Origin: Myxococcota bacterium
GTDB lineage: Bacteria > Myxococcota_A > UBA9160 > UBA4427
Assembly (NCBI GenBank): GCA_965250285.1
Contig: OZ252299.1
Span: 5,856,001 to 5,920,000, forward strand
Direction: 5' to 3'
DNA length: 64,000 bases
Shown: one piece after another, positions 1-64,000 of the stretch
Position numbering within the stretch: the stretch's first letter is position 1
How the letters are laid out: each line of letters starts with the position of its first letter
Made by a program: the position numbers and the translations under genes
Notes under the pieces: generated by a model
Told to the model about the DNA's origin: nothing
Seen by the model: the letters and a program-made list of their open reading frames with translations, nothing else
The model's database searches: none

Positions 1-735
1 GCCCGTCCACGAGTAGTTGCGCCGCGGGCCTGCTGGGGTCTGGCTCACGGCCTCGCCTTCGCCGCAATACGACGTCGGCATGCCCTGACCGAAGACCGGA
101 TCGGCGTTGAACCCGGCGATCGCCTGGGGCGAGAACTGCTCGAGCGCGGCCTCGATGTCGTTCGGGTTGTCGTTGCCGAGCAAGCCCCAGAGCAGCTCGA
201 TCGCGCCGCCGAGGAAGTCGGTCAATGCGCCGACGTCGCCGCCGAACTGGTCGACGAAGTCGACACCGGTGTGCGGCGAGCCCACGGTCGTGATCGAAGC
301 CACGAGGTCGGGGCGCACGCCCGCGACGTATCGAATGTCGAGGCCGCCCTGGCTGTGCCCGATCAGGTTGTACTTCTCGTTCGGCTTGCCCCGGATCGCT
401 CGCAGCTGGTCGAGCTGGACGATGAGCTGCTCACCGCGCGCGGCCGAAGAGTTCGCGGGGCTCACCTCGGTGATGTAGACGGTGCCCCCCTTGTCTTCGA
501 TGTAGTCCTCGATGCCGTACCAGTAGTCGATGATTCCGAGGTACGACTCGGCGCCGAGGAAGCCGTGCGAGAGCACGATCGGGTACTTCGTCTTCGCGTA
601 GTTGCACGAGAAGAAGCACCACGCCTGTGCGCTGCTCGCAAAGAGCAGCGTCGCGGCGAGCGCCGCGCTGGCGACGAGCCAGCGCCCCTTCGGTTGCCTC
701 GCTCGAGTCGCTTTGGTTCGTTGCCGTCTGTCCAT
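1..735 (-). CDS. Secreted triacylglycerol lipase (family I, Pseudomonas/Burkholderia-like), 3' end outside window
   Basis: Not in the ORF track because it runs off the window edge. Hand translation from ATG 735 (SD GGAGG) gives a signal peptide, then YAKTKYPIVLSHGFLG, LIGHSQGGL (GxSxG nucleophile) and ITTVGSPH. Confidence 0.9.
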   Translation of the reverse strand, partial: MDRRQRTKATRARQPKGRWLVASAALAATLLFASSAQAWCFFSCNYAKTKYPIVLSHGFLGAESYLGIIDYWYGIEDYIEDKGGTVYITEVSPANSSAARGEQLIVQLDQLRAIRGKPNEKYNLIGHSQGGLDIRYVAGVRPDLVASITTVGSPHTGVDFVDQFGGDVGALTDFLGGAIELLWGLLGNDNPNDIEAALEQFSPQAIAGFNADPVFGQGMPTSYCGEGEAVSQTPAGPRRNYSWTG

Positions 736-1034
736 GCCGAGTTGCCCTCCGTCTCGGTGATCCTGTTCGGTGTTGGTCCGAGCGTCGTTCCAGGTCCCGA
801 CGCCATTAGAGCCGCCGGCCGCTCCACTGTGAAGTGATTTTCTCGGTTTCGCGCGACGCAGCGCGGCGCGTCGATGCGTCGGGGGATTCGACCGACAGCT
901 CGTTTGCGACCCATCGGGCCAGCGCGATTCGTGGCAGGCCGACTGCGTGTCGCAAGTGAAACGGCGCGCCGAATCCCGCCGCATGGTGCAGCCGTCGCGC
1001 CCGCTATCTTCCTGCGCCTGTATTGGAGGAAACG

Positions 1035-1934
1035 ATGATTTCGCCGTTGTTCGACCCCGATCGCTGGGACCCCGTGTCGGGGTTCGCGTTCGAGGACATC
1101 ACCTATCACCGCGCGAAGGAGCACGGCACCGTCCGGATCGCCTTCGATCGCCCCGACGTGCGCAACGCGTTTCGGCCGCGCACGGTCGACGAGCTGTGCA
1201 CGGCCCTCGATCACGCGCGGATGACGTCGGACGTCGGCTGCGTGCTGCTGACGGGCAATGGCCCCTCGCCGAAGGACGGCGGCTGGGCGTTCTGCTCCGG
1301 TGGGGATCAGCGGATCCGCGGCCGCGACGGCTACCGCTACGCCGAAGGGGAGACCGCCGACACGATCGATCCGGCCCGCTCGGGGCGGCTGCACATCCTC
1401 GAGGCCCAGCGCCTCGTGCGCTTCATGCCCAAGATCGTGATCGCCGTGGTGCCCGGCTGGGCGGTGGGTGGGGGGCACAGCCTGCATGTGACCTGCGACC
1501 TGACCCTCGCGAGCCGCGAGCACGCGGTCTTCAAGCAGACCGACACCGACGTTGCGAGCTTCGACGGTGGGTTCGGCTCGGCCTATCTCGCCCGTCAGGT
1601 CGGCCAGAAGTTCGCCCGCGAGATCTTCTTTCTCGGCCGCGACTACGATGCGCAGAAGGCCTACGAGATGGGGATGGTCAACGAGGTCGTCCCCCACGAT
1701 CGCCTCGAAGAGGTCGCCCTCGACTGGGCCGCCGAGATCAACACGAAGAGCCCCACCGGTCAGCGCATGGCGAAGTACGCGATGAATCTGATCGACGACG
1801 GCCTCGTGGGCCAGCAGGTATTCGCCGGCGAGGCCACTCGGCTCGCCTACATGACGGACGAGGCCGAGGAGGGGCGGGACGCCTTCCTCGAGAAGCGCCC
1901 CCGTGACTTCTCGAAGTTCCCCTGGCACTACTGA
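1035..1934 (+). CDS. menB: 1,4-dihydroxy-2-naphthoyl-CoA synthase
   Basis: Crotonase-family motifs AFCSGGDQRIRG, GWAVGGGHSL, SFDGGFGS, EGRDAFLEKR; SD GGAGG before ATG 1035. Confidence 0.95.
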   Translation: MISPLFDPDRWDPVSGFAFEDITYHRAKEHGTVRIAFDRPDVRNAFRPRTVDELCTALDHARMTSDVGCVLLTGNGPSPKDGGWAFCSGGDQRIRGRDGYRYAEGETADTIDPARSGRLHILEAQRLVRFMPKIVIAVVPGWAVGGGHSLHVTCDLTLASREHAVFKQTDTDVASFDGGFGSAYLARQVGQKFAREIFFLGRDYDAQKAYEMGMVNEVVPHDRLEEVALDWAAEINTKSPTGQRMAKYAMNLIDDGLVGQQVFAGEATRLAYMTDEAEEGRDAFLEKRPRDFSKFPWHY

Positions 1935-1989
1935 CCCACGACGAGCGCTCCGGCGCGTAGAATGGGTGCCGTCAATCGAGGAGAACGAC

Positions 1990-3216
1990 ATGGGCATCGA
2001 TGCACGCACCCGACGACACGCCGACATCCGCAAGCTCACGGTCGCCGAAGTCTTCGACGACGTGCTGCCGTCGGCCGTCGGCCAGCACGGTGATCTCGCA
2101 GCGCACGGCGCGGCGACCCTCGATCTGCCGCCGCTTGCGCTGCGTGCCGAAGGCCGCTCGGTCACGCTGAACCGTCGCGGTCCTGGGCTCGAGCTCGTGG
2201 CGGGCGAGACCGACGCCGCCACTGTGGCCGAGCTCGATGCCCGCGCGCTCTCGAATCTCGTCCAGGATCTGCAGACGACCATGGGCCTCGCGATGAACTC
2301 GCAGGTGAAGATCGTCGAGGGCGGATTCGACGCGTGGATCGGTTGGGAGCCCGTGCTGCGCGCGCTGCTCGACGGTCGCAAGGTCTTCGAGCCGGGCGAC
2401 GTGACGTTCGAGGCCGAAGACGGCTCGCCGCTCGATGTGCACCGGAGCTTCGGCCTCGACGACCCGAGAGAAGAGAAGGCGTGGTTCCTCGAACAGACCG
2501 GCTTTCTGCACGTGCGCGACGTCTTCGAGCCCGACGAGATGGACGCGATCTCGGCCGATCTCGACGCGGCGCTCGCCGAGGCGCGGCCCGACGATGGCGA
2601 GTCGTGGTGGGGCGGCGACGGCGAGGGCCACGAGCAGCCCGTGCGCGTGCTTTGGTTCCACGAGAAGAGCGAAGCGCTCGCGCGGCTGATTCAGGATGGA
2701 CGCCTGCAGTGGATCGCCGATCTGACCGGCGAGACGCACGACGGATCGCGCATCGGGGCCGAGGGCCTGATCAAGCCGCTCGGCATCAAGACCGGGCTCT
2801 CCGATCTGCCCTGGCACAAGGACTGCGGGCAGGGACAGCACTCGTACCGCTGCAGCGGTCTCACGACGGGCATCTCGGTCACCGGCGCCGATCGCGAAAG
2901 CGGTGCGCTGGGGGTCGTGCCCGGTTCGCACCGTGCGAACTGCCGAATCGCGGGCAAGGACCCGATCCTCGATCTCGAGTCGTGGAAGATCGAGACGAAG
3001 CAGGGTGACGTGACGATCCACTGCGGCGACACGCTGCATCGCGCCTACCCGCCGACGAAACAGCCTCGGCGGGTCTGCTACACGCACTTTCCGCTGGCGC
3101 CGCTCGACGGCGACGTCGTGCCCGAGACCGACAAGCGTGAAGAGCGGGCGGCGAGGGCGCGCCTGACGAACGTGCGCGATCGAATCAGCGCGACGGGCGG
3201 CGACGCGCGCGCCTGA
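1990..3216 (+). CDS. Phytanoyl-CoA dioxygenase (PhyH)-family 2OG/Fe(II) enzyme with N-terminal SCP2-like region
   Basis: WHKD (HxD), GALGVVPGSH, GDVTIHCGDTLH; SD GAGGAG and upstream TAGAAT. Confidence 0.75.
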   Translation: MGIDARTRRHADIRKLTVAEVFDDVLPSAVGQHGDLAAHGAATLDLPPLALRAEGRSVTLNRRGPGLELVAGETDAATVAELDARALSNLVQDLQTTMGLAMNSQVKIVEGGFDAWIGWEPVLRALLDGRKVFEPGDVTFEAEDGSPLDVHRSFGLDDPREEKAWFLEQTGFLHVRDVFEPDEMDAISADLDAALAEARPDDGESWWGGDGEGHEQPVRVLWFHEKSEALARLIQDGRLQWIADLTGETHDGSRIGAEGLIKPLGIKTGLSDLPWHKDCGQGQHSYRCSGLTTGISVTGADRESGALGVVPGSHRANCRIAGKDPILDLESWKIETKQGDVTIHCGDTLHRAYPPTKQPRRVCYTHFPLAPLDGDVVPETDKREERAARARLTNVRDRISATGGDARA

Positions 3217-3287
3217 GCGAGGCCGGGCGTTCGCGGTGCACGCGGCGCGCACGCGTGCCCAGGCGTCTCACTCGCTCGTGCACGCCT

Positions 3288-4646
3288 TCAATCGTCTTCG
3301 AGTGTTTCGAGGTAGCCGAGCACGCGCAGGCGTTCGATCGCCTCGGCGTCGATCTCGCCGGGGGCGGGCGCGTCGGTGCCCGGCGCGAGGCCGACGGCCA
3401 GGGCATCGAGGCGTTCTCGGTGCAGTGCGAGCACCTCGGGATGTTCGGCGTGGACGTCGCGGGTCTCGCCGGGGTCGATCTCGAGATCGAAGAGGGCGGG
3501 CGGCCCGCCCTTGCGCGGCCAGACACTCTTGAACCGACCGAGTCGATACGTCTGGTACAGCGCCTCACTGACGAAGAGCTCGGGCTCGGTCTCCCGCGCG
3601 GGGAGCGTCGGGACGCCAGCGGCGATCGAGCGCAGCATCCCCATCAGGTCGTCGCCCCGGATCGTGACGTCGGTGCGGTCGAAGACCGCCGGTCGCACGA
3701 TGAGCGGCACGCGCAGCACCTGCTCGTACGAGGGGTTGCCGAGGTGCCCACCCCGCGGTCGCACGGGGTGCGGCTCGCCGAGCAGCTCGCCGTGATCCGA
3801 GGTCAGCACGATGACCGAGCCCTCGAGCAGGCCCTCTGCCTCGAGAAACGCGACGAGATCACCGAGCCGCTCGTCGAAGAGGGTCACCCCCTTGGCGTAG
3901 CCCTTCTTGAGCAGCGCGTAGTCATGCACGTCGAGGTACTGCGCGTAGAGAAAGAAGCGGTCGCTCGGTCGCTCGCGCAGCACCTCGAAGAGCTCGGTGT
4001 TGAGCGCGAGGCCGGTCCGCGATTCGGCGTGGCGGCGCTGGCTGTTCGACCGCGACTCGGGGTCGGGTGCGAGGCCGATCTCGAGCCAGGCGTCGAAGCC
4101 CTGGGAGAAGCCCATCGGGTCGAAGAGCAGCGGGTTCGCAGTCGCACCGACGGTCCAGTAGCCGGCGGCCTTCATCTGTTCGGCCAGGGTCTCGAGGTGC
4201 AGCGGCACGCAGAGGTCGCCCTCGGTCTCGCGAAAGCGGGCGAGGCCGCACCACGTCTCGGCGGTCCACGGGAGCGATCGATCGTCGCGCCCGAGCTCGA
4301 GGCTCGGCACCTCGCCCGTGAACATCGAGCCCATCGACGTCACCGTCAGATGGAACGACGACAGCGCGTCGGGGAAGACCTGGCCCTGCGCCGCCAGGGC
4401 ATCGAGGTGGGGCGTGGCCACGGCTGCGCCATAGGCGCCCGTCCGATCGGGCCGAAGCGTGTCGGCGACGATGAAGATGATCCGCTCGGGGCCGGGCATC
4501 GGGGCGGGCGCGTCTTGGCAGCCGAGCGCCACCGAGACCAGCAGGCCAAGGGGGAGAAAGAGGGGAAGGCCGAGGCGTCGAACGAACGAAGTTCGTCGAG
4601 GGCAGCTCCCTCCCTTCGGAAGGTGTCGTCGAGCAGCGCACGCCAC
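3288..4646 (-). CDS. Sulfatase-like (alkaline phosphatase superfamily) lipoprotein
   Basis: IFIVADTLRPD, TSDHGE, LRVPLI, LFDLEIDPGE motifs; lipobox-like VALGC. Confidence 0.8.
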   Translation of the reverse strand: MACAARRHLPKGGSCPRRTSFVRRLGLPLFLPLGLLVSVALGCQDAPAPMPGPERIIFIVADTLRPDRTGAYGAAVATPHLDALAAQGQVFPDALSSFHLTVTSMGSMFTGEVPSLELGRDDRSLPWTAETWCGLARFRETEGDLCVPLHLETLAEQMKAAGYWTVGATANPLLFDPMGFSQGFDAWLEIGLAPDPESRSNSQRRHAESRTGLALNTELFEVLRERPSDRFFLYAQYLDVHDYALLKKGYAKGVTLFDERLGDLVAFLEAEGLLEGSVIVLTSDHGELLGEPHPVRPRGGHLGNPSYEQVLRVPLIVRPAVFDRTDVTIRGDDLMGMLRSIAAGVPTLPARETEPELFVSEALYQTYRLGRFKSVWPRKGGPPALFDLEIDPGETRDVHAEHPEVLALHRERLDALAVGLAPGTDAPAPGEIDAEAIERLRVLGYLETLEDD

Positions 4647-4763
4647 GCGGCCACGTTAGCCGCGGCCTCGAGCACCCACCATCGGCTATCGTCGCGGGCC
4701 GACACGCGCGCGGCGTTCATGATCGATGCGGCTGCGCCCTTCCCACCGCCCTCCGGAGCCCCC

Positions 4764-5627
4764 ATGACGAAGACCGCAGGATTCATCGGCCTCGGTGACA
4801 TCGGCAAGCCCCTCGCCGGCAACCTCGCGCCCAAGGGCTTCGACGCGATGGTCTACGACCTCGCGCCCGAGCCGGTCGCCGAGCTCGTCGAAGGCGGGGC
4901 CAAGGCGGCCGCCTCGGCCCGAGAGGTCGGCGCGCACGCCGACGTGATCGGCATCTGCGTCCCCGAAGACGATCACGTCCGCGCCGTGATGCTCGGTGAC
5001 GACGGCCTGCTCGCAGGCGCCCAGGCCGGCACCGTCGTCGCGATCCACTCGACCGTGCAGCCCTCGACGATCGTCGAGCTCGCCGAGATCGGCGCCGAGC
5101 AGGGCGTCGAGGTGATCGACGTCTGCGTGACCGGGGGCGCTGCCCGCGCGGCGGAGGGCACCGTGACCTTTCTCGTCGGTGGCCCCGAAGCGACGCTCGA
5201 GAAGGCGCGGCCGTATCTCGAGGCATCCGCCAGCGACATCATCCATGCGGGTGAGCTCGGCAACGGCGCGAAGCTGAAGCTCTGCATCAACGTCGTGACC
5301 TACATCCAGTGGGCCGCTGCATACGAGGGCATGAAGCTGGCGATGGCTTCCGGGCTCGGGGCCGAGGTGTTCGAGAGCGCGGGGCGCGCCAACGGGCAGC
5401 TGACCGAGCTGCAGCAGCGCTACCTGATCGGCGTGAAGCTGCCGCCCGAGGCGCAGCAGAGCGAGGCCTACCAGAAGGTCGTCACCGGTCACATGCATAC
5501 GGCCGAGAAGGATCTCGCGTGGGCGCTCAAGCTCGCCCACGACAACGGGCTGGCGATGCCCGTCTCTGGCCTCGTGTCGCAGATGATGGCGAAGCTCTAT
5601 GGCGTCGAAGACGCCGGGCGTCGCTGA
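4764..5627 (+). CDS. NAD(P)-dependent beta-hydroxyacid dehydrogenase (3-hydroxyisobutyrate dehydrogenase family)
   Basis: GFIGLGDIG Rossmann motif, DVCVTGG, GNGAKLKLCIN (catalytic Lys), KDL; start trimmed to ATG 4764 with SD GGAG. Confidence 0.85.
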   Translation: MTKTAGFIGLGDIGKPLAGNLAPKGFDAMVYDLAPEPVAELVEGGAKAAASAREVGAHADVIGICVPEDDHVRAVMLGDDGLLAGAQAGTVVAIHSTVQPSTIVELAEIGAEQGVEVIDVCVTGGAARAAEGTVTFLVGGPEATLEKARPYLEASASDIIHAGELGNGAKLKLCINVVTYIQWAAAYEGMKLAMASGLGAEVFESAGRANGQLTELQQRYLIGVKLPPEAQQSEAYQKVVTGHMHTAEKDLAWALKLAHDNGLAMPVSGLVSQMMAKLYGVEDAGRR

Positions 5628-5684
5628 CACGCGGGCCCGGCGACCCGCCGCTCCTGCTCGGCTCGCCGGGTCGGGGACACGTCG

Positions 5685-6557
5685 ATGACGACCGAGGCTC
5701 CGAGTCAGAAGATGTGTGCGTGCAGCGGTGTGCGCTGGTGCGCCGCGTGCCGGGCGCCCGACCGCCGTGCCCACTGGGGCCTACGCGAGCCCGTCGCCGA
5801 GCCCGACTTTCTGCGCGACCGCGCCGTGGCGCCCGGGCGCCGCGCAGACGGCAGCCGCATCCACCTGTTCGACGTGGCGTCGCAGCGCGTCCCGGGGCTC
5901 GAAGGGTTCTCGGGTCTGATGGTCTGGCCCGACTTCGTGAGTGAGGTCGAGGCCGAGGCGCTGCTCGCCGACATCGACGCGCGTCCCTTCCAACCGGCGC
6001 AGAGCGGCAAGGCGAAGCAGCACTTCGGCCCGCGCATGAACTTTCGAAAGCGGCGCATGAACGCGTCGCGTTTCGATGGGCTGCCTCGGTATGCGCGCGC
6101 GCTCGAGGCGCGGGTGCGCCAGCGGCTCGATCCCGCCGCGGCCCCGGCCGGTCTCGTCGAAGCGCTGAATGAGTTCGAGACGACCGACGCGTTCGTCCTG
6201 CGCTACGAGGCCGCTCAGGCGTCGAACCTCGACCCCCATGTCGACGACACGTGGGCCTACGGCGAGCTGATCCTCGCTCTCTCGCTCGAGCGGGACGGCT
6301 GGCTGACTTTTCTCGACGCCGACCCCCAAAATGGTGTCGAACGCCCCTTCGAGTGTGTTCGCGCTCACCTTCCAGCCCGCTCGATGGCGCTGCTCTACGG
6401 CCGTGCGCGGTACGATTGGTTCCACGGCATTCGTGCCCTCGACGTCGTGGGCCGGCGCACCAGCATCACGCTCAGGACGCTTGGCTCATCGCTCCGTTCG
6501 ACCGATGAGGGGAGGGCCGTGCGAGCGCGCGCCGAGCAACAGCTCGCGCCTGTGTGA
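5685..6557 (+). CDS. AlkB-family 2OG/Fe(II) dioxygenase, ALKBH4-like
   Basis: HVD...H...RTSITLR catalytic set; N-terminal CxCxxxxxCxxC; QSGKAKQHFGPRMNFRK block. Confidence 0.85.
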   Translation: MTTEAPSQKMCACSGVRWCAACRAPDRRAHWGLREPVAEPDFLRDRAVAPGRRADGSRIHLFDVASQRVPGLEGFSGLMVWPDFVSEVEAEALLADIDARPFQPAQSGKAKQHFGPRMNFRKRRMNASRFDGLPRYARALEARVRQRLDPAAAPAGLVEALNEFETTDAFVLRYEAAQASNLDPHVDDTWAYGELILALSLERDGWLTFLDADPQNGVERPFECVRAHLPARSMALLYGRARYDWFHGIRALDVVGRRTSITLRTLGSSLRSTDEGRAVRARAEQQLAPV

Positions 6558-6613
6558 CGCTTTCGCGTGACGCGCGCCGATGCGAGGAATCTCAGTCGTC
6601 CGGGGGTGGAGCG

Positions 6614-7909
6614 GTGAAGCGCCAGCGGAACGCAGAGGGTCGAGCGAGCGGGGCACGCATCGGTGTGCGCGCACTGGCGGTCGGAGCCGTCCTCGTCACC
6701 GCGGCCGCTTCGACGGCCCAGGACGCGCCCGGTTCGGCCACTTCGCTGGTGCCTGCTTCACGTCCCCTCGTTGCGGCGCCGACGACGTCGCTCGCGCCCC
6801 GGCCGAACGACCGCGATGCGTTGGTGCGCGACGCGCTGCTGCTCGATTTTGCCGGCTACCACACCGGCGCGGCCGACGTGGTGCGACGGCTCCGCGCGCA
6901 GCGCCCGGGCGATCCTCTCGTCGCGTTGATCGAGGTCGAGCATCGCTTCTGGCTCCAGCTCTACGACGTGGGCCCCGTGCGCGACGACCCCGAGCTCGTT
7001 CGTGCGATCGAGCGCGCGCGGGATCTCGCCAAGGCGAATGCCGAGGCCCATCCCGATGACATCGAGGCCCAGGCGCTCTACGGGCGGGCACTCCTTCACG
7101 ATGCGCGCCGACTGGCCCTCGACGGGTATCTGATGAAAGCCGGCAGTCAGAGCGAGAAGGCGCGTGGCGTGCTCGAGGCGGTCGTTCGTGACGCGCCGAG
7201 AGACCACGACTCGCGATATCTGCTGGGCAACTACTACTACTGGGCCGGCGTCCTGCCCGCTTATCTCAAGTACATCAACTGGCTCTGGTTCGTGCCCCAG
7301 GGCGACAAGCACGAGGGGCTCGTGATGCTCCGTGAGGTCAGCACGAGCGCGAGCCCCTATGCCGAGAGCGCGCAAGTGATGCTGTCGGTCATCGACAGCC
7401 ACCACACGCCGACCGCATTCGAGGCCGCGGCCGACCGCTTGGCCATGCTGGCCGATCGCTACCCCAAGAACGTGCTCGTGCTGCATGAGCTCGTCGATGT
7501 CACGTTCAAGCTCGGCCGCTACGACGAGCTCGATGCGCTGCTCGATCGCATGGCTTCGCGCGCCGACGAGCCGCAGCCCGTGCGCGCCTATGCACTCGTG
7601 GCTGAGATGTGGCGGGCCCGCGCAGCGCTCCATCAGCGCCACGTCGACGAGGCCGAACGTCGCCTCGATGCGCTCATGCTGAACCAGGACGAGCTGCCGA
7701 ACTGGACACTCGCGTGGGTCGACGTGATGCGGGGCCAGATCGCCGATCTACGAGGTCGACGCGACGAGGCGAAGCGGCACTACGAACAGGCGACGAAGCG
7801 CAAGGGGCTCTACGAGAGCCAGCGCGCGACGCGCATGGCCGAGTCGGGTCTCGACGCGCCCTTCGATCCGGATGCGTTCGAGCCGCCGCTGCTCGTCACG
7901 GGCGACTAG
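6614..7909 (+). CDS. Exported TPR-like alpha-helical protein
   Basis: Signal-like N-terminus ending ASTAQD, helical repeats with TPR-like patterns (SRYLLGNYYY, RRDEAKRHYEQA); start uncertain (6554 or 6614). Confidence 0.6.
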   Translation: MKRQRNAEGRASGARIGVRALAVGAVLVTAAASTAQDAPGSATSLVPASRPLVAAPTTSLAPRPNDRDALVRDALLLDFAGYHTGAADVVRRLRAQRPGDPLVALIEVEHRFWLQLYDVGPVRDDPELVRAIERARDLAKANAEAHPDDIEAQALYGRALLHDARRLALDGYLMKAGSQSEKARGVLEAVVRDAPRDHDSRYLLGNYYYWAGVLPAYLKYINWLWFVPQGDKHEGLVMLREVSTSASPYAESAQVMLSVIDSHHTPTAFEAAADRLAMLADRYPKNVLVLHELVDVTFKLGRYDELDALLDRMASRADEPQPVRAYALVAEMWRARAALHQRHVDEAERRLDALMLNQDELPNWTLAWVDVMRGQIADLRGRRDEAKRHYEQATKRKGLYESQRATRMAESGLDAPFDPDAFEPPLLVTGD

Positions 7910-7984
7910 CGACGCACGGCAAGAGAGCCGCCGAATCGATCGGCCGGATCCGTACGTGCATCGACGTCGACGGTGGAGCCGGCG

Positions 7985-8596
7985 CTACGCGGCGCCCGGC
8001 GCCGACGTCATCTTCTTCTGCTCTCGCCGCATGTCGGCGTCTTCGTACAGCTTGTGCACGACGTCGAGCGCGACGAGCAGCCGCGCGTACAGGCGAATCT
8101 TCACGCTCTCGAGGCACGCGTAGGCCATCAGCGCGAAGATGCTCGAGGTCAGGGCGACCGCGAGGGCGCCGAGCTCGAGCGACGTGCTGCCGAAGTGCAT
8201 CGACAGGAAGAGGATCAGCATGCCGCCGGTCGTCCCGATGAAGCCGATCGGCGGCAGCAGGCCCGCGACCATCGTGATCGGTGTCGCGTAGTGCGTCTCG
8301 TACTCGTTCATCACGTACTGGCGCGTGGCGTCGTAGATGAAGTCGCTCGGATGGCCGTGCGCCTCGTTCTCGCGCAGGGCCTTCTGCAGCGTGCGCATCA
8401 GCAGACCCGCCAGGGGCTCGACGCGCGCACCGGTGCCTGCAGCCTTCGCCAGCTCGGCCTTGTTGAGGCAGCGGGTGGCCTGCCACGCCTGCAAGCAGGT
8501 CTTGAGCCCCTTCATGAAGGGCACCCAGACCGCGACCAGCGCGGCCAGGGAGACCACCCAGGTCATCATCGCATCGCCCGAGAGCAGCTCGCTCAC
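7985..8596 (-). CDS. MotA/TolQ/ExbB-family proton channel subunit
   Basis: Three hydrophobic segments; LLPPIGFIGTTGGM matches the PxxGxxGTxxGM motif; ALAVALTSS in the last TM; SD AAGGAG. Confidence 0.85.
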   Translation of the reverse strand: MSELLSGDAMMTWVVSLAALVAVWVPFMKGLKTCLQAWQATRCLNKAELAKAAGTGARVEPLAGLLMRTLQKALRENEAHGHPSDFIYDATRQYVMNEYETHYATPITMVAGLLPPIGFIGTTGGMLILFLSMHFGSTSLELGALAVALTSSIFALMAYACLESVKIRLYARLLVALDVVHKLYEDADMRREQKKMTSAPGAA

Positions 8597-8630
8597 GTCG
8601 TCTCCTTCGTCACCCCGAGCCGTGACCGGC

Positions 8631-9149
8631 TCAGCCGTTCCACTTGCGGTTCTTCAGCTTCTCGATGGCTTCGGTGATCGTGTTCTGCTCGCCGAGCGGA
8701 TAGTCGACCAGCATCTGGCCGCGCCCCTCGTAGCGCGCACGAATGTCGTCGAGCACGCGCTGCACGTCGCGCGTGCGGCGCAGCTGGATCAGCAGCTCGC
8801 CCTTCATGAAGCGCAGGTTGGCGTCGGTCGCGGCGACTTCGGGGTGGTCGCTCGTCCACTCGGGCTTGGTGAGCGCGTCGAGGTGCTGCCCGATGTAGCC
8901 GAGCACGAACGGCTCCATCGCGTCGATGCCGCGATCGTCGCGCCGCTCGAGCAGGCTCGTGAGCGTCCGATTCATCGCGCTCAGATCGCCGAGCGCGCGA
9001 TCGAGATCCTGCTTGCGCTGGCTGAGCGCCTCGCCGCCGAGCGGAGCCTCGTTGGCGCGATCGCTCCCGCCTTCGTTCGCCGCCAGCGGCAGGGCGACCC
9101 ACAGGGTCGCGATCACCAGCGCACCGATCGAGAGAAGTCGTCGTCGCAT
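8631..9149 (-). CDS. Exported hypothetical protein with coiled-coil
   Basis: Signal peptide MRRRLLSIGALVIATLWVALPLAA, SD AAGGAG, GC-rich third codon positions, tight operon spacing. Confidence 0.75.
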   Translation of the reverse strand: MRRRLLSIGALVIATLWVALPLAANEGGSDRANEAPLGGEALSQRKQDLDRALGDLSAMNRTLTSLLERRDDRGIDAMEPFVLGYIGQHLDALTKPEWTSDHPEVAATDANLRFMKGELLIQLRRTRDVQRVLDDIRARYEGRGQMLVDYPLGEQNTITEAIEKLKNRKWNG

Positions 9150-9172
9150 GTTCGTCTCCTTCAGGCCGCCGT

Positions 9173-11206
9173 TCACGATCGCGTCTCGTAGTAGAGGCGG
9201 CGGAGCAGGGTGTGCACCGCGTGCCCGCGCTGGGCGCGCAGGTCGTCGATGAGCCCCTCGGTGCCGAGGGTGGCCTCGTAGAGGGGCAGGGCGCGCTGGC
9301 GCGCCGCCATCTGCTTCTGCAGTCGGCCGAGCAGCTGCTTGGCCTCGTCGAGCTGTCGCTCGCGCTCGGCGCGTTCGACCACGCTCATGCGCTCGCCCGG
9401 CGCCGCCGGGCCGGCGCTGCCGGCGCCCGAGAGCGTCATCACGCGGCCTTCGACCTCGCTGATGCGACCGGCGAGGGTCTGCACGCTCTCTTCGAGCTCG
9501 TCCATGCCCGCGGTGTCGGCGAACCCGAGGTACATCACCACGAGCTCGTCCGAGAGCGCGTCGCGGAAGATGCGGACAGTCTGATTGCCCGGCTCACCCG
9601 CCTCGATCCAGCTCGCCACGTAGCGCGAGCGCGCGACGCCGTCGGCGATCGGGCGGGCCCGGGGCAGGTACTCGTTGGATCGACCCTGCCGCTCGAGCGC
9701 CGTCGTGAGTGCGGCCCAGAGTGAGCGGTCGAAGGGGAAGGTCTTGAGCGCGTCGCTGTAGCGGCGCACCGCGTGCTCAATCTCGGTGGGGTTCGGGTTG
9801 ATGCCCGGGTACGCGACGAACGCGTCGCCGTAGCCCCGCGCCGCCTCGTACGCCGCGAAGTACGCCGAGTCGGGCACGTGCTCGGCGCCCTCTTCGTTGC
9901 CGAAGCGGTCGAAGAAGCCGAGGTAGCGCGAGTACATGCGCGCTGCGTTCCGGATGTGATCGTCGGCGAGGGCCGGCGACGACTGCGACCGGGTCAGGTA
10001 GTAGTCGGCGGCGTTCAGGCTCGCCTCCTGGATCTCCTCCCAGAGCAGACGCAGCGCCGCGTTGTAGGCCTCGCGGCCCGCGGTCGCGAAGCCGCTGCGC
10101 TGGAAGCGCTCGCCCGAGTTCGAGGCCTGCAGGTCGGCGTAGACCTGCATCGCGCCCTCGATGCTGAAGGGCGTCTCGACGTGCGGGTCGACGCCGAGTC
10201 GCTGCTTCGCCGCGTAGATTTCGCCCATCTGACGAAGCACGCGCACGTAGACGGCGGCCTCGCCGCCGTGGGTCTGGGCCAGGCCGAGCGCCGTCTCGTA
10301 GGCGCCCGACGCGACGCCCATCGCCTTGACGGTGGCGTCGCTGAGCCCCTCGTCGGCGAGCAGGCCGCGCGCCGTGTCGTGGTACTTGCCGGCTTCGAAG
10401 AGCACGAGCGTGAAGGTCAGGCTGCCGCCGTCGCTCTCGGTGCCGTCGAGGCGCTGGATGATGCGCTCGAGGTAGGGCAGCGCGCTGGCCTCGCGCGGAA
10501 TCACGTCGGGGTGGGCACCGACGCGACCATCGGCCAGCATGCGCACGACCGTGCCGAGGGGATCGAGGTCGCGGTTGAGACCCATCTCCTGGCTCCGGAT
10601 CAGGATCATGCGCGACATGTTCTCGAAGACGTAGGGCAGCGCTGCGACGAAGCCCGAGCGCGACGACTGCGAGAGCGAGAGCGCCTGCAGCGTGTCGTAG
10701 GGGCTCTCGAGCGGCACGACGACGTCGAGCCAGAGCCCGAGCACCTCGTTGGTGAAGTCGCTCGCGTTGCCCTTCTCGAGCGCACGGTGCGCGTTGATGT
10801 AGTGCGACCAGTACTGGTTCTCGTGGCGTCCCGTCTGGTCGGCGAGGGGCGCGATCGCCTCGACGGCGTGCTCGAGCGCCTTGGGCTCGCGCTCGCCGAG
10901 GTATCGCAGCAGGTACGCGATCGCGACGCGGCGACGCGTGTCGTCGTCGAGATCATCGAGCGAGAGGCGACCCGCCTGGGTCTGCACGCTGATGTACTCG
11001 GGCAGGGTCATGCCCGCTTCGTTCGCGTACTGCTCGATGCGCGCAGACAGCGTGTTCGCGTCGGCCGACGAGTACACGTACGCGTAGTCGAGGTAGCCGT
11101 CCCAGATCGAAGTGTCGGGGCCCGCGGCGAGCGCCGGCGCAGCCGCGCAGAGAAGCGCGATTGCGAACGCGCACGTTCGGGTCCATCGAGTGAGGCTCTT
11201 CATCAT
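9173..11206 (-). CDS. Large exported all-helical hypothetical protein (about 677 aa)
   Basis: Signal peptide ending APALA, protein-like composition, TPR-like stretch and C-terminal coiled-coil; no family recognised. Confidence 0.8.
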   Translation of the reverse strand: MMKSLTRWTRTCAFAIALLCAAAPALAAGPDTSIWDGYLDYAYVYSSADANTLSARIEQYANEAGMTLPEYISVQTQAGRLSLDDLDDDTRRRVAIAYLLRYLGEREPKALEHAVEAIAPLADQTGRHENQYWSHYINAHRALEKGNASDFTNEVLGLWLDVVVPLESPYDTLQALSLSQSSRSGFVAALPYVFENMSRMILIRSQEMGLNRDLDPLGTVVRMLADGRVGAHPDVIPREASALPYLERIIQRLDGTESDGGSLTFTLVLFEAGKYHDTARGLLADEGLSDATVKAMGVASGAYETALGLAQTHGGEAAVYVRVLRQMGEIYAAKQRLGVDPHVETPFSIEGAMQVYADLQASNSGERFQRSGFATAGREAYNAALRLLWEEIQEASLNAADYYLTRSQSSPALADDHIRNAARMYSRYLGFFDRFGNEEGAEHVPDSAYFAAYEAARGYGDAFVAYPGINPNPTEIEHAVRRYSDALKTFPFDRSLWAALTTALERQGRSNEYLPRARPIADGVARSRYVASWIEAGEPGNQTVRIFRDALSDELVVMYLGFADTAGMDELEESVQTLAGRISEVEGRVMTLSGAGSAGPAAPGERMSVVERAERERQLDEAKQLLGRLQKQMAARQRALPLYEATLGTEGLIDDLRAQRGHAVHTLLRRLYYETRS

Positions 11207-11257
11207 GTCGGTCGGGCTCCCTTCATCCCGCTCGATTCGGTCGAGGCGCACGGGCCA

Positions 11258-12661
11258 TCACCGGCTGCCCGAGAGGCACGCCAGTGCGAGCTGCAGCTCG
11301 TCGCACCGATCCCCCACCGCGCGACCCGGGGCCTGCTCGACCTGCATCAGGAAAGAGTTCAGGTTTCGGGTCTCGAGAAATCGGTAGGTGCCGGCGCGAC
11401 TTACACACTGCTCTTGCGTCGTAACGGCCGCGATCACCTGCTGCTTGAGCGAATCCTCTCGGCGGTCCGATGCGCAGGCGGCGAGTGCGGCGAGCGGCAC
11501 ACCCGCCACCCCGGCCGAGGTCGATGTGCTGCGGCCGCCGGCGGGGACGGCGCGGCGCGTCGTCGTGCGGCCCGCGCTCGTCGAAGCCGGTGTGCGGGCG
11601 GCGGCGCCCGGGGCAGCCAGACCGGCGACCTGCGGCCGCGGGCTCGTCGAAGCCGTCTGGGCGGCCGGAGCGCCTCGCCGCGAGGTGCGCGAGGGCGCCG
11701 TGGCCGTCTGGGCGCCGGGGACGCTGGCGATGCCGGGGACATCCATGCGCGGCTCGTTTCGCCGCGCGGGCGCGGCCGGTGCCGGGGCGGTCGAGCGGCC
11801 GCGCCGGGTCGGTGCGGCGTCGGCGGCGGGGGCCGCGCCGAGGCCGGCGAGGGCCGGCGTGGCGACGGGGGCGGCCGATCGCGACTGCGCGGCCTCGAAC
11901 CGGGGGGCCCGGGCCGTGCGGCTGGGGGCGGCCTGCGGCTGGGAGCCGGGCGAGATCGAGGCGACGGGCGCGAGGTCGGGGCGGTTCTGGGCCGCCGCCG
12001 CCTCGGGGCGATTGCGCGCGTTGCGGCGGGCACGCTGGGGTGCCGCTTGCTCGGCGAGCGCCATGCGATCCATCTGCACGTTCGGCGCCGGGGCCACCGG
12101 CGCCGGCGCGGTCGGGGTGCGGCGTCGCGCGCGTTCGGCTGGCGCGGTCTCGGCGGCGAGTTGGGGCGACGGCACGGGCATGACCGGCTTCGGCTTCGGT
12201 CGCGTGCGCGGCTTCGGGGTCGGCTTCGCCGCCGGGGGCGGCGGCGTCGGTTTCTGGGCAACGGCCTGCGGCGGCGGCGGGGGCGGCGCGGGCTTGGCCG
12301 GCGCCGGGGGCGGCGGCTTCACCGCTTCGGCGACGATGGGTTCGGGCTCGGGGGCCGGGATCTCGGGGAGGGGCGGCGGCGGGGGCTCGTTCGTGAACGT
12401 CGCGACCACCACGCCCGAGTCGTCGGCGTGATCGCTCAGCACGGTCACCATGAACGTGATCGTCACCGTGAGAACGAGCACGATGGCGGGCAGCACGGCG
12501 ACGCTGCGTCGGAGGCTCTGGCCCTGGGCGTGGAGATCGGCGCGCAGCCATGCGAAATCGCGCCCGAAGTCGGGCTTCGGCGGATGCGGATAGGGCGCGC
12601 CGCCGATCGGAACCGACGCGGCGCCCAGGCCGTAGTGAGACTTCACGCGATGGGCGCCCAA
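11258..12661 (-). CDS. TonB/TolA-like protein: single TM, long Pro/Ala linker, Cys-containing C-terminal domain
   Basis: TM VAVLPAIVLVLTVTITFMVTVL, EPPPPPLPEIPAPEPEP and KPTPKPRTRPKPKP linker, globular tail of about 80 aa; start uncertain (TTG 12661 with GGGAG, or GTG 12646). Confidence 0.7.
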   Translation of the reverse strand: MGAHRVKSHYGLGAASVPIGGAPYPHPPKPDFGRDFAWLRADLHAQGQSLRRSVAVLPAIVLVLTVTITFMVTVLSDHADDSGVVVATFTNEPPPPPLPEIPAPEPEPIVAEAVKPPPPAPAKPAPPPPPPQAVAQKPTPPPPAAKPTPKPRTRPKPKPVMPVPSPQLAAETAPAERARRRTPTAPAPVAPAPNVQMDRMALAEQAAPQRARRNARNRPEAAAAQNRPDLAPVASISPGSQPQAAPSRTARAPRFEAAQSRSAAPVATPALAGLGAAPAADAAPTRRGRSTAPAPAAPARRNEPRMDVPGIASVPGAQTATAPSRTSRRGAPAAQTASTSPRPQVAGLAAPGAAARTPASTSAGRTTTRRAVPAGGRSTSTSAGVAGVPLAALAACASDRREDSLKQQVIAAVTTQEQCVSRAGTYRFLETRNLNSFLMQVEQAPGRAVGDRCDELQLALACLSGSR

Positions 12662-12663
12662 GG

Positions 12664-13137
12664 TCAGACTCCCGCGAGCGATCCGAGATCGCGCGACACC
12701 GTCGCGCGCCGTCGACCCGGCCAACGCGTTTCGATCTCGGCTGCGGCGTCGAGCATGTCCTGGCTGCGCGAGTCTTCGTGCGGTGCGAGCAGCGGGCGCT
12801 CCGCGCCCTCGCCAGCGAGCTGCCCCAGGCGAGCGCGCAACCCGTCGACATCCTCGTACACGTCGGTGACTGGAGCGGCGCCGCCCACGAGGGTCACCTC
12901 GAACACGCCCCCTTCGGCGTCACGCGGGTGCACGCGCACCTGCCACGCCTTCGCGGCGGTCGACGGCATCGACTCGGTCGCCTCGGCGCCGATGCGGGGC
13001 ACCATCATCTCGCCGAGGTCGGGGGCCTCGGCGCCCGAATCTGCGGCCATCTGTGTGGCGGCGATCAACATCAAGAAGGCGAGGTCGACGAAGGAGAAGA
13101 GCCACGCGGGCGCTCCGTGTCGGTTCTGACTCATCAT
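12664..13137 (-). CDS. ExbD/TolR-like subunit with MotB-like TM motif
   Basis: [16 protein letters not shown] (intramembrane Asp); periplasmic [14 protein letters not shown] resembling the ExbD LxAD motif. Confidence 0.75.
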
Positions 13138-13240
13138 GGGCTCCAGCAGGCGTTCGTCGGTCGGGCCGGCGCGGTGCGCTTCGTCTGGGTGTGGATCGTG
13201 CGTTCTCGCACGCGTATGCGTGCGCTTCGTCACACCCCCC

Positions 13241-13267
13241 TCATCGGTCGACCGGGATCGAAACTGC
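13241..13267 (-). promoter_or_regulatory. Candidate sigma28-like promoter for the ExbD/TonB-like operon
   Basis: Minus strand GCAG-N15-ACCGATGA; similar elements recur elsewhere in the window. Confidence 0.35.
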
Positions 13268-13354
13268 GGCGTCGTGATCGCGGCTCGTTTCGATCGCACG
13301 CGAGCATTCGAGCCCGGCGAGAACCGTCGCTCGGGTCTGCGGTACCCTCGTCGT

Positions 13355-14875
13355 GTGCCGAGCCCCAACCAGGTGATCATCTTCGGAGCGAGCGGCGACC
13401 TCACACGGCGCAAGCTGGTGCCCGCGCTCGCTCGGCTCTTCGCCGACCGCGCCGGGCCCGAGTCGCTGCAGGTCATCGGCGTCTCGCGTAGCGATCTCGG
13501 CGATGGCGGCTTTCGCGAGCGGCTGGCCCACGCGATCTCGCCCGAGCACGTGGGCGCGTTCGACGCCCTGGCGCCGCACGTCTACTACCACCGCGGAGAC
13601 GCGGCCGACCCGGCCTCGATGCAGTCCCTCGCGGCGCGACTCGACGAGCTCGCGGGCGGCGAGCCCACCGGTCGCATCTTCTATCTCTCGCTCAAGCCCG
13701 AGCTCTTCGCGCCCACCGTCGCGGGTCTCGCGGGGCAGGGCATGCTGACGGCCGCCCCCCACGAGCAGACGGCGTGGCGGCGCGTCGTCATCGAGAAGCC
13801 CTTCGGCCACGACCACGATTCGGCGGCGAAGCTCAACCAGGAGCTGCTCGAGCACCTGCGCGAAGACCAGATCTATCGGATCGACCACTACCTCGGGAAG
13901 GAGACCGTGCAGAACCTGCTCGGCTTCCGTTTCCACAACGCGATCTTCGAGCCGCTCTGGAACCGCCACCACGTCGAGTGCGTGCAGATCACGGCGGCCG
14001 AGACCGTCGGCGTCGAGGACGGTCGCGGCGCCTACTACGACGGCACCGGAGCGCTGCGCGACATGCTGCAGAACCATCTGCTGCAGATCCTCGCGCTGGT
14101 CACGATGGAGCCGCCGTCGAGCCTCGACGCCGAGGCGATCCGCAATCACAAGCTCGAGGTGCTGCGCGGCCTGCGGCACCCCGATGCGCATGCCGTGCGC
14201 CACTCGACGCTGCGCGCTCAGTACGTGCGCGGCGAGGTCGAGGGTCGCCAGGTCATCGGCTACCTCGAGGAGAAGGGCGTCGACCCGCAGAGCCAGACCG
14301 AGACCTACGTCGCGGCGCGGGCCTACATCGACAACTGGCGATGGAGCGGCGTGCCGTTCTTCATTCGTCACGGCAAGCGGCTCGCCCAGCGCTTCACCGA
14401 GGTGAAGGTGCAGTTTCGCACGCCGCCGCTCCAGCTCTTCAATCGTCCTGAAGAGATGAGCGAAGACGAGTACCGCCGTCTGCTGCGCGACGGTGCGCTC
14501 GTTCACGCGCGGCCGAACGTGCTCACATTGCGACTTCAGCCGCGCGAGGCGATCGAGATCTCGTTCGGCGTGAAGGAGCCCGGCCCTGCGATGGCGATGG
14601 CCCCGGCGAGCCTCGAGTTCGACTACCGCGAGCGCTTTGGCCGCGCCTCGCCCGATGCCTACGAGCGGCTGTTGCTCGACGCGCTGCAGGGCGATCAGAC
14701 GCTCTTCTTGCGCGGCGACGAGATTCAGGCGTGCTGGCACTACGCCGATCAGGTGCTCGCGGCGTGGCGCGGGCCCGAGGCGCCCCCGATGCTCGAGTAC
14801 GCCGCCGGCAGCTGGGGGCCCGCCCGCGCCAACGAGCTCTTCGGCGACGTTCAGGCGAGCTGGTCGCGTGGCTGA
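13355..14875 (+). CDS. zwf: Glucose-6-phosphate 1-dehydrogenase
   Basis: [44 protein letters not shown]. Confidence 0.97.
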
Positions 14876-15554
14876 GAGCGCACGCTTCGTCCGCAGTGAC
14901 GAGCCGATGGTCGCCGCCGGCGATCGGCTGGCCGAAGCCCTGCGCGATGTGATGAGTGAGTCGGAGCTCGTGCGACTCGCGATCCCGGGTGGCTCGGCGC
15001 TCGAAGCCCTCTCGACGGCGCGGGCGGCGCTGGGTGCGGAGTTCGAGCGCGTCGATCTCACGTGGGTGGATGAGCGCTGCGTGCCAATCGACGACGCCGA
15101 CTCGAACCGGGGCGCGGCCGAGCGACGGGGCCTGCTCGGGCCCGACCATCCACCGCGGCGCAGCGTGCCGCTCTACGTCGACGGCGAATCGCCCGGCGAC
15201 GCCGTCGCTCGCACCCGGGACGAGCTGCGCGCCGTCTTCGACTCGGGGCTCGACGTCGTGCTGCTCGGGCTCGGTGAAGATGGTCACGTGGCCTCGCTGT
15301 TCCCGGGCCGTTTCGATCGCGACGACGACGCCACGGTGCTGCACGTGACCGACTCGCCGAAGCCGCCCGCCGATCGCATCAGCCTCGGCTGGCGCATGCT
15401 GGCCACGGCGCGCAGCTGCATCGTCGCGGCGGCGGGTGAATCGAAACGTGAGGCGCTGGGTCGGGTGCTCGGGCACGACGCGACGCTCCCCGCCGTGGGG
15501 CTGCACGGCCTGACGGTCATCTCGGACATCGGGGTCGAAGCCGGGGCCGCCTGA
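14868..15554 (+). CDS. pgl: 6-phosphogluconolactonase
   Basis: [40 protein letters not shown]; overlaps the zwf stop. Confidence 0.9.
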
Positions 15555-15676
15555 CTGTTTGCGGGGTGCGCGCCAGTGCAGATGGCGACCGCGTCGGAGC
15601 GCAACGATGAAGAAGCGACGACGAATGAAGCTGAAAGACAGAAGCGATCAGCGACGAGACGAGAAGGGAGCGAGCG

Positions 15677-17092
15677 GTGAGTGAAGCCACGGCGCAGGTC
15701 GGGGTCCTGGGCCTCGGCGTCATGGGGGCGAATCTGGCGCGCAATTTCGCGAGCCGCGGGCATCGCGTCGCCGTCTACAACCGCACGACCGCGAAAGCCG
15801 AGCGCCTCGTTGCCGAGCACCCCGAGGCCGGCTTCACGCTCACCGAAACGCCCGAAGCCTTCGTCGCGGCGCTCGCCCGACCGCGCCGCATCGTCTTGAT
15901 GGTGCCCGCCGGTCCCTCGGTCGATGCCATGCTCGACGCGCTCTCGCCGCTGCTCGACGAAGGCGACGTCGTGATCGACGGCGGCAACAGCCTCTACACC
16001 GATACCGAGCGCCGCTCGGAACGCGCCGCGGGTGAGCCGTGGCTCTTCATCGGGATGGGGGTCTCGGGCGGGAGCGAGGGCGCGCTGCTCGGCCCTTCGA
16101 TCATGCCCGGTGGTGACCGCGAGGCTTGGGAGACCCTCAGGCCGCTGCTCGAATCGATCGCCGCGGTCAGTGATTCGGGGCCGTGCGTCACCTACTGCGG
16201 CCGCGGCTCGGCCGGCCACTTCGTGAAGATGGTCCACAACGGCATCGAGTACGGCGACATGCAGCTGATCGCCGAGACCGCGGTGCTGCTGCGACAGGGG
16301 CTCGGTCTGAGCGATGCCGAGACGGCCGACGTATTCGATACGTGGAATCAAGGCGAGCTCGAGAGCTACCTGATCGACATCACGGCCGACATCTTCACCG
16401 CGCGTGATCCCGACAACCCGGACGAACTGCTCGTCGACCAGGTGCTCGACCGAGCCGGCCAGAAGGGCACGGGACGCTGGACCGTCGAATCGGCCCTTCA
16501 CCTCGGCGTGGCGCTCCCCACCGTGGCGGCCGCCCTCGACGCGCGCAACATGAGCGCGGGCCTCGATCGCCGGCGGGCCGCGGCCGACGTGCTCGAGCTC
16601 GGTGCCGCCCGACCGCTCGAGGGCGTGAGCGTCGACGACCTGCGCGACGCGCTCTTCGCGTCGAAGATCGCGAGCTACACCCAGGGCTTCGACCTGCTCG
16701 CGCGGGCCAGCGAGGAGCGTGACTACGGCACCGACCTGGCCGAGGTCGCGCGCATCTGGAAGGCCGGATGCATCATTCGTGCGCGCTTTCTCGACCGCGT
16801 GCGCGCGGCCTTCGACGGCGACGCGCCCGAGCTGCTCGCGCTCACGCCCGACTTCGCACGTGACCTACGCGAGCGCGCCCCGGCCTGGCGCCGCGTCGTG
16901 GCCGGAGCCGTGCAGGCGGGGATCCCCGTGCCTGGTCTGTCGACCTCGCTCGCCTGGCTCGACACGCTGGCGACCGCTCGAGGCAGCGCGAACCTGATTC
17001 AGGCGCAGCGCGATTACTTCGGTAGCCATACGTACGAGCGCGTCGATGCGCCCGGCGAATTCGTGCACACCGACTGGCCGCGTCGCGGCTAG
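15677..17092 (+). CDS. gnd: NADP-dependent 6-phosphogluconate dehydrogenase
   Basis: GLGVMGANLARN, GVSGG, KMVHNGIEYGDMQ, QKGTG, QAQRDYFGSHTYER. Confidence 0.97.
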   Translation: MSEATAQVGVLGLGVMGANLARNFASRGHRVAVYNRTTAKAERLVAEHPEAGFTLTETPEAFVAALARPRRIVLMVPAGPSVDAMLDALSPLLDEGDVVIDGGNSLYTDTERRSERAAGEPWLFIGMGVSGGSEGALLGPSIMPGGDREAWETLRPLLESIAAVSDSGPCVTYCGRGSAGHFVKMVHNGIEYGDMQLIAETAVLLRQGLGLSDAETADVFDTWNQGELESYLIDITADIFTARDPDNPDELLVDQVLDRAGQKGTGRWTVESALHLGVALPTVAAALDARNMSAGLDRRRAAADVLELGAARPLEGVSVDDLRDALFASKIASYTQGFDLLARASEERDYGTDLAEVARIWKAGCIIRARFLDRVRAAFDGDAPELLALTPDFARDLRERAPAWRRVVAGAVQAGIPVPGLSTSLAWLDTLATARGSANLIQAQRDYFGSHTYERVDAPGEFVHTDWPRRG

Positions 17093-17338
17093 GGACGCGC
17101 TGCAGATCTCGCCCCTCCCACGCGCCGCGAGCGCTTCCTGGCCGAGAGCGCTTCGCTTTCACCAGCGCTGCGCTGTGACCAAAGCGTCCCGAGGCCGGGG
17201 CCGGCGGGGGGACCGCGCGCAGTTCGCAGGCGCGACGTGCACAACATACGAGCTTCCCTGGTAGGTCGCGCCGAGAATGTCTGAGCACGGTGCCCCCGCC
17301 TGCCCCGGCCCTGGCACGGCCAACTGGCCAGCGGCTCC

Positions 17339-19510
17339 CTAGCGGGGTGACCCTGCCGGGCGTGCGCCTTCCAAACCCCGCCGCACCCGGTACAGCCCCC
17401 AGCTCCGCCCGTCGCCCGCGTGGCGTTCGAAGCGCGCGGGCCGCGCGTTCATCCACGTGAGCTCGAGCGCAGCGGGATGGAACGCCATCACCCAGTCGGC
17501 TTCGAGCGCATCGAGGTTGCGCAGCCACACGTCGAGGCGCGCGCGTTCGGTGCGGCCATGCCCGGGCGCCAGCGGCGGCATCGGCTCGCCCTCGGTCAAC
17601 CGGGCGTAGACCAGCCGGTTCTGGTGATTCGATCCGAGGAACGGATACATGAACCAGTTGTCGGCGGCGGGCTCGACACCGCTCGTCACCGCAACGACGA
17701 AGGGCTGCCCGGGGTCATCGGTGAGTGCGGCGGCCGGCAGCCAGTAGCGCGGGACGTCCCCGAGCAGACTCGGGCCCGCGAATCGCTGCTCGGTGCGGGT
17801 GTCGCCGGCGACGTGTGCGACTGCGGCGAGCGCGACGGTGGTGGCGAGGGCGAGGGGCACGAAGTGCGCGGGTGCGAGCGGGCCGAGGCCGCGCGCCCGC
17901 CGACGCGAGGCGGTCGCGAGCGGTGAGACGAACAGCGCGAAGAAGATCACGGCAGCGGGGGTCTGGACGTCGGCGTAGGCCCCCGCCGCCGCGAGCACCG
18001 CGATACAGAGTCCCGCGTGGAGCGCCGCGGCGGCGACGAGCCCGATGCGCAGCGCCGCGGCCGCCTTCGGTGCGCCGCGGAGCGCCGCGAACGCGAACGG
18101 CAGCAGCGGCAGGACGACCACCAGCAGGTGTCGGGGATTCGCGCGCGCCCAGTGCAGGCGCACGGTCTCGAGTGCGGGTGAGAACCAGCTCGCGAGCACG
18201 GCGCCGAGCGCGGCGGTGATCCAGATCGCCCGGGTGCGGGCCGCGCCCCCCCGCGCCATTTCGCGGCCGAGGCCGATGCAGGCCAGCAGCACGAGCGGAA
18301 CCGCCGTCACGGTGAGCTGGGGGTCGAAGCGCAGGGGGTCTCCGAAGCTGTCTGTGAGTGCTGCAAGCTCGGCGGCGAGCCCATGGTCGACGAGCGGCGA
18401 GAACGTCGCTTCGAGATGGTCGAGCTCGGCATTCGGTGGGCCGAGCACGAACGGGCCGAGACGCAGCGGAACCGAGAGCGGGTAGCCGGTGGCATGGGCG
18501 TTGCGCACCAGGCCCGGCAGCGCGACGAGCGCCGCGCCCGTCGCCGCGAACGCGACGGTCGGAGCGAGACGTGGGCCCGTCCCAGGCTCGAGGCGCCGGG
18601 CGATGTCGACGGCGAACAGCGCCAGCACGGCCACGCCGGGCCAGACGATCAGCTTCATCGACATCAGTGTTCCGATCGCGACGACCCCGACGGCCCATGC
18701 GCCGGTATGCCCAGTGCGCAGAGCGTGCGACAGCAGCGCGAGCGCGAGCGCCATCATGGCGGTCACGGCGAGCTCGGCGTAGCCGCTGCCGACCGCGAGC
18801 AGCGTCGCGGGCACGAAGCAGGCGTAGAGGGTGACCGCCAGACGATCGCGAACGCGCAGGCCGAGCTCACGGCTGAGGCCGAGCAGCCCGAGCGCGATGC
18901 CGAGCCACCCAAACACGTCGGCGGTGCCGAAGAGCGCGTCGCCCCGGCCTGCAAGCAGCGTCCACGACGTCAACACGTCGGCTCCGCCGAGTCGACCGAC
19001 GTGGGTCGACCAGCCGCCCGGCGCTTCGAGCGGCAGAGCCCCGCCCGCCTGCAGCCACATGGCCGCCTTCACCGCGTGATACGTGAGCGTGTCCCAGGCC
19101 AGCGGCGGCGCGACGATCGCGTGCGCGATCGTGAGGCTGGCGGCGAGTCCGAAGCCGACCGCAACGGCGCCCGATACACCCCGAAGCGCCGGCCGGAGCA
19201 GGCGTGCGAGCGCATGGCGATCTTGCTCGAGCAGTGCGGCGATGCGCGGCGGACCGTTGCGTGACGGGGCAAGTCGCAGCGCGGCCGCCAGGGCCGCGAG
19301 CGCCATCGTGGCGGAGGTGGCGGAATAGAGGCCGGCGGTCGACAGCCCATTGAAGATCGCGATCGCCGCGGCCGGCGCGAGGACGCACGCCGCCGTCCAG
19401 CGCAGGAGCGAGCCGCGTTCGAGCTCGGCTCGCACGGCGCCGGCATGGCCGACGTACACGAAGAGCGCAGCTACGAGGGTTGCGTGAAGGGCGCCGAGCA
19501 GCAGGGTCAC
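17339..19510 (-). CDS. Polytopic membrane protein, possibly a GT-C-type glycosyltransferase
   Basis: More than 12 hydrophobic segments, WDTLTYH after the early TMs, soluble C-terminal domain. Confidence 0.6.
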   Translation of the reverse strand: MTLLLGALHATLVAALFVYVGHAGAVRAELERGSLLRWTAACVLAPAAAIAIFNGLSTAGLYSATSATMALAALAAALRLAPSRNGPPRIAALLEQDRHALARLLRPALRGVSGAVAVGFGLAASLTIAHAIVAPPLAWDTLTYHAVKAAMWLQAGGALPLEAPGGWSTHVGRLGGADVLTSWTLLAGRGDALFGTADVFGWLGIALGLLGLSRELGLRVRDRLAVTLYACFVPATLLAVGSGYAELAVTAMMALALALLSHALRTGHTGAWAVGVVAIGTLMSMKLIVWPGVAVLALFAVDIARRLEPGTGPRLAPTVAFAATGAALVALPGLVRNAHATGYPLSVPLRLGPFVLGPPNAELDHLEATFSPLVDHGLAAELAALTDSFGDPLRFDPQLTVTAVPLVLLACIGLGREMARGGAARTRAIWITAALGAVLASWFSPALETVRLHWARANPRHLLVVVLPLLPFAFAALRGAPKAAAALRIGLVAAAALHAGLCIAVLAAAGAYADVQTPAAVIFFALFVSPLATASRRRARGLGPLAPAHFVPLALATTVALAAVAHVAGDTRTEQRFAGPSLLGDVPRYWLPAAALTDDPGQPFVVAVTSGVEPAADNWFMYPFLGSNHQNRLVYARLTEGEPMPPLAPGHGRTERARLDVWLRNLDALEADWVMAFHPAALELTWMNARPARFERHAGDGRSWGLYRVRRGLEGARPAGSPR

Positions 19511-19665
19511 GACGTGACTCGGAGCGCCGGGCCGGGCCCGGGAATGCTCATGACCCGATCCGGCCCGATCCGGTGCTGGCGAACATGCTCAGGGCTTCCG
19601 GGGTTCGGCCCGGTGCAGGCGCGCTCATCGTGTCACCCGACGAGATGCGGCGCCCGCACGCGCGT

Positions 19666-20349
19666 TCACTCGGCTTCGGGGGCCGGTGGCGGGTTGAGCA
19701 GACCATCGGGACTGGCGGCTTCCGCCATCTGGTCGGCGATCTGCTGCAGCGTCCGCTTCATGGCGGTCCGCCAGAGCACGCCGTCCTCGGCCTGGCCGAG
19801 CAGTGAGCCGTGCGCGCGCAGCACGACCGACGACTCGAAGCCGGGCACGTCGCCCTGCACCCGGATCACGGCCTCGTAGATGAGGCGCGCCGAGCTGCTC
19901 TGCAGGGCGTCGCGAATCCAGAACTGCTCGATGATCGCGTCGAGCTTCGGCGCCTTCGGATCATCGACGACGACGTAGGGCGGCGTCGCCCGTGAGAGAC
20001 CCGCCGCCATCGACTTGCGTACCAGGTCGGGCACGCCGCCGGGATCGGCGGTGAACCGATCGGCGCCGAGGATCGAGTTGTTCTCGAGCCGCCGACCGAA
20101 GACGCGTTGCGTGTAGGCGGCGTCGTTCGGATCACCGCGGGTCGACGGCTTCGGTGCAGCGAAGCTCTGCGTCGTGAACACCCGGGTGTCGGTGACGGTG
20201 CCGATCTGCACCGGGCGCGTCTGCGCATCGGGTGTGAGCTCGGCGACGGCCGGCGGTTCGATGACCAGGCCGCTGCTCGCGCACGCGCCAAGGAAGAGGC
20301 TCATGGCCGCCAGGAGCAGCCCCGTTCGTCGCTTCTCGAGAGGTCGCAT
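19666..20349 (-). CDS. Lipoprotein (possibly YajG-like)
   Basis: Lipobox FLGAC after a hydrophobic stretch; VTDTR motif. Confidence 0.65.
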   Translation of the reverse strand: MRPLEKRRTGLLLAAMSLFLGACASSGLVIEPPAVAELTPDAQTRPVQIGTVTDTRVFTTQSFAAPKPSTRGDPNDAAYTQRVFGRRLENNSILGADRFTADPGGVPDLVRKSMAAGLSRATPPYVVVDDPKAPKLDAIIEQFWIRDALQSSSARLIYEAVIRVQGDVPGFESSVVLRAHGSLLGQAEDGVLWRTAMKRTLQQIADQMAEAASPDGLLNPPPAPEAE

Positions 20350-20390
20350 CAGCGTCGAGGGTAGCGACAACCGCGTCGTCGTCGCGCCAC

Positions 20391-21002
20391 CTACGGCCCG
20401 GTCCTCCGGGGAGCCGCTGCGCCGCTCTTGGCCGAGACGTCTCCGCGCGTGCGCATCGCGCGCAGGCCCCCGGGCTTGTACACCGCCCAGGTGTCGCCCG
20501 GCGTGAGCGGCTCACGCCCGCGCACGTGGGCGTAGTCGTCCGCCCATGTGTCGGGCAGGGTGCCGAACACCCGATCGAGCAGTCGGGTGGTGACGCCGTG
20601 GTAGTGGCGCGCATCGCGGTAGTGGTGCGCCAGATGGTGCTCGAAGAGCACCGCCTCGCGCGCGCTGCGGGGGCGGTCGAAGTGAATGCGCCAGTGCAGC
20701 CGCTCGTAGCGCGCGAACCCGGCGAGCAGGCCCAGTACGGCCGGCGTCGCCCACGCCGCCCCGAAGAGACCCCACAGCACGCACCAGACCGCCATCGCGG
20801 TCGGCACCCACGCGTGGGGTGCCGTCAGCACGCCGTGGGGGTTCTTGTGGTGGCCCATGTGAAGCGGGGTCACGAAGGTGCGAAACCGGTGCGAGAGCGT
20901 GGCATGGATCAGGTACTCCACGCCGGGCCAGGCGGCGAAGCCGAGCGCGAACGCGAGCGCCGTCGTGCCGATGCCGGCGAGCCAGTCGGGTGTCGGGGTC
21001 AT
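20391..21002 (-). CDS. Fatty acid hydroxylase/sterol desaturase family protein
   Basis: His boxes EYLIH..SH, HMGHH, YERLHWRIH, HHLAHH; 4-nt overlap with the upstream regulator. Confidence 0.85.
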   Translation of the reverse strand: MTPTPDWLAGIGTTALAFALGFAAWPGVEYLIHATLSHRFRTFVTPLHMGHHKNPHGVLTAPHAWVPTAMAVWCVLWGLFGAAWATPAVLGLLAGFARYERLHWRIHFDRPRSAREAVLFEHHLAHHYRDARHYHGVTTRLLDRVFGTLPDTWADDYAHVRGREPLTPGDTWAVYKPGGLRAMRTRGDVSAKSGAAAPRRTGP

Positions 21003-21778
21003 GCGGGGGGATCCGTTCGGGGCGCGGGAGAATCGTCGATCGTCTGCGGTTCGAGCAGGGCGCGTGCGAAGGCGCGCTCGCCGCACGCCGTCAGCTGTCT
21101 CGCTGCTTCGCCGGCGCGCTCGGTGTCGCCGCTCGCGATCGCCTCGACGAGATCGGCCTGCAGATCGATGCGGCCGCGTTCTTCGGCGAGCAGCGACTCG
21201 ACCCAGGCACCGCCCATCTCGGCGACGCGCAGCAGCGCGTTGTAGGCGAGGCGGTACGCGATGTTCGATGATGCATCGACCAGGGTGTCCCAGAGCGCGG
21301 CCACCGATGCGCTCTGCTCCGCGTCGCTGCGCCCCGGTCGACTCTGCGCTTCGAGGTGCGCGCGCAGCTGTGACACCTGCGCATCGCTGCGGCGGCGCGC
21401 GGCCTGTCGCGCGAGGTCGGGCGCGAGGGCGCTGCGCATCTCGAGCACGTTCATCAGCACGCCGGTGTCGGGGCGGCCGTCGGCGTCGACCAGCAGGGAA
21501 GGAAGCGCTTCGAGCCCGGCGCTGCGCCGCCACTCGCGGACGCGCGTGCCGCCGCCCTGTCGCACCTCGACGAGGCCCGCTTGCTGAAGGCGCTGGATGC
21601 CTTCGCGCAGCGCGCCCCGACGTACGCCGAGCTGCTCGGCCAGCTCACGCTCGGGCGGCAGGGCGCTGCCCGGCGCCAGCTCGTCGCGCAGGATCGGCAG
21701 CGCGAGCGCATCGACGACCCCCTCGACCAGGGAGCGCCGGGCGACTCGGGGCAGGGGGGCGCGGTGCGACGGCGGCAT
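20999..21778 (-). CDS. GntR/FadR-family transcriptional regulator
   Basis: LPPERELAEQLGVRRGALREGIQRL..GLVEVRQGGGT wHTH plus FCD-like domain. Confidence 0.92.
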   Translation of the reverse strand: MPPSHRAPLPRVARRSLVEGVVDALALPILRDELAPGSALPPERELAEQLGVRRGALREGIQRLQQAGLVEVRQGGGTRVREWRRSAGLEALPSLLVDADGRPDTGVLMNVLEMRSALAPDLARQAARRRSDAQVSQLRAHLEAQSRPGRSDAEQSASVAALWDTLVDASSNIAYRLAYNALLRVAEMGGAWVESLLAEERGRIDLQADLVEAIASGDTERAGEAARQLTACGERAFARALLEPQTIDDSPAPRTDPPA

Positions 21779-21807
21779 GCGCTCAACCTAAGCGACCGCT
21801 CCCCAAA

Positions 21808-21826
21808 GGTCCAGTCATCGGACCAA
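21808..21826. promoter_or_regulatory. Inverted repeat GGTCC-N7-GGACC, candidate FadR-type operator
   Basis: Palindrome about 30 nt upstream of the GntR start; TGGTCCGA on the minus strand resembles FadR-subfamily sites. Confidence 0.5.
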
Positions 21827-21875
21827 TTTTTCGCTAGAGCGAGCTCAGGGCGTTCTTACGGGCGAGGACAGGGGC

Positions 21876-23207
21876 TCAGGATGTGCGCTGGCGTCGCTGG
21901 TCGGCGATCAGGCGCTCGTACGCATTCGCCAGCGTGTGACTGAGCGCGTTCAGCGCGCCGACGCTCGTCTCGCCGAAGACCTCGCCGCCATTGTCGGCGT
22001 AGAGCAGGTTGACCACGCGGCCGCGAATGACGACCGGGTGGACGAGGATCTCCTGCACCGTGTCGCGGCCCAGACCGTCGAGCACGCGACCGTCCACGCC
22101 CCCCTGCGGCGGCTGCCCACGAAAGGCGTGACCCGATTGGGCCGGGGCCGTGAAGAGGCTGGGGGTCTGCAGCGGAATCGAGAGCGCGTCGCCATCGACC
22201 TTCGGCCGGCCGCTCGCGCGAAACAGCGACACGGTGTCGCCGCGCACGACGAAGAGTGCGGCGCTCGCACAGAAGTGGCTCGCGATCTCGAGCGCCAGCC
22301 CGATGACCTCATCACGGTTCCGGCTCTGATACAGCTCGTTCTCGAGCCGCGCGAGGCGGTACGACGTCGGCTCGGTCGGGGCGGCCGATGCGGGTGTTGC
22401 GCCGTCGTGGTGCGCGGCCTGCTCGGGTGTCGCCCCCTCACTCTGCTCTGCGCCGGGCGTCGCTTCGTCGAGCTCCCAGGCCTCGGGGCTCTCGGCGACC
22501 AGCTCATCGAGCAGCAGGATCTCGTCGTCGGGCTCGGCTCGTGTCTGCGTCGCGTCGTCTTCGATGGGCGTGCCGAGGCTGAGCGGCTGATAGGTTGCCA
22601 CGCCGTCGCCGTCTTCGGGGAGCAGCGCACCCTCGTCGACCGGCTCGCAGGTCTCGGTCTCGGCGGCCAGCTGATCGATGCGCTCGCGAGAGTCGAGCAT
22701 CGGTGTGCCCGACTCGACCTCTTCTTTCGTGAGCCCGATCTGACGGGGCCGCGTCACCATGCCGAGGAAGCGCGGCGGCCGGTCGATGCCGCAGTGCACC
22801 TCGAGCCAGTAGAGCAGCTTGCGTTCGGGCAGCACGTACGGCACCACACGCCGCGACGAGGCCATGGCGAGAAAGTCGAGTTTCTCGGGGTCGGTCGGAT
22901 CGAGCATGACGACGTGCAGCTCGCCGTTCTCGACGCGCATGGGCAGGGCCTGACAGCGCCGGATCATCGGCGGCGGCACCTGCTTGAGCGCCTGAGGATC
23001 GGGGGCTTCGAGCCACTCGGGCGGCGGCAGCGGCGCGCCGCTCGCGTCGCTCAGATACTCGGCGAGCTCTTCGACCGCGAGGAAGCCGAGATCGACCACG
23101 ACGGTGCCCATGCGCCCGCCATAGACCTGCTGGAAGCGCAGCGCTTCTTCGAGCTGCTCGGCGCTGATCGCACCCTTCTCGACGAGAACCTGACCGAATC
23201 CGCCCAT
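21876..23207 (-). CDS. MshEN/T2SSE_N-domain protein with acidic linker and C-terminal GAF-like domain
   Basis: FGQVLVEKGAISAEQLEEALRFQ...RMGTVVVDLG (MshEN-like), LHVVMLDP (T2SSE_N), PVVIRGRVVNLLYADN (GAF-like); no Walker A. Confidence 0.75.
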   Translation of the reverse strand: MGGFGQVLVEKGAISAEQLEEALRFQQVYGGRMGTVVVDLGFLAVEELAEYLSDASGAPLPPPEWLEAPDPQALKQVPPPMIRRCQALPMRVENGELHVVMLDPTDPEKLDFLAMASSRRVVPYVLPERKLLYWLEVHCGIDRPPRFLGMVTRPRQIGLTKEEVESGTPMLDSRERIDQLAAETETCEPVDEGALLPEDGDGVATYQPLSLGTPIEDDATQTRAEPDDEILLLDELVAESPEAWELDEATPGAEQSEGATPEQAAHHDGATPASAAPTEPTSYRLARLENELYQSRNRDEVIGLALEIASHFCASAALFVVRGDTVSLFRASGRPKVDGDALSIPLQTPSLFTAPAQSGHAFRGQPPQGGVDGRVLDGLGRDTVQEILVHPVVIRGRVVNLLYADNGGEVFGETSVGALNALSHTLANAYERLIADQRRQRTS

Positions 23208-23392
23208 GCCGTCGGATCTCCTCCACTCGAGGGTTTCGGCCGCCCGGGCAGGTCACTTGAAGGCCGTAAGGCGGCTGCCGGCTGGCCCCAGATCGTGCTT
23301 GCAATGGCCATCTGATCGGCCCATCGTCCCGAGACCGATGGCAACGGCGCCTCGCAGCCGGCGAGGGCGCCTCACTCGATCCGGAGGCCTCC

Positions 23393-24028
23393 ATGCCCGC
23401 GCGCCCGTCCTCGACCTCGAGCCTCTTGATGGTGTGCCTGGCTGCCGCGGTGCTCTCGCTCGGCTGCGGCAAGAGCACGCCCGACGAGACGAAGGCGACG
23501 GATGCGATGGGCGAGGCCTCCGAGCACGCCCACGCGCATCACGAAGGGCAGAACGAAGAGGACATTCTCAGCCGCAACGAAGTGCCCATGAAGCCGTGGG
23601 ACCAGGAGCGGATGACCGAGCTCTCGCAGCAGCTCGCCGACGCCATGCTCGCGTTGCGCAACTCGTTTCGAAACAATCCGGTGCTGCGGACGCCCGACAG
23701 TCGCAAGCGCGTGGCGGCGGCCGAGATGATGGACACGCTGCGCAACCTCGACCGCCACTGCCGCGCGCTCGCCACCCAGGTGAGGCGCGGCGGCACCGAA
23801 GAGACGACGCGCGGTACGGTGCGTCGCATCGGCACCCTGCTGCGGGACGCGAACCAGATCGGCCGTCGGATCATGACCAACGCCTGGACCGACGAGCGGA
23901 TCCTGCCGGCCATGGAGCTGGTGAACGAAATCGCGCCGTTCTACGGCAGCGGACCGATCTACGACACCGAGAACATGACCATGATCGAGGGCGGCCCGAA
24001 CCCGAATCGGCGCCAGGAGGGCCAGTAG
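23393..24028 (+). CDS. Hypothetical lipoprotein
   Basis: SD GGAGG, lipobox LSLGC, helical body. Confidence 0.7.
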   Translation: MPARPSSTSSLLMVCLAAAVLSLGCGKSTPDETKATDAMGEASEHAHAHHEGQNEEDILSRNEVPMKPWDQERMTELSQQLADAMLALRNSFRNNPVLRTPDSRKRVAAAEMMDTLRNLDRHCRALATQVRRGGTEETTRGTVRRIGTLLRDANQIGRRIMTNAWTDERILPAMELVNEIAPFYGSGPIYDTENMTMIEGGPNPNRRQEGQ

Positions 24029-24037
24029 GCCCGCCCC

Positions 24038-25195
24038 ATGGGTCGCCCCGGCTGGCTCGCAGGCGCCCTCCCTCTGCTGCTGCTTCTGCTGCTCGTGCTC
24101 GTGACGCCGGGCGCGCGCGCCGCCGAAGGCGAAGCCGCCCCCGCCCCTCCGCCGGCGATCGCAGCCGAGGATCAAGCACCGGGCGAAGCGACAGCGCCCG
24201 CCGGCGAAGGCGCCGCCGGCGAGGTCCCCTGGTCGCTCGACGCCGAGGCGCCGCCGGCCGATCCGGCGCGCAGCTACACGATGGACAACAACGTGTTGCC
24301 GAGTCTCGGCGACCGTCAGGTCGGCGAGGCGGCGACGCGCGATGGCGAGCGCATCGAGTGGGGTCGCTGGCTGCCCTTCTTCGCGCAGGAGGTCATCGAC
24401 CAGGGCTTCGAGCTGCCCAACCCGTACGGTGCGGGGGGCGTCTTCTACATGCAGAACCAGGACGCCGTCGTCTCGGATCTCAAGGTCTCGTTCAACGGCG
24501 GCGACGAGATCCCGATCGACTTTCTCTCGTTCGGGACCGCGCGGGTCGAGAACACCGTCGGTCAGATGAAGCTCGACGCGTGGGTGCTGCCGTTCATGAA
24601 CGTCTACGTCACCGGCGGCTACGTGAGCGGCGATGTCGAGGTGCCGATCCAGCTCGATGGCACGGCGCTCATCGACGCGATCCTGCCGCCGATTCTCGGT
24701 TGCAACGGCCCGGCACCGCCCGAGCTGTGTGGTCAGACCTTCAACGTCACGATTCAGCCCGAGTATCAGGGCGGCAACGTCACCCTGGGTACCGTCGTCG
24801 CCGTCGGCTGGCGTCAGTTCTTCGCGCTCGCGAATTTCGCCTACACGTGGAGCTGGATCGACATCGTCGATACCCGCGTCGAGGCGATCTACTTCAGCCC
24901 CCGCGGCGGTATCACCGGCGACATGGGCAATCTCGGCAGCGTGCAGGCCTACATGGGGGCCGGCTTCCTGGTGACCGACGTGCGTCTCAGCGGCACGATT
25001 CCCGTGAACATCGGCCAGCCTGGCTCGCCCCAGCTCGAGACGATCGGGTTCAGCCTCCGCCAGAAGAACAAGGATCGCTGGAACTTCATCGCCGGCGCGA
25101 ACTGGGACGTCAAGCGCTGGCTGAGCCTGCAGGCCGAGCTCGGGTTCGGCGGCTCGCGCTCGAACGTGATCGCCACCGCGACCTACCGCTTCTAG
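24038..25195 (+). CDS. Outer-membrane beta-barrel protein
   Basis: Signal peptide, alternating beta-strand pattern, terminal ATYRF, ELPNPYG motif. Confidence 0.7.
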   Translation: MGRPGWLAGALPLLLLLLLVLVTPGARAAEGEAAPAPPPAIAAEDQAPGEATAPAGEGAAGEVPWSLDAEAPPADPARSYTMDNNVLPSLGDRQVGEAATRDGERIEWGRWLPFFAQEVIDQGFELPNPYGAGGVFYMQNQDAVVSDLKVSFNGGDEIPIDFLSFGTARVENTVGQMKLDAWVLPFMNVYVTGGYVSGDVEVPIQLDGTALIDAILPPILGCNGPAPPELCGQTFNVTIQPEYQGGNVTLGTVVAVGWRQFFALANFAYTWSWIDIVDTRVEAIYFSPRGGITGDMGNLGSVQAYMGAGFLVTDVRLSGTIPVNIGQPGSPQLETIGFSLRQKNKDRWNFIAGANWDVKRWLSLQAELGFGGSRSNVIATATYRF

Positions 25196-25268
25196 GTGCC
25201 CGGCGGGGCGGCCGTCCGCTCGCCTCCGCGCTTCGGGTAGACTGTCGGGCCACGCCCGGAGGTTCCCC

Positions 25269-26993
25269 ATGCACGATCTCGTCATCCGCAACGGACTCGT
25301 CTACGACGGCACCGGCGCCGCGCCGCGTGAAGCCGACGTCGCCATCGACGGCGACCGCATCCGCATCGTCGGTGAAGTGACCGAGCCCGGTCGCGAAGAG
25401 ATCGACGCCGCCGGCCGCATCGTTACGCCGGGCTTCGTCGATGCTCACACCCACTACGACGGTCAGATCACCTGGGATCCGTACGTCACTCCCTCGACGT
25501 GGCATGGCGTCACGACGATCGTGACCGGCAACTGCGGCGTCGGCTTTGCGCCGTGCCGGCCCGAACAACGCGACTGGCTGATCGGTCTGATGGAGGGTGT
25601 CGAGGACATCCCGGGTACGGCGCTGCACGAGGGCATCCGCTGGCGCTGGGAGAGCTTCCCCGAGTATCTCGATGCGCTCGAAGCCACGCCGCTCGCGATC
25701 GACGTCGGCGCTCAGGTGCCGCACGGCGCGGTGCGCGCCTACGTGATGGGCGAGCGCGGCGCGAACCACGAGATCGCGACGCCCGAAGAGATCGAGTGGA
25801 TGGGCCGCGTTGCGCGCGAGGCCATCGAAGCCGGCGCGCTCGGCTTCTCGACGTCGCGCACCGAGAAGCATCGCGACTCGAACGGCGTACTCGCACCGAC
25901 CGTCGACGCCCGCACCGAAGAGCTCGTGGGCATCGCGAAGATCGTGGGGGAGGGCGGCCGCGGCGTGCTCCAGGGCATCAGCGACTTCTACGACTTCGAG
26001 GACGAGTTTGCGACCTTCCGCAAGATGGTCGAGGCGAGCGGGTTGCCCGTTTCGATCACGGTCGAGCAGCAGGACGCGCGGCCCGACTGGTGGCGCCAGC
26101 TGCTCGATGGCATCACGAAGGCCCAGGCCGATGGTCTGCCGATGCGGGGCCAGGTGCCGCCGCGCGCGACCGGCGTGCTGCTCGGCCTCTCGGCGACACT
26201 CAATCCCTTCTCGTTCCACCCGTCGTTCGGTCCGACGAACCTGCTCGACCCCGAAGCTCAGGTCGAGGCGCTGCGCGACCCCGCGATGCGCGAGAAGATC
26301 CTGGCCGAAGGGCCGAGCGAGAAGCTGCGCGGCACCCTCGTGTACGAGATCGTGACGAGCTTCCACAAGATGTTCCGCCTCGGCGAGCCGGCGAACTACG
26401 AGCCCGCCCCCGAAGACTCGGTCGCCGGCATCGCCGAGCGTGAGGGACGACGGCCTGAAGAGGTCGCCTACGACATGCTGCTCGAGAAGGACGGGCAGGC
26501 GCTCATCTATCACCCGCTCTTCAACTATCTGCCGGGCAATCTCGACTATGTGAAGGAGATGCTCGAGCATCCCCACACCGTGTTCGGTCTCTCGGATGGG
26601 GGTGCCCACTGCGGCGCGCTCTGTGATGCGAGCTTCCCGACGACGCTGATCCAACACTGGGGGCGCGACCGCACCCGCGGCGAGAAGATCGCGCTCGAGC
26701 GACTGGTCTCGATGCAGACCAAGGAGACGGCCGAGCTCGTGGGCCTACACGATCGCGGCGTGCTCGCGCCCGGCTACAAGGCCGACGTGAACGTGATCGA
26801 CTTCGATCGGCTGGCCCTGCACGAGCCCGAAATCGTGCACGACCTGCCGGCCGGCGGGCGCCGCCTCGTGCAGCGCGCCGACGGCTACGAGGTGACGATC
26901 GTATCGGGGCGGGTCGCGTTCCGTGAGGGCAAGCCGACCGGCGAGCTGAACGGTCGGCTGATTCGAGGCGCACAGCCGGCGCCCGCCGCGTGA
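25269..26993 (+). CDS. N-acyl-D-amino-acid deacylase family amidohydrolase
   Basis: [46 protein letters not shown]. Confidence 0.9.
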
Positions 26994-27026
26994 GCCCTGG
27001 CGCCCGCGAGGGCGCGGCCCAGCGCG

Positions 27027-29735
27027 CTACGACACCGGCGTGAGATCCTGGGTCTTGCCCTCGAGCGCGCTGTTGATCGCGGCCAGCATGACGGCCGGCT
27101 CGAAGGGCTTCTGCAGAAACGCGACGTCGCTCGGGATCTCGACGCCCTCGCCGTCGGCGGCGGGATAGCCCGACATCAGGACGACGGGCAGGTCGGGTCG
27201 CAGCTCGCGAAGTCGGCGCATGAGCTCGATGCCCGACATCCGGGGCATGACCACGTCGCTGACGACGAGGTCGAGGCCGGCGCCGAGGTCGCGCGCGCGC
27301 TCGAGCGCGTCTTCGCCGTTCTCGGCCTCGACGACCTCGAACCGCGCCGATCGCAGTGTTCGCACGGCGAGCCGGCGGAGCGTCGGCTCGTCCTCGACGA
27401 GCAGGATGCGTCGCACGGCTTGCGCGCCCGCGCGCGCGGGCGCGACGGTCGGCGCTCGCTGGCCGGCCTCGGCTGCGTCGGCCATGGGCAGGTGGATCTC
27501 GGCGCGCGTGCCCTGGCCCGGCTCACTATCGAGCACGAGGGTGCCCCCGCACTGGCGAGCGAGGCCATGCACCATCGGGAGGCCGAGCCCCGTGCCCTCG
27601 CCCTCGGGCTTGGTCGTGTAGAACGGCTCCATCACGTGCTCGACGAGATCGGGATCGATGCCCTCACCCTCGTCGCTCACGGAGAGCACCACGTAGGGGC
27701 CGGGATCGAGCGCGACCGGCCGGGCACCGCCCGACGTCGAAGCGTCGTGGACGACACGGCGGGTCTTCACGCGCACGGTGCCCCCGTCGGGCATCGCGTC
27801 GCGGGCGTTGACGACGAGGTTCACGATCGCCTGCTCGAGCTGACCGCGATCGGTGCGCACCCAGGCGCACTCGCTCGAGAGCGAGATCGACAGCTCGATC
27901 GACTCGCCGATCAACGGGCGCAGCATCGATTCGAGACCGGTGATGACGTCATTTGCGTCGATGACCTCGGTCTGCAGCACCTGGCGGCGACTGAACGCGA
28001 GCAGCTGGCGCGTGAGGTTGGCCGACCGTCGGGCGGCGCGGTGGATCTCTTCGGCGTCGTGCCGCAGCTCGCCATCGAGGTGGTCGGTCAGGCTCGAGCT
28101 GTAGCCCGAGATGACGGTCAGCATGTTGTTGAAGTCGTGCGCGATCCCGCCGGCGAGGCGGCCGACCGCCTCCATCTTCTGTGCGTGGAGCAGCTGCTGT
28201 TCGAGCTCCTTGCGCGCGGTCAGATCGTGCACGTTGGCGAGCGTGCAGGGGCGGCCGTCGACGTCGATCCGCGTTGCCGAGATCAGGTACGTGCGCATCT
28301 CACCGCCGCGGCCCCGCACGGGGACCTCGACCGCGGGCACCGATCCGCCGTCGCGGATGACGTTGCGCAGGGCCTCGCGGTGCTCGGCAGGAAAGTCGAA
28401 CTGGAACTCCCAGGGCGTGCGTCCAATGACCTCTTCGCGGGTCGACGCGGCCATCTCCCGCAGCCACTGCTCGTTGCACTCGACGATGGCGTCGGTCTCG
28501 AGATCCATGATGACCATCGCGTCGGGATGGTGGCGGAAGGCGCTCGAGAAGCGGTGCTCACTCTCGCGCAGGGCCTGCTCGGTGCGGTGGCGCAGTACGG
28601 CCGAGGCCAGCAGCTCGGTGAGCAGGCGCAGGCTCGCGCACTCGGCCTCGTCCCAGGTCTTCTCGTCCTGCGTGGTCTCGAAGGTCTGGTAGCCGATGAC
28701 GTTGCGCTGGGCCTGGATCGGAACGCAGAGCCACGACACGACGCCGCGTCGCTCGAGGTACGCACGCTCGGCAGCGGCGGCCTCGGGAAGCTCACTCGGT
28801 CGGCGGGCCTGTCCGATGTGGCCTCGGCCGATCAGGCCCGTGGTCCAGCCGTACTTGCGAATGCCGGTCGAGAGATCGTTCTCGACGGTCGAGGGGTCAT
28901 CGACGGCGACGCCCCAGGCCAGACGCCCCACGTACTCGCCGTCGCGGATCAGCCGAAGGATCGTGCGATCGGCCCCCGCGAGCTGCGCGGTCTGTTCGAG
29001 CGCGCGTTGCAGCTCGTGTTCGAAGGCTTCGAACGAGACGTCTTGAAGCCGGCGCGAGATCTCGATCAGCGTCTGCTGTCGCTCGGCCGAAGCGCGCGCC
29101 TGCGCGCTACCCGCTTCGGCTTCTTCTCGGGCCCGCTGTGCTTCGGCGAGTGTCTCGTTGCGCACGGCATCGTACAGCGACGCGATGATGCCGACCGTGA
29201 AGACGACGTTCAGGGCATCGCGGATCAGCGGTCCGGGCACCGGGCCCGGATCGAGGTCTTCGCGGGCCAGCCAGTCGACGGGCAGCTGTGGCGTCAGGAG
29301 CACGGCGCCCACCGAGAGACCGGTGAAGACCAGGCCCACGCGCCAGCCCGCCACGAGCACGGCGACGAGTGGATACACCGAGAAGGCGAACAGAGCGCCG
29401 ACGTTTCGGCCGCCTGCGAGCGCCGAGATGAGCAGCGTGTGGAAGAAGAGCAGGCTGACCAGGGTCTTCGCGAGCAGGCCGATCGAGCCATAGCGTCGCG
29501 AGAAGAAGACGATGCCGAGCGTCGCGCAGCCCCACCCGAAGTTGAGGACGGCGAGCCGCCAATCGTTCTCGAGCCAGATCGTGTTCGCGGCGGTGGCGAA
29601 GAGGATGCCTGCCCCGAAGAGCGCGGCCGTGACGAGGAGCCGCGCGCGGCGGCGATCCTCGATCGTCTCGTTCTCGACCGGCGGTGCGAGGGTGTCGACC
29701 CAGGGCCGGATGTGTTCCGCCAGCGCGCTCAACAT
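27027..29735 (-). CDS. Hybrid sensor histidine kinase (TM region-GAF-PAS-HisKA-HATPase-REC)
   Basis: GGIAHDFNN, NLVVNARDAM, DEGEG, FYTTK, GTGLGL, ILLVEDE, SDVVMP, FLQKPF. Confidence 0.95.
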   Translation of the reverse strand: MLSALAEHIRPWVDTLAPPVENETIEDRRRARLLVTAALFGAGILFATAANTIWLENDWRLAVLNFGWGCATLGIVFFSRRYGSIGLLAKTLVSLLFFHTLLISALAGGRNVGALFAFSVYPLVAVLVAGWRVGLVFTGLSVGAVLLTPQLPVDWLAREDLDPGPVPGPLIRDALNVVFTVGIIASLYDAVRNETLAEAQRAREEAEAGSAQARASAERQQTLIEISRRLQDVSFEAFEHELQRALEQTAQLAGADRTILRLIRDGEYVGRLAWGVAVDDPSTVENDLSTGIRKYGWTTGLIGRGHIGQARRPSELPEAAAAERAYLERRGVVSWLCVPIQAQRNVIGYQTFETTQDEKTWDEAECASLRLLTELLASAVLRHRTEQALRESEHRFSSAFRHHPDAMVIMDLETDAIVECNEQWLREMAASTREEVIGRTPWEFQFDFPAEHREALRNVIRDGGSVPAVEVPVRGRGGEMRTYLISATRIDVDGRPCTLANVHDLTARKELEQQLLHAQKMEAVGRLAGGIAHDFNNMLTVISGYSSSLTDHLDGELRHDAEEIHRAARRSANLTRQLLAFSRRQVLQTEVIDANDVITGLESMLRPLIGESIELSISLSSECAWVRTDRGQLEQAIVNLVVNARDAMPDGGTVRVKTRRVVHDASTSGGARPVALDPGPYVVLSVSDEGEGIDPDLVEHVMEPFYTTKPEGEGTGLGLPMVHGLARQCGGTLVLDSEPGQGTRAEIHLPMADAAEAGQRAPTVAPARAGAQAVRRILLVEDEPTLRRLAVRTLRSARFEVVEAENGEDALERARDLGAGLDLVVSDVVMPRMSGIELMRRLRELRPDLPVVLMSGYPAADGEGVEIPSDVAFLQKPFEPAVMLAAINSALEGKTQDLTPVS

Positions 29736-29948
29736 CGGGTGTGACCGTTCCCCTCGTCGTCGCCCCGGGCGCGCGTGCCGTCCCCCGCGCCGCGCTCACC
29801 CGGTGCGCCGCTGGATCGGGGCGGCGCCACCGGAATGTAATCGATGAAGCGAAGGTGAGCTGCGAAGCCATGGGCGGCCGAGGATTCGCCCCGCGGGCCA
29901 GCTCGAGACGCAGCACGGTGTAGAGGCGCGGCAAGCCGCGCGTGCGCG

Positions 29949-30269
29949 TCAGTCGGCGACTTCGTCACCTGCTGCGCGCATGCCGGCGTCGCGGGCGCGC
30001 TCGAAGCGTGCCTCGTGACGGAACCAGACCAGCGTGCCGGCGCAGAGACCGCCGAACCACGAGAACGTGGCGACCTGCGCGTCGAAGCCGGGGCCGCCCG
30101 AGAGCCACGAGATGCCTGGTACGGCCATGAGCATCAGCAGGCCCTTCTGGACGACGTACCACTCGAGGCCGCGCGCCCGGATCCGGGCCCAGCGGGCGTA
30201 CTCATCGCGATTCATCGATCGCGGATCGCTGTGGTGTGCCGATGGCACGGTCCACTTGAACGTCTTCAT
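29949..30269 (-). CDS. Small hypothetical membrane protein
   Basis: SD GGAGGGG, two hydrophobic segments, W.RIRARG...YV pattern. Confidence 0.6.
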   Translation of the reverse strand: MKTFKWTVPSAHHSDPRSMNRDEYARWARIRARGLEWYVVQKGLLMLMAVPGISWLSGGPGFDAQVATFSWFGGLCAGTLVWFRHEARFERARDAGMRAAGDEVAD

Positions 30270-30322
30270 GCCCGGCCCCCCTCCGGCTCGACTCGACGTA
30301 CGGATCTGGTCTCTCCTACGTC

Positions 30323-30349
30323 GTATCGGCAGCTTTTTCGGAAAGTTGA
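30323..30349 (-). promoter_or_regulatory. sigma28 (FliA/WhiG)-like promoter
   Basis: Minus strand TCAA-N15-GCCGATAC, close to the TAAA-N15-GCCGATAA consensus, upstream of 30269. Confidence 0.55.
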
Positions 30350-30372
30350 ACCGGGAGGTGCCGGGCGGCGAA

Positions 30373-31761
30373 TCAGGTCTGGGGCTGGGGCTCTTCGGTC
30401 TCGAGGGCGGCCTGGATCTCTTCGAGGGTGAGCCCCTTCGTCTCGGGGGCGTATCGGAGCACGAGGAGGGCTCCCAAGACCGGGCCGATCGCGACCACCG
30501 CGATCGAGTTGGCGATGCCGAGCCAGTAGATGAAGAAGCCGATGGCGGCCGGGGTCACGACCTCGGTGATCCGTCCGGTCAGGTTCGTCGTCCAGGCGTA
30601 CCCCGTCGCCCGGATCTCGGTCGGGAAGAGCTCGCTCGCGTAGACGTGGGTGGCCGTATTGGCGGCGCCGAAGCAGAAGACGGTCGCGACCATCCAGAGG
30701 TACTGCCCGAAGAGCGTGGTGTGCTGGTAGAGCAGGGTGATCGAGATCGCGGCCGCGAAGTAGAACCCCGCGCACGTCCACTTGCGGCCGACGCGCTCGA
30801 TCAGCCAGGCCGCGACGAAGTGGCCTGCCGTGCCGCCGAAGTAGCCATAGAAGACGATGTCGCCGACGGTGTGTGCGCTGAGCCCGAGCTCCTCGCGCGC
30901 GAAGATCACGTAGTAGACGACCGACGGTCCGGTCACGACGTGGACCGAGTTCCAGAGCAGGGTGACGATGGCGGTGCGCCGCCGGTAGCGCTTCTCCCAC
31001 GGGCGTCCGGCCTGACGCAGCACCTCACGCCAGCCGAGTGAGACCGCCCGCTCGCTCTGCACGGCCTCGAAGCGTCGCGTCTCGCGCATGCCGACGCGCA
31101 GCACCACGATGAGCAGGAGCGGCAGAAGACCGAGGGCGTAGAGGGCGCGCCAGTTCTCGCCGTCCTGCTCGAGCCCGAGCAGACTCTGGGCAAAGGTCAC
31201 CATGGCCATGCCGGTCGAGTGAATGAAGTTGCCCTCGGCCCCTTCGGGCAGCAGGACGAAGGGCTGCACGCCCTTGGCCATCACCATCACGCCGACCGTG
31301 GCCAGGCTCGTGAGGATCGCGATCGCCCGACCTCGGTGACGTGCCGGGAACTCCTCGCCGGCCATGATGACCGCCAGCGAGTACTCGGCGGTAAGGAAGA
31401 GCCGCGCCAGAAACTGGCAGGCCATGAACTGGGTCTTGTCGGTGACGAGCGCCGTGAGTCCGTTGAACACGGCGAATCCGACGATCGTCAGCATCATCAG
31501 GTTGCGGCGACCGAATCGGTCGGCCTGCAGCATGAAGAGGAAGCTCGCCCACACGCCGACGCGGATGAACGAGTTGATGAATCCCCACTCGGACAGATCG
31601 ATCCCGAGCGTCCGCCTCGACTCAGGAGCCGCGAAGCTGAGCATCCCCGAGTCGAACCCGTCGAACAGGGTCGCCGTCGACAGCAGAACGAAGAGGAACC
31701 ACAGGTACGGCGTCATCCGATCGACTTCGACCGGTGTGCCGGGGCGCTGGGGGGCCGTCAT
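30373..31761 (-). CDS. MFS transporter (aromatic acid/sugar porter-like)
   Basis: FDGFD, ADRFGRR, EEFPARHRG, ELFPTEIRATG, PETKG. Confidence 0.92.
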   Translation of the reverse strand: MTAPQRPGTPVEVDRMTPYLWFLFVLLSTATLFDGFDSGMLSFAAPESRRTLGIDLSEWGFINSFIRVGVWASFLFMLQADRFGRRNLMMLTIVGFAVFNGLTALVTDKTQFMACQFLARLFLTAEYSLAVIMAGEEFPARHRGRAIAILTSLATVGVMVMAKGVQPFVLLPEGAEGNFIHSTGMAMVTFAQSLLGLEQDGENWRALYALGLLPLLLIVVLRVGMRETRRFEAVQSERAVSLGWREVLRQAGRPWEKRYRRRTAIVTLLWNSVHVVTGPSVVYYVIFAREELGLSAHTVGDIVFYGYFGGTAGHFVAAWLIERVGRKWTCAGFYFAAAISITLLYQHTTLFGQYLWMVATVFCFGAANTATHVYASELFPTEIRATGYAWTTNLTGRITEVVTPAAIGFFIYWLGIANSIAVVAIGPVLGALLVLRYAPETKGLTLEEIQAALETEEPQPQT

Positions 31762-31869
31762 GCCCCGATGCTACACGCTCGAAGCCGACTTGCGTCGGGG
31801 GCGGCACAGTCGACGGGTCGGCCGCGATCGGCGGAGCGCCTCACGGATCCCGTGCTGGCGTGGTTGCTG

Positions 31870-32457
31870 TCACGACGCCGCGCTGCCGTCGAGGCCGACC
31901 GACCTCGGTCCCTCGATCTGGGTGTCGTCGTCGAGGGGCGTGCGGCGCAGCGCTTCGGCGAAGCGCGCCGCGCGCGGCGGGAGCCCCTGTGACTCGAATG
32001 CCCGCTTTGCCCGTGCGACCGCTTCGGCGAAACGCTCACTTGGCCCCGTGTTTCCGTCGAGATTGTCCGCCGACAGGTGGAACGTGTGGCCGCAGGCCTC
32101 ACTCAGGATCCACTCGAGCGCCTGAGGTCTCGCCTCGACCTGCTCGAAAGCCTGCTGCTGATCGAAGCTGCGTCCGTCGGGGTGATACCAGTAGCCGTAG
32201 TCGTCGAGCGCCCGCCGCGCGGCACCTGCGAGGCACCAGTGCGCGATCTCGTGGAGCGCACTCGCGAAGTAATCCTCGCGGTACACGATGCGATGGGGCT
32301 TCGACTCGGGTGCGTCGCTCGCGATGTAGAGGGGCTCGTCGCCGCCGCCCTCGATCGTCGTCGAGAACTCCCGCCTGAAGCAGGCGTGAAAGATCGCCTC
32401 GAGTCGCTGCAAGCGGGACGCGCCCACGGCTGCATCGTTGGGTTCGGCCGTGCTCAT
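31870..32457 (-). CDS. epmC: Elongation factor P hydroxylase (EpmC/YfcM family)
   Basis: GGGDEPLY, YFASALHEIAHWCLAG, DYGYWY.PDGR, FEQVEARPQALEW, LSADNL. Confidence 0.88.
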   Translation of the reverse strand: MSTAEPNDAAVGASRLQRLEAIFHACFRREFSTTIEGGGDEPLYIASDAPESKPHRIVYREDYFASALHEIAHWCLAGAARRALDDYGYWYHPDGRSFDQQQAFEQVEARPQALEWILSEACGHTFHLSADNLDGNTGPSERFAEAVARAKRAFESQGLPPRAARFAEALRRTPLDDDTQIEGPRSVGLDGSAAS

Positions 32458-32549
32458 CGCATGTGCACCCGCGCCGTCGTGAGCGCCATCGCCCGTACCG
32501 AATTGCGCCTAAATCGACCCATACGGGCTCTCTTCGGCCGGATCGGGAG

Positions 32550-32565
32550 TGGCACGCATGTTGAA
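32550..32565 (+). promoter_or_regulatory. sigma54-type -24/-12 promoter of the nirB operon
   Basis: TGGCACGCATGTTGAA (GG-N10-GA, one deviation at -12). Confidence 0.6.
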
Positions 32566-32640
32566 AGTCATGGGGTCAGTCTACACCGGAAGCCGGCCTT
32601 CGCGCCGTGCCTCCGGCCTCCCGAGTGCCGGCGAACCGGT

Positions 32641-32770
32641 CTCGCAATGATGCGAGCCGCTGAGCGAAGAGCACGGCTGCTCGGGAAGACCCAGCCAGGG
32701 TGAGTCGGAGACAAGGGCGTCTCCACCTCGCGATCCGAGCGACGGATCGGCGGAGGGGGGGCGCCTTTTT
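32641..32770 (+). promoter_or_regulatory. ANTAR-responsive leader: hexaloop hairpins plus overlapping intrinsic terminator
   Basis: CTCGC-AATGAT-GCGAG (32641-56), GAGC-ACGGCT-GCTC (32669-82) and GGAGAC-AAGGGC-GTCTCC (32707-24), all with A1/G4 loops; the last overlaps a terminator stem ending GGCGCCTTTTT. Confidence 0.8.
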
Positions 32771-32871
32771 CATTCGGGCGACCCGCCTGCGCCCGAGAGC
32801 GCGAGCACGAATCGAGCGCGGCCGAGCCGCGGTGAGAGCCAGAGATCAGAAGAAGAGGAAAGAGGAGAGCC

Positions 32872-35808
32872 ATGCAGGTGGAAGGGCGCGAGCGCATCTT
32901 GGTCATCGGTAACGGCATGGTCGGGCAGCGCTTCTGCGAGCGACTGGTCGAGCTGGGCGGTATTGACCGGTTCGAGATCACCGTGCTCGGCGAAGAGCCG
33001 CGACCGGCCTACGACCGCGTGCACCTCTCCGAGTTCTTCGCCGGCCGGTCGGCCGACGAACTCGCGCTCGTCGGCCTCGACTGGTTCGCCGAGCACGGCG
33101 TGAACCTCGAGCTGGGCGCCCGCGCCCAAGCGATCGATCGCGCCGGAAGGAGCGTCACGACGACCGACGGCCGCACCTTCGCGTATGACCAGCTCGTCTT
33201 GGTGACGGGCTCGGCTCCGTTCGTGCCACCCATCGACGGCATCGATCTGCCGGGTGTCTACGTCTATCGCACGATCGAAGACCTCGAGGCCATTCGCGAT
33301 CGCGGCGCGAAGTCGCAGCGCGCGGCCGTCATCGGTGGCGGGTTGCTCGGCCTCGAGGCCGCCAAGGCGCTCGTCGAGATGAAGCTCGAGACCGCCGTCG
33401 TCGAGTTTGCGGATCGCCTGATGCCGCGACAGGTCGACGACGCGGGCGGTGCTCTGCTGCGGGGTGCGATCGAGGATCTCGGCGTGAAGGTGATGCTCGG
33501 TGCACGCACGCAGTCGGTCCTCGGCGACGAAGGCGTGACCGGACTCCGCTTCGACGGCGACGATGATCTGCCCGTCGACATGGTGGTGGTCTCGGCCGGC
33601 ATCCGGCCGCGAGACGAGCTGGCCCGCGACGCGGGCCTCGCCGTCGGCGAACGCGGCGGGATCGTGGTCGACGACCACCTCACGACTTCGGATCCGCACA
33701 TTCACGCGATCGGCGAGTGCGCGCTCTACGAGGGCTTCGTCTACGGCCTCGTGGCCCCGGGCTACGAGATGGCGGCGACGCTCGCGAGCCGACTCTTTGG
33801 CGGCGAAGACACGTTCACCGGCGCCGACATGTCGACCAAGCTCAAGCTGCTCGGCGTCGACGTCGCCTCGTTCGGTGACGCATTTGCCGATGAGGCACAG
33901 GGAGCGACACACATCGAGCCGGTCGTCTTTGAGGATCGGCTGCGCGGGGTGTATCAGAAGCTGCTGGTCGATCGGCACGCTGAGAAGCTCATCGGCGGCA
34001 TCCTCGTCGGTGACAGTGAGCCCTACGCCGTGCTCGCCGATGCGACGCGCCGCGGGCGCGATCTGCCCGATCGCCTCGAGAGCTGGCTCTTTGCCGGCGT
34101 CGCAGGAGATGACGGCGGTGGCATGCTCGACGACGACGGGGCGCAGGTCTGCTCGTGCAACGACGTCACGGTGGGGGCCGTGCGCGAGTCGGTTTCGGCG
34201 GGCGGTTGTCAGACGGTCGGCGAGATCAAGACGTGCACGAAGGCCGGGACCGGCTGCGGGGGATGTCTGCCGCAGCTGACGAAGATCCTCGCCGACGAGC
34301 TCGAGAAGTCGGGGCTCGAGGTGAGCCAGTCGATCTGCGAGCACTTCGACTATACGCGGCAAGAGCTCTACTGGATCGTGAAGCTCGGCCGGATCGAGAC
34401 GTTCGATGCCCTGCTCGCGAGTCACGGCCAGGGGGACGGCTGCGAGGTGTGTCGCCCGGCGGTCGCGTCGATCCTCGCAACGACCTGGAACGATCTGGTG
34501 CTCAACCACGCGTCGATTCAGGATACGAACGACCGATTCCTGGCCAACATCCAGCGCGGCGGTACCTACTCGGTGGTGCCGCGGGTGCCGGGCGGCGAGA
34601 TCACGCCCGAGAAACTCATCGTGCTCGGCGAGGTCGCCAAGAAGTACGACCTCTACTGCAAGATCACCGGCGGGCAGCGCATCGACCTGCTGGGCGCCCG
34701 CGTCGAGCAGCTGCCCGACATCTGGAAGGAGCTCGTCGAGGCCGGGTTCGAGAGTGGCCATGCCTACGGCAAGGCGATGCGCACCGTGAAGAGCTGCGTT
34801 GGATCGACCTGGTGCCGCTACGGCGTGCAGGATTCGGTGGGCATGTCGATCCGGATCGAAGAGCGCTACCGCGGCCTGCGCGCGCCCCACAAGCTGAAGA
34901 GCGCGGTTTCGGGATGCATTCGCGAGTGCGCCGAAGCCCAGAGCAAGGATTTCGGCGTCATCGCCACCGAGCAGGGCTGGAACCTGTACCTGTGCGGCAA
35001 CGGTGGCTCGAGCCCCCGCCACGCCGATCTGTTCGCCACCGACCTTTCCGATGACGAGCTGATCGCGCTCTGCGACCGGTTCCTGATGTTCTACATCCAG
35101 ACGGCGAAGCCGCTGCAGCGGACGGCGCGCTGGATCGAGGAGCTCGACGGGGGCATCGAGTATCTGAAGCAGGTCATCGTCGACGACGTGCTCGGCATCT
35201 GCGCGCAGCTCGAAGAAGACATGCAGCGACTCGTCGACACGTACGCATGTGAGTGGAAGGCGGTTGTCGACGACCCCGAGCGCCAGAAGGAGTTCCGGCA
35301 CTTCGTCGAGAGCCGGCTGCCCGATCGTGAGCTCGCATTCGTGCAGGAGCGCGGCCAGAAGCGACCGGTCGACTGGCCGGCTGTCGCCGAGGCCGAGCTT
35401 GCAGCGCGCACGGACACCCCGACCGAGGAGACCGCGGGCTGGGTTCGCGTCGCGAAGGTCGGCGATGTACCGCAGGACGGCGGTCGCGCCTTCGACCATG
35501 GCGGCGCGCAGATCGCAATCTTCCACTTCGCGCGCCGCGGCGAGTGGTACGCCAGTCAGAACGCGTGCCCGCACCGCAAGGACATGGTGCTGTCGCGCGG
35601 GCTGCTCGGGACCGACGGTGACGAGCCGAAGGTCGCGTGCCCGATGCACAAGAAGACGTTCTCGCTGCGCACCGGCAAGGGCTTGAACGATCCCTCCTTC
35701 GCTATGGAGACCTTCCCGGTCGAAGTGCGCGGTGATGACGTGTGGGTCAAGCTGCCGCCCTCGTCGACGCTCAAGCAGCGTCTCGGCTGCGCGGGGTCGT
35801 GCGGGTGA
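32872..35808 (+). CDS. nirB: NAD(P)H-dependent assimilatory nitrite reductase, NirB with fused C-terminal NirD Rieske domain
   Basis: VIGNGMVG, VIGGGLLG, CSCN..CGGC, KSCVGSTWC..SGCIRECAEA, then CPH..CPMH. Confidence 0.95.
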   Translation: MQVEGRERILVIGNGMVGQRFCERLVELGGIDRFEITVLGEEPRPAYDRVHLSEFFAGRSADELALVGLDWFAEHGVNLELGARAQAIDRAGRSVTTTDGRTFAYDQLVLVTGSAPFVPPIDGIDLPGVYVYRTIEDLEAIRDRGAKSQRAAVIGGGLLGLEAAKALVEMKLETAVVEFADRLMPRQVDDAGGALLRGAIEDLGVKVMLGARTQSVLGDEGVTGLRFDGDDDLPVDMVVVSAGIRPRDELARDAGLAVGERGGIVVDDHLTTSDPHIHAIGECALYEGFVYGLVAPGYEMAATLASRLFGGEDTFTGADMSTKLKLLGVDVASFGDAFADEAQGATHIEPVVFEDRLRGVYQKLLVDRHAEKLIGGILVGDSEPYAVLADATRRGRDLPDRLESWLFAGVAGDDGGGMLDDDGAQVCSCNDVTVGAVRESVSAGGCQTVGEIKTCTKAGTGCGGCLPQLTKILADELEKSGLEVSQSICEHFDYTRQELYWIVKLGRIETFDALLASHGQGDGCEVCRPAVASILATTWNDLVLNHASIQDTNDRFLANIQRGGTYSVVPRVPGGEITPEKLIVLGEVAKKYDLYCKITGGQRIDLLGARVEQLPDIWKELVEAGFESGHAYGKAMRTVKSCVGSTWCRYGVQDSVGMSIRIEERYRGLRAPHKLKSAVSGCIRECAEAQSKDFGVIATEQGWNLYLCGNGGSSPRHADLFATDLSDDELIALCDRFLMFYIQTAKPLQRTARWIEELDGGIEYLKQVIVDDVLGICAQLEEDMQRLVDTYACEWKAVVDDPERQKEFRHFVESRLPDRELAFVQERGQKRPVDWPAVAEAELAARTDTPTEETAGWVRVAKVGDVPQDGGRAFDHGGAQIAIFHFARRGEWYASQNACPHRKDMVLSRGLLGTDGDEPKVACPMHKKTFSLRTGKGLNDPSFAMETFPVEVRGDDVWVKLPPSSTLKQRLGCAGSCG

Positions 35809-37469
35809 GCGCAGCCATCCGAGACGACGTCGAAGGCGGGCTGTCGCTCGTCGACCTGCTCCTGCAGGAGCAGTCCGACCTCTCAGCGGTCGAGCGCTTT
35901 GCGCTGCGCGAGGTCGATGCGCAGGCCCCGGCGATGGAGCCCTTCTATGAAGAGCTGATCCCGTCGGGCCTGCCCGGTGTCGGTGAGCAGTATGCGTTTC
36001 GCGTCGACCTCGACAGCTGTACCGGATGCAAGGCGTGCGTGACGGCCTGCCATAGCCTGAACGGGCTGGATGAGGGAGAGACCTGGCGGCGGGTCGGTCT
36101 GCTCGTCGGCGTCGAGCAAGGCGAGGCGGTGCAGCAGACGGTGACGGGCGCTTGTCACCACTGCGAGGATCCGGGCTGCATGTCGGGCTGCCCGGTGCAG
36201 GCGTACGAGAAGGATGAGGTCACGGGCATCGTCCGTCACCTCGACGATCAGTGCATCGGCTGCAAGTACTGCACGCTCACCTGTCCCTATGACGTGCCGC
36301 AGTACAACGAGCGACTCGGCATCGTGCGCAAGTGCGACATGTGTACGGGTCGGCTCTCGGAGGGCGAGGCGCCGGCGTGTGTGCAGGGCTGTCCGAACGG
36401 CGCGATCTCGATTGCGATCGTGCCCCAGGGTGGCGCGGCGGCCGCCGAGCGCGAGCTGCTCCCGAGCACCGGTAGCGAGCTCGTGCCGACGTCGATCACG
36501 CGGCCGAGCACGCAGTACGTTCATCAAGTGGAGCCGACCGCGGGACCGCGCGAGCTGCTGGCCGCCGACCGGGACGTCGTCGAGCCGAATCACGCGCACT
36601 GGCCGCTGGCGGTCCTGCTGGTGTTCGTGCAGACCTCGCTCGGCTTGACGGCCGTAGATTGCATCATGCGGCTCTTCGGCGTGGGGGGCCTCGCGCCCGC
36701 GGCCTGGACCCTCGCAGCGATCGGGGCCGCCGCAGCCGGTCAGGCGGCTGCCTTCCTTCACATCGGTCGCCCGCTCTACGCGTGGCGCGCCGTGCTCGGT
36801 TTGCGCACGTCATGGATGAGCCGCGAGATCGTCGCGCTCGGGCTCTATCTCGGCGCGCTCACGCTGCACTTCGCGGTCGCGACCGTGGCCCCGACCTTCG
36901 CGCCCGATCTCGCCGCGTCGCTGCCGATCGGTGCAGGCGTGACGAGCTTGCTCGCGGTCGCTGCGGGTGCGCTGGGGGTGACGACCTCGGTGATGATCTA
37001 CGTCGTCACGGGCCGCCCGCTCTGGTCGCTGAAGCGCACCGCGCTGCGATTCGCGAGCACGGCGTGGATCCTCGGCACGGCGGGGGGGGCTGCCATCGCG
37101 CTGATCACCGGCGCGCCTCTCGTGGTCTCGCTCGGCCTGTCGAGCGCCGGTGCGCTCGCCTTGGCGGCCAAGCTGCTCATCGAGGCGCGCGTGCGCGACA
37201 CCGACGTTTCATCGGATCGGACGGCGCTCGTGCGCAGCGCGCGACTCGAGCTCGGCGTGCTGGCCCCGCGCGTGCGAATGCGCACGATCCTGGCCGTCGC
37301 GGGTTTTGCCGCGCTGCTCTTGGCGACGTTCGTGAGCGCCGCGGGCGCGCCCGTCGCGCTCGTGGGCGTCGTTGCGCTCGTGGGAGCGGGCGCCTGCTTC
37401 GGGGGCGAGCTCGCCGAGCGACATCTGTTCTTTGCGGCTGAAGCGTCGCGCGGCATGCCGGGCGCATGA
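35805..37469 (+). CDS. Fused DmsB-like 4x[4Fe-4S] ferredoxin and DmsC-like membrane anchor
   Basis: [79 protein letters not shown] overlap with nirB. Confidence 0.88.
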
Positions 37470-37494
37470 GCGCGGGCACGAAGGAAAGGGCCGA

Positions 37495-39726
37495 ATGAGC
37501 ACGAAGAAGGCAGAACCGGTGAGCGAGGGCTGGCGCGCTCGGGTCGAATCACTGATCCGTGCGCAGGACGGGCCCTTGACCCGCGAGCTGCTGCGTGAGC
37601 CCGGCCGCTTCGGCCTCGGTCAGGTGCCCGAGAAGCGGGCGCCCGACGCAGCGACGACGGTCGTCTGTGGGTTCTGCGCGACTGGCTGTGGTCTGGTTGC
37701 GCATCTGCGAGAGGGCGAGGCGACGAACCTCTCACCTGCGGTGCAATACCCGGTCAACATCGGCATGGCGTGTCCGAAGGGCTGGGAGGCGCTGCGCGTG
37801 CTCGACGCCGACGACCGCGCCACGACGCCCCTCGTGCGCAACGATGCCGGCGAGCTCGTGCCGGTCGACTGGGCCACCGCGCTCGAGACGTTCGTCGACG
37901 GGTTCAAGCGCGTTCAGGCCGAGCACGGCGGCGATGCCTGCGCGTTCCTCGGCACGGGCCAGATCACGAGCGAAGAGCTCGCTTTTCTCGGTGCGCTCGG
38001 TCGTTTCGGCATGGGCTTCGCGCACGGCGACGGCAATACGCGTCAGTGCATGGCGACCGCCGTGACCGCGTACAAGGAGTCGTTCGGCTTCGACGCGCCG
38101 CCGTACAGCTACGACGACTTCGAGGAGTCGGACGTCATCGTTCTGGTGGGTTCGAACCTGTGCATCGCACACCCGATCATGTGGGAGCGTGTTTGCCGCA
38201 ACCCCCACGATCCGAAGATCGTCGTCGTCGACCCGCGACGCACCGAGACGGCGATGGCGGCGACCCATCACTACGCGATCGCGCCAAAGAGCGATCTCGA
38301 CTTCTTCTACGGGGTGGCCCACGAGCTGATTCGAAACGGCTGGATCGATCGCGAGTTCGTCGACGCGCACACCGAAGGCTTCGAGGCCTTCGAGGCCCAT
38401 GTCGCCGACTATGCGCCCGAGGTCGTGGCAGAGCGGGCCGGCGTGTCGGCCGACGCGATCCGAGAGTTGGCCCAGCTGATTCATGCCGGCAAGCGGGTCT
38501 CGTTCTGGTGGACGATGGGCGTGAACCAGGGACATCAAGCCGTGCGTGTCGCGCAGTCGATCATCGATCTCGCCCTGATGACCGGCCACATCGGACGCCC
38601 GGGGACCGGTGCGAACTCAATCACCGGTCAGTGCAACGCGATGGGCTCGCGCATGTTCAGCGCGACGAGCAGCCTCTACTGTGGTCGCCACTTCGGTGAC
38701 GAGAGCGATCGCCGTGAGGTCGCCGACATCCTCGACATTCCGGTCGAGTCGATCCCTTCGGAGGGAGGGCTCACGTACGACGAGGTGGTCGACGGGATTC
38801 ATGCAGGCCGGATCAAGGGTCTCTGGGTCGTTGCGACCAACGGCGCGCACACGTGGATCCATCAGAATGGCTTCAAGGAGGCGGTCGAGAAGCTCGACTT
38901 CCTGGTTGTGCAGGACATGTACTCGAGCACCGAGACCGCCGAGCTCGCCGATCTCGTCCTGCCTGCCGCGGGATGGGGCGAAAAAGATGGCACGTTCATC
39001 AACAGTGAACGGCGCATCGGCCTGATCAAGAAGGTGCGCCGGGCCCCCGGGCAGGCCCTCGCCGACTTTCAGATCTTTCGGCTCATCGCCGACGCCTGGG
39101 GATGTGGTGCGCTCTTCGACCGATGGAAGTCGCCCGAAGACGTCTTCGGCTTGCTGCGGTCTCTCACGCGCGGCCGCCCGAACGACATGTCGGGGATCGA
39201 CGGCTACTCGACGATCGACCAGGCCGGTGGGATTCAGTGGCCCCTGCGCGCCGGTGAGGCCGTGCCCGACACGGGGCGCCGGCTCTTCGAGGACGGCCAG
39301 TTCTATCGAGAAGGGGGGCGCGCCCGGTTCGTGTTCGAGGCGCCGATCGCGCCGCCCGAGCCGGTCGACGACGACTACCCGTTCGTGCTGCTCAGCGGCC
39401 GCGGCGCCTCGAGCCAGTGGCACACCGAGACGCGCACCGCGAAGTCACCCGTGCTGCGAAAGCTCCACCGGACCGAGCCCTACGTCGAGATCGCGCCCGA
39501 CGACGCGGCGCGTCTGGGCATCGACGACGAAATGGTGGTGGTGATTCGCTCCCGCCGTGGCTCGATGCAAGCGACCGCCGTGGTGCGGCCGACGGTGGCT
39601 CCGGGCCAGGTCTTCGTGCCCATGCACTACGCCGAGACCAATCGGCTCACGTACCCGTGCGTCGACCCGCACTCGCGTCAGCCCTCGTACAAGCACTGTG
39701 CGGTGCTCATCGAGCGAGCACCGTAG
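37495..39726 (+). CDS. Mo-bisPGD nitrate reductase catalytic subunit (NasA/NarB type)
   Basis: [57 protein letters not shown]. Confidence 0.9.
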
Positions 39727-39799
39727 ATAAGAGGTGTGTGCAACAAATGCGATCTGGGCTGAGGGTGGCACGAAGTCCTGCGGATCGATTGCGCAAGAG

Positions 39800-39816
39800 T
39801 TGGAACGAACCTTGCT
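39800..39816 (+). promoter_or_regulatory. sigma54-type promoter for nasT-nasS
   Basis: TTGGAACGAACCTTGCT, canonical GG-N10-GC with TTGC. Confidence 0.6.
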
Positions 39817-39888
39817 CTTCTCTTGAGGCAAGAACCCATCACTCGGGCAGGTCGTCGCTCGGGTGGGCCGGGATCGTCGAGGGAGACG

Positions 39889-40470
39889 GTGGAAGAGAAG
39901 CTGCGCGTCATGCTGATCGATGCCCGCAAGGCGCGATCGGACGAGCTCACGCTCGGGCTCGAGGAGGCCGGGTGCCACGTCGTGCATCGCTCGACCCCCG
40001 CGTCGGATCTCGAGCACGCGGTCGCCGAGTGTGCGCCCGAGGTGATCATCATCGACCTCGATAGCCCCGACCGCGACACCCTCGAAGGCATGTGTCGCCT
40101 GGGGGGCGACCAGCCGCGGCCGATCGTGATGTTCATGGATGACACCGATCGCGACTCGATCCGCAGCGCGGTGCATGCAGGCGTGGCCGCCTATGTCGTC
40201 AAGGGGTCTTCTCCCGACCGCGTGCGGCCCGTGCTCGATGTGGCCATCGAGCGCTTCCGGCGCCATGAATCGCTCAAGGCCGAGCTGCGCGAGATGAAGT
40301 CGACGCTCGACGAGCGAAAGCTGGTCGAACGAGCCAAGGGCATCTTGATGGAGAAGCGAGGTGTCACCGAGAACGAGGCATACAAGACGCTGCGTACGAT
40401 GGCGATGAGCCGCAGCGTGAAGATTCAGGAGGTCGCCCGCCGTGTGATCGACATGGCCGACCTGCTCTGA
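39889..40470 (+). CDS. nasT: ANTAR-domain antiterminator NasT
   Basis: Receiver-like domain (IIIDLDSPDRDTLE, PRPIVMF) plus LDERKLVERAKGILM..EAYKTLRTMAM ANTAR. Confidence 0.9.
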   Translation: MEEKLRVMLIDARKARSDELTLGLEEAGCHVVHRSTPASDLEHAVAECAPEVIIIDLDSPDRDTLEGMCRLGGDQPRPIVMFMDDTDRDSIRSAVHAGVAAYVVKGSSPDRVRPVLDVAIERFRRHESLKAELREMKSTLDERKLVERAKGILMEKRGVTENEAYKTLRTMAMSRSVKIQEVARRVIDMADLL

Positions 40471-40558
40471 GCGAAGAGCTGATCGACGGGCAGATCGAAG
40501 AGCAGCCGAACGAACGAAGCATCCGCCGCAGGGGGCGGAGGGACGGAGCGCAGGGGCA

Positions 40559-41881
40559 ATGGCAGAAGGCATCGGGGGCCAAGAAGACAGTGTCGGCGAG
40601 CAGGCTGCGCACGGCCTCGAACGGCCCGAGCTCACCTTCGGGTTCATTGCGCTCACCGACTGCGCACCGCTGGTCATCGCGAAGGAGCGAGGCTTCTTCA
40701 GGAAGCACGGCCTGACGGTCAAGCTCGAACGCCAGGCATCGTGGGCCAATGTGCGCGACAAGGTCTGTCACGGTTTGCTGGACGGGGCGCAGATGCTCGC
40801 CCCGATGCCACTTGCATCGACCCTCGGCCTCTCGGGCATGTCGACGCCGATGGTCGTCCCCATCGGGCTCAGCCTCGGCGGCAATGCGATCACCGTATCC
40901 CGCGAGCTTCGCGCGCAGATGACCGACGTTTCGCCGGAGGGTGCGGCCGATCCGCGGCAGGCGGCGGGCGTGTTGCGCGAGGTGATCCGTGCCCGCCGCG
41001 ACGCGGGCTCCCCGCCGCTTCGCTTCGCAGCGGTGCATCCCCATTCGTCGCACTACTACCAGCTCTGCCATTGGATGGGCATGGCTGGGATCGATCCGCA
41101 CCGTGACGTCTCGCTGTCGATCGTGCCGCCGCCCTCGATGGTGCGCGCGCTCACCTCGGGCAAGATCGACGGCTACGCAGTGGGCGAGCCGTGGAGCCAG
41201 CAGGCCGCCGATCTCGGTGTCGGGTTTCCGATCGTGACCTCCGACGAGATCTGGGCCAGCGCGCTCGAGAAGGTGTTCGCCGTGACGGCCGAGTGGGCCG
41301 AGCGCCATCCGGCGACGCTACGAGCCGTGGTGCGAGCACTGCTCGAGGCGGCGGCGTGGGTCGACGACCCGGCACACCGACTCGAAACGGTGCACGTGGT
41401 CGCAAGCGAGAGCTACGTCGACGCCCCGGTCGAGACGGTGAGCCCGTCGATGGTCGATCGCGCGCCCGACGAGCCGGTGGGCGGACCTCGCACGCGGCAT
41501 GCCTTTCACCGCCATGCGGCGAACCATCCATGGGTGTCGCACGGGCTCTGGTACCTGATTCAGATGGTGCGTTGGGGCCAGGTCGAGAAGCCGATCGCGT
41601 TGCGCGAGACGGCGGAGCAGGTCTTTCGCCCCGACCTGCATCGCGACGCGGCCGAAGAGCTCGGCTGGCCCTTCCCGGAGATGTCCGAGAAGAGTGAGGG
41701 CTTGCACGACGCAGAGTGGTGGCTCGACGATGACGAGAAGTCGATTCGCATGGGCCCGGACCGCTTCATGGACGGGCACGTGTTTCGGCCCGAAGAGCCG
41801 ATCGCGTATCTCGAGGGCTTCGAGGTCTCCGACCTGCGGGTGCGACTCGACGATCTCGCCCTCCTGAATGGACCGTCATGA
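40559..41881 (+). CDS. nasS: Cytoplasmic nitrate sensor NasS (NrtA/CmpA family, no signal peptide)
   Basis: [38 protein letters not shown]; lacks signal peptide; follows nasT. Confidence 0.8.
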   Translation: MAEGIGGQEDSVGEQAAHGLERPELTFGFIALTDCAPLVIAKERGFFRKHGLTVKLERQASWANVRDKVCHGLLDGAQMLAPMPLASTLGLSGMSTPMVVPIGLSLGGNAITVSRELRAQMTDVSPEGAADPRQAAGVLREVIRARRDAGSPPLRFAAVHPHSSHYYQLCHWMGMAGIDPHRDVSLSIVPPPSMVRALTSGKIDGYAVGEPWSQQAADLGVGFPIVTSDEIWASALEKVFAVTAEWAERHPATLRAVVRALLEAAAWVDDPAHRLETVHVVASESYVDAPVETVSPSMVDRAPDEPVGGPRTRHAFHRHAANHPWVSHGLWYLIQMVRWGQVEKPIALRETAEQVFRPDLHRDAAEELGWPFPEMSEKSEGLHDAEWWLDDDEKSIRMGPDRFMDGHVFRPEEPIAYLEGFEVSDLRVRLDDLALLNGPS

Positions 41882-42003
41882 AGGTCGGGGCTCGAAACAT
41901 TGGAGGGGCCGTGCCCGGATCGACGGCGGCGGTGGCTTGGAGCGACCGTTCGATGCCCGCCGGTTGGGCTTGTCCGCCCCTGTCGTGGGCATGCGGGCGA
42001 GAA

Positions 42004-42066
42004 CTGGCACGGTCTGCGCCGGCGAGGGAGACGTGAGACGCATTCGTGCTTGGCACGGATCTTGGA
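42004..42066 (+). promoter_or_regulatory. One or two sigma54-type promoters for the nrt operon
   Basis: CTGGCACGGTCTGCGC (42004-19) and TTGGCACGGATCTTGG (42050-65). Confidence 0.5.
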
Positions 42067-42201
42067 AACGACCCGGGTGGAGAGAGAACGCAGGTCACCG
42101 ATCGAGCCCGAAGCGCTGAGCGCGAAACCGGGCCGAGGCAAGCAGGCGCGAGGCGGGTGAGACCCGAGCCGCGCTGACATCAGATGGCCGCTGACCGGCC
42201 A

Positions 42202-42303
42202 TGGTTCCAATGACGGGACCAGATCGAAGGGATGAGCCCGAAAGGGCTCCGGGCAAGGGCGCCCTCGCACGCAGACGCGTGCAAGGACGCCCTTCGTGTT
42301 TTT
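42202..42303 (+). promoter_or_regulatory. Second ANTAR-responsive leader with overlapping terminator
   Basis: TGGTTCC-AATGAC-GGGACCA (42202-21) and GGGC-AAGGGC-GCCC (42251-64); AAGGGCG..GCACGC pairs with GCGTGC..CGCCCTT, followed by CGTGTTTTT. Confidence 0.8.
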
Positions 42304-42323
42304 GGAGTGGAGCAAGCGTCGAA

Positions 42324-43709
42324 ATGAAGTCTTTGAAGACACTCAATGGGTTTCGGATCACTGCAGCGATCCTGCTCTGGTCGGTTGCCATGGCATCGGC
42401 CCTCGCGTCAACGGCCCAGGCCGAGATGCTCGACGTCGAGAAGGACGAGCTCAAGTTCGGCTTCATCAAGCTGACCGACTGTGCGCCGCTCGTCATCGCG
42501 AAGGAGCTCGGCTTCTTCGAGGACGAGGGCCTGTTCGTCACCGTCGAGGCGCAGGCGAACTGGAAGATTCTCCTCGACCGGGTCATCGACGGGGAACTCG
42601 ACGGTGCACACATGCTCTCGGGCCAGCCGATCGGCGCGACGATCGGGATCGGCACCCAGGCGCACGTCGTCACCCCCTTCAGCATGGATCTGAACGGCAA
42701 TGGCATCACCGTGTCGAACGAGATCTGGAAGGAGATGAAGAAGAACGATCCGAAGCTCGCCGGGCCGAATCCGCCGCACCCGATCACTGCGGATGGCCTC
42801 GTGCCGATTGTCACCGAGCGCAAGGATCTGGGTGACCCGCTCAAGATGGGGATGGTCTTCCCGGTCTCGACCCACAACTACGAGCTTCGGTACTGGCTGG
42901 CCGCCTCGGGCATCAGCCCCGGCTTCTACACGAAGAACGACACGACGGGAACGACCGACGCCGACGTGCTGCTCTCGGTCACGCCGCCTCCGCAGATGCC
43001 TGCCACCCTCGAGCAGGGGACGATCCAGGGCTACTGCGTGGGCGAGCCTTGGAACCAGCAGGCCGTCTTCAAGGGTATCGGAGTGCCGGTCGTCACGAAC
43101 TACGAGATCTGGAAGAACAACCCCGAGAAGGTCTTCGGCATGACCTCCGAGTTCGTCGAAGCCAATCCGAACACCACCACGGCCATCGTCAAGGCGCTGA
43201 TCCGCGCCGGCAAGTGGCTCGATGCGTCGCCCGAGAACCGCAAGAAGGCAGTCGAGATCCTCGCGCGATCCGAGTACGTCGGGGCCGACGAAGAGGTCAT
43301 CGCGAACAGCATGACGGGCACGTTCGAGTTCGAGCGTGGCGACAAGCGCGAGATGCCCGACTTCAACGTCTTCTTCCGGCATGACGCGACCTACCCGTTC
43401 TACAGCGACGCCGTGTGGTTCCTCACGCAGATGCGACGCTGGGGGCAGATCGGCGAGGAGAAGCCCGACGGCTGGTACGACGAGGTCGCTCGCAAGGTCT
43501 ACAAGCCCGCGATCTACGAGAAGGCGGCAGCGCTTCTCGTTGAAGAGGGGCACCTCACGGCCGACGAAGTACCGAAGACCGACGGCTACAAGCCGCCCAC
43601 CGGCGACTTCATCGACGGGATCGTCTACGACGGCAAGAAGCCCAACGCCTATCTCGCGAGCTTCGAGATCGGCAACCAGGGCAAGCGCAGCATGGCAAGC
43701 GCCAACTGA
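42324..43709 (+). CDS. nrtA: Nitrate ABC transporter periplasmic binding protein (NrtA/NasF)
   Basis: Signal peptide, [40 protein letters not shown]. Confidence 0.9.
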
Positions 43710-43717
43710 TCCAACCC

Positions 43718-43750
43718 CTGCCCTCCCGGCCGAAGGGGCCGGGAGGGCGG
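43718..43750 (+). other. Intercistronic stem-loop after nrtA
   Basis: 14-bp stem CTGCCCTCCCGGCC / GGCCGGGAGGGCGG with no U tract; probably mRNA-stabilising. Confidence 0.5.
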
Positions 43751-43793
43751 CTCGCCCCGAGCACGACGAACACCGCTGGAAGGCAGGACTCTC

Positions 43794-44810
43794 ATGGAAG
43801 GCAAGGCTCGCATCATCAAGGGACTCGAGACGATTGGTCTCGGCATCTTCGTCCCGCTGGTCCGACTCGCGACCGGCGAAGACCCGAAGACGCAGCTCCG
43901 AACACTGAGTCGAGAGATCCTGATCCCGATCCTCGCGATCGTGATCTTCCTCGGCGCGTGGGCGATTCTCGCCGGCAGCGTCGAGACGAGCATCGGCTCC
44001 GTGCCGGGCCCGGTGGCGGTCTGGGCCGAGGCGGGCAACCTCGTCGACGAGCACCGTGCAGAGCGCGTGAAGGAGCAGGAGTTCCATCAGCGCATGGTCA
44101 CGCTGAAGGCCAAGTACGAGGCGGCCGGGAAGCCGTGGAAGGAACGGAACTACTCCGGCAAGCCCACGTTCTTCGACCAGATTCTCACGAGCCTGAAGAC
44201 GGTGTTCGCAGGTTTCGTGATCGCTTCGCTCATCGCCGTGCCGCTCGGCATCCTGTGTGGCTTGAGCGATCGGATCTACGCCGCGATGAACCCGTTGATC
44301 CAGATCTTCAAGCCTGTCTCACCTCTGGCATGGCTCCCGATCGTGATGATCCTCGTGAGCGCGCTCTACACCACGTCCGACCCGATGTTCGAGAAGAGCT
44401 TCATCAGCTCGGCGATCACCGTGGCGCTCTGCTCGCTCTGGCCCACGCTGGTGAACACTGCCCTCGGCGTGGCGAGCGTCGACCGCGATCATCTGAACGT
44501 CGCCAAGGTGCTTCGCCTCGGGACGTTCGAGACGGTGTTCAAGATCATCATTCCGTCGGCCATGCCGCTCATCTTCACCGGCCTTCGCCTGTCGCTCGGC
44601 GTCGGCTGGATGGTGCTGATCGCGGCCGAGATGCTGGCTCAGAACCCGGGTCTTGGGAAGTTCGTCTGGGACATGTTCCAGAACGGCAGCAGCCAGACGC
44701 TGGCGCAGATCATGGTCGCGGTGTTCACGATCGGCGGGATCGGCTTCGCGCTCGATCGCATGATGACCGTGATGCAGAACTTCGTTTCGTTCGAAGCTTC
44801 GGTGGGCTGA
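43794..44810 (+). CDS. nrtB: Nitrate ABC transporter permease
   Basis: [42 protein letters not shown]. Confidence 0.9.
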
Positions 44811-44820
44811 GGATTTCGAG

Positions 44821-45681
44821 ATGGCTTTTCTAGAGCTCAATGACGTATCGAAGGGCTACGGGGAGGGCGCTCACAGAACCGAGGTTCTGTCGAACGTCAA
44901 CCTGAGCCTGGCCGAAGGCGAGTTTCTCGCGATCGTCGGTTTCTCAGGGAGTGGCAAGACCACGCTCATCTCGCTGATTGCCGGCCTGATCGAGGCCGAC
45001 GCGGGCACGATCGAGATGGCAGGCGAGCCGATCAAAGGGCCCGGGCCTGACCGCGGCGTCGTCTTCCAGAACTACTCGCTGCTGCCGTGGCTGACGGTGC
45101 GCGGCAACGTGATGCTCGCCGTCAAGAAGATCCACAGCTCGAAGTCGACGGCCGAACAGATCGAGATCGCCGACCACTACATCGACATGGTCGGCCTGAC
45201 TCAGGCCAAAGAGAAGCGGCCCCTCGAGCTCTCGGGCGGGATGCGTCAGCGCGTCGCGGTGGCGCGGGGTCTGGCCACCGATCCGAAGCTGATGCTGCTC
45301 GATGAACCGCTCTCGGCGCTCGATGCCCTGACGCGCGCGACGCTGCAGGACGAGATCGAGCGGATCTGGCGCAGCGATCAGAAGACGGTCGTCCTGATCA
45401 CGAACGACGTCGACGAGGCGATCCTGCTCGCCGATCGCATCGTGCCGCTGAAGCCCGGCCCGAACGCGACGCTCGGTCCGGCCTTCCCGGTCCCGCTCGG
45501 TCGCCCGCGCGACCGCACATCGATGAACCACGACCCCGAGTTCAAGAAGATCCGCAACGAGGTCACGAAGTACCTGCTTCAGGTGGGCGAAGAGCAGTCG
45601 GCCAAGGCCGCGGTCGCGAGCGTCGACCTGCCCGACCTCGAGCCCCTGGATCTCACCGCACCGAAGCGAAGGAGCGTTTGA
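44821..45681 (+). CDS. Nitrate ABC transporter ATP-binding protein (NrtC-like)
   Basis: [32 protein letters not shown]. Confidence 0.9.
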
Positions 45682-45683
45682 TC

Positions 45684-46487
45684 ATGGCCGGATTTCTCGA
45701 ATGCGTCGGTCTCAACAAGACCTACGACACGCCCAAGGGGCCGGCGGTCATCGTCGACGGCTTCGATCTAGAGCTGAAGCGCGGCGAGTTCGTCACGCTG
45801 ATCGGGCACTCGGGCTGTGGCAAGTCGACCGTGCTGTCCATGGTGGCCGGCCTGAATGCGATCACCGACGGCGCCGTTGTCGTCGGTGGCAAGGAGATCG
45901 CTGGCCCAGGGCCTGATCGTGGCGTGGTCTTTCAGGCGCCCTGTCTACTCCCTTGGCTCACGGCCTTCGAGAACGTGATGCTCGGGGTGGCGAAGGTATA
46001 CGCACATGGCACCGATCGTCAGCGTCGCGAGATCTGCGAGCACTATCTCTCCCGGGTCGGGCTCGCCGACGCGATGTTCAAGCGACCGGCCGAGCTCTCG
46101 GGCGGCATGCGCCAGCGCGTCGGCATCGCCCGCGCCCTGGCGCTGAAGCCCAAGGTGCTGCTGCTCGACGAGCCCTTCGGCATGCTCGACTCGCTGACGC
46201 GGATCGAGCTGCAGGAGCTGCTGCTCGACATCTGGGAAGACAACAAGATTACGACGCTGATGGTCACCCATGACGTCGACGAAGCACTCTACCTCTCGGA
46301 TCGGGTCACGATGATGACCAATGGGCCGGCAGCGAAGGTGGGGCAGATTCTCGACGTCCCCTTCCCGCGTCCGCGGGATCGGGCTGCCTTGCTCGAGACC
46401 GATGAGTACTACGCGCTCCGCGAACGCCTGATCGCCTTCCTCGAAGGCCAGGATCTCGATCGGGGGAGCTTCGAAGACGCCGCCTGA
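45684..46487 (+). CDS. Nitrate ABC transporter ATP-binding protein (NrtD-like)
   Basis: [40 protein letters not shown]. Confidence 0.9.
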
Positions 46488-46676
46488 CGAGCCGCTCGGA
46501 CACGACTGAGTCGAGCCACGCGAAGAGAACGGGAGATTTGCGCCCGCGAATGGGCGAACGAGAGAGGTGCGTCTGTAGGTCGGACGCGAGCGAACTGAGC
46601 GATGCCATGAGCGGGAGATGGGCCCGCCTTCGTCGCTAGAGAGTCTTTAGGGAAGGAAGAAAGGGTACACCACAGA

Positions 46677-48011
46677 ATGGAACGGACCGAATCGCTGGAT
46701 CGAACGATGCGCGACTTCACACGGAGGTGTGTGGGCGCTGCGGTTGTGATGGCAGTATGGGCGCTGCTCTGCGTGGGCACGTCCGCGTGGGCGCAAGAGG
46801 GGGAGTCGGACCAGGCGAAGAACCTCGTCGATGCGCTCATCCATGGCACGCCGACGCTCAACGTGCGTGGCCGCATCGAGCTCGCCAAGGCGGAGGGGCT
46901 CGAACGCTCCGAAGCCTACACGGTGCGCACGGAGCTCGGGTACGGCACGAAGCCGTGGTACGGGCTTCGCGTCTACACCAGCTTCGAGAACGTCGCGACC
47001 GCGACGCAGAAGACGTACTGGGTGCCGACGGAGGGGCCGAACACCGAGGGCCAGACGGTCATCGCGGATCCGCCAGGCACCGAAGTTCAGCAGGGCTACC
47101 TCGAGTACAAGAACGCGAAGCTCCTAGATTCGATGACGAGGGGCGGTCGTCAGGAGATCATCTACGACGACTGGAGATTCATCGGCAACGTGGTCTGGCG
47201 TCAGAATCAGCAGACCTTCGACGCCGTGACGGCCGTTTCGAAGCTCGGGCTCGACGATCTGAAGTTTCAGTACGGCTGGATCGGCAACGTCAACCGAATC
47301 TTTGGCGGCGGCGGGGCCAACCCGAATCTCTCTGACTTCCGGTCGAACTCGCATGTGCTCAACGCGAACTACAAGGTCGCTCAGCAGCTGGACGTCACGG
47401 CATTCGCCTACCTGCTCGACCTGAAGACCAATGCGCCGGCGCCAGCCGACGACTCGGCGAACTCGAACCAGAGCTACGGCTTCATTGCGAAGGGCAAGAT
47501 CCCGACTGGCGACAGCGTGACGTTCGACTACTTCTTCTCGTACGCCTTCCAGAAGAACTACGCGGACAAGGCCATCGACTACAAGGCCAACTACATCCAT
47601 GGTGCGGCTGGCATCAAGCTCAAGGGCCTGGGTCGCCTCGGCGCAGGGTACGAGCTGCTTGGGAGCGACGACGGCAGGCAGCAGTTCCTGACACCACTCG
47701 CGACCGCGCACAAGTTCAATGGTTGGGTCGACGTCTATCTGAACAATGGTGGTCCGGCGGGCCTTCGAGACCTCTACGTCAACCTCGCGCCGGCCATGCC
47801 TTGGAAGCTCAAGCCGAAGATCATCTATCACCGCTTCTGGGACGACAACACAAACACGCATCGAGGCGACGAGATCGATGCTGAGGTCAGGCGCCACTTC
47901 GGCAAGCATCTGATGCTTCTGGCGAAGGGTGGCTACTTCATCAGCGCGACGGACGCGTTCCCCGAAGTCGACACCTGGCGATTCTGGTTCGACGTGGTCA
48001 TCAAGTTCTAG
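46677..48011 (+). CDS. Outer-membrane porin, alginate export (AlgE-like) family
   Basis: Signal peptide, GRQEI..DDWRFIGNVVWRQNQQTFDA, TPLATAHKFNGW.D, terminal Phe; start 46677 or 46707. Confidence 0.75.
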   Translation: MERTESLDRTMRDFTRRCVGAAVVMAVWALLCVGTSAWAQEGESDQAKNLVDALIHGTPTLNVRGRIELAKAEGLERSEAYTVRTELGYGTKPWYGLRVYTSFENVATATQKTYWVPTEGPNTEGQTVIADPPGTEVQQGYLEYKNAKLLDSMTRGGRQEIIYDDWRFIGNVVWRQNQQTFDAVTAVSKLGLDDLKFQYGWIGNVNRIFGGGGANPNLSDFRSNSHVLNANYKVAQQLDVTAFAYLLDLKTNAPAPADDSANSNQSYGFIAKGKIPTGDSVTFDYFFSYAFQKNYADKAIDYKANYIHGAAGIKLKGLGRLGAGYELLGSDDGRQQFLTPLATAHKFNGWVDVYLNNGGPAGLRDLYVNLAPAMPWKLKPKIIYHRFWDDNTNTHRGDEIDAEVRRHFGKHLMLLAKGGYFISATDAFPEVDTWRFWFDVVIKF

Positions 48012-48068
48012 AGGGTGGTCCGTCCATTCGTCTTCGGCTCCATGCCTTCCCTAGAAGGAGCCGGAGTA

Positions 48069-48108
48069 GGTCCCGGTCGACGTTCGGGGGCGAGCGTCGG
48101 CCGGGACC
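48069..48108. terminator. Hairpin between convergent genes
   Basis: 18-bp stem (with G-U pairs) GGTCCCGGTCGACGTTCG / CGAGCGTCGGCCGGGACC. Confidence 0.5.
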
Positions 48109-48115
48109 ATTCTGC

Positions 48116-48550
48116 CTAGTCGGTCCCGGCCTCTCCGTCCGCGCCCCGCGACTCGGGCCCGAGCCCGAACTCGATGCGCGCAGCCCGCCCCTGGACGGCG
48201 GGATCCCACGGCAGGCGCTCGAGCAGGTCGTGCAGGTGTGCTGCGAAGACGTAGGTGTCGACCTGCTTCTGCTGGCCCGACGGCAAGCGAACCGCGACGC
48301 GCTCCCGCGTGTACATGTCTCCCTCGAAGCGATCGAGCGCTGCCATCGTGTCGTCGTCGAGCCTCGCGTAGACGACGCCCTCGGTCTCGGCGCCCGGCTC
48401 GGGCACGACGGCCGGGTAGCTCGCGCCGCGCACCCGGTAGCGGGCGTGGTCGGCGAGCACGGCGGGCTCATGGTCGGCGCTCCGCCCGGTGACCGCGCGA
48501 AACACGTCGTCGAAGAGCAGCGAGCCGTACACGAAGAGATCCGTCGTCAT
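48116..48550 (-). CDS. Gamma-glutamylcyclotransferase (AIG2-like) family protein
   Basis: LFVYGSL, YPAV, LDRFEGDMY. Confidence 0.88.
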   Translation of the reverse strand: MTTDLFVYGSLLFDDVFRAVTGRSADHEPAVLADHARYRVRGASYPAVVPEPGAETEGVVYARLDDDTMAALDRFEGDMYTRERVAVRLPSGQQKQVDTYVFAAHLHDLLERLPWDPAVQGRAARIEFGLGPESRGADGEAGTD

Positions 48551-48564
48551 CGTCGAGATCCGGT

Positions 48565-50715
48565 CTAGTCGACCCAGCCGAGCACGTTGCGCACGATCGA
48601 CCAGCGTGGCTCTTCGACCTGCAGCTGCCGACCGCGGATCCAGTAGTCGAAGAGCTGCTCGATGGTCTGGTCTCGATGCTTGAGGTCGATCCAGGCGTCC
48701 AGCACGGCGACGAGCTCGTCTTCGCCCTGGGGCACTGCGTAGGCGATGGGCACCTCGAGCAGCGCCGGGTGGGGCACGGCGACGGCGAACTCGGGGTAGA
48801 TCAGGCTCCAGGCCGATCCGCGCTCGGCCGTGGTCACGAGGGCATCCCAGACTTCGTCGCCCTCGCTCTGCTTGAAGAAGTCACGCGGGTTGTCGAGCTC
48901 GACGACCTCCGCATTCGGGAAGAGCTCTTGCGCCTTCTTCTTGTAGTAGTCGAGTCGCGGGACCACGATCTTCGGCGCGGGCAGCGCGCGCGCCTTTTCG
49001 AGCGAGCTGAACTCGCCGCGCATGTGGTCTCGCACGACGACCGCGAGTGTCTCGTTGAGGACAGGGCGGCTCAGGCTCACGCGCTCGAGCGCCTGTACGG
49101 TGACGGGGTACCCGGTCATGAGGATGTCGATGCGCCCCGCGGCGAGGGCATCGAGCAACGTCTCGCGAGCGAGCAGGTGGAAGACCGGCTCGACCCCGAG
49201 CTCGGCGGCGAGGGTCTGCGCCATGTCGACGTCGAAGCCCACGAGGTGACCCGACTCGTTTCGGAACACGAAGGGCAGGGCGTTCGCGGTGTAGCCGACG
49301 CGTAGCTCGCCGCGAGATCGGATGCGGTCGAGCAGGTGGCGCGGGTCGGTCGTTTCTTCGACGGGCCGGGGATCCTGCTCGCCCACGCGTACCTCGGCTT
49401 CGGTCGTCTGCAGGCCACGATCGACGAAGAGCGAGTACTTCTCGTACTCGTGTCCCATCCATTCGAAGCCGGCTCGCACACCGCCCACGAAACCGACGGT
49501 GAGCAGGATCGTGATCGCTGCGAAGCGCATCACCCGCGGCCACTCGAACCGGACGAGGCCTTCGGCGGCGCACCCGGCGAGCATCGCCAGGCAGATCGTG
49601 TGCACCGCAGCGAGCAGCGCGCTGAACCGGTTGCCGACGACCTGGTCGACGATCACGAAGAGGTTGAACAGGTCGGTGGGCACCCGGAAGAGGTCGAGCA
49701 GAAACGGCACGGCAACATAGGTGCTGCCGAAGAACGTCACGACGCCGGTGCTCATGTAGGCGGGCAGCGACGCGAGGCCGATCGGAAACCCCGCCAGCCA
49801 GCCGGCGAAGGGTACGAACGCCAGCGCGAGCAGCTTGCCCGCGCTCGGAAAGTTGAACGAGCTCGGGATGATGACGTCGACCTGTGCGCCCATGTTCTCT
49901 TCGTCGCCGATGCCCGAGAGCACCTCTTTCGTTCGGCCGATCAGCAAAGAGAGCACGACGAAGAGATTGCCCGTCGCGAACGCGGTGATGAGCGCGTTGC
50001 GCATGGGGCCGAAGACCTGGCCGTACCGCAGCGGGGTCAACGTGACCACGAGCATCGGCAGGGTCCAGAGCGCGAGCAGGAGCGCCATGCCCGCATAGAG
50101 CACGACGTACACCTGCAGCCCGTCGATATCTTTGGGGTCGGTGGTGCCCGCGGCGTAGGCCGCGATGCCGAATACGCCGATCGGCGCCAGTCGAATGACG
50201 AAGTTCGTGATGCGGGATAGCGCTTCGTAGGTGGCGTTCAGCACCTCGAGCAGCGCGTCTTTCTCGTCGAGCCCGATCAGCGCAATGCCGAACGCGACGC
50301 TGAACACGACGACGGCCGGCACGACGGTCTCGGCCAGCGACGCAAACGGGTTCGAGGGAATGAAGAGCGAGAGAAAGTCGAAGGGCTCCTGCTCGGCGAC
50401 CAGGTCACTGCTGAAGAACGAAGCCGAAGGCCAGTCGGGCAGGCCGAAGGTCATGAGCACGATGCAGGTCAGAACGATGGCCCAGATCACGAGCAGGAAG
50501 GTGCCGGCCTTCACGGCGAGCACCTTGGCATCTTCGAACTGCAAGCTGCCGAGGCCGCGGATCAACGACACCATCATGAACGGCAGCACCGTCATCTGCA
50601 GCAGCAGGACGAACGCGTCGCCCAGCACACCGATGGGCGCGATCAGCTCGCCGAAGAAGAGCCCCGCGAAGATGCCGACGATCAGCGAGGTCAGGACCTG
50701 GGCGGCGAGGCTCAA
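48565..50715 (-). CDS. DAACS-family symporter fused to a C-terminal family-3 solute-binding domain
   Basis: N-terminal GDAFVLLLQMTVLP, FIPSNPF, LAPIGVF; C-terminal IRSRGELRVG, GFDVDMA; TTG start with SD GGAGG. Confidence 0.85.
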   Translation of the reverse strand: MSLAAQVLTSLIVGIFAGLFFGELIAPIGVLGDAFVLLLQMTVLPFMMVSLIRGLGSLQFEDAKVLAVKAGTFLLVIWAIVLTCIVLMTFGLPDWPSASFFSSDLVAEQEPFDFLSLFIPSNPFASLAETVVPAVVVFSVAFGIALIGLDEKDALLEVLNATYEALSRITNFVIRLAPIGVFGIAAYAAGTTDPKDIDGLQVYVVLYAGMALLLALWTLPMLVVTLTPLRYGQVFGPMRNALITAFATGNLFVVLSLLIGRTKEVLSGIGDEENMGAQVDVIIPSSFNFPSAGKLLALAFVPFAGWLAGFPIGLASLPAYMSTGVVTFFGSTYVAVPFLLDLFRVPTDLFNLFVIVDQVVGNRFSALLAAVHTICLAMLAGCAAEGLVRFEWPRVMRFAAITILLTVGFVGGVRAGFEWMGHEYEKYSLFVDRGLQTTEAEVRVGEQDPRPVEETTDPRHLLDRIRSRGELRVGYTANALPFVFRNESGHLVGFDVDMAQTLAAELGVEPVFHLLARETLLDALAAGRIDILMTGYPVTVQALERVSLSRPVLNETLAVVVRDHMRGEFSSLEKARALPAPKIVVPRLDYYKKKAQELFPNAEVVELDNPRDFFKQSEGDEVWDALVTTAERGSAWSLIYPEFAVAVPHPALLEVPIAYAVPQGEDELVAVLDAWIDLKHRDQTIEQLFDYWIRGRQLQVEEPRWSIVRNVLGWVD

Positions 50716-50889
50716 CGCGCATCCTCCGGTGTGTGGGCCCCGGCGCACGTGCGCGCCCGGGCAAAGGCGGTGACCGGGATCGTCTCGGAGTGGGCGGGGC
50801 TTGGCAACCCGCTCGCCCCTGATCGACGCCGACAGTGCACGCACCCGGGGCTATCTTCGATCGTCGCTCACCCCTCGCAGGAGATGTCC

Positions 50890-51360
50890 GTGCCGATCGA
50901 AGAAGGAAGAGCCGCCCCGGCCTTCGCGCTCAAGGATCAGAACGGCGACAAGGTCGCGCTGAAGGATTTCAAGGGTCAGGACGTGATCGTCTATTTCTAC
51001 CCGAAGGACGATACGCCGGGCTGCACCAAGGAGGCCCAGGGCTTTCGCGATCTGTGGAAGAAGCTGCAGAAGAAGGGGGTCGTCGTCCTCGGGATCTCGC
51101 CGGACGGCGAGGCCGCGCATCAGAAGTTCATCGCGAAGTACAAGCTGCCCTTCTCGCTGCTCTGCGACCCCGACAAGAAGGTCATGGAGAAGTACGGCGC
51201 CTGGGGCGAGAAGATGATGTACGGCAAGAAGCGGATCGGCGTCATCCGCTCGACGGTCTGGGTCGGACCGAACGGCAAGGTCAAGAAGCACTGGGCCAAG
51301 GTGCCGAAGGCCGCCGATCACCCCGCCAAGGTCTGGGAGGCACTCGAGGCCGACGCGTAG
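50890..51360 (+). CDS. bcp: Thioredoxin-dependent thiol peroxidase BCP/PrxQ
   Basis: YFYPKDDTPGCTKEA, YGAWGEK, GVIRST. Confidence 0.92.
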   Translation: MPIEEGRAAPAFALKDQNGDKVALKDFKGQDVIVYFYPKDDTPGCTKEAQGFRDLWKKLQKKGVVVLGISPDGEAAHQKFIAKYKLPFSLLCDPDKKVMEKYGAWGEKMMYGKKRIGVIRSTVWVGPNGKVKKHWAKVPKAADHPAKVWEALEADA

Positions 51361-51418
51361 CGCCGGACGCCGCTGCGTTCGAGATCGTTCATGCTTTGCT
51401 GCGGCCGAGCACCAGGCT

Positions 51419-52414
51419 TCAAACCTCGAGCAGCTGCTTGCCGAAGTTCTCGCCCGTGTAGAGCCGGATCAACGTGCGCGGCACGTTCTCGAAACCGCGC
51501 TGCACGTCGGCTTCCCAGACGATCTCGCCGCTTTCGACCCATGCAGCGAGCTGCTCGGTCGCCTCGGCAAAGCGTGCGATGTAGTCGAGCACGACGAAGC
51601 CCTCCATGCGGCTGCGGGTGATCATCAAGTTGATGTAATTGCGCGGGCCCGGCGGCAGCTCGGACATGCTGTAGCGCTCGATCGCGCCGCAGATCACCAC
51701 GCGCGCGTTCTGGTTGATGCGACCCAGCACCTCGTCGAGGGCTTCCCCGCCGACGTTGTCGAAGAAGACGTCGATGCCGTCGGGGCAGAGCGCGTCGAGT
51801 CGCGCCCCGATCGATTCGTTCTTGTAGTCGATCGCGCCGTCGAGCCCGGCGCGTTCGACCAGCCAGCGACACTTCGACTCACCGCCCGCGATGCCGACCA
51901 CCCGACAGCCCTTGGCCTTCGCGATCTGCGCCGCGACCGAGCCCGTCGCCCCAGCCGCCCCCGAGACGACGACGGTCTGGCCGGCCTCGGGCCGCCCGAT
52001 CTCGAGCAGGCCGAAGTAGGCGGTGACGCCCGTCATGCCGAGCACCGAGAGCGCGAGCTGTGGGTCGGTGCCGGGCGCGAGCTTGCGCAACTCGGGGCCG
52101 CCGACGGCGTACTCCTGCCATCCCATCGTGCCGGTCACGAGATCGCCCGGTGCGTAACCATCGAGTCGGCTCTCGACGACTTCGCCCACTGTCATGGCGC
52201 GCATCACGGCCCCGATCTCGACGGGCGGGATGTAGTTGGGTCGGTCCTCGATCCACCCGCGCATCGCGGGCTCGAACGACATGAGCTTGTTGCGCACGAG
52301 GATCTGTCCCTCGGCGGGTGCCGGGCGCGGGGCTTCTCGCAGCTCGAAGCAGCTCTCTTCGACGCGAGCGACCGGTCGCTTCACCAGGATCCACTGGCGC
52401 TGGGTCTCGGGCAC
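51419..52414 (-). CDS. NADP-dependent oxidoreductase (MDR, prostaglandin reductase/CurA-like)
   Basis: PAMRGW, LGMTGVTAYFG, SGAAGATGS, FFDNVGG, GENFGK. Confidence 0.9.
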   Translation of the reverse strand: MPETQRQWILVKRPVARVEESCFELREAPRPAPAEGQILVRNKLMSFEPAMRGWIEDRPNYIPPVEIGAVMRAMTVGEVVESRLDGYAPGDLVTGTMGWQEYAVGGPELRKLAPGTDPQLALSVLGMTGVTAYFGLLEIGRPEAGQTVVVSGAAGATGSVAAQIAKAKGCRVVGIAGGESKCRWLVERAGLDGAIDYKNESIGARLDALCPDGIDVFFDNVGGEALDEVLGRINQNARVVICGAIERYSMSELPPGPRNYINLMITRSRMEGFVVLDYIARFAEATEQLAAWVESGEIVWEADVQRGFENVPRTLIRLYTGENFGKQLLEV

Positions 52415-52494
52415 GGCGAGGTCCCTCCTTTTCTCTATTTCGGGTCGGGGCGGCAACGGGCGATCAACGGGCCCGGGCGACCCGCGCGGCCGCC

Positions 52495-52510
52495 TTGGTC
52501 GTTTGACCAA
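52495..52510. promoter_or_regulatory. Palindrome TTGGTC-N4-GACCAA in an AT-rich promoter region
   Basis: Perfect 6-bp inverted repeat about 80 nt upstream of the oxidoreductase start. Confidence 0.5.
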
Positions 52511-52661
52511 TTCAGTTTATACAAGTGGATAAATCGTCGGGCAACCCCTCGCTGTGGCGCCGGGCCGGCTGACCCCGCACGCGCATGGCGCGGCGCTGAG
52601 GCGCGACTCAGGCGGGCGAGAGCCGGTGCATCAGCGGATCGAAGTCGCGCCGGGGCGGCGG

Positions 52662-53855
52662 CTACCAGGCGGCGGGCAGGGCGCGCGGTCCGCGCAGCAG
52701 AATGCCCCGCGGCGCGTGTGCCTCGGCGTCGATGAGACGCAGACCGGGCAGTCGCTCGGTCAGCACGCGCAGCGCCACCCGCAGGTTCTTCTGGGCGAGG
52801 TGCATGCCCGGGCACGTGCGCAGCCCGGGGCCGAACGTGAGCAGACCCTCGGGTCGGCGTTCGATGTCGAAGCGATCGGGGTCGGGGAAGACGTCTGGAT
52901 CGCGATTCGCCGCGGCGATGCCGAACAAGACCGACGTGCTCGGCTTCATCGCACAGCCTTCGAACTCGATCTCATCGTCGGGTCGGCTGAACCGCGGCTG
53001 GGCCGCGACCGGCGGACACCAACGAAGCAGCTCCTGCACGGCGTCGTCGACGCGCCCGGGCTCGTCCACGCATGCGCGCCACGCGTCGGGATGCGTGCCG
53101 AGCGCAAAGATCAGGTTGCCGAGGGCATCCGACGTCGTCGTCGCGCCCGCCGTGAAGAAGAGGCGGATGTGCGCCAGCATCTTCTCGCGCGAGACGGGCG
53201 CTCCTTCGACCTCGGTCGCCAGCCAACTGCTGATGACGTCGTCGCGTGGCTCGGCCTCGCGGGCATCGATGATCGGTTCGACGTATCGCGTGAGCAGCGC
53301 GTCGGCGGCCCGACTCTTGGCCAGGTCGCGGCCCCCGAACATCAGATCCATCGACCATTGATAGAAGTCGTCCTCGCGGTCGCGCGGCAGCCCCAGCTGG
53401 CGGCAGATGATCGCGAACGCGAAGCGGTGGCTGAACGTCGGAACGAGATCGGCGCGCCCGTCGGCTTCGATGCGGTCGATCAGCTCATGGCCGATCGGGA
53501 CCAGCTCGGCCTCTTCGAGGCGGTCGATCTCGGTGCGACGGAAAGCCGGCGTCATCGGGGGACGCCAGACGCGATGCCCGGGTGAATCCATCGACATGAA
53601 CGTCTCGCCGATGAAAGGCTGCGAGATGATCTGATACGCGTGTCCGGCGGGGAAGCGCTCGCCATCGCGGAATGCGTTGGCGAGAGCTTCGTAGCCGACG
53701 ATGTAGTGAACGGGCAGGGCGCCGCCCAGCGCGTGGACGGGCACGACCGGGCCGTGCGCGCGGAGCGCGTGCAGCCCCTCGGCGAACGCGGGGCCCGGCA
53801 TCTCGTCGTAGTACCAATCGGCTTCGAGCCAGTTGTATGACTGCGAGTCGGTCAT
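52662..53855 (-). CDS. Cytochrome P450
   Basis: ELLR (ExxR), AANRDP, FGPGLRTCPG heme motif; SD GAGGAG. Confidence 0.93.
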   Translation of the reverse strand: MTDSQSYNWLEADWYYDEMPGPAFAEGLHALRAHGPVVPVHALGGALPVHYIVGYEALANAFRDGERFPAGHAYQIISQPFIGETFMSMDSPGHRVWRPPMTPAFRRTEIDRLEEAELVPIGHELIDRIEADGRADLVPTFSHRFAFAIICRQLGLPRDREDDFYQWSMDLMFGGRDLAKSRAADALLTRYVEPIIDAREAEPRDDVISSWLATEVEGAPVSREKMLAHIRLFFTAGATTTSDALGNLIFALGTHPDAWRACVDEPGRVDDAVQELLRWCPPVAAQPRFSRPDDEIEFEGCAMKPSTSVLFGIAAANRDPDVFPDPDRFDIERRPEGLLTFGPGLRTCPGMHLAQKNLRVALRVLTERLPGLRLIDAEAHAPRGILLRGPRALPAAW

Positions 53856-54144
53856 GGGAAGCTCCTCGCGCGCGGGCCGTCGCCTGTTCGTCGCCACCGG
53901 GCGTGGGCCCGGCGCAGGCGCGTCCGCTCGCGTGTTCGGCCGCGAAGCGGGGGTTTCCGCACCCTGCGCGCGATGCATCGTGATAGGGTGCGGCAGTCTA
54001 ACCCAGCGAGGGTCGCCCACCTCGTCGCCCATCGAACCCACGCCGCACGCCCGCGATTCGTCCCTCGCCGGTGTCTCGGCGGGCTTCGTTGGCGACACGC
54101 GCCCGTGGCGCGCAGCAGCGATCCCCGCTCTCAGGAGCGCAACG

Positions 54145-56658
54145 ATGCACTCGATCCGGCGGCGGCACCTCCTTCCTCTTCTCTCGGTCTTCGCGCTGGC
54201 GCTCCTCGGCACCGAGTCGTGCGACAAGTACGGGCTCGGCAGCCCCTTCCTGTTCTTCCGAGCACCGCTCTTCCTGCAGGTCTCACTGCCCGATGCCGTG
54301 GCCGTCGATCTGCACCTGAGCGAGCTCGTCGACGTCGAGTCGCTCGAGATCTTGCTCGACGACGAAGCGCTCGATCCGGCCAGCTACCAGATCAGCGAGG
54401 GCGAAGGCCGATTCGAGATCTTCTCGCCGCTCAAGGCCGAGGCGGTTCTGTCGGGCCTCGAAGACGGTGAGCACTGGCTCGTCGCGCGGGCGACGGTCGA
54501 CTTCTTCTTTTTCGAGAAGACGCTGCATGCCGCCACGCGCTTCGACACGACCGATCTCGAGCGGCCCGACGAGTGCGAGATCCTGAACAACGCAAACTGC
54601 ACGCTGCCCTTCCCGTCGTCGCGCTTCCTCGACGATGTCGGTGACGAGACGGCCTCGGGTCGGCGCATGAACTTTCCGGTCGTCACGCTCACGGGCGTAC
54701 CGGGCCCTGAGCTCGACCCCGCACCGCTGAACCGGCTCGATGGCTTCGCGCCCACGGTGCAGATCCTCGCCCACCTCGAAGGCGTCGACCCCGAAGCGTC
54801 GGATGCTGCGCGGCTGCTGCCCGGCGTGCCGCAGAGCCCGCCCTACGTCGACGTCCGCACCCACGACGATCGCTCGCTCGACGACGACAGCCCGACCGTG
54901 CTGCTCGACGTCGAAACCGGTGAGCGGATCCTGCACTGGGTCGAGGTCGATCAGACGCCGGCCGCGCTCGCCGATGCGTCGCGACAGGTGCTGTTCATTC
55001 GGCCGGCCGTCGCGCTTCACCCCGACCGCCAGTACGTCGTCGCGCTGCGCAACATGAAGGATGCCGCCGGCGAGCTGCTCGAGCCCGAGCCGGTCTTCCG
55101 CGCCCTGCGCGACCGGTCGCCGAGTACGATCCCGGCGCTCGAGGCGCGCCGGGACGAGATGGAGGCGATCTTCGACGCGCTCAAGGCGTCGGGCATCTCG
55201 CGCTGGAATCTGCAGCTCGCATTCGGGTTCGCGACGCGCAGCGAAGAGCAGCTGCACGAGCGCATGCTCACGATGCGCGACGATGCCCTCGGTTGGCTCG
55301 CGGCGCTCGCTCCCGATGACGTCTCGGGCTTGACCGACCTCGAGGTCGACGAGCTCAGCAGCTGCGAAGGCGACTCGACGGGCACGTGGCGCAAGATCAA
55401 GGGCAACTTCCACGGCCCGAGCTACATGACGGCCGACATCGACAACCCCCTCAACGTGGCCGTCCTCAACATCGGCGCCGACGGGCTGCCCGAGATGAAC
55501 GGCACCCACCCCATCGCCTGGTCTCTCGCAGTGCCGTGCTCGGTCTATCGAGGCGAGGCCACCGGCTACCCGCTCCTGCTCGGTCATGGCTTTCTCGGCA
55601 ACGGCGAAGGGCTGGTGAACGGCTTCGCGAGCGGCGGCATCTTCGGCGCCGACGCACCGATCTCGTACATCGCCGGTGCGACCGACTGGCGAGGCCTCTC
55701 GCGAGGCTTCACCGGGCCCGACGCACTCAATATCGTGTTGAACGTGATCGGAACGGTCGACACGGGCAACCGATTCAATACGTTCGAGACGCTGCCCCAT
55801 CGCCTGCAGCAGGGTGTGGTCAATACGCTCGTTCTGTCGCGCATGATGAAGAGCGGCTTCTTCAACCGACTCGAGGCGCTGCAACGCGTGCCGGGCGATC
55901 CGTCGACCGGCGTGTTCACGCCCGACGAGGAGATGTTCTACTTCGGCGTCAGCCTGGGCGGCATCTACGGCACGATGTACGCCGGTCTCAACCAGGACAC
56001 GATTCGCCACAATGTCGTCGTTCCGGCCATGAACTTCTCGCTCTTGCAGCAGCGCTCGACGCAGTTCCCCGTGTTCCTGGCATTGCTCGAGGCGATCGGC
56101 CTCACCGACCCGATGGAGATGGCGGTGTTGCTGGGTGTACAGCACGAGCTCTGGGTCGATGCCGATCCGACGGCCTACATCCGCAACGTGACGGGCAACG
56201 TCGATGCGCCGCTGCCCAACACGCCGCCGAAGAAGATGCTCGTCACCGTGGCCTGGCTCGACAAGCAGGTGTCGAACCAGGCGACCGAGATCTTCACCCG
56301 GTCGATGGGGGTGCCGAACGTGGGTGGATCGATGCAGCAGGCCATGCCCGGCATCGAGGACATCTCGGCTGACTGGGGGGCCGGTGAACCGGGCCTCGAG
56401 TCGGGCATGCAGATCTTCGACTCGGGCTACTTCGACATCTTCGACCCGGCCTTCGACCCGGTCGTGCCGGCGCTCGCGAACCTGATCCCGAGCAGCGCAT
56501 GCGACCCCCACAACGCTCCGCTCTCGACGCCCGCGGCGATCGACCAAATTGCCGCATTCCTGCAGCCGGGTGGGCTCGTTTGGAGCTTCTGTGACGGTGC
56601 CTGCGATGCGCAGTCCGAGCACGAGAAGCCGAGCGGCGAGTGCAACCCGCTCGAGTGA
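54145..56658 (+). CDS. Large secreted alpha/beta-hydrolase-like protein with N-terminal beta-rich domains
   Basis: Signal or lipoprotein-like N-terminus, LPFPS..LNRLDGF, GHGFLG, YFGVSLGGI (GxSxG), DKQVSN, DPH. Confidence 0.65.
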   Translation: MHSIRRRHLLPLLSVFALALLGTESCDKYGLGSPFLFFRAPLFLQVSLPDAVAVDLHLSELVDVESLEILLDDEALDPASYQISEGEGRFEIFSPLKAEAVLSGLEDGEHWLVARATVDFFFFEKTLHAATRFDTTDLERPDECEILNNANCTLPFPSSRFLDDVGDETASGRRMNFPVVTLTGVPGPELDPAPLNRLDGFAPTVQILAHLEGVDPEASDAARLLPGVPQSPPYVDVRTHDDRSLDDDSPTVLLDVETGERILHWVEVDQTPAALADASRQVLFIRPAVALHPDRQYVVALRNMKDAAGELLEPEPVFRALRDRSPSTIPALEARRDEMEAIFDALKASGISRWNLQLAFGFATRSEEQLHERMLTMRDDALGWLAALAPDDVSGLTDLEVDELSSCEGDSTGTWRKIKGNFHGPSYMTADIDNPLNVAVLNIGADGLPEMNGTHPIAWSLAVPCSVYRGEATGYPLLLGHGFLGNGEGLVNGFASGGIFGADAPISYIAGATDWRGLSRGFTGPDALNIVLNVIGTVDTGNRFNTFETLPHRLQQGVVNTLVLSRMMKSGFFNRLEALQRVPGDPSTGVFTPDEEMFYFGVSLGGIYGTMYAGLNQDTIRHNVVVPAMNFSLLQQRSTQFPVFLALLEAIGLTDPMEMAVLLGVQHELWVDADPTAYIRNVTGNVDAPLPNTPPKKMLVTVAWLDKQVSNQATEIFTRSMGVPNVGGSMQQAMPGIEDISADWGAGEPGLESGMQIFDSGYFDIFDPAFDPVVPALANLIPSSACDPHNAPLSTPAAIDQIAAFLQPGGLVWSFCDGACDAQSEHEKPSGECNPLE

Positions 56659-56954
56659 GACGGCGGGCCTGACCGCCTGAGGTCGGGCCCCGAGAGCCTC
56701 GAGCAGCGTTCGAATCGGCCCGGTCGTGCATGCGACCGGGCCGATGCACGTTCGGAGCTCGCTCGCGCGTCGATCGGCCGGTCGTCGCTCCCGTCGCAGC
56801 GCATCATTGCGATGGGACGGCACTGGCCCCGGGCGACCTCCGCCAGCGCGTCGACCCGGCCCCGCCGAACGAAGCCTGCTTTCCCCGCACCCGTTCGAGC
56901 CCCCTGCTCTTCAACCGAGCTGCGCAATGACTGCCGCTCGCGCGCGTCTGCGCC

Positions 56955-56981
56955 TCAAGTCGCTTGCGGGTTCTCCGATGC
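56955..56981 (+). promoter_or_regulatory. Candidate sigma28-like promoter for the TonB-dependent receptors
   Basis: TCAA-N15-TCCGATGC about 90 nt upstream of 57071. Confidence 0.4.
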
Positions 56982-57070
56982 AGCGTGGAGCCGTTCGCGC
57001 TCTCGTCGGGTGGGGTGTGCCCCCCTGACCGGGCGTCGAGTGGCCCAATTACACCGAACCGGAGGGGCCG

Positions 57071-59077
57071 ATGCGCCGTTCGAACCGCCCGCGCCGCACC
57101 CACGCGGGCCTCATTGCCGACCTTCAGATCGCATTCGCGTGTCTCATCGCGCTCATCGTGCCGGCGGGCACCGCGTGGGCGACCGACGACCTGGCCGACA
57201 TGAGCCTCGAAGATCTCATGAACGTCACGGTGACCTCGGCAGCGAAGCGTGAGCAGAACCTGGTCGACGCCGCGGCGGCGATCACGGTGCTCACGCAAGA
57301 AGACATCCGCCGCTCGGGCGCCACGAGCATCCCCGAAGCGCTGCGCCTCGTCCCCGGTCTCAACGTCGCGCGCATCAACTCGAGCCGCTGGGCGATCTCG
57401 GCTCGTGGCTACAACGGTCAATTCGCGAACAAGATGCTGGTGCTGATCGACGGCCGCGTCGTGTACACGCCGCTCTTCGGCGGCGTGTACTGGGACGTTC
57501 AGGACACGATGCTCGAAGACATCGATCGCATCGAGGTCATTCGTGGTCCCGGCGGCACGCTCTGGGGCGCGAACGCGGTGAACGGCGTCATCAACATCAC
57601 GACGAAGAGCGCCAAAGACACCGAGGGCGTGCTCGTCACCGGGATCGCCGGCAATCAGGAATACATCGGCGAGGGCCGCGTCGGCGTGAAGGTCGGCGAC
57701 CACACCGGGTTTCGCGCCTACGGCAAGGGCTTCAAGCGTGAAGCGTTCACGTACCCCGACGTCGTGACGCGTGAGCCGCATGATGCCTGGTGGCAGGGCC
57801 GGGCGGGCGCCCGGCTCGACTCGCAGCTCAGCGAAGACGACCTCTTCACGCTGCAGGGCGACTTCTACAAGGGCAAAGAGCAAGACCCGGGCGGTCTGCT
57901 CACGGGCCCCGTGCCGCCCTTCCCGCCCGACACCGAAGTCAAGGGCGGCAATGTGCTCAGCCGCTGGACCCACACGTTCACCGAGACGCAGTCGCTCGAG
58001 ATGCAGGCGTACTGGGACAACACGCAGCGCACCTGGGCCGGCGTCGACGAGACTCGAAACATGGTCGACGTGCAGGCGCAGCACAACTTTCAGCTCGAGG
58101 GGGGCGGCACCTGGCTCTTCAACTGGGGCACCGAATACACGTGGAACGGCGATGATCTCGTCTCGACCGGCGCGCTGACGTTCGATCCCGACGAGGACGA
58201 CTTCCATCGCGTGAGTGGCTTCGCCCAGGTGCAGTGGAACTACTTCGACGACCGCCTCCAGATCATCGGCGGCAGCAAGCTCGAGTGGAACAACTGGACC
58301 GACTTCGAGTACCAGCCCACCGGCAAGGTGCTCTGGAAGTTCCTCGAAGGGAACGTCGTCTGGGCATCGGTCTCGCGCGCCGTGCGGGCCCCGACCCGCG
58401 TCGAACGCGCGATCCGGGTGCTCACGGTCGTGGGCAACCCCAACGTTCAGTCCGAAGACCTGCTCGCCTACGAGTTCGGCTTCCGAAACTACGTGATCGA
58501 GAACCTGAGCTTCGATCTCGCGCTCTTCTACAACGACTACACCAACTTCTCGGCGATCGAGAACACGGTCGACTTCGCCAACAACATCGATTCGCGGGCC
58601 TATGGCGGCGAGTTCGAGGTGAACTGGAAGCCGCTCGACCAGCTGCGCTTCGTCACCAGCTACGCCTACCTGAGGGTCGAGGACGAGGTGCCGGCGAACA
58701 CCACGCAGGTGTTCGGTACCAACGAGGGCTCGGCACCGCAGCACACGTGGATGATGCGCGGTCTCTGGAGCCTGCCCTGGGCCCCCGTCGAGCTCGACTC
58801 GACCGTCTGGTACGTGGGCAAGTTGACGGGGCGATACGACCCGGTGTACGCGAGCCAGCCGATCGTGAACCCGGCCACCGATCCCATCATCGGTGCGTAC
58901 TGGCGACTCGACGCTCGTGTCGCGTGGCAGGCCCTCGATTGGCTCGGCCTCGAGTTCGCAGCGCAGAACATCACCGACAAGCAGCACGCTGAGTGGGGCG
59001 TGTCCGAAGAGCTGCAGCTCTTCCCCGGCAACTACGTCCCGCGCAGCTACTACGGGAAGGTCACGCTCTCGTTCTGA
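57071..59077 (+). CDS. TonB-dependent receptor
   Basis: SLEDLMNVTVTS, IDRIEVIRGPGGTLWGANAVNGVINITTK plug motif, terminal PRSYYGKVTLSF. Confidence 0.93.
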   Translation: MRRSNRPRRTHAGLIADLQIAFACLIALIVPAGTAWATDDLADMSLEDLMNVTVTSAAKREQNLVDAAAAITVLTQEDIRRSGATSIPEALRLVPGLNVARINSSRWAISARGYNGQFANKMLVLIDGRVVYTPLFGGVYWDVQDTMLEDIDRIEVIRGPGGTLWGANAVNGVINITTKSAKDTEGVLVTGIAGNQEYIGEGRVGVKVGDHTGFRAYGKGFKREAFTYPDVVTREPHDAWWQGRAGARLDSQLSEDDLFTLQGDFYKGKEQDPGGLLTGPVPPFPPDTEVKGGNVLSRWTHTFTETQSLEMQAYWDNTQRTWAGVDETRNMVDVQAQHNFQLEGGGTWLFNWGTEYTWNGDDLVSTGALTFDPDEDDFHRVSGFAQVQWNYFDDRLQIIGGSKLEWNNWTDFEYQPTGKVLWKFLEGNVVWASVSRAVRAPTRVERAIRVLTVVGNPNVQSEDLLAYEFGFRNYVIENLSFDLALFYNDYTNFSAIENTVDFANNIDSRAYGGEFEVNWKPLDQLRFVTSYAYLRVEDEVPANTTQVFGTNEGSAPQHTWMMRGLWSLPWAPVELDSTVWYVGKLTGRYDPVYASQPIVNPATDPIIGAYWRLDARVAWQALDWLGLEFAAQNITDKQHAEWGVSEELQLFPGNYVPRSYYGKVTLSF

Positions 59078-59155
59078 CGTCGAACCGATTCGCAGCGGCG
59101 CAGATCGCGCCGAGGGGTCCAGTCGATTCGGCGGCGGTCGAGGTGGAGGTTTGAA

Positions 59156-61120
59156 ATGACCTTGATGCACCGATTCTTCGTCCGCAGCATCGTGTCTGCA
59201 GCGGTCTTGCTCGTGGCGGCCGGCTCGGCTCAGGCCGCCGACGATCTGGCGGACATGAGCCTCGAAGACCTCATGAACGTCACCGTCACGTCGGCGGCAA
59301 AGCGTGAGCAGAACAAATCGGACGCGGCTGCGGCCATCACGGTGCTCACGCAAGAGGACATTCGCCGCTCGGGTGCGACGAGCATCCCCGAGGTGCTTCG
59401 GCTGGTGCCTGGTCTGCAGGTGGCGCGGATCGACGCGCATCGCTGGGCCATCTCGGGTCGCGGCTACAACGGACAGTTCGCAAACAAGATGCTCGTGCTG
59501 ATCGATGGCCGCGTGGTCTACAGCCCGCTCTTCGGTGGCGTGTACTGGGACGTGCAGGACACCGTCATGCACGACATCGACCGGATCGAGGTGATTCGCG
59601 GCCCGGGCGGCACGCTCTGGGGCGCGAATGCCGTGAATGGCGTCATCAACATCACGACGAAGAGCGCCAAGGATACGCACGGTGTGCACGCGATGGGTGC
59701 CGCCGGCAATCAGGAGTACATCGGCGAAGGTCGATACGGCGGCGAGGTCGGCGGGCACACGTCGTACAGGGCCTGGGGCCGGGGCTTCAAGCGTGATGAC
59801 TTCACGATGCCCGATGACGCGACCTACCAGGCTCACGACGGCTGGTGGCAGTGGCGCGTGGGAGCGCGCATCGACTCTCAGCTGACCGAAGATGATCTGG
59901 TCACGCTCCAGGGCGATTTCTACGACGGCCAGGAAGAGGCGACGTCGTACGCTTTTCCGGTCGGGCCCGTCGTCGAGGACAACGATACGACGTATCGGGG
60001 CGGCAACGTGCTCGGGCGCTGGACGCACGAGATCACCGAGAAGCAGTCGCTCGAGATCCAGGCGTACTGGGATCAGACCCAGCGCGATGGCGATACGAAC
60101 GGCGAGACGCGCAACACCGCCGACGTCCAGATCCAGCACGACTTCGTGCTCGAGGGCGGCGGGACGTGGATCTTCAACTGGGGCACCGAGTACTTCTGGA
60201 CCGGTGACGACGTCGCAAACGGCACCGGAACGACCTTCGATCCGACGAAGGAGGACTTCCACCGCGCGAGCGGCTTCGCTCAGGTGCAGTGGAACTACTT
60301 CGAGGATCGCCTGCAGGTGATCGGCGGCACGAAGCTCGAGTGGAACAGCTTCACCGACTTCGAGTACCAGCCCACCGGCCGAGTGCTCGTGAAGCCGATC
60401 GAAGGCAACGTGCTCTGGGGCTCGGTCTCGCGCGCGGTGCGTGCCCCCACGCGCATCGACCGCGACATCTTCTTCGACGCGGTGATCATTCAGGTCTTCG
60501 GCAACAAGAACATCCAGTCGGAAGACCTGCTCGCGTTCGAGTTCGGCTACCGCAATCTGATGCTCGACAACCTGACGGTCGATGTGTCGGCGTTCTTCAA
60601 CCAGTACACCGATCTGGTCGCCCTGAGTGGCACCACGTTCGACAACGGCGGCAAGTCGAAGGCGCGCGGCGTCGAGGTCGAGGTCGCGTGGGCGCCGATC
60701 AAGCCCCTGCGCTTCGTCACAGGCTACACCTTCCTGCGCATGAAGGACGACTTCGCCACGGGCTCCACCCCGATCTTCGGTGCGAACGAGGGCTCGAGCC
60801 CCGAGCACACGTGGATGCTTCGTGGCTTCTGGAATCTGCCGGTCGTGCCGGTCGAGCTCGACAGCACCGTCTGGTACTACGGCAAGCTCACCAGCCGCTT
60901 CGACCCGTCACAGCTGCCCGTCGTCGGTGACCCCGTGCCGGCCTACTGGCGCCTCGATGCGCGCATCGCCTGGCAGGCCCTCGACTGGCTCGGTCTCGAG
61001 TTCGTTGGCCAGAACCTGATCGAGTCGCAGCACATCGAGTGGGGCGAGGGTGTGATCGCGCTCTTCCCGGGCACCTACGTGCCGCGCAGCTACTACGGCA
61101 AGGTGACGCTCACCTTCTAG
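59156..61120 (+). CDS. TonB-dependent receptor (tandem paralog)
   Basis: Same plug motifs, terminal PRSYYGKVTLTF. Confidence 0.93.
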   Translation: MTLMHRFFVRSIVSAAVLLVAAGSAQAADDLADMSLEDLMNVTVTSAAKREQNKSDAAAAITVLTQEDIRRSGATSIPEVLRLVPGLQVARIDAHRWAISGRGYNGQFANKMLVLIDGRVVYSPLFGGVYWDVQDTVMHDIDRIEVIRGPGGTLWGANAVNGVINITTKSAKDTHGVHAMGAAGNQEYIGEGRYGGEVGGHTSYRAWGRGFKRDDFTMPDDATYQAHDGWWQWRVGARIDSQLTEDDLVTLQGDFYDGQEEATSYAFPVGPVVEDNDTTYRGGNVLGRWTHEITEKQSLEIQAYWDQTQRDGDTNGETRNTADVQIQHDFVLEGGGTWIFNWGTEYFWTGDDVANGTGTTFDPTKEDFHRASGFAQVQWNYFEDRLQVIGGTKLEWNSFTDFEYQPTGRVLVKPIEGNVLWGSVSRAVRAPTRIDRDIFFDAVIIQVFGNKNIQSEDLLAFEFGYRNLMLDNLTVDVSAFFNQYTDLVALSGTTFDNGGKSKARGVEVEVAWAPIKPLRFVTGYTFLRMKDDFATGSTPIFGANEGSSPEHTWMLRGFWNLPVVPVELDSTVWYYGKLTSRFDPSQLPVVGDPVPAYWRLDARIAWQALDWLGLEFVGQNLIESQHIEWGEGVIALFPGTYVPRSYYGKVTLTF

Positions 61121-61171
61121 CCGAAGCACGAACAAGCGGGGCGTGGCCGGCGACGGCTGCCCTCGCGACGC

Positions 61172-61217
61172 AAAAGAGAGAGGCCCCGGTGCACTGCACC
61201 GGGGCCTCTCTTCGTTT
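61172..61217. terminator. Bidirectional intrinsic terminator
   Basis: 17-bp perfect inverted repeat centred on 61194, with AAAA and TTCGTTT flanks, between convergent genes. Confidence 0.8.
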
Positions 61218-61229
61218 CGGCGGCCGGGC

Positions 61230-61886
61230 TCAGAAGCGGAAGACGACGTGGCCCATGTAGGTGAGGTAGTCGAGGTCGGCGAGCACGCTCGTCGGGATGA
61301 TGTACGCGACCTCGCCCGACAGCGCGATGTGGGGCGTCAGGTAGAAGTCGAGGCCGCCGCCGGCGCGACCGGCGAACGCGATCTCCTTGATCGAGCCAAC
61401 GAAGGCGCCGTTCGGGGCGTAGGAGTCGATCCCACCCCAGACCAGACCGACACCGCCCATGGCGTAGGGCTGGATGCGTCCACCGAAGGGGTAGAGCTTG
61501 AGGTTGCCGAAGCCGGTGACCGACACGAGCTCGGTGCGCGAGCCATCGGTGAAGTTCGTCTCGAACCCCTTGGCCGACCAGTCGATGCTGGCGTCGAAGG
61601 CCAGGTACTTGTTGAAGCGGGCCCCCGCGCGCAGGCCGAGGATCAGCGCCTCGCTCACGAAGTCGTTGGCCCCCTCGAACTGGCCGCGGAACATCGAGTG
61701 CGCCCCGCCGACACCGAGCGAGAGGTAGCCGCCCGGGCGCGCGAAGTCGTTCTTCTTCTGGCCGCCGCCCGCGCTGCCGAGATAGTCGTCGGCCGCCGCC
61801 GGGTGAGCGAGCAGGGCGATCCCCAGGGCGAGCAGCGAAGCGGCGAAGCCTCGGCGGATCGGTCGCGGGTGCGTGGGATGGGGCAT
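61230..61886 (-). CDS. Small outer-membrane beta-barrel (OmpA-TM/OmpW-like) protein
   Basis: Signal peptide, IQPYAMGGVG, AGGGLDFY, terminal VVFRF; SD GAGGAG. Confidence 0.8.
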   Translation of the reverse strand: MPHPTHPRPIRRGFAASLLALGIALLAHPAAADDYLGSAGGGQKKNDFARPGGYLSLGVGGAHSMFRGQFEGANDFVSEALILGLRAGARFNKYLAFDASIDWSAKGFETNFTDGSRTELVSVTGFGNLKLYPFGGRIQPYAMGGVGLVWGGIDSYAPNGAFVGSIKEIAFAGRAGGGLDFYLTPHIALSGEVAYIIPTSVLADLDYLTYMGHVVFRF

Positions 61887-62237
61887 CGGGTTTCTCCTCG
61901 TACGTGCGGTGCGAAGCGGCGGCGAGCGGTCGGGTGGGGCCGCTGTGAGTGCATCGTGCTCGGGGCCCCGTGGCGCAGCGATTGGGGTGGGCCCCGCAGT
62001 TCCAGTGGGAGCGGAACCTTCGCCGCCCGCCGTGGCCGAGCGAGTTCTCCCCGCCCGCTCATGGATCACTCTACGGCATTCGCTCTGGGGGCTTCATCGG
62101 CCAACCGGTCTAGGCCGGCTGATCGGGGCGGGAGCGGGGGGCTGAGAAGGGGCTCAGCGCGTCGACGAGGCGTGCCTCGGCCGGCTCGGTGCGGCGATGC
62201 TGCAACGTTCGCCCCACTGCTGGCCGATGGCGGTGCG

Positions 62238-62717
62238 CTAGCTCGGTGCGCCGCGCCCCTGCTCGAGCAGCTGCTTCATGCGCTCGAGCGTAACGGCGTG
62301 TGCTTCGCTCGCCTGCTTGACGACGAACCGCCGCAGACCGAACGGGGCCTTGACGAAGACACGCTCTTCGAGCCGGGTGATGTGCGGCGAGCCGCCTTCT
62401 TCGAGCAGGTAGAGGGTGACGAGGCGAACGCCCGGCGACTGCCAGGCGTGGCCGCGCACCTCGCGCGGTGAGTGTGACTCGAGGGCCGCCACGTACGTGG
62501 TGCGCAGCCGCAGCGGGCCGAAGGGGATGCGATCGACGACGCGCCAGCGGCGTGCACCGGGCAGGTGCTCGGCGGGCTCGATCTCTTCGATCGACTCGAT
62601 CAAGGGATGCAGCGGGCGGTAGTGCTCGAGGTCGCAGAGCACCGCGTGCAGGTCGTCGGCCGCGACGTCGATCGTTACGTGGTGCACGAAGTCGGGGGCG
62701 CGGCCGAAGTCAGCCAT
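62238..62717 (-). CDS. SRPBCC/START-like lipid-binding protein
   Basis: LHPLIESIEE and a long C-terminal helix typical of SRPBCC; start uncertain. Confidence 0.65.
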   Translation of the reverse strand: MADFGRAPDFVHHVTIDVAADDLHAVLCDLEHYRPLHPLIESIEEIEPAEHLPGARRWRVVDRIPFGPLRLRTTYVAALESHSPREVRGHAWQSPGVRLVTLYLLEEGGSPHITRLEERVFVKAPFGLRRFVVKQASEAHAVTLERMKQLLEQGRGAPS

Positions 62718-62859
62718 CGGGTCGCGCGCCTCCACGTAGACCCCCTTTGGCTCGTTCGCCGTGATTCGACCGGCGGGGCGACGCGCGCGCCCGTCGGTGC
62801 GGTGACCGGCGCGCGCAACGATGTGATCCGACCCGAGGTCGGTCGGGTTCACCCAGGGC

Positions 62860-63999
62860 TCACCAGGGGTGCAGCTTGACCGGCATCTCGACGTAGCCCT
62901 TCACGAAGCACGACTTCGTGCGCACGGGCTCACCGACGACCTCGACGAAGCGGAACCGCTTCATGATCTCTTCCCAGATCACGCGCAGCTGGAGCTCGGC
63001 GATGCGGCTGCCCATGCAGAAGTGCACGCCCCAGCCGAACGAGAGGTGCTTCTTCGACTCTTTGCGGTCGATGATGAACGCGTCGGGGTTCTCGATCGCG
63101 TCGGCGTCGCGGTTCGCCGAGACGTACCACATGACGATCTTGTCCCCCTTCTTGATCGACTTGCCGCCGAGCTCGGTGTCCTGGGTGGCGGTGCGGCGCA
63201 TGTGCGCGAGCGGGGTCTGCCAGCGGATGATCTCGTCGACCATCGTCGGAATCACGCTCGGGTCGGCGCGCAGCTTGTCGTACTGATCGGGGTTCTCGTT
63301 CAACGCGAGCACGCCGCCCGAGATCGAGTTGCGGGTGGTGTCGTTGCCGCCGACGATGAGCAGCATCAGCGTGCCGAGGTACGTGACCGGATCGAGATCC
63401 TGGGTCGCGTCGGCGTTGGCCATGGCCGTGATGAAGTCGAGCTTGTCGTTCGGCTTGCCCCGGCGCTCGTGCCAGAGCTTCGTGAAGACGTCGAGACACT
63501 CGAGCAGGCCGGCCTTGCGCTCGTCGGGGCCGATGCCCATGTCGCGCAGCTGGTCGGGACCGGCTGTCGCCAGATCGCTCCAGTAGGTGAGGCGCCGGCG
63601 CGTCTCCCAGTCGAAGTCGAAGAACGTGGCCAGCATGCTGGTCGTCAGCTCGATCGAGACCTTGTCGACCCAGTCGAAGGTCTCGCCGACCGGCAGCGAT
63701 TCGAGGATCTCGATCGCGCGCTGGCGCACGATCGGCTCGAGGACCTTCAGGTTGCGGGGTGACGAGACGGGCTGCACGACCTTGCGGTGCGAGTTGTGTC
63801 GCTCGCCATCCATCGTGATGAAGCCCGCGTTCTGGAGCACGGCATTGGGGGGCGGATTGAAGACCACGATGCCTTCGCCCGAGCAGAAGAGCTCGGGGTT
63901 CTTCTCGACGTGGACGATGTCGTCGAACTTCGTGACGGCCCAGTAGGGGCCGAAGTCGCTGTCGGCGACCCAGTGGATCGGATCTTCCTTGCGAAGCCG
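62860..63999 (-). CDS. Cytochrome P450, CYP153-like (5' end outside window)
   Basis: LRKEDPIHW..FGPYWAVTKFDDI, LLIVGGNDTTRNS, EIIRWQTPLAHMRR, HLSFGWGVHFCMG. Confidence 0.92.
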   Translation of the reverse strand, partial: RLRKEDPIHWVADSDFGPYWAVTKFDDIVHVEKNPELFCSGEGIVVFNPPPNAVLQNAGFITMDGERHNSHRKVVQPVSSPRNLKVLEPIVRQRAIEILESLPVGETFDWVDKVSIELTTSMLATFFDFDWETRRRLTYWSDLATAGPDQLRDMGIGPDERKAGLLECLDVFTKLWHERRGKPNDKLDFITAMANADATQDLDPVTYLGTLMLLIVGGNDTTRNSISGGVLALNENPDQYDKLRADPSVIPTMVDEIIRWQTPLAHMRRTATQDTELGGKSIKKGDKIVMWYVSANRDADAIENPDAFIIDRKESKKHLSFGWGVHFCMGSRIAELQLRVIWEEIMKRFRFVEVVGEPVRTKSCFVKGYVEMPVKLHPW

Positions 64000-64000
64000 C

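Follow-up and report, generated by a model that had tools for sequence, protein, structure and literature searches.

A maintained, narrowly distributed bacterial gene for an ALKBH4/NMAD-1-like dioxygenase

The window analysed here is a stretch of 64,000 nucleotides from a Myxococcota bacterium and lies within a single contig of 6,248,917 bases (6.25 Mb; completeness 95.4%). Near its beginning it carries a gene for a 290-aa protein, which is followed directly by a second open reading frame on the same strand. The features referred to below are, in positions of the window:

5673..5677, forward strand: GGGGA, 7 nt before the ATG, a possible ribosome-binding site
5685..6557, forward strand: ALKBH4/NMAD-1-type Fe(II)/2OG dioxygenase gene, ATG start, 290 aa plus stop
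5715..5750, forward strand: N-terminal CxCxGxRxCxxC motif (CxCx5CxxC; C11, C13, C19, C22), a predicted zinc-binding module
6000..6050, forward strand: QSGKAKQHFGPRMNFRK, nucleotide-recognition-lid block, which carries the bacterial signature KQH[FY]
6237..6245, forward strand: H185-x-D187 of the iron-binding triad, aligning with NMAD-1A His-184/Asp-186
6423..6425, forward strand: H247, distal iron ligand, aligning with NMAD-1A His-239
6456..6476, forward strand: R258 to R264 (RRTSITLR), 2-oxoglutarate-binding arginines, aligning with NMAD-1A Arg-250/Arg-256
6486..6533, forward strand: C-terminal helices, residues 268-283, counterpart of the NMAD-1A CTD
6554..7909, forward strand: downstream 451-aa ORF, GTG start, with a 4-nt overlap with the stop of the dioxygenase gene

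The genes that flank the dioxygenase gene are bacterial and encode a PhyH-type dioxygenase, a sulfatase, a 3-hydroxyisobutyrate-dehydrogenase-like protein and an ExbB-like protein. Its base composition (GC 0.698, GC3 0.83) is host-like on this high-GC chromosome, the GC3 of the neighbours ranging from 0.83 to 0.95. Among homologous loci, synteny with the window was seen in L001 only, which comes from the same genus, and it is there alone that the 451-aa ORF is kept beside the dioxygenase gene, at 68% identity. The ORF has no Pfam family match; it is a neighbour, and may at most be a functional partner. In other genera the flanks contain DUF7064/7065 (14 loci), WS/DGAT (14 loci), BtrH_N/DUF4872 (6 loci) and CoA-transferases; the neighbouring genes are metabolic and are not conserved from genus to genus. 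The neighbourhood gave no functional hint, and no ada, alkA or other repair genes adjoin. PADLOC assigned no defence family to the dioxygenase gene and gave only chance-level matches for its two neighbours, and scans of 4500-8100 for sigma-70 promoters and terminators returned 0 and 0.

We assigned the protein to a family by sequence and by predicted fold. In hmmscan it had no match to PF13532, the canonical AlkB family, at E<=1 and did not reach the curated cut-off of 31.2 bits; a sub-threshold match to PhyH (E=0.18) was the only Pfam hit, an NCBIfam scan gave nothing relevant, and a six-frame search of the genome with PF13532 produced 0 matches at E<=0.01. When PDB sequences were searched with phmmer, the top match was C. 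elegans NMAD-1 (8hb2_A, 'DNA N6-methyl adenine demethylase'; E=1.4e-25), spanning query residues 7-267 with the Cys block included. ALKBH8 (E=0.0045) came second, and further AlkB types were absent at E<=10. A profile built from 25 bacterial members matched NMAD-1 at 7.3e-45, followed by ALKBH8 (2.2e-12), ALKBH3 (2e-6), ALKBH5 (1e-5), ALKBH6 (9e-5), ALKBH2 (5e-4) and ALKBH7 (1e-3), while E. coli AlkB, ALKBH1 and FTO were without a match at E<=1. ALKBH1-3 and 5-8 entered the comparison through PDB searches only and are not in the tree described below.

Structure prediction pointed the same way. An AlphaFold2 model computed from a 98-row alignment has a mean pLDDT of 96.6 and a pTM of 0.93, and with it Foldseek placed NMAD-1 chains at ranks 1-6 (best E=9.4e-22, TM 0.80 on the target), followed by ALKBH5 (2.2e-12) and then ALKBH8, 3, 6, 7, Ofd2 and AlkB. 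In all three comparisons (phmmer, bacterial profile, Foldseek) the E-value gap from NMAD-1 to the next paralogue is at least 10 orders of magnitude, and in the ESM Atlas the best three clusters are eukaryotic ALKBH4. Like E. coli AlkB and the bacterial PF13532 proteins, the modelled protein combines a double-stranded beta-helix with HxD...H/Arg chemistry (Foldseek match to AlkB 3t3y, E=3.6e-9); unlike it, E. coli AlkB is without the Cys motif and the CTD. The 290-aa protein thus almost certainly belongs to the ALKBH4/NMAD-1 clade and not to ordinary bacterial AlkB, and the searches uphold the ALKBH4-type identity that an initial annotation had proposed from the letters and translations.

The residues that define the clade were examined in A1, a mixed alignment of 17 rows from 11 bacterial and 6 eukaryotic proteins. 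Invariant in A1 are C11, C13, G15, R17, C19, C22, Q106, S107, G108, K111, H185, D187, H247, R258 and R264; in the 98-row alignment H185, D187, H247, Y174, R258 and R264 are invariant. The quoted blocks on which the initial annotation was based (MCACSGVRWCAAC, FSGLMVWPDFVSEVE, QSGKAKQHFGPRMNFRK, LDPHVDDTWAYGE, LPARSMALLYGRARYDWFHGI and RRTSITLR) all occur in the translation of 5685..6557, and its claim of a four-Cys motif in common with ALKBH4 was borne out by the bacterial and eukaryotic rows alike. The human ALKBH4 blocks that it had listed were compared with six non-human mammalian ALKBH4 proteins and fared unevenly: three of the five are verbatim in hare ALKBH4 (P0348), each being found in 4/6 of these mammals, whereas the last two are verbatim in 0/6, although the aligned regions are homologous.

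The best reference for these residues is C. elegans NMAD-1A (PDB 8HB2, 8HAZ, 8HBB, 8H68), a DNA 6mA demethylase and the orthologue of ALKBH4 in the nematode. Its colinearity with the bacterial protein begins at the Cys motif and extends to the C-terminal helix, and it is the best match of that protein in both sequence and fold. According to section 2.5 of PMC10815869, His-184, Asp-186, His-239, Tyr-173, Arg-250 and Arg-256 serve as the Mn/alpha-KG ligands of NMAD-1A, and mutating them abolished activity, R256A excepted. Each has its counterpart in the bacterial protein: the iron ligands H184/D186/H239 correspond to H185/D187/H247, and the 2OG ligands Y173, R250 and R256 to Y174, R258 and R264. 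The beta-helix with its HxD...H iron triad is therefore present in the bacterial protein, as judged from the model fold and the invariant residues.

The N-terminal motif is equally well kept. Its block (residues 11-20) has a mean pLDDT of 98 in the model. Among 30 genomic loci, the match begins no later than query residue 11 in 29, and the one left over is cut by the end of its contig; of the 82 bacterial protein models, 50 contain the motif and the remaining 32 all start downstream of its position. CxCxGxRxCxxC is likewise present in 122/123 eukaryote-type proteins, 51/122 of which have an extra CxxC within 70 residues, versus 5/50 bacterial proteins. An N-terminal Zn-binding domain defines the AlkBH4 clade in the relevant passage of PMC4738411 (Iyer et al.), and zinc is the predicted ligand of the bacterial motif as well. 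In the sections of PMC10815869 that deal with it, the ZFD of NMAD-1A is called 'hypothetical' and its structure is left unsolved, and section 2.7 reports that mutation of C8/C10, the pair with which bacterial C11 and C13 align, reduced NMAD-1A activity.

Two further modules complete the likeness. Within the lid block, Q106, S107, G108, K111, G115 and F120 are invariant in A1. At the C-terminus, where NMAD-1A has a CTD that supports its Flip2 lid and that it needs (PMC10815869, section 2.6), the bacterial model contains predicted helices at 268-271 and 274-283, with G276 invariant and A283 nearly invariant across the bacteria and eukaryotes of A1. The catalytic apparatus is intact: the ligands of iron and of 2OG are kept, as are the Cys4 motif and the C-terminal helix.

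The bacterial proteins nonetheless form a group of their own. The window protein is only 21-22% identical to NMAD-1A in Foldseek and 29-36% identical to eukaryotic ALKBH4 (KEGG K10766) in A1, with which it shares the QSGxxKQxxGPxxNF block, HxDD and the RxxxxxR motif. It has KQHF in the lid versus KQDY in NMAD-1A, DDTWAYG at the iron-site flank versus DDMWIWG, and Thr-189 in place of Met-188. The differences in lid and flank recur across the clade: QSG[KR]xKQH[FY] was found in 74/82 bacterial and 0/123 eukaryote-type proteins and QSG[KR]xKQ[DN][FY] in 0/82 and 122/123, while DDx[FW][AG]YG occurs in 63/82 and 0/123 and DDxWxWG in 0/82 and 123/123. The bacterial signatures are thus in none of the 123 eukaryote-type ALKBH4 proteins, and because the positions concerned belong to the lid and to the flank of an iron ligand, the substrate pocket may differ from that of eukaryotes.

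A scan of 185,579 species genomes yielded 30 loci in 30 species-level genomes. By title, 23 of them are Myxococcota, Myxococcales or Deltaproteobacteria, 6 are 'uncultured Spirochaetaceae', all from third-party co-assemblies, and 1 is simply 'bacterium'; L004 (G268:C4) and L013 (G368:C8), both with Myxococcota or Deltaproteobacteria titles, were placed in the window's own family. The recurring copies contain no stops and differ down to 44-54% identity. NG86 dN/dS was computed on the window and 16 of the 30 loci; of the 15 least diverged pairs, 14 gave a finite value, always between 0.13 and 0.37 (for the window and L001, dN is 0.22 and dS 0.76), and the gene is under purifying selection in bacteria. 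The sequencing runs listed for the gene include three of DNA type, all from one study, and none of RNA.

Its range is narrow. In an even sample of the phylum, a match at E<=1e-10 was obtained in 10/401 genomes and 2/255 genera, all in the window's family: the window's genus (g1) and g5, which accounts for 9 of the 10 carriers. The remaining 253 genera of that sample gave no match. Within the family, whose MAGs are titled Myxococcota or Deltaproteobacteria, 9/41 genomes and 3/19 genera match (g1 2/2, g5 6/6, g272 1/1). We conclude that this is a genuine, maintained bacterial chromosomal gene with a restricted distribution. Eukaryotic ALKBH4, for its part, ranges over Metazoa, Haptista, Euglenozoa, Picozoa and colponemids.

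Relatives were collected by several routes. A word-indexed search found the 82 homologous bacterial proteins, all from MAGs or metagenomes, and an exhaustive HMMER search returned 817 representatives at E<=1e-3, of which 264 reached E<=1e-10 and 26 reached E<=1e-30. The first 22 or so are bacterial, at 40-57% identity; the best named matches after them are ALKBH4 of a lamprey, a hemichordate, Colponema, the sponge Sycon, the nematode Globodera, a sturgeon and a tardigrade, and further ALKBH4 relatives come from the haptophyte Diacronema, Picozoa, the kinetoplastid Cryptobia, a snail and a fluke. We also searched with an alignment of the sequences nearest the bacteria. Among proteins, the only named matches were a Trichinella protein and a EukProt entry from Picozoa; a metagenome scan with the alignment gave one weak locus, L043, with 21 residues covered; and the ESM Atlas led to the animal clusters already obtained with the window protein. 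These nearest sequences, P0100, P0104, P0107, P0123, P0135, P0205 and P0215, received no names from cluster look-ups and lie on contigs of about 1 kb that scarcely exceed the ORF, a size that would fit transcripts.

Two trees were built. The first, made with FastTree from 133 rows, drew on 15 of the 82 bacterial proteins, on representatives P0098-P0227 with lengths of 230-480 aa and on 9 named animals; in it a 16-row bacterial clade (support 99) lay among unnamed and protist sequences in a group of 41 rows. The second tree used a hand-chosen set of 74 rows: the window protein and 14 other bacterial proteins, 19 eukaryotes, 32 unnamed sequences (3 of which were later named, making 22 named eukaryotes) and 8 AlkB outgroups, namely E. 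coli AlkB and 7 AlkB domains chosen from 10 in the same order. It was inferred under LG+C20+F+G4 (PMSF) with 1000 ultrafast bootstraps that had not fully settled (correlation 0.976). Bacterial and eukaryotic ALKBH4 form an ingroup against the 8 outgroups (99/98), parted from AlkB by the longest branch of the tree, and the bacterial clade is monophyletic (100/99). The initial annotation had staked its reading on such a placement, outside the ordinary bacterial AlkB groups, and the tree agrees with it. Rooted by the outgroup, P0107 is deepest; the bacteria then stand as sister (86/85) to a clade of 50 rows, in which P0100 and P0104 branch first and all 22 named eukaryotes are included. The root is weak because the outgroup branch is very long, at 1.46 plus 2.3-4.2 changes per column.

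The least probable account of the gene, which we consider hardly credible, is that it is an ordinary bacterial AlkB or a eukaryotic contaminant of the assembly. Precomputed Pfam labels do put PF13532 on 64/82 of the bacterial homologues, and the four with NCBI names, whose taxon labels are Myxococcota, Deltaproteobacteria or 'bacterium', are called 'dioxygenase AlkB'. The failure of the window protein against PF13532 and of E. coli AlkB against the family profile refutes the former version; the position of the gene within a 6.25-Mb contig, with bacterial genes on both sides and matching GC, and its recurrence in 30 genomes without stops refute the latter. Of the two origins that the initial annotation had offered, inter-domain transfer and a bacterial source, AU tests rejected neither root. 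The ALKBH4 clade could have arisen in bacteria such as these and passed to an early eukaryote, in which case the window would represent a descendant of the donor. The outgroup-rooted tree, which places the bacterial clade outside that of the named eukaryotes, is in keeping with this, as are P0107, which branches deepest and carries the bacterial signature DDTFAYG, and the AU test, in which all non-bacterial rows as one clade, sister to the bacteria, passed (delta lnL 10.3, p=0.236). The bacterial clade is also old, because its copies have diverged to 44-54% identity and the GC of the gene is fully host-like. Against a bacterial source stand the presence of the gene in just 3/19 genera of one family, the lack of any match in the remaining 253 genera sampled across the phylum, the weakness of the root, and the fact that a root on the kinetoplastid-bearing clade, which nests the bacteria within eukaryotes and was picked after the tree had been seen, was not rejected either (delta lnL 8.9, p=0.153). 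Section 3.2.2 of PMC8868631 derives ALKBH4 from duplications within eukaryotes, and the passages of PMC4738411 on the subject treat it as a eukaryotic clade. We therefore think a bacterial source unlikely and lean towards transfer from a eukaryote to a bacterium, long ago. It is the distribution, so narrow in bacteria and so wide in eukaryotes, that favours this direction, and not the tree.

ALKBH4 is among the least understood AlkB homologues, and its true target is disputed. Published work has it demethylate both actin lysine and 6mA in DNA, and even 6mA in animals is a matter of dispute. N-methyl hydroxylation followed by loss of formaldehyde is established AlkB-family chemistry. In the sections of PMC10815869 on its activity, NMAD-1A demethylates 6mA, prefers bubble or bulge DNA and needs both the ZFD and the CTD, and Met-188 is proposed to stack on 6mA; the enzyme also binds nucleosomes, whereas the bacterial host has none. 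By homology with NMAD-1A, the substrate may be an N-methyl group in nucleic acid, a suggestion we would neither press nor discount.

The scheme that best accommodates the observations as a whole is an Fe(II)/2OG dioxygenase of the ALKBH4/NMAD-1 clade, intact and kept by purifying selection in a few bacterial genera, whose gene was likely gained long ago from a eukaryote. The enzyme is predicted to remove N-methyl groups oxidatively, with adenine in unpaired DNA or RNA as the likeliest target: an Fe(IV)-oxo species would hydroxylate the N-methyl group, and formaldehyde would then leave. Taken in its entirety, this scheme (an ALKBH4/NMAD-1 dioxygenase, acquired from a eukaryote, that removes N-methyl groups) seems to us about evenly balanced between right and wrong.

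Three other roles were weighed, and each appears improbable. The enzyme could be a protein methyl-lysine demethylase that acts on a bacterial protein. The activity of human ALKBH4 on actin K84me1, cited in passages of both PMC10815869 and PMC8868631, speaks for this, as do the clade-wide changes in the residues flanking the iron site and the few adenine methyltransferase families detected in the genome. The genome, however, contains no eukaryote-type actin (PF00022), only a weak MreB-grade match (E=1.8e-7) of the same kind as in E. coli and four other controls, and the lid block and CTD that NMAD-1A uses for DNA are conserved, so that we consider a methyl-lysine substrate doubtful. Equally slim is the case for a stand-in for AlkB that repairs alkylation damage (1mA, 3mC) in genera lacking the canonical enzyme. 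Canonical AlkB (PF13532, E<1e-30) is indeed missing from g1 (0/2) and from g5 (6 genomes, the single weak match being the ALKBH4-like gene itself), and the sister genera g7 (4/4) and g3 (3/4) have one. The pattern is not complementary, because 13 of the 19 genera in the family sample show neither gene (g8 has just two weak matches below the Pfam cut-off); moreover, repair genes are not among the neighbours, and the ALKBH4-specific N- and C-terminal modules are retained. It would be bolder, and in our estimate is no more probable, to propose that the bacterial enzyme erases N6-methyladenine from its own DNA or RNA and that the clade may also mark the bacterial side of the transfer by which eukaryotes received ALKBH4. 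A search of the genome found no Dam and no N6_Mtase, one partial match to N6_N4_Mtase, and no match to MT-A70, a profile for which the control was equally silent; this scarcity of adenine methyltransferases argues against a self-epigenetic role. To our knowledge, adenine methylation in bacteria is treated as removable by replication only, and if the enzyme did erase its own 6mA, the modification would be enzymatically reversible in this lineage.

The gene offers a compact bacterial orthologue that has all three clade-specific modules and a very-high-confidence model, in a cell without nucleosomes or eukaryotic actin. With these modules kept and so simple a host, it should provide a clean, simple model for the conserved core of the enzyme. 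Published schemes, in the passages of PMC4738411 and PMC8868631 on this point, have ALKBH4 arise within the radiation of AlkB in eukaryotes. To these the monophyletic bacterial clade, which branches from the base of the ALKBH4 tree or close to it, contributes one of two things: an instance of eukaryote-to-bacterium transfer or a possible donor lineage. The initial annotation had allowed that such orthologues might already be well described in bacteria. We found no description of a bacterial ALKBH4 in the literature searched, which comprised main-text passages; those of PMC11458739 mention ALKBH4 once, for its cellular location only. The databases have nonetheless noticed it, since automatic naming at JGI labels 11 of the 82 bacterial proteins 'alkB family protein 4' and one 'DNA N6-methyl adenine demethylase'.

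Genes near the ALKBH4-like dioxygenase gene in the window:

1903-3216, + strand, PhyH (phytanoyl-CoA dioxygenase)-domain protein, 437 aa (domain match E=5e-14)
3288-4646, - strand, sulfatase gene, between the PhyH and ALKBH4-like genes
about 4749-5627, + strand, 3-hydroxyisobutyrate-dehydrogenase-like gene, between the PhyH and ALKBH4-like genes
6554-7909, + strand, ORF of 451 aa, its start overlapping the stop of the dioxygenase gene by 4 nt

The PhyH gene is a second Fe/2OG-type dioxygenase gene, located 2.5 kb upstream of the ALKBH4-like gene, and its product shares 81% identity with the counterpart in L001, a syntenic locus from the same genus. When the stretch separating the two dioxygenase genes (window 3217-5684) was compared with L001 4189-5952, neither the sulfatase gene nor the 3-hydroxyisobutyrate-dehydrogenase-like gene had a BLAST counterpart in L001, which is otherwise syntenic; this stretch was therefore gained or replaced after the two species split. 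Downstream, the 451-aa ORF has a hydrophobic, signal-like N-terminal stretch and matches no Pfam family, and among the related loci it is kept at the same position only in L001 (68% identity).

Six-frame searches of the whole genome detected neither a Dam-type (PF02086) nor an N6_Mtase (PF02384) adenine methyltransferase, and N6_N4_Mtase gave a single partial match (C1:3596954-3597124). For a bacterial genome of 6.2 Mb, this is a low count of adenine methyltransferases.

P0107, an environmental protein of 266 aa found on contigs 961 and 3239 bases long, takes a basal position in the ALKBH4 tree. It carries the bacterial signatures RWCARC and DDTFAYG, yet is just 36% identical to the window protein. 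P0107 could represent a second bacterial lineage, or kin of the donor.

Six of the 30 related loci (L001, L007, L008, L010, L019 and L027) belong to third-party co-assemblies that bear the title 'uncultured Spirochaetaceae bacterium'. These titles look like mislabels: L001, one of the six, is syntenic with the window, and the family to which the window belongs includes MAGs titled Myxococcota or Deltaproteobacteria.

Follow-up and report, generated by a model that had tools for sequence, protein, structure and literature searches.

A five-gene operon for a probable motor, a rod and exported proteins in a Myxococcota bacterium and its genomic association with a cytochrome cluster

What could a likely ion-driven motor be working on when it is encoded together with a rod and two exported proteins, in a composition that matches none of the related motor systems? 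The question is raised by five minus-strand genes of a Myxococcota genome (GCA_965250285.1), found in a 64,000-nt window, the whole stretch of DNA analysed (OZ252299.1, 5,856,001-5,920,000), in whose numbering all positions are given here. The open reading frames are g1 (13137-12664, 157 aa), g2 (12661-11258, 467 aa, with a TTG start and an alternative GTG at 12646), g3 (11206-9173, 677 aa), g4 (9149-8631, 172 aa) and g5 (8596-7985, 203 aa). They are separated by 2, 51, 23 and 34 nt, and a GGAG, AGGAG or AGGGAG site precedes every start, as stated in the initial annotation; GC3 is 0.85-0.95 throughout, and a consensus scan detected neither a sigma-70 promoter nor a terminator. Also as described there, no TolB, Pal, OmpA-like, flagellar or Zorya gene is present in the operon, and no TonB-dependent receptor was found in it or among the annotated recurrent neighbour clusters.

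The arrangement is widely conserved. All five genes stand in the order g1-g2-g3-g4-g5 at 49 of 60 fetched related loci and g3 was detected in 92 of 225 genomes of the host's class, and thus the operon is not a chance arrangement. A neighbourhood survey, which found the five genes together across the class, also identified them in a second phylum, in the rotated order 4-5-1-2-3, at 24 of 38 Desulfobacterota-type loci. One g1, the ExbD-type gene, is present per operon across the surveyed loci. The operon is apparently inherited stably and vertically, no defence genes recur near the loci, and a plasmid search returned no match.

The two motor subunits bracket the operon, as had been proposed, and are recognized by superfamily residues and matches. 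The first, g1, has one transmembrane helix (residues 9-27) and a small periplasmic domain, with W12, F16 and D18 invariant; D18 is conserved in 91/91 sequences and aligns with D25 of E. coli ExbD, and the W12-x5-D18 spacing equals that of W26 and D32 in E. coli MotB. The g1 protein itself has no Pfam match and resembles the MotS N-terminal model weakly (E 0.065), and 11 of 50 homologues weakly match ExbD PF02472 (best E 0.0014). The earlier label of an ExbD/MotB hybrid is therefore fair, given these ExbD matches and the MotB-like spacing. The last gene, g5, encodes a subunit of the MotA/TolQ/ExbB family with three hydrophobic segments, and scores 22.7 bits against PF01618 (MotA_ExbB), just under the cut-off of 22.9. 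It carries the G-x-x-G-T and A-L-x-x-T helices typical of pentamer subunits; T122 (kept in 78/86, Asn in 8) and S152 (Ser or Thr in 86/86) align with T148 and T181 of E. coli ExbB, and V147 stands where ExbB has E176, so that no Glu is present. In HH comparison it is nearest to TolQ (probability 57%, E 1e-4; MotA E 0.28). Together, g5 and g1 show the subunit helices and the channel Asp of the ion-motor superfamily MotA/TolQ/ExbB-MotB/TolR/ExbD; in contrast to flagellar MotAB/PomAB, g5 has three rather than four transmembrane helices and the 157-aa g1 lacks an OmpA-like domain. Channel residues of this kind are compatible with Na+ as well as with H+, so that the proton of the original label is one of two candidate ions.

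The product of g2 is likely, judging from its sequence, a TonB/TolA-shaped force transducer. It has a single transmembrane helix (residues 54-72; 12446-12502, minus strand) and a Pro content of 16%. A cytoplasmic [YF]-G-x-G motif at residues 10-13 (12623-12634, minus strand) is found at 82 of the 84 loci where g1 precedes g2; it is common to both clades and is missing where the anchor was swapped. The transmembrane helix is devoid of the SHLS His (a His falls in the predicted helix in 2/50), and an SHLS-type His occurs solely in the anchor-swapped rods. Between the helix and the Pro-rich rod lies a beta stretch (residues 84-90; 12392-12412, minus strand) resembling the motor box, a TolA/TonB hallmark according to PMC12204202; by a test of composition, not of structure, it is present in 47 of 50 sequences versus 74 of 920 control windows. 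A Pro/Ala rod segment of 170-350 aa follows, and the protein ends in a domain of about 80 aa with four conserved Cys (11261-11503, minus strand), predicted to fold as helix, three strands and helix (pLDDT 84). Fold searches with this domain gave no solved match (best Z 3.8), TonB and TolA not being among the matches listed; it has no sequence match to TonB or TolA C-terminal domains, and the tails of TolA, TonB-type and GltG rods could not be aligned with it. No NCBIfam model matched any of 51 g2 tails, whereas the host's GltG-like protein passes the cut-off of the AgmX/PglI model, and the g2 and GltG-like tails compare at HH E 0.76.

Of the two exported partners, which were both annotated as helical proteins with signal peptides, g3 fits that description: it is a periplasmic protein predicted to form a TPR-like solenoid made entirely of helices, with a coiled-coil hairpin at the C terminus (pLDDT 93). 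Fold searches retrieved generic TPR or helical-repeat matches only (highest Z 12.4, for designed repeats; no TM-score above 0.21), and the ESM Atlas likewise returned generic TPR look-alikes only. The description needs correction for g4, a helical protein with one TPR-like motif: its homologues are lipoproteins by a regex lipobox in 55/57 and 18/20 members of two sets, with no Asp at +2, and the lipobox Cys is missing only in the host genome and its congener. Neither outcome that would have refuted the initial proposal was seen: the five genes do co-occur in other genomes, and neither protein is a recognizable Tol, Glt or Ton component. The g2 C-terminal domain, g3 and g4 have no Tol, Ton or Glt model match in Pfam or NCBIfam (for Glt models, none among 28 g3 members), nor any convincing alignment with the host's own Tol, Ton and Agl-Glt-core-like proteins. 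The best of these own-system comparisons is g4 with CpoB (E 0.0018, HH probability only 15%; E. coli CpoB, E 0.11), and 2 of 79 g4 members match TIGR02795 weakly (E 0.12). No likeness was seen between g4 and Pal (E 0.63) or between g3 and TolB (E 0.83), the g3 model having no beta-propeller; g3 compared with the host's GltC/D-like proteins, profile versus single sequence, gave E 0.1-0.4. Inter-chain mutual information over 79 paired rows (Meff 51) showed nothing above noise (top z about 4).

Natural exchanges of the rod anchor bear on whether the output needs the motor. Three genomes, G145 (96% complete), G103 (99%) and G100 (89%), keep g2-g3-g4 and have no g1 or g5 anywhere in the genome; G097, G098 and G102 (71-90% complete) likewise lack g5. 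In G145 the rod starts with a copy, at 54% identity, of the anchor found in the genome's GltG-like gene. An S/A-x3-H anchor opens the rods of G103, G098 and G100; in G103 it is 61% identical to that of the genome's TonB/TolA-type gene, which adjoins an ExbB-ExbD pair, and counterparts of this gene in G100, G099 and G098 match at 44-51%. In the g3 tree (FastTree) the two swap events fall inside different clades of full-operon genomes. The motor was thus lost twice while the rod, TPR protein and lipoprotein were kept with a new anchor, and therefore the output likely requires a motor and can be re-plugged onto others.

The operon is also associated with a cluster encoding a monohaem cytochrome, a LamG-cytochrome lipoprotein, the Tat protein c8 and a flavinylated DUF3570 protein. 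Among the 225 class genomes g3 and c8 are both present in 80, g3 only in 12, c8 only in 11 and neither in 122 (phi 0.79, counted over related genomes that are not independent); the pattern is concordant within five families, and the control with a Glt-core gene gave phi 0.42. On one contig and at most 20 kb apart, the two genes were found in 49 of the 80 genomes, 30 being too fragmented to judge. Several observations speak against the link, as do the 12 genomes with g3 only. In the host genome 636 kb separate the operon from the cluster, g4 has lost its lipobox Cys, and an Agl-Glt-core-like operon is encoded elsewhere (as are Tol and Ton systems). Eleven class genomes, including G048, G072, G186 and G188 (94-97% complete), carry c8 but neither g3 nor any Glt-core gene that was detected, the search for the latter giving a lower bound on its presence. 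Outside the class, g3 was not detected in five cluster-bearing genomes of unknown completeness, by a search without a positive control.

In an order labelled Pseudomonadales the same cluster accompanies a different motor. A GltD-like gene is present in 33 of 34 c8-positive versus 9 of 46 c8-negative genomes, and at 9 of 18 loci a Glt-core-like motor is encoded no more than 20 kb from c8; at five the motor and c8 share a strand, with the motor starting 2.3-2.5 kb downstream of where c8 starts. This slot is filled by g1-g5 at 10 of 60 loci in the host's class, and g1, g3, g4 and g5 were found at none of the 18 Pseudomonadales loci. The Agl-Glt core comprises gltC, D, E and G with aglR, Q and S, and outside gliders is treated in the text of Luciano et al. 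2011 (PMC3169522) as a complex of unknown function. Since the cluster goes with this core elsewhere, the five-gene operon probably does the core's job, as its non-homologous stand-in serving the redox cluster; the linkage could also reflect hitch-hiking on one transferred island. Like the core, the operon combines a 5:2-type motor, a Pro-rich single-transmembrane rod and exported TPR proteins, it shares the slot beside the cluster, and its rod anchor is exchangeable with that of the core (G145). In contrast to the core, it has one ExbD-type gene instead of two (AglQ, AglS), a MotB-like transmembrane motif and a cytoplasmic YGxG anchor, its rod lacks the AgmX/PglI tail of GltG, and g3 and g4 are not detectably homologous to GltC/D/E-like proteins.

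Genomic association is the basis of all the functional readings given here. We consider it an evenly balanced proposition that an inner-membrane g5/g1 ion motor, acting through the g2 rod and its four-Cys domain, pulls on the g3 scaffold and on g4 as an outer-membrane lipoprotein, and that in this class it works for the cluster of cytochrome c/LamG/Tat and flavinylation genes in place of the Agl-Glt core. Ions would cross at D18 of g1 within the Thr/Ser ring of g5 and turn the g1 dimer, rotation and 5:2 stoichiometry being taken from the motor family and the residues themselves being observed. The rod would dock on the motor by YGxG, transmembrane helix and motor box in place of the SHLS His, as the natural anchor swaps suggest for motifs that are themselves observed, and its Pro/Ala segment may carry force across the periplasm. 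The C-terminal domain of g2 would engage g3, and g3 would engage g4, to judge from which genes stay together, and the pull may assemble, position or gate the outer-envelope redox proteins of the cluster, a step suggested by gene association only. Tentatively, we extend this to the possibility that an undescribed extracytoplasmic redox apparatus needs ion-motor work, supplied by the Agl-Glt core in Pseudomonadales and in this class by an unrelated five-gene machine, which some lineages re-plug onto other motors via anchor swap. If true, this would identify what the gliding-motor core originally did and imply that an electron-transfer system depends on force for its assembly or gating. The common slot makes the role of the core in non-gliding bacteria directly testable in culturable Gammaproteobacteria. 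In the openly accessible main texts covered by the literature search, we found neither this operon nor a link between the cluster and a motor described.

Among other explanations, a second Tol-like machine for envelope upkeep survives best and is still unlikely. Here the rod would pull g3 in the role of TolB and move or release g4 in that of Pal or CpoB, remodelling the outer membrane or wall, with the cluster a fellow traveller. The Desulfobacterota clade shows a Tol-like cast and gene order, and Prc protease (8/38 loci) and MltG (2) adjoin its module. The flanks of that module, covered for up to 8 kb, contain no cytochrome cluster, a point that also counts against the cluster link; other recurrent neighbours are an OMP barrel (4) and Memo/GltX genes. 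With Tol-Pal the operon shares a g5 nearest to TolQ and the layout of motor, rod, periplasmic partner and lipoprotein, and the likeness of g4 to CpoB is weak. However, the host already has a complete Tol locus with a confirmed CpoB, the operon is patchy in the class, no peptidoglycan-binding domain was found in its proteins, and the parallel cluster-motor link in Pseudomonadales is not predicted. The SHLS His, a recognizable TolA-type C-terminal domain, beta-propeller, OmpA-fold Pal and an equivalent of TolQ E173 are also absent.

Rather improbable is a Ton-like machine for import or export that uses g3 and g4 as adaptors to open a separately encoded channel of the outer membrane (an orphan receptor, an OMP barrel or a SPOR-tailed GspD secretin). 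The channel Asp, Thr ring, Pro-rich rod and motor box are those of Ton (ExbB-ExbD-TonB) and TonB2/Ttp, a TonB/TolA-type anchor can substitute for the native one, and within about 8 kb the secretin is encoded at 21 of 61 loci and an OMP barrel at 11. In contrast to Ton and TonB2/Ttp, the operon has its own TPR and lipoprotein partners and no receptor, SHLS or matched TonB C-terminal domain; the g2 domain is likewise unalignable with the rod tails compared above, and Desulfobacterota-type loci have no neighbouring secretin. As a dedicated partner the secretin was ruled out, its SPOR-tail profile having matches in 171 of 225 genomes, of which many lack g3 (weak matches may be other SPOR proteins).

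Surface motility akin to Agl-Glt gliding, the least supported of the three outputs first suggested (motility, export and envelope remodelling), is very unlikely. The cast of motor, rod, TPR protein and lipoprotein, the anchor exchangeable with a GltG-like rod and the affiliation of the host with Myxococcota agree with it, but barrels, adhesin and cytoplasmic FHA-type parts are all lacking, a search of 401 genomes, which covered other Myxococcota classes, gave no occurrence outside the operon's own class, and PMC3169522 argues that even the core by itself would probably not power movement. A Zorya-like phage-sensing motor, to which the MotB-like W-x5-D helix of g1 and a weak match of one Desulfobacterota g5 to ZorA (E 0.006) might point, is highly improbable in view of the absent ZorA tail, OmpA domain and effector genes, the apparently vertical inheritance, and the lack of any Zor match by PADLOC for the five window proteins or of Zor genes among the neighbours.

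The proposal of a new trans-envelope machine holds for the composition and not for the motor class, since the operon would act like a Ton, Tol or Agl motor-transducer. The 5:2 motor family gains an undescribed output, with a new rod tail, a TPR scaffold and a lipoprotein, and a His-free coupling motif. The force transducers with a vWA domain described in PMC12204202, whose main text has no mention that we found of Myxococcota or Desulfobacterota, are also TonB-shaped rods with another C-terminal domain encoded beside motor and TPR genes; their C-terminal domain is a vWA fold and SHLS is retained in many of them, whereas g2 has neither. Finally, the anchor swaps show motor-transducer modularity in evolution, and have a laboratory counterpart in the TolA/TonB domain exchanges reported in the text of PMC10666116.

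The minus-strand set of five closely spaced genes reported in the initial annotation is confirmed in G000, the 6.25-Mb single-contig genome of the studied Myxococcota bacterium. The window covers positions 5,856,001-5,920,000 of this genome. It encodes an ExbD/MotB-type subunit (g1, 157 aa), a TonB/TolA-shaped rod (g2, 467 aa), a TPR-like exported protein (g3, 677 aa), a protein that is usually a lipoprotein (g4, 172 aa), and a MotA/TolQ/ExbB-family subunit (g5, 203 aa). From g1 to g5 the genes are separated by 2, 51, 23, and 34 nt, and Shine-Dalgarno-like sites precede them. Among the five proteins, only g5 has a near-threshold family match (PF01618, 22.7 bits versus a cut-off of 22.9). Co-occurrence of these genes in other genomes, which the initial annotation set as a check, holds across the class (UBA9160), where the same order with all five genes is seen in 49 of 60 loci picked for long flanks (of the rest, six are broken by a contig end, three have g2-g3-g4 only, and two g3-g4 only), and also in a distant clade reached by profile search, with Desulfobacteraceae, Desulfuromonadales, and Deltaproteobacteria MAGs as named members. 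Here 24 of 38 metagenome loci contain all five families in the order g4-g5-g1-g2-g3; the other 14 are partial, mostly through contig-end breaks, one being a g3 fragment alone. Homologues carry Myxococcota or Deltaproteobacteria labels; g3 occurs in 92 of the 225 class genomes, and profile matches in 401 genomes of the phylum (32 for g5, 33 for g3) all fall inside that class. The two lone g3-g4 pairs (L050 in G117 and L080 in G128) are extra copies in genomes with g1 and g5 elsewhere, and suggest that g3 and g4 form the tightest pair. In one genus there is a second, longer copy of the operon (L074-L083, L085, L087, and L088), adjoining glyoxalase, diadenylate cyclase, and MMPL genes; it shares a contig with the gliding-motor (Glt) core operon, at a distance of about 40-47 kb, in G152, G161, G162, and G167.

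In G000 the operon is flanked by a convergent gene for an exported 451-aa TPR protein (window 6554-7909), kept there in the congener only, and, upstream, by divergent zwf-pgl-gnd-like pentose-phosphate genes (window 13346-17092; zwf identity confirmed, pgl and gnd labels read from sequence), which are not among its conserved neighbours.

Motor residues were mapped by comparison with E. coli K-12 proteins. D18 of g1, corresponding to ExbD D25, is kept in 91 of 91 sequences, and T122 of g5 (ExbB T148) in 78 of 86, with Asn in the other eight. Position 152 (ExbB T181) is Ser or Thr in all 86, and no acidic residue occurs in the alignment at position 147 (ExbB E176). TolQ is nearest to g5 among the proteins compared (probability 57%), and the W-x5-D spacing of g1 is that of MotB. 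The rod g2 consists of a TM segment, a motor-box-like strand (47 of 50 proteins versus 74 of 920 control windows), a Pro-rich rod of 170-350 aa, and a C-terminal domain. Its cytoplasmic [YFH]-G-x-G motif occurs in 82 of 84 loci; the SHLS His, described as the motor contact in PMC10666116 and PMC12204202, is nearly absent (2 of 50). The four-Cys tail is predicted to fold as a helix, three strands, and a helix (pLDDT 84), and fold searches with this model matched no solved structure. The g3 model (pLDDT 93) is wholly helical, a TPR-like solenoid that carries a coiled-coil hairpin. A regular-expression search identified a lipobox in 55 of 57 and in 18 of 20 g4 homologues, none of them with +2 Asp, so g4 would probably be bound to the outer membrane; the lipobox Cys is lost only in G000 (window 8631-9149) and its congener.

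Direct comparison with Tol, Ton, and Glt proteins gave only the g5-TolQ likeness and a faint likeness of g4 to CpoB, and the Tol, Ton, and Glt models had no match among the operon's partner proteins; the initial annotation's refuting condition, exported proteins recognisable as components of these systems, does not apply. G000 also encodes, elsewhere, Tol, two TonB2/Ttp-type systems, and an Agl-Glt-core-like operon, a label that rests on architecture, a GltE match (E 1.6e-13), and a tail that exceeds the cut-off of the AgmX/PglI model, with GltC and GltD assigned by position. The latter operon and a 5,012-aa ORF behind it lie at G000 6,195,569-6,220,130 (L175 and beyond); in G145 and G146, too, large ORFs of this kind start downstream of the GltG-like gene. 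The five-gene set does not qualify as a member of Ton, Tol, or the Agl-Glt core, and its output is undescribed. It is real and conserved, and very probably a motor-transducer system operating in the manner of these three.

Natural replacements of the rod anchor bear on how such a system is divided. G145, G103, and G100 (96, 99, and 89% complete) retain g2-g3-g4 with no g1 or g5 anywhere in the genome, and g5 is also missing from G097, G098, and G102, genomes of lower completeness. Wherever the rod start is visible in motor-less genomes, the YGxG start is absent (the anchors of G097 and G102 lie off contig). In G145 the rod start is a copy of the genome's own GltG-like anchor (54% identical), and the rods of G103, G098, and G100, the last readable across two frames, open with an S/A-x3-H anchor, that of G103 being 61% identical to a TonB/TolA-type gene of its own genome that adjoins ExbB-ExbD. 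A member of the same genus, G099, retains the full operon, and in a g3 tree of 48 sequences the two anchor-swap events fall in separate full-operon clades. We infer that the anchor is the motor-specific part of the system; the g2 tail, g3, and g4 would then form an output unit requiring some 5:2 motor.

On gene association, the operon is about as likely as not to serve a redox cluster. Recurrent neighbours in 61 loci include a monohaem CxxCH protein that matches DUF1585/1588 weakly (22), a LamG and CxxCH lipoprotein-like protein (21), the Tat-type protein c8 (19), an OMP barrel (11), and DUF3570, DUF4266, TlpA, ApbE, and DsbD (8-12 each). Also recurrent is a secretin with a SPOR tail (21), which was rejected as a specific partner of the operon. 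ApbE flavinylates DUF3570 according to PMC8238504, in which the function of DUF3570 is left uncertain. In G000 the cluster (L173, 5,216,109-5,230,449) lies 636 kb from the operon; it is undescribed, and holds the OMP barrel, a GspD-like secretin with a SPOR tail, encoded apart from the main type II secretion region, ApbE, DUF3570, DUF4266, TlpA, DsbD, and the monohaem, LamG-cytochrome, and Tat proteins. Among the 225 class genomes, 80 have both g3 and c8, 12 only g3, 11 only c8, and 122 neither (phi 0.79), compared with 48, 44, 18, and 115 for g3 and a Glt-core gene as a control (phi 0.42). Fisher P values overstate such associations, since related genomes are not independent. In the 80 genomes with both, they are less than 20 kb apart in 49, far apart in one, and on different contigs in 30. 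However, the 12 genomes with g3 and no c8 argue against such service, as do the 11 with c8, in which neither motor module was detected. No redox cluster was found in the neighbourhoods of the Desulfobacterota-type loci.

The monohaem/LamG-cytochrome/Tat trio recurs in Gamma- and other Proteobacteria and in one Oligoflexia MAG. Within the order to which a Pseudomonadales-labelled genome belongs, 34 of 151 genomes have c8, and a GltD-like gene is present in 33 of these 34 versus 9 of 46 sampled c8-negative ones. Among 18 c8 loci of this order, taken from long contigs, a Glt-core-like motor lies less than 20 kb from c8 in nine, directly after it in five, and g1, g3, g4, and g5 were found in none. 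PMC3169522 describes the Agl-Glt core of Gammaproteobacteria as a complex whose function is unknown. Finally, one more divergent member of the MotA/ExbB family is encoded in G000 (1,801,921-1,804,682), accompanied by a MotB-like partner and by a third, unknown gene.
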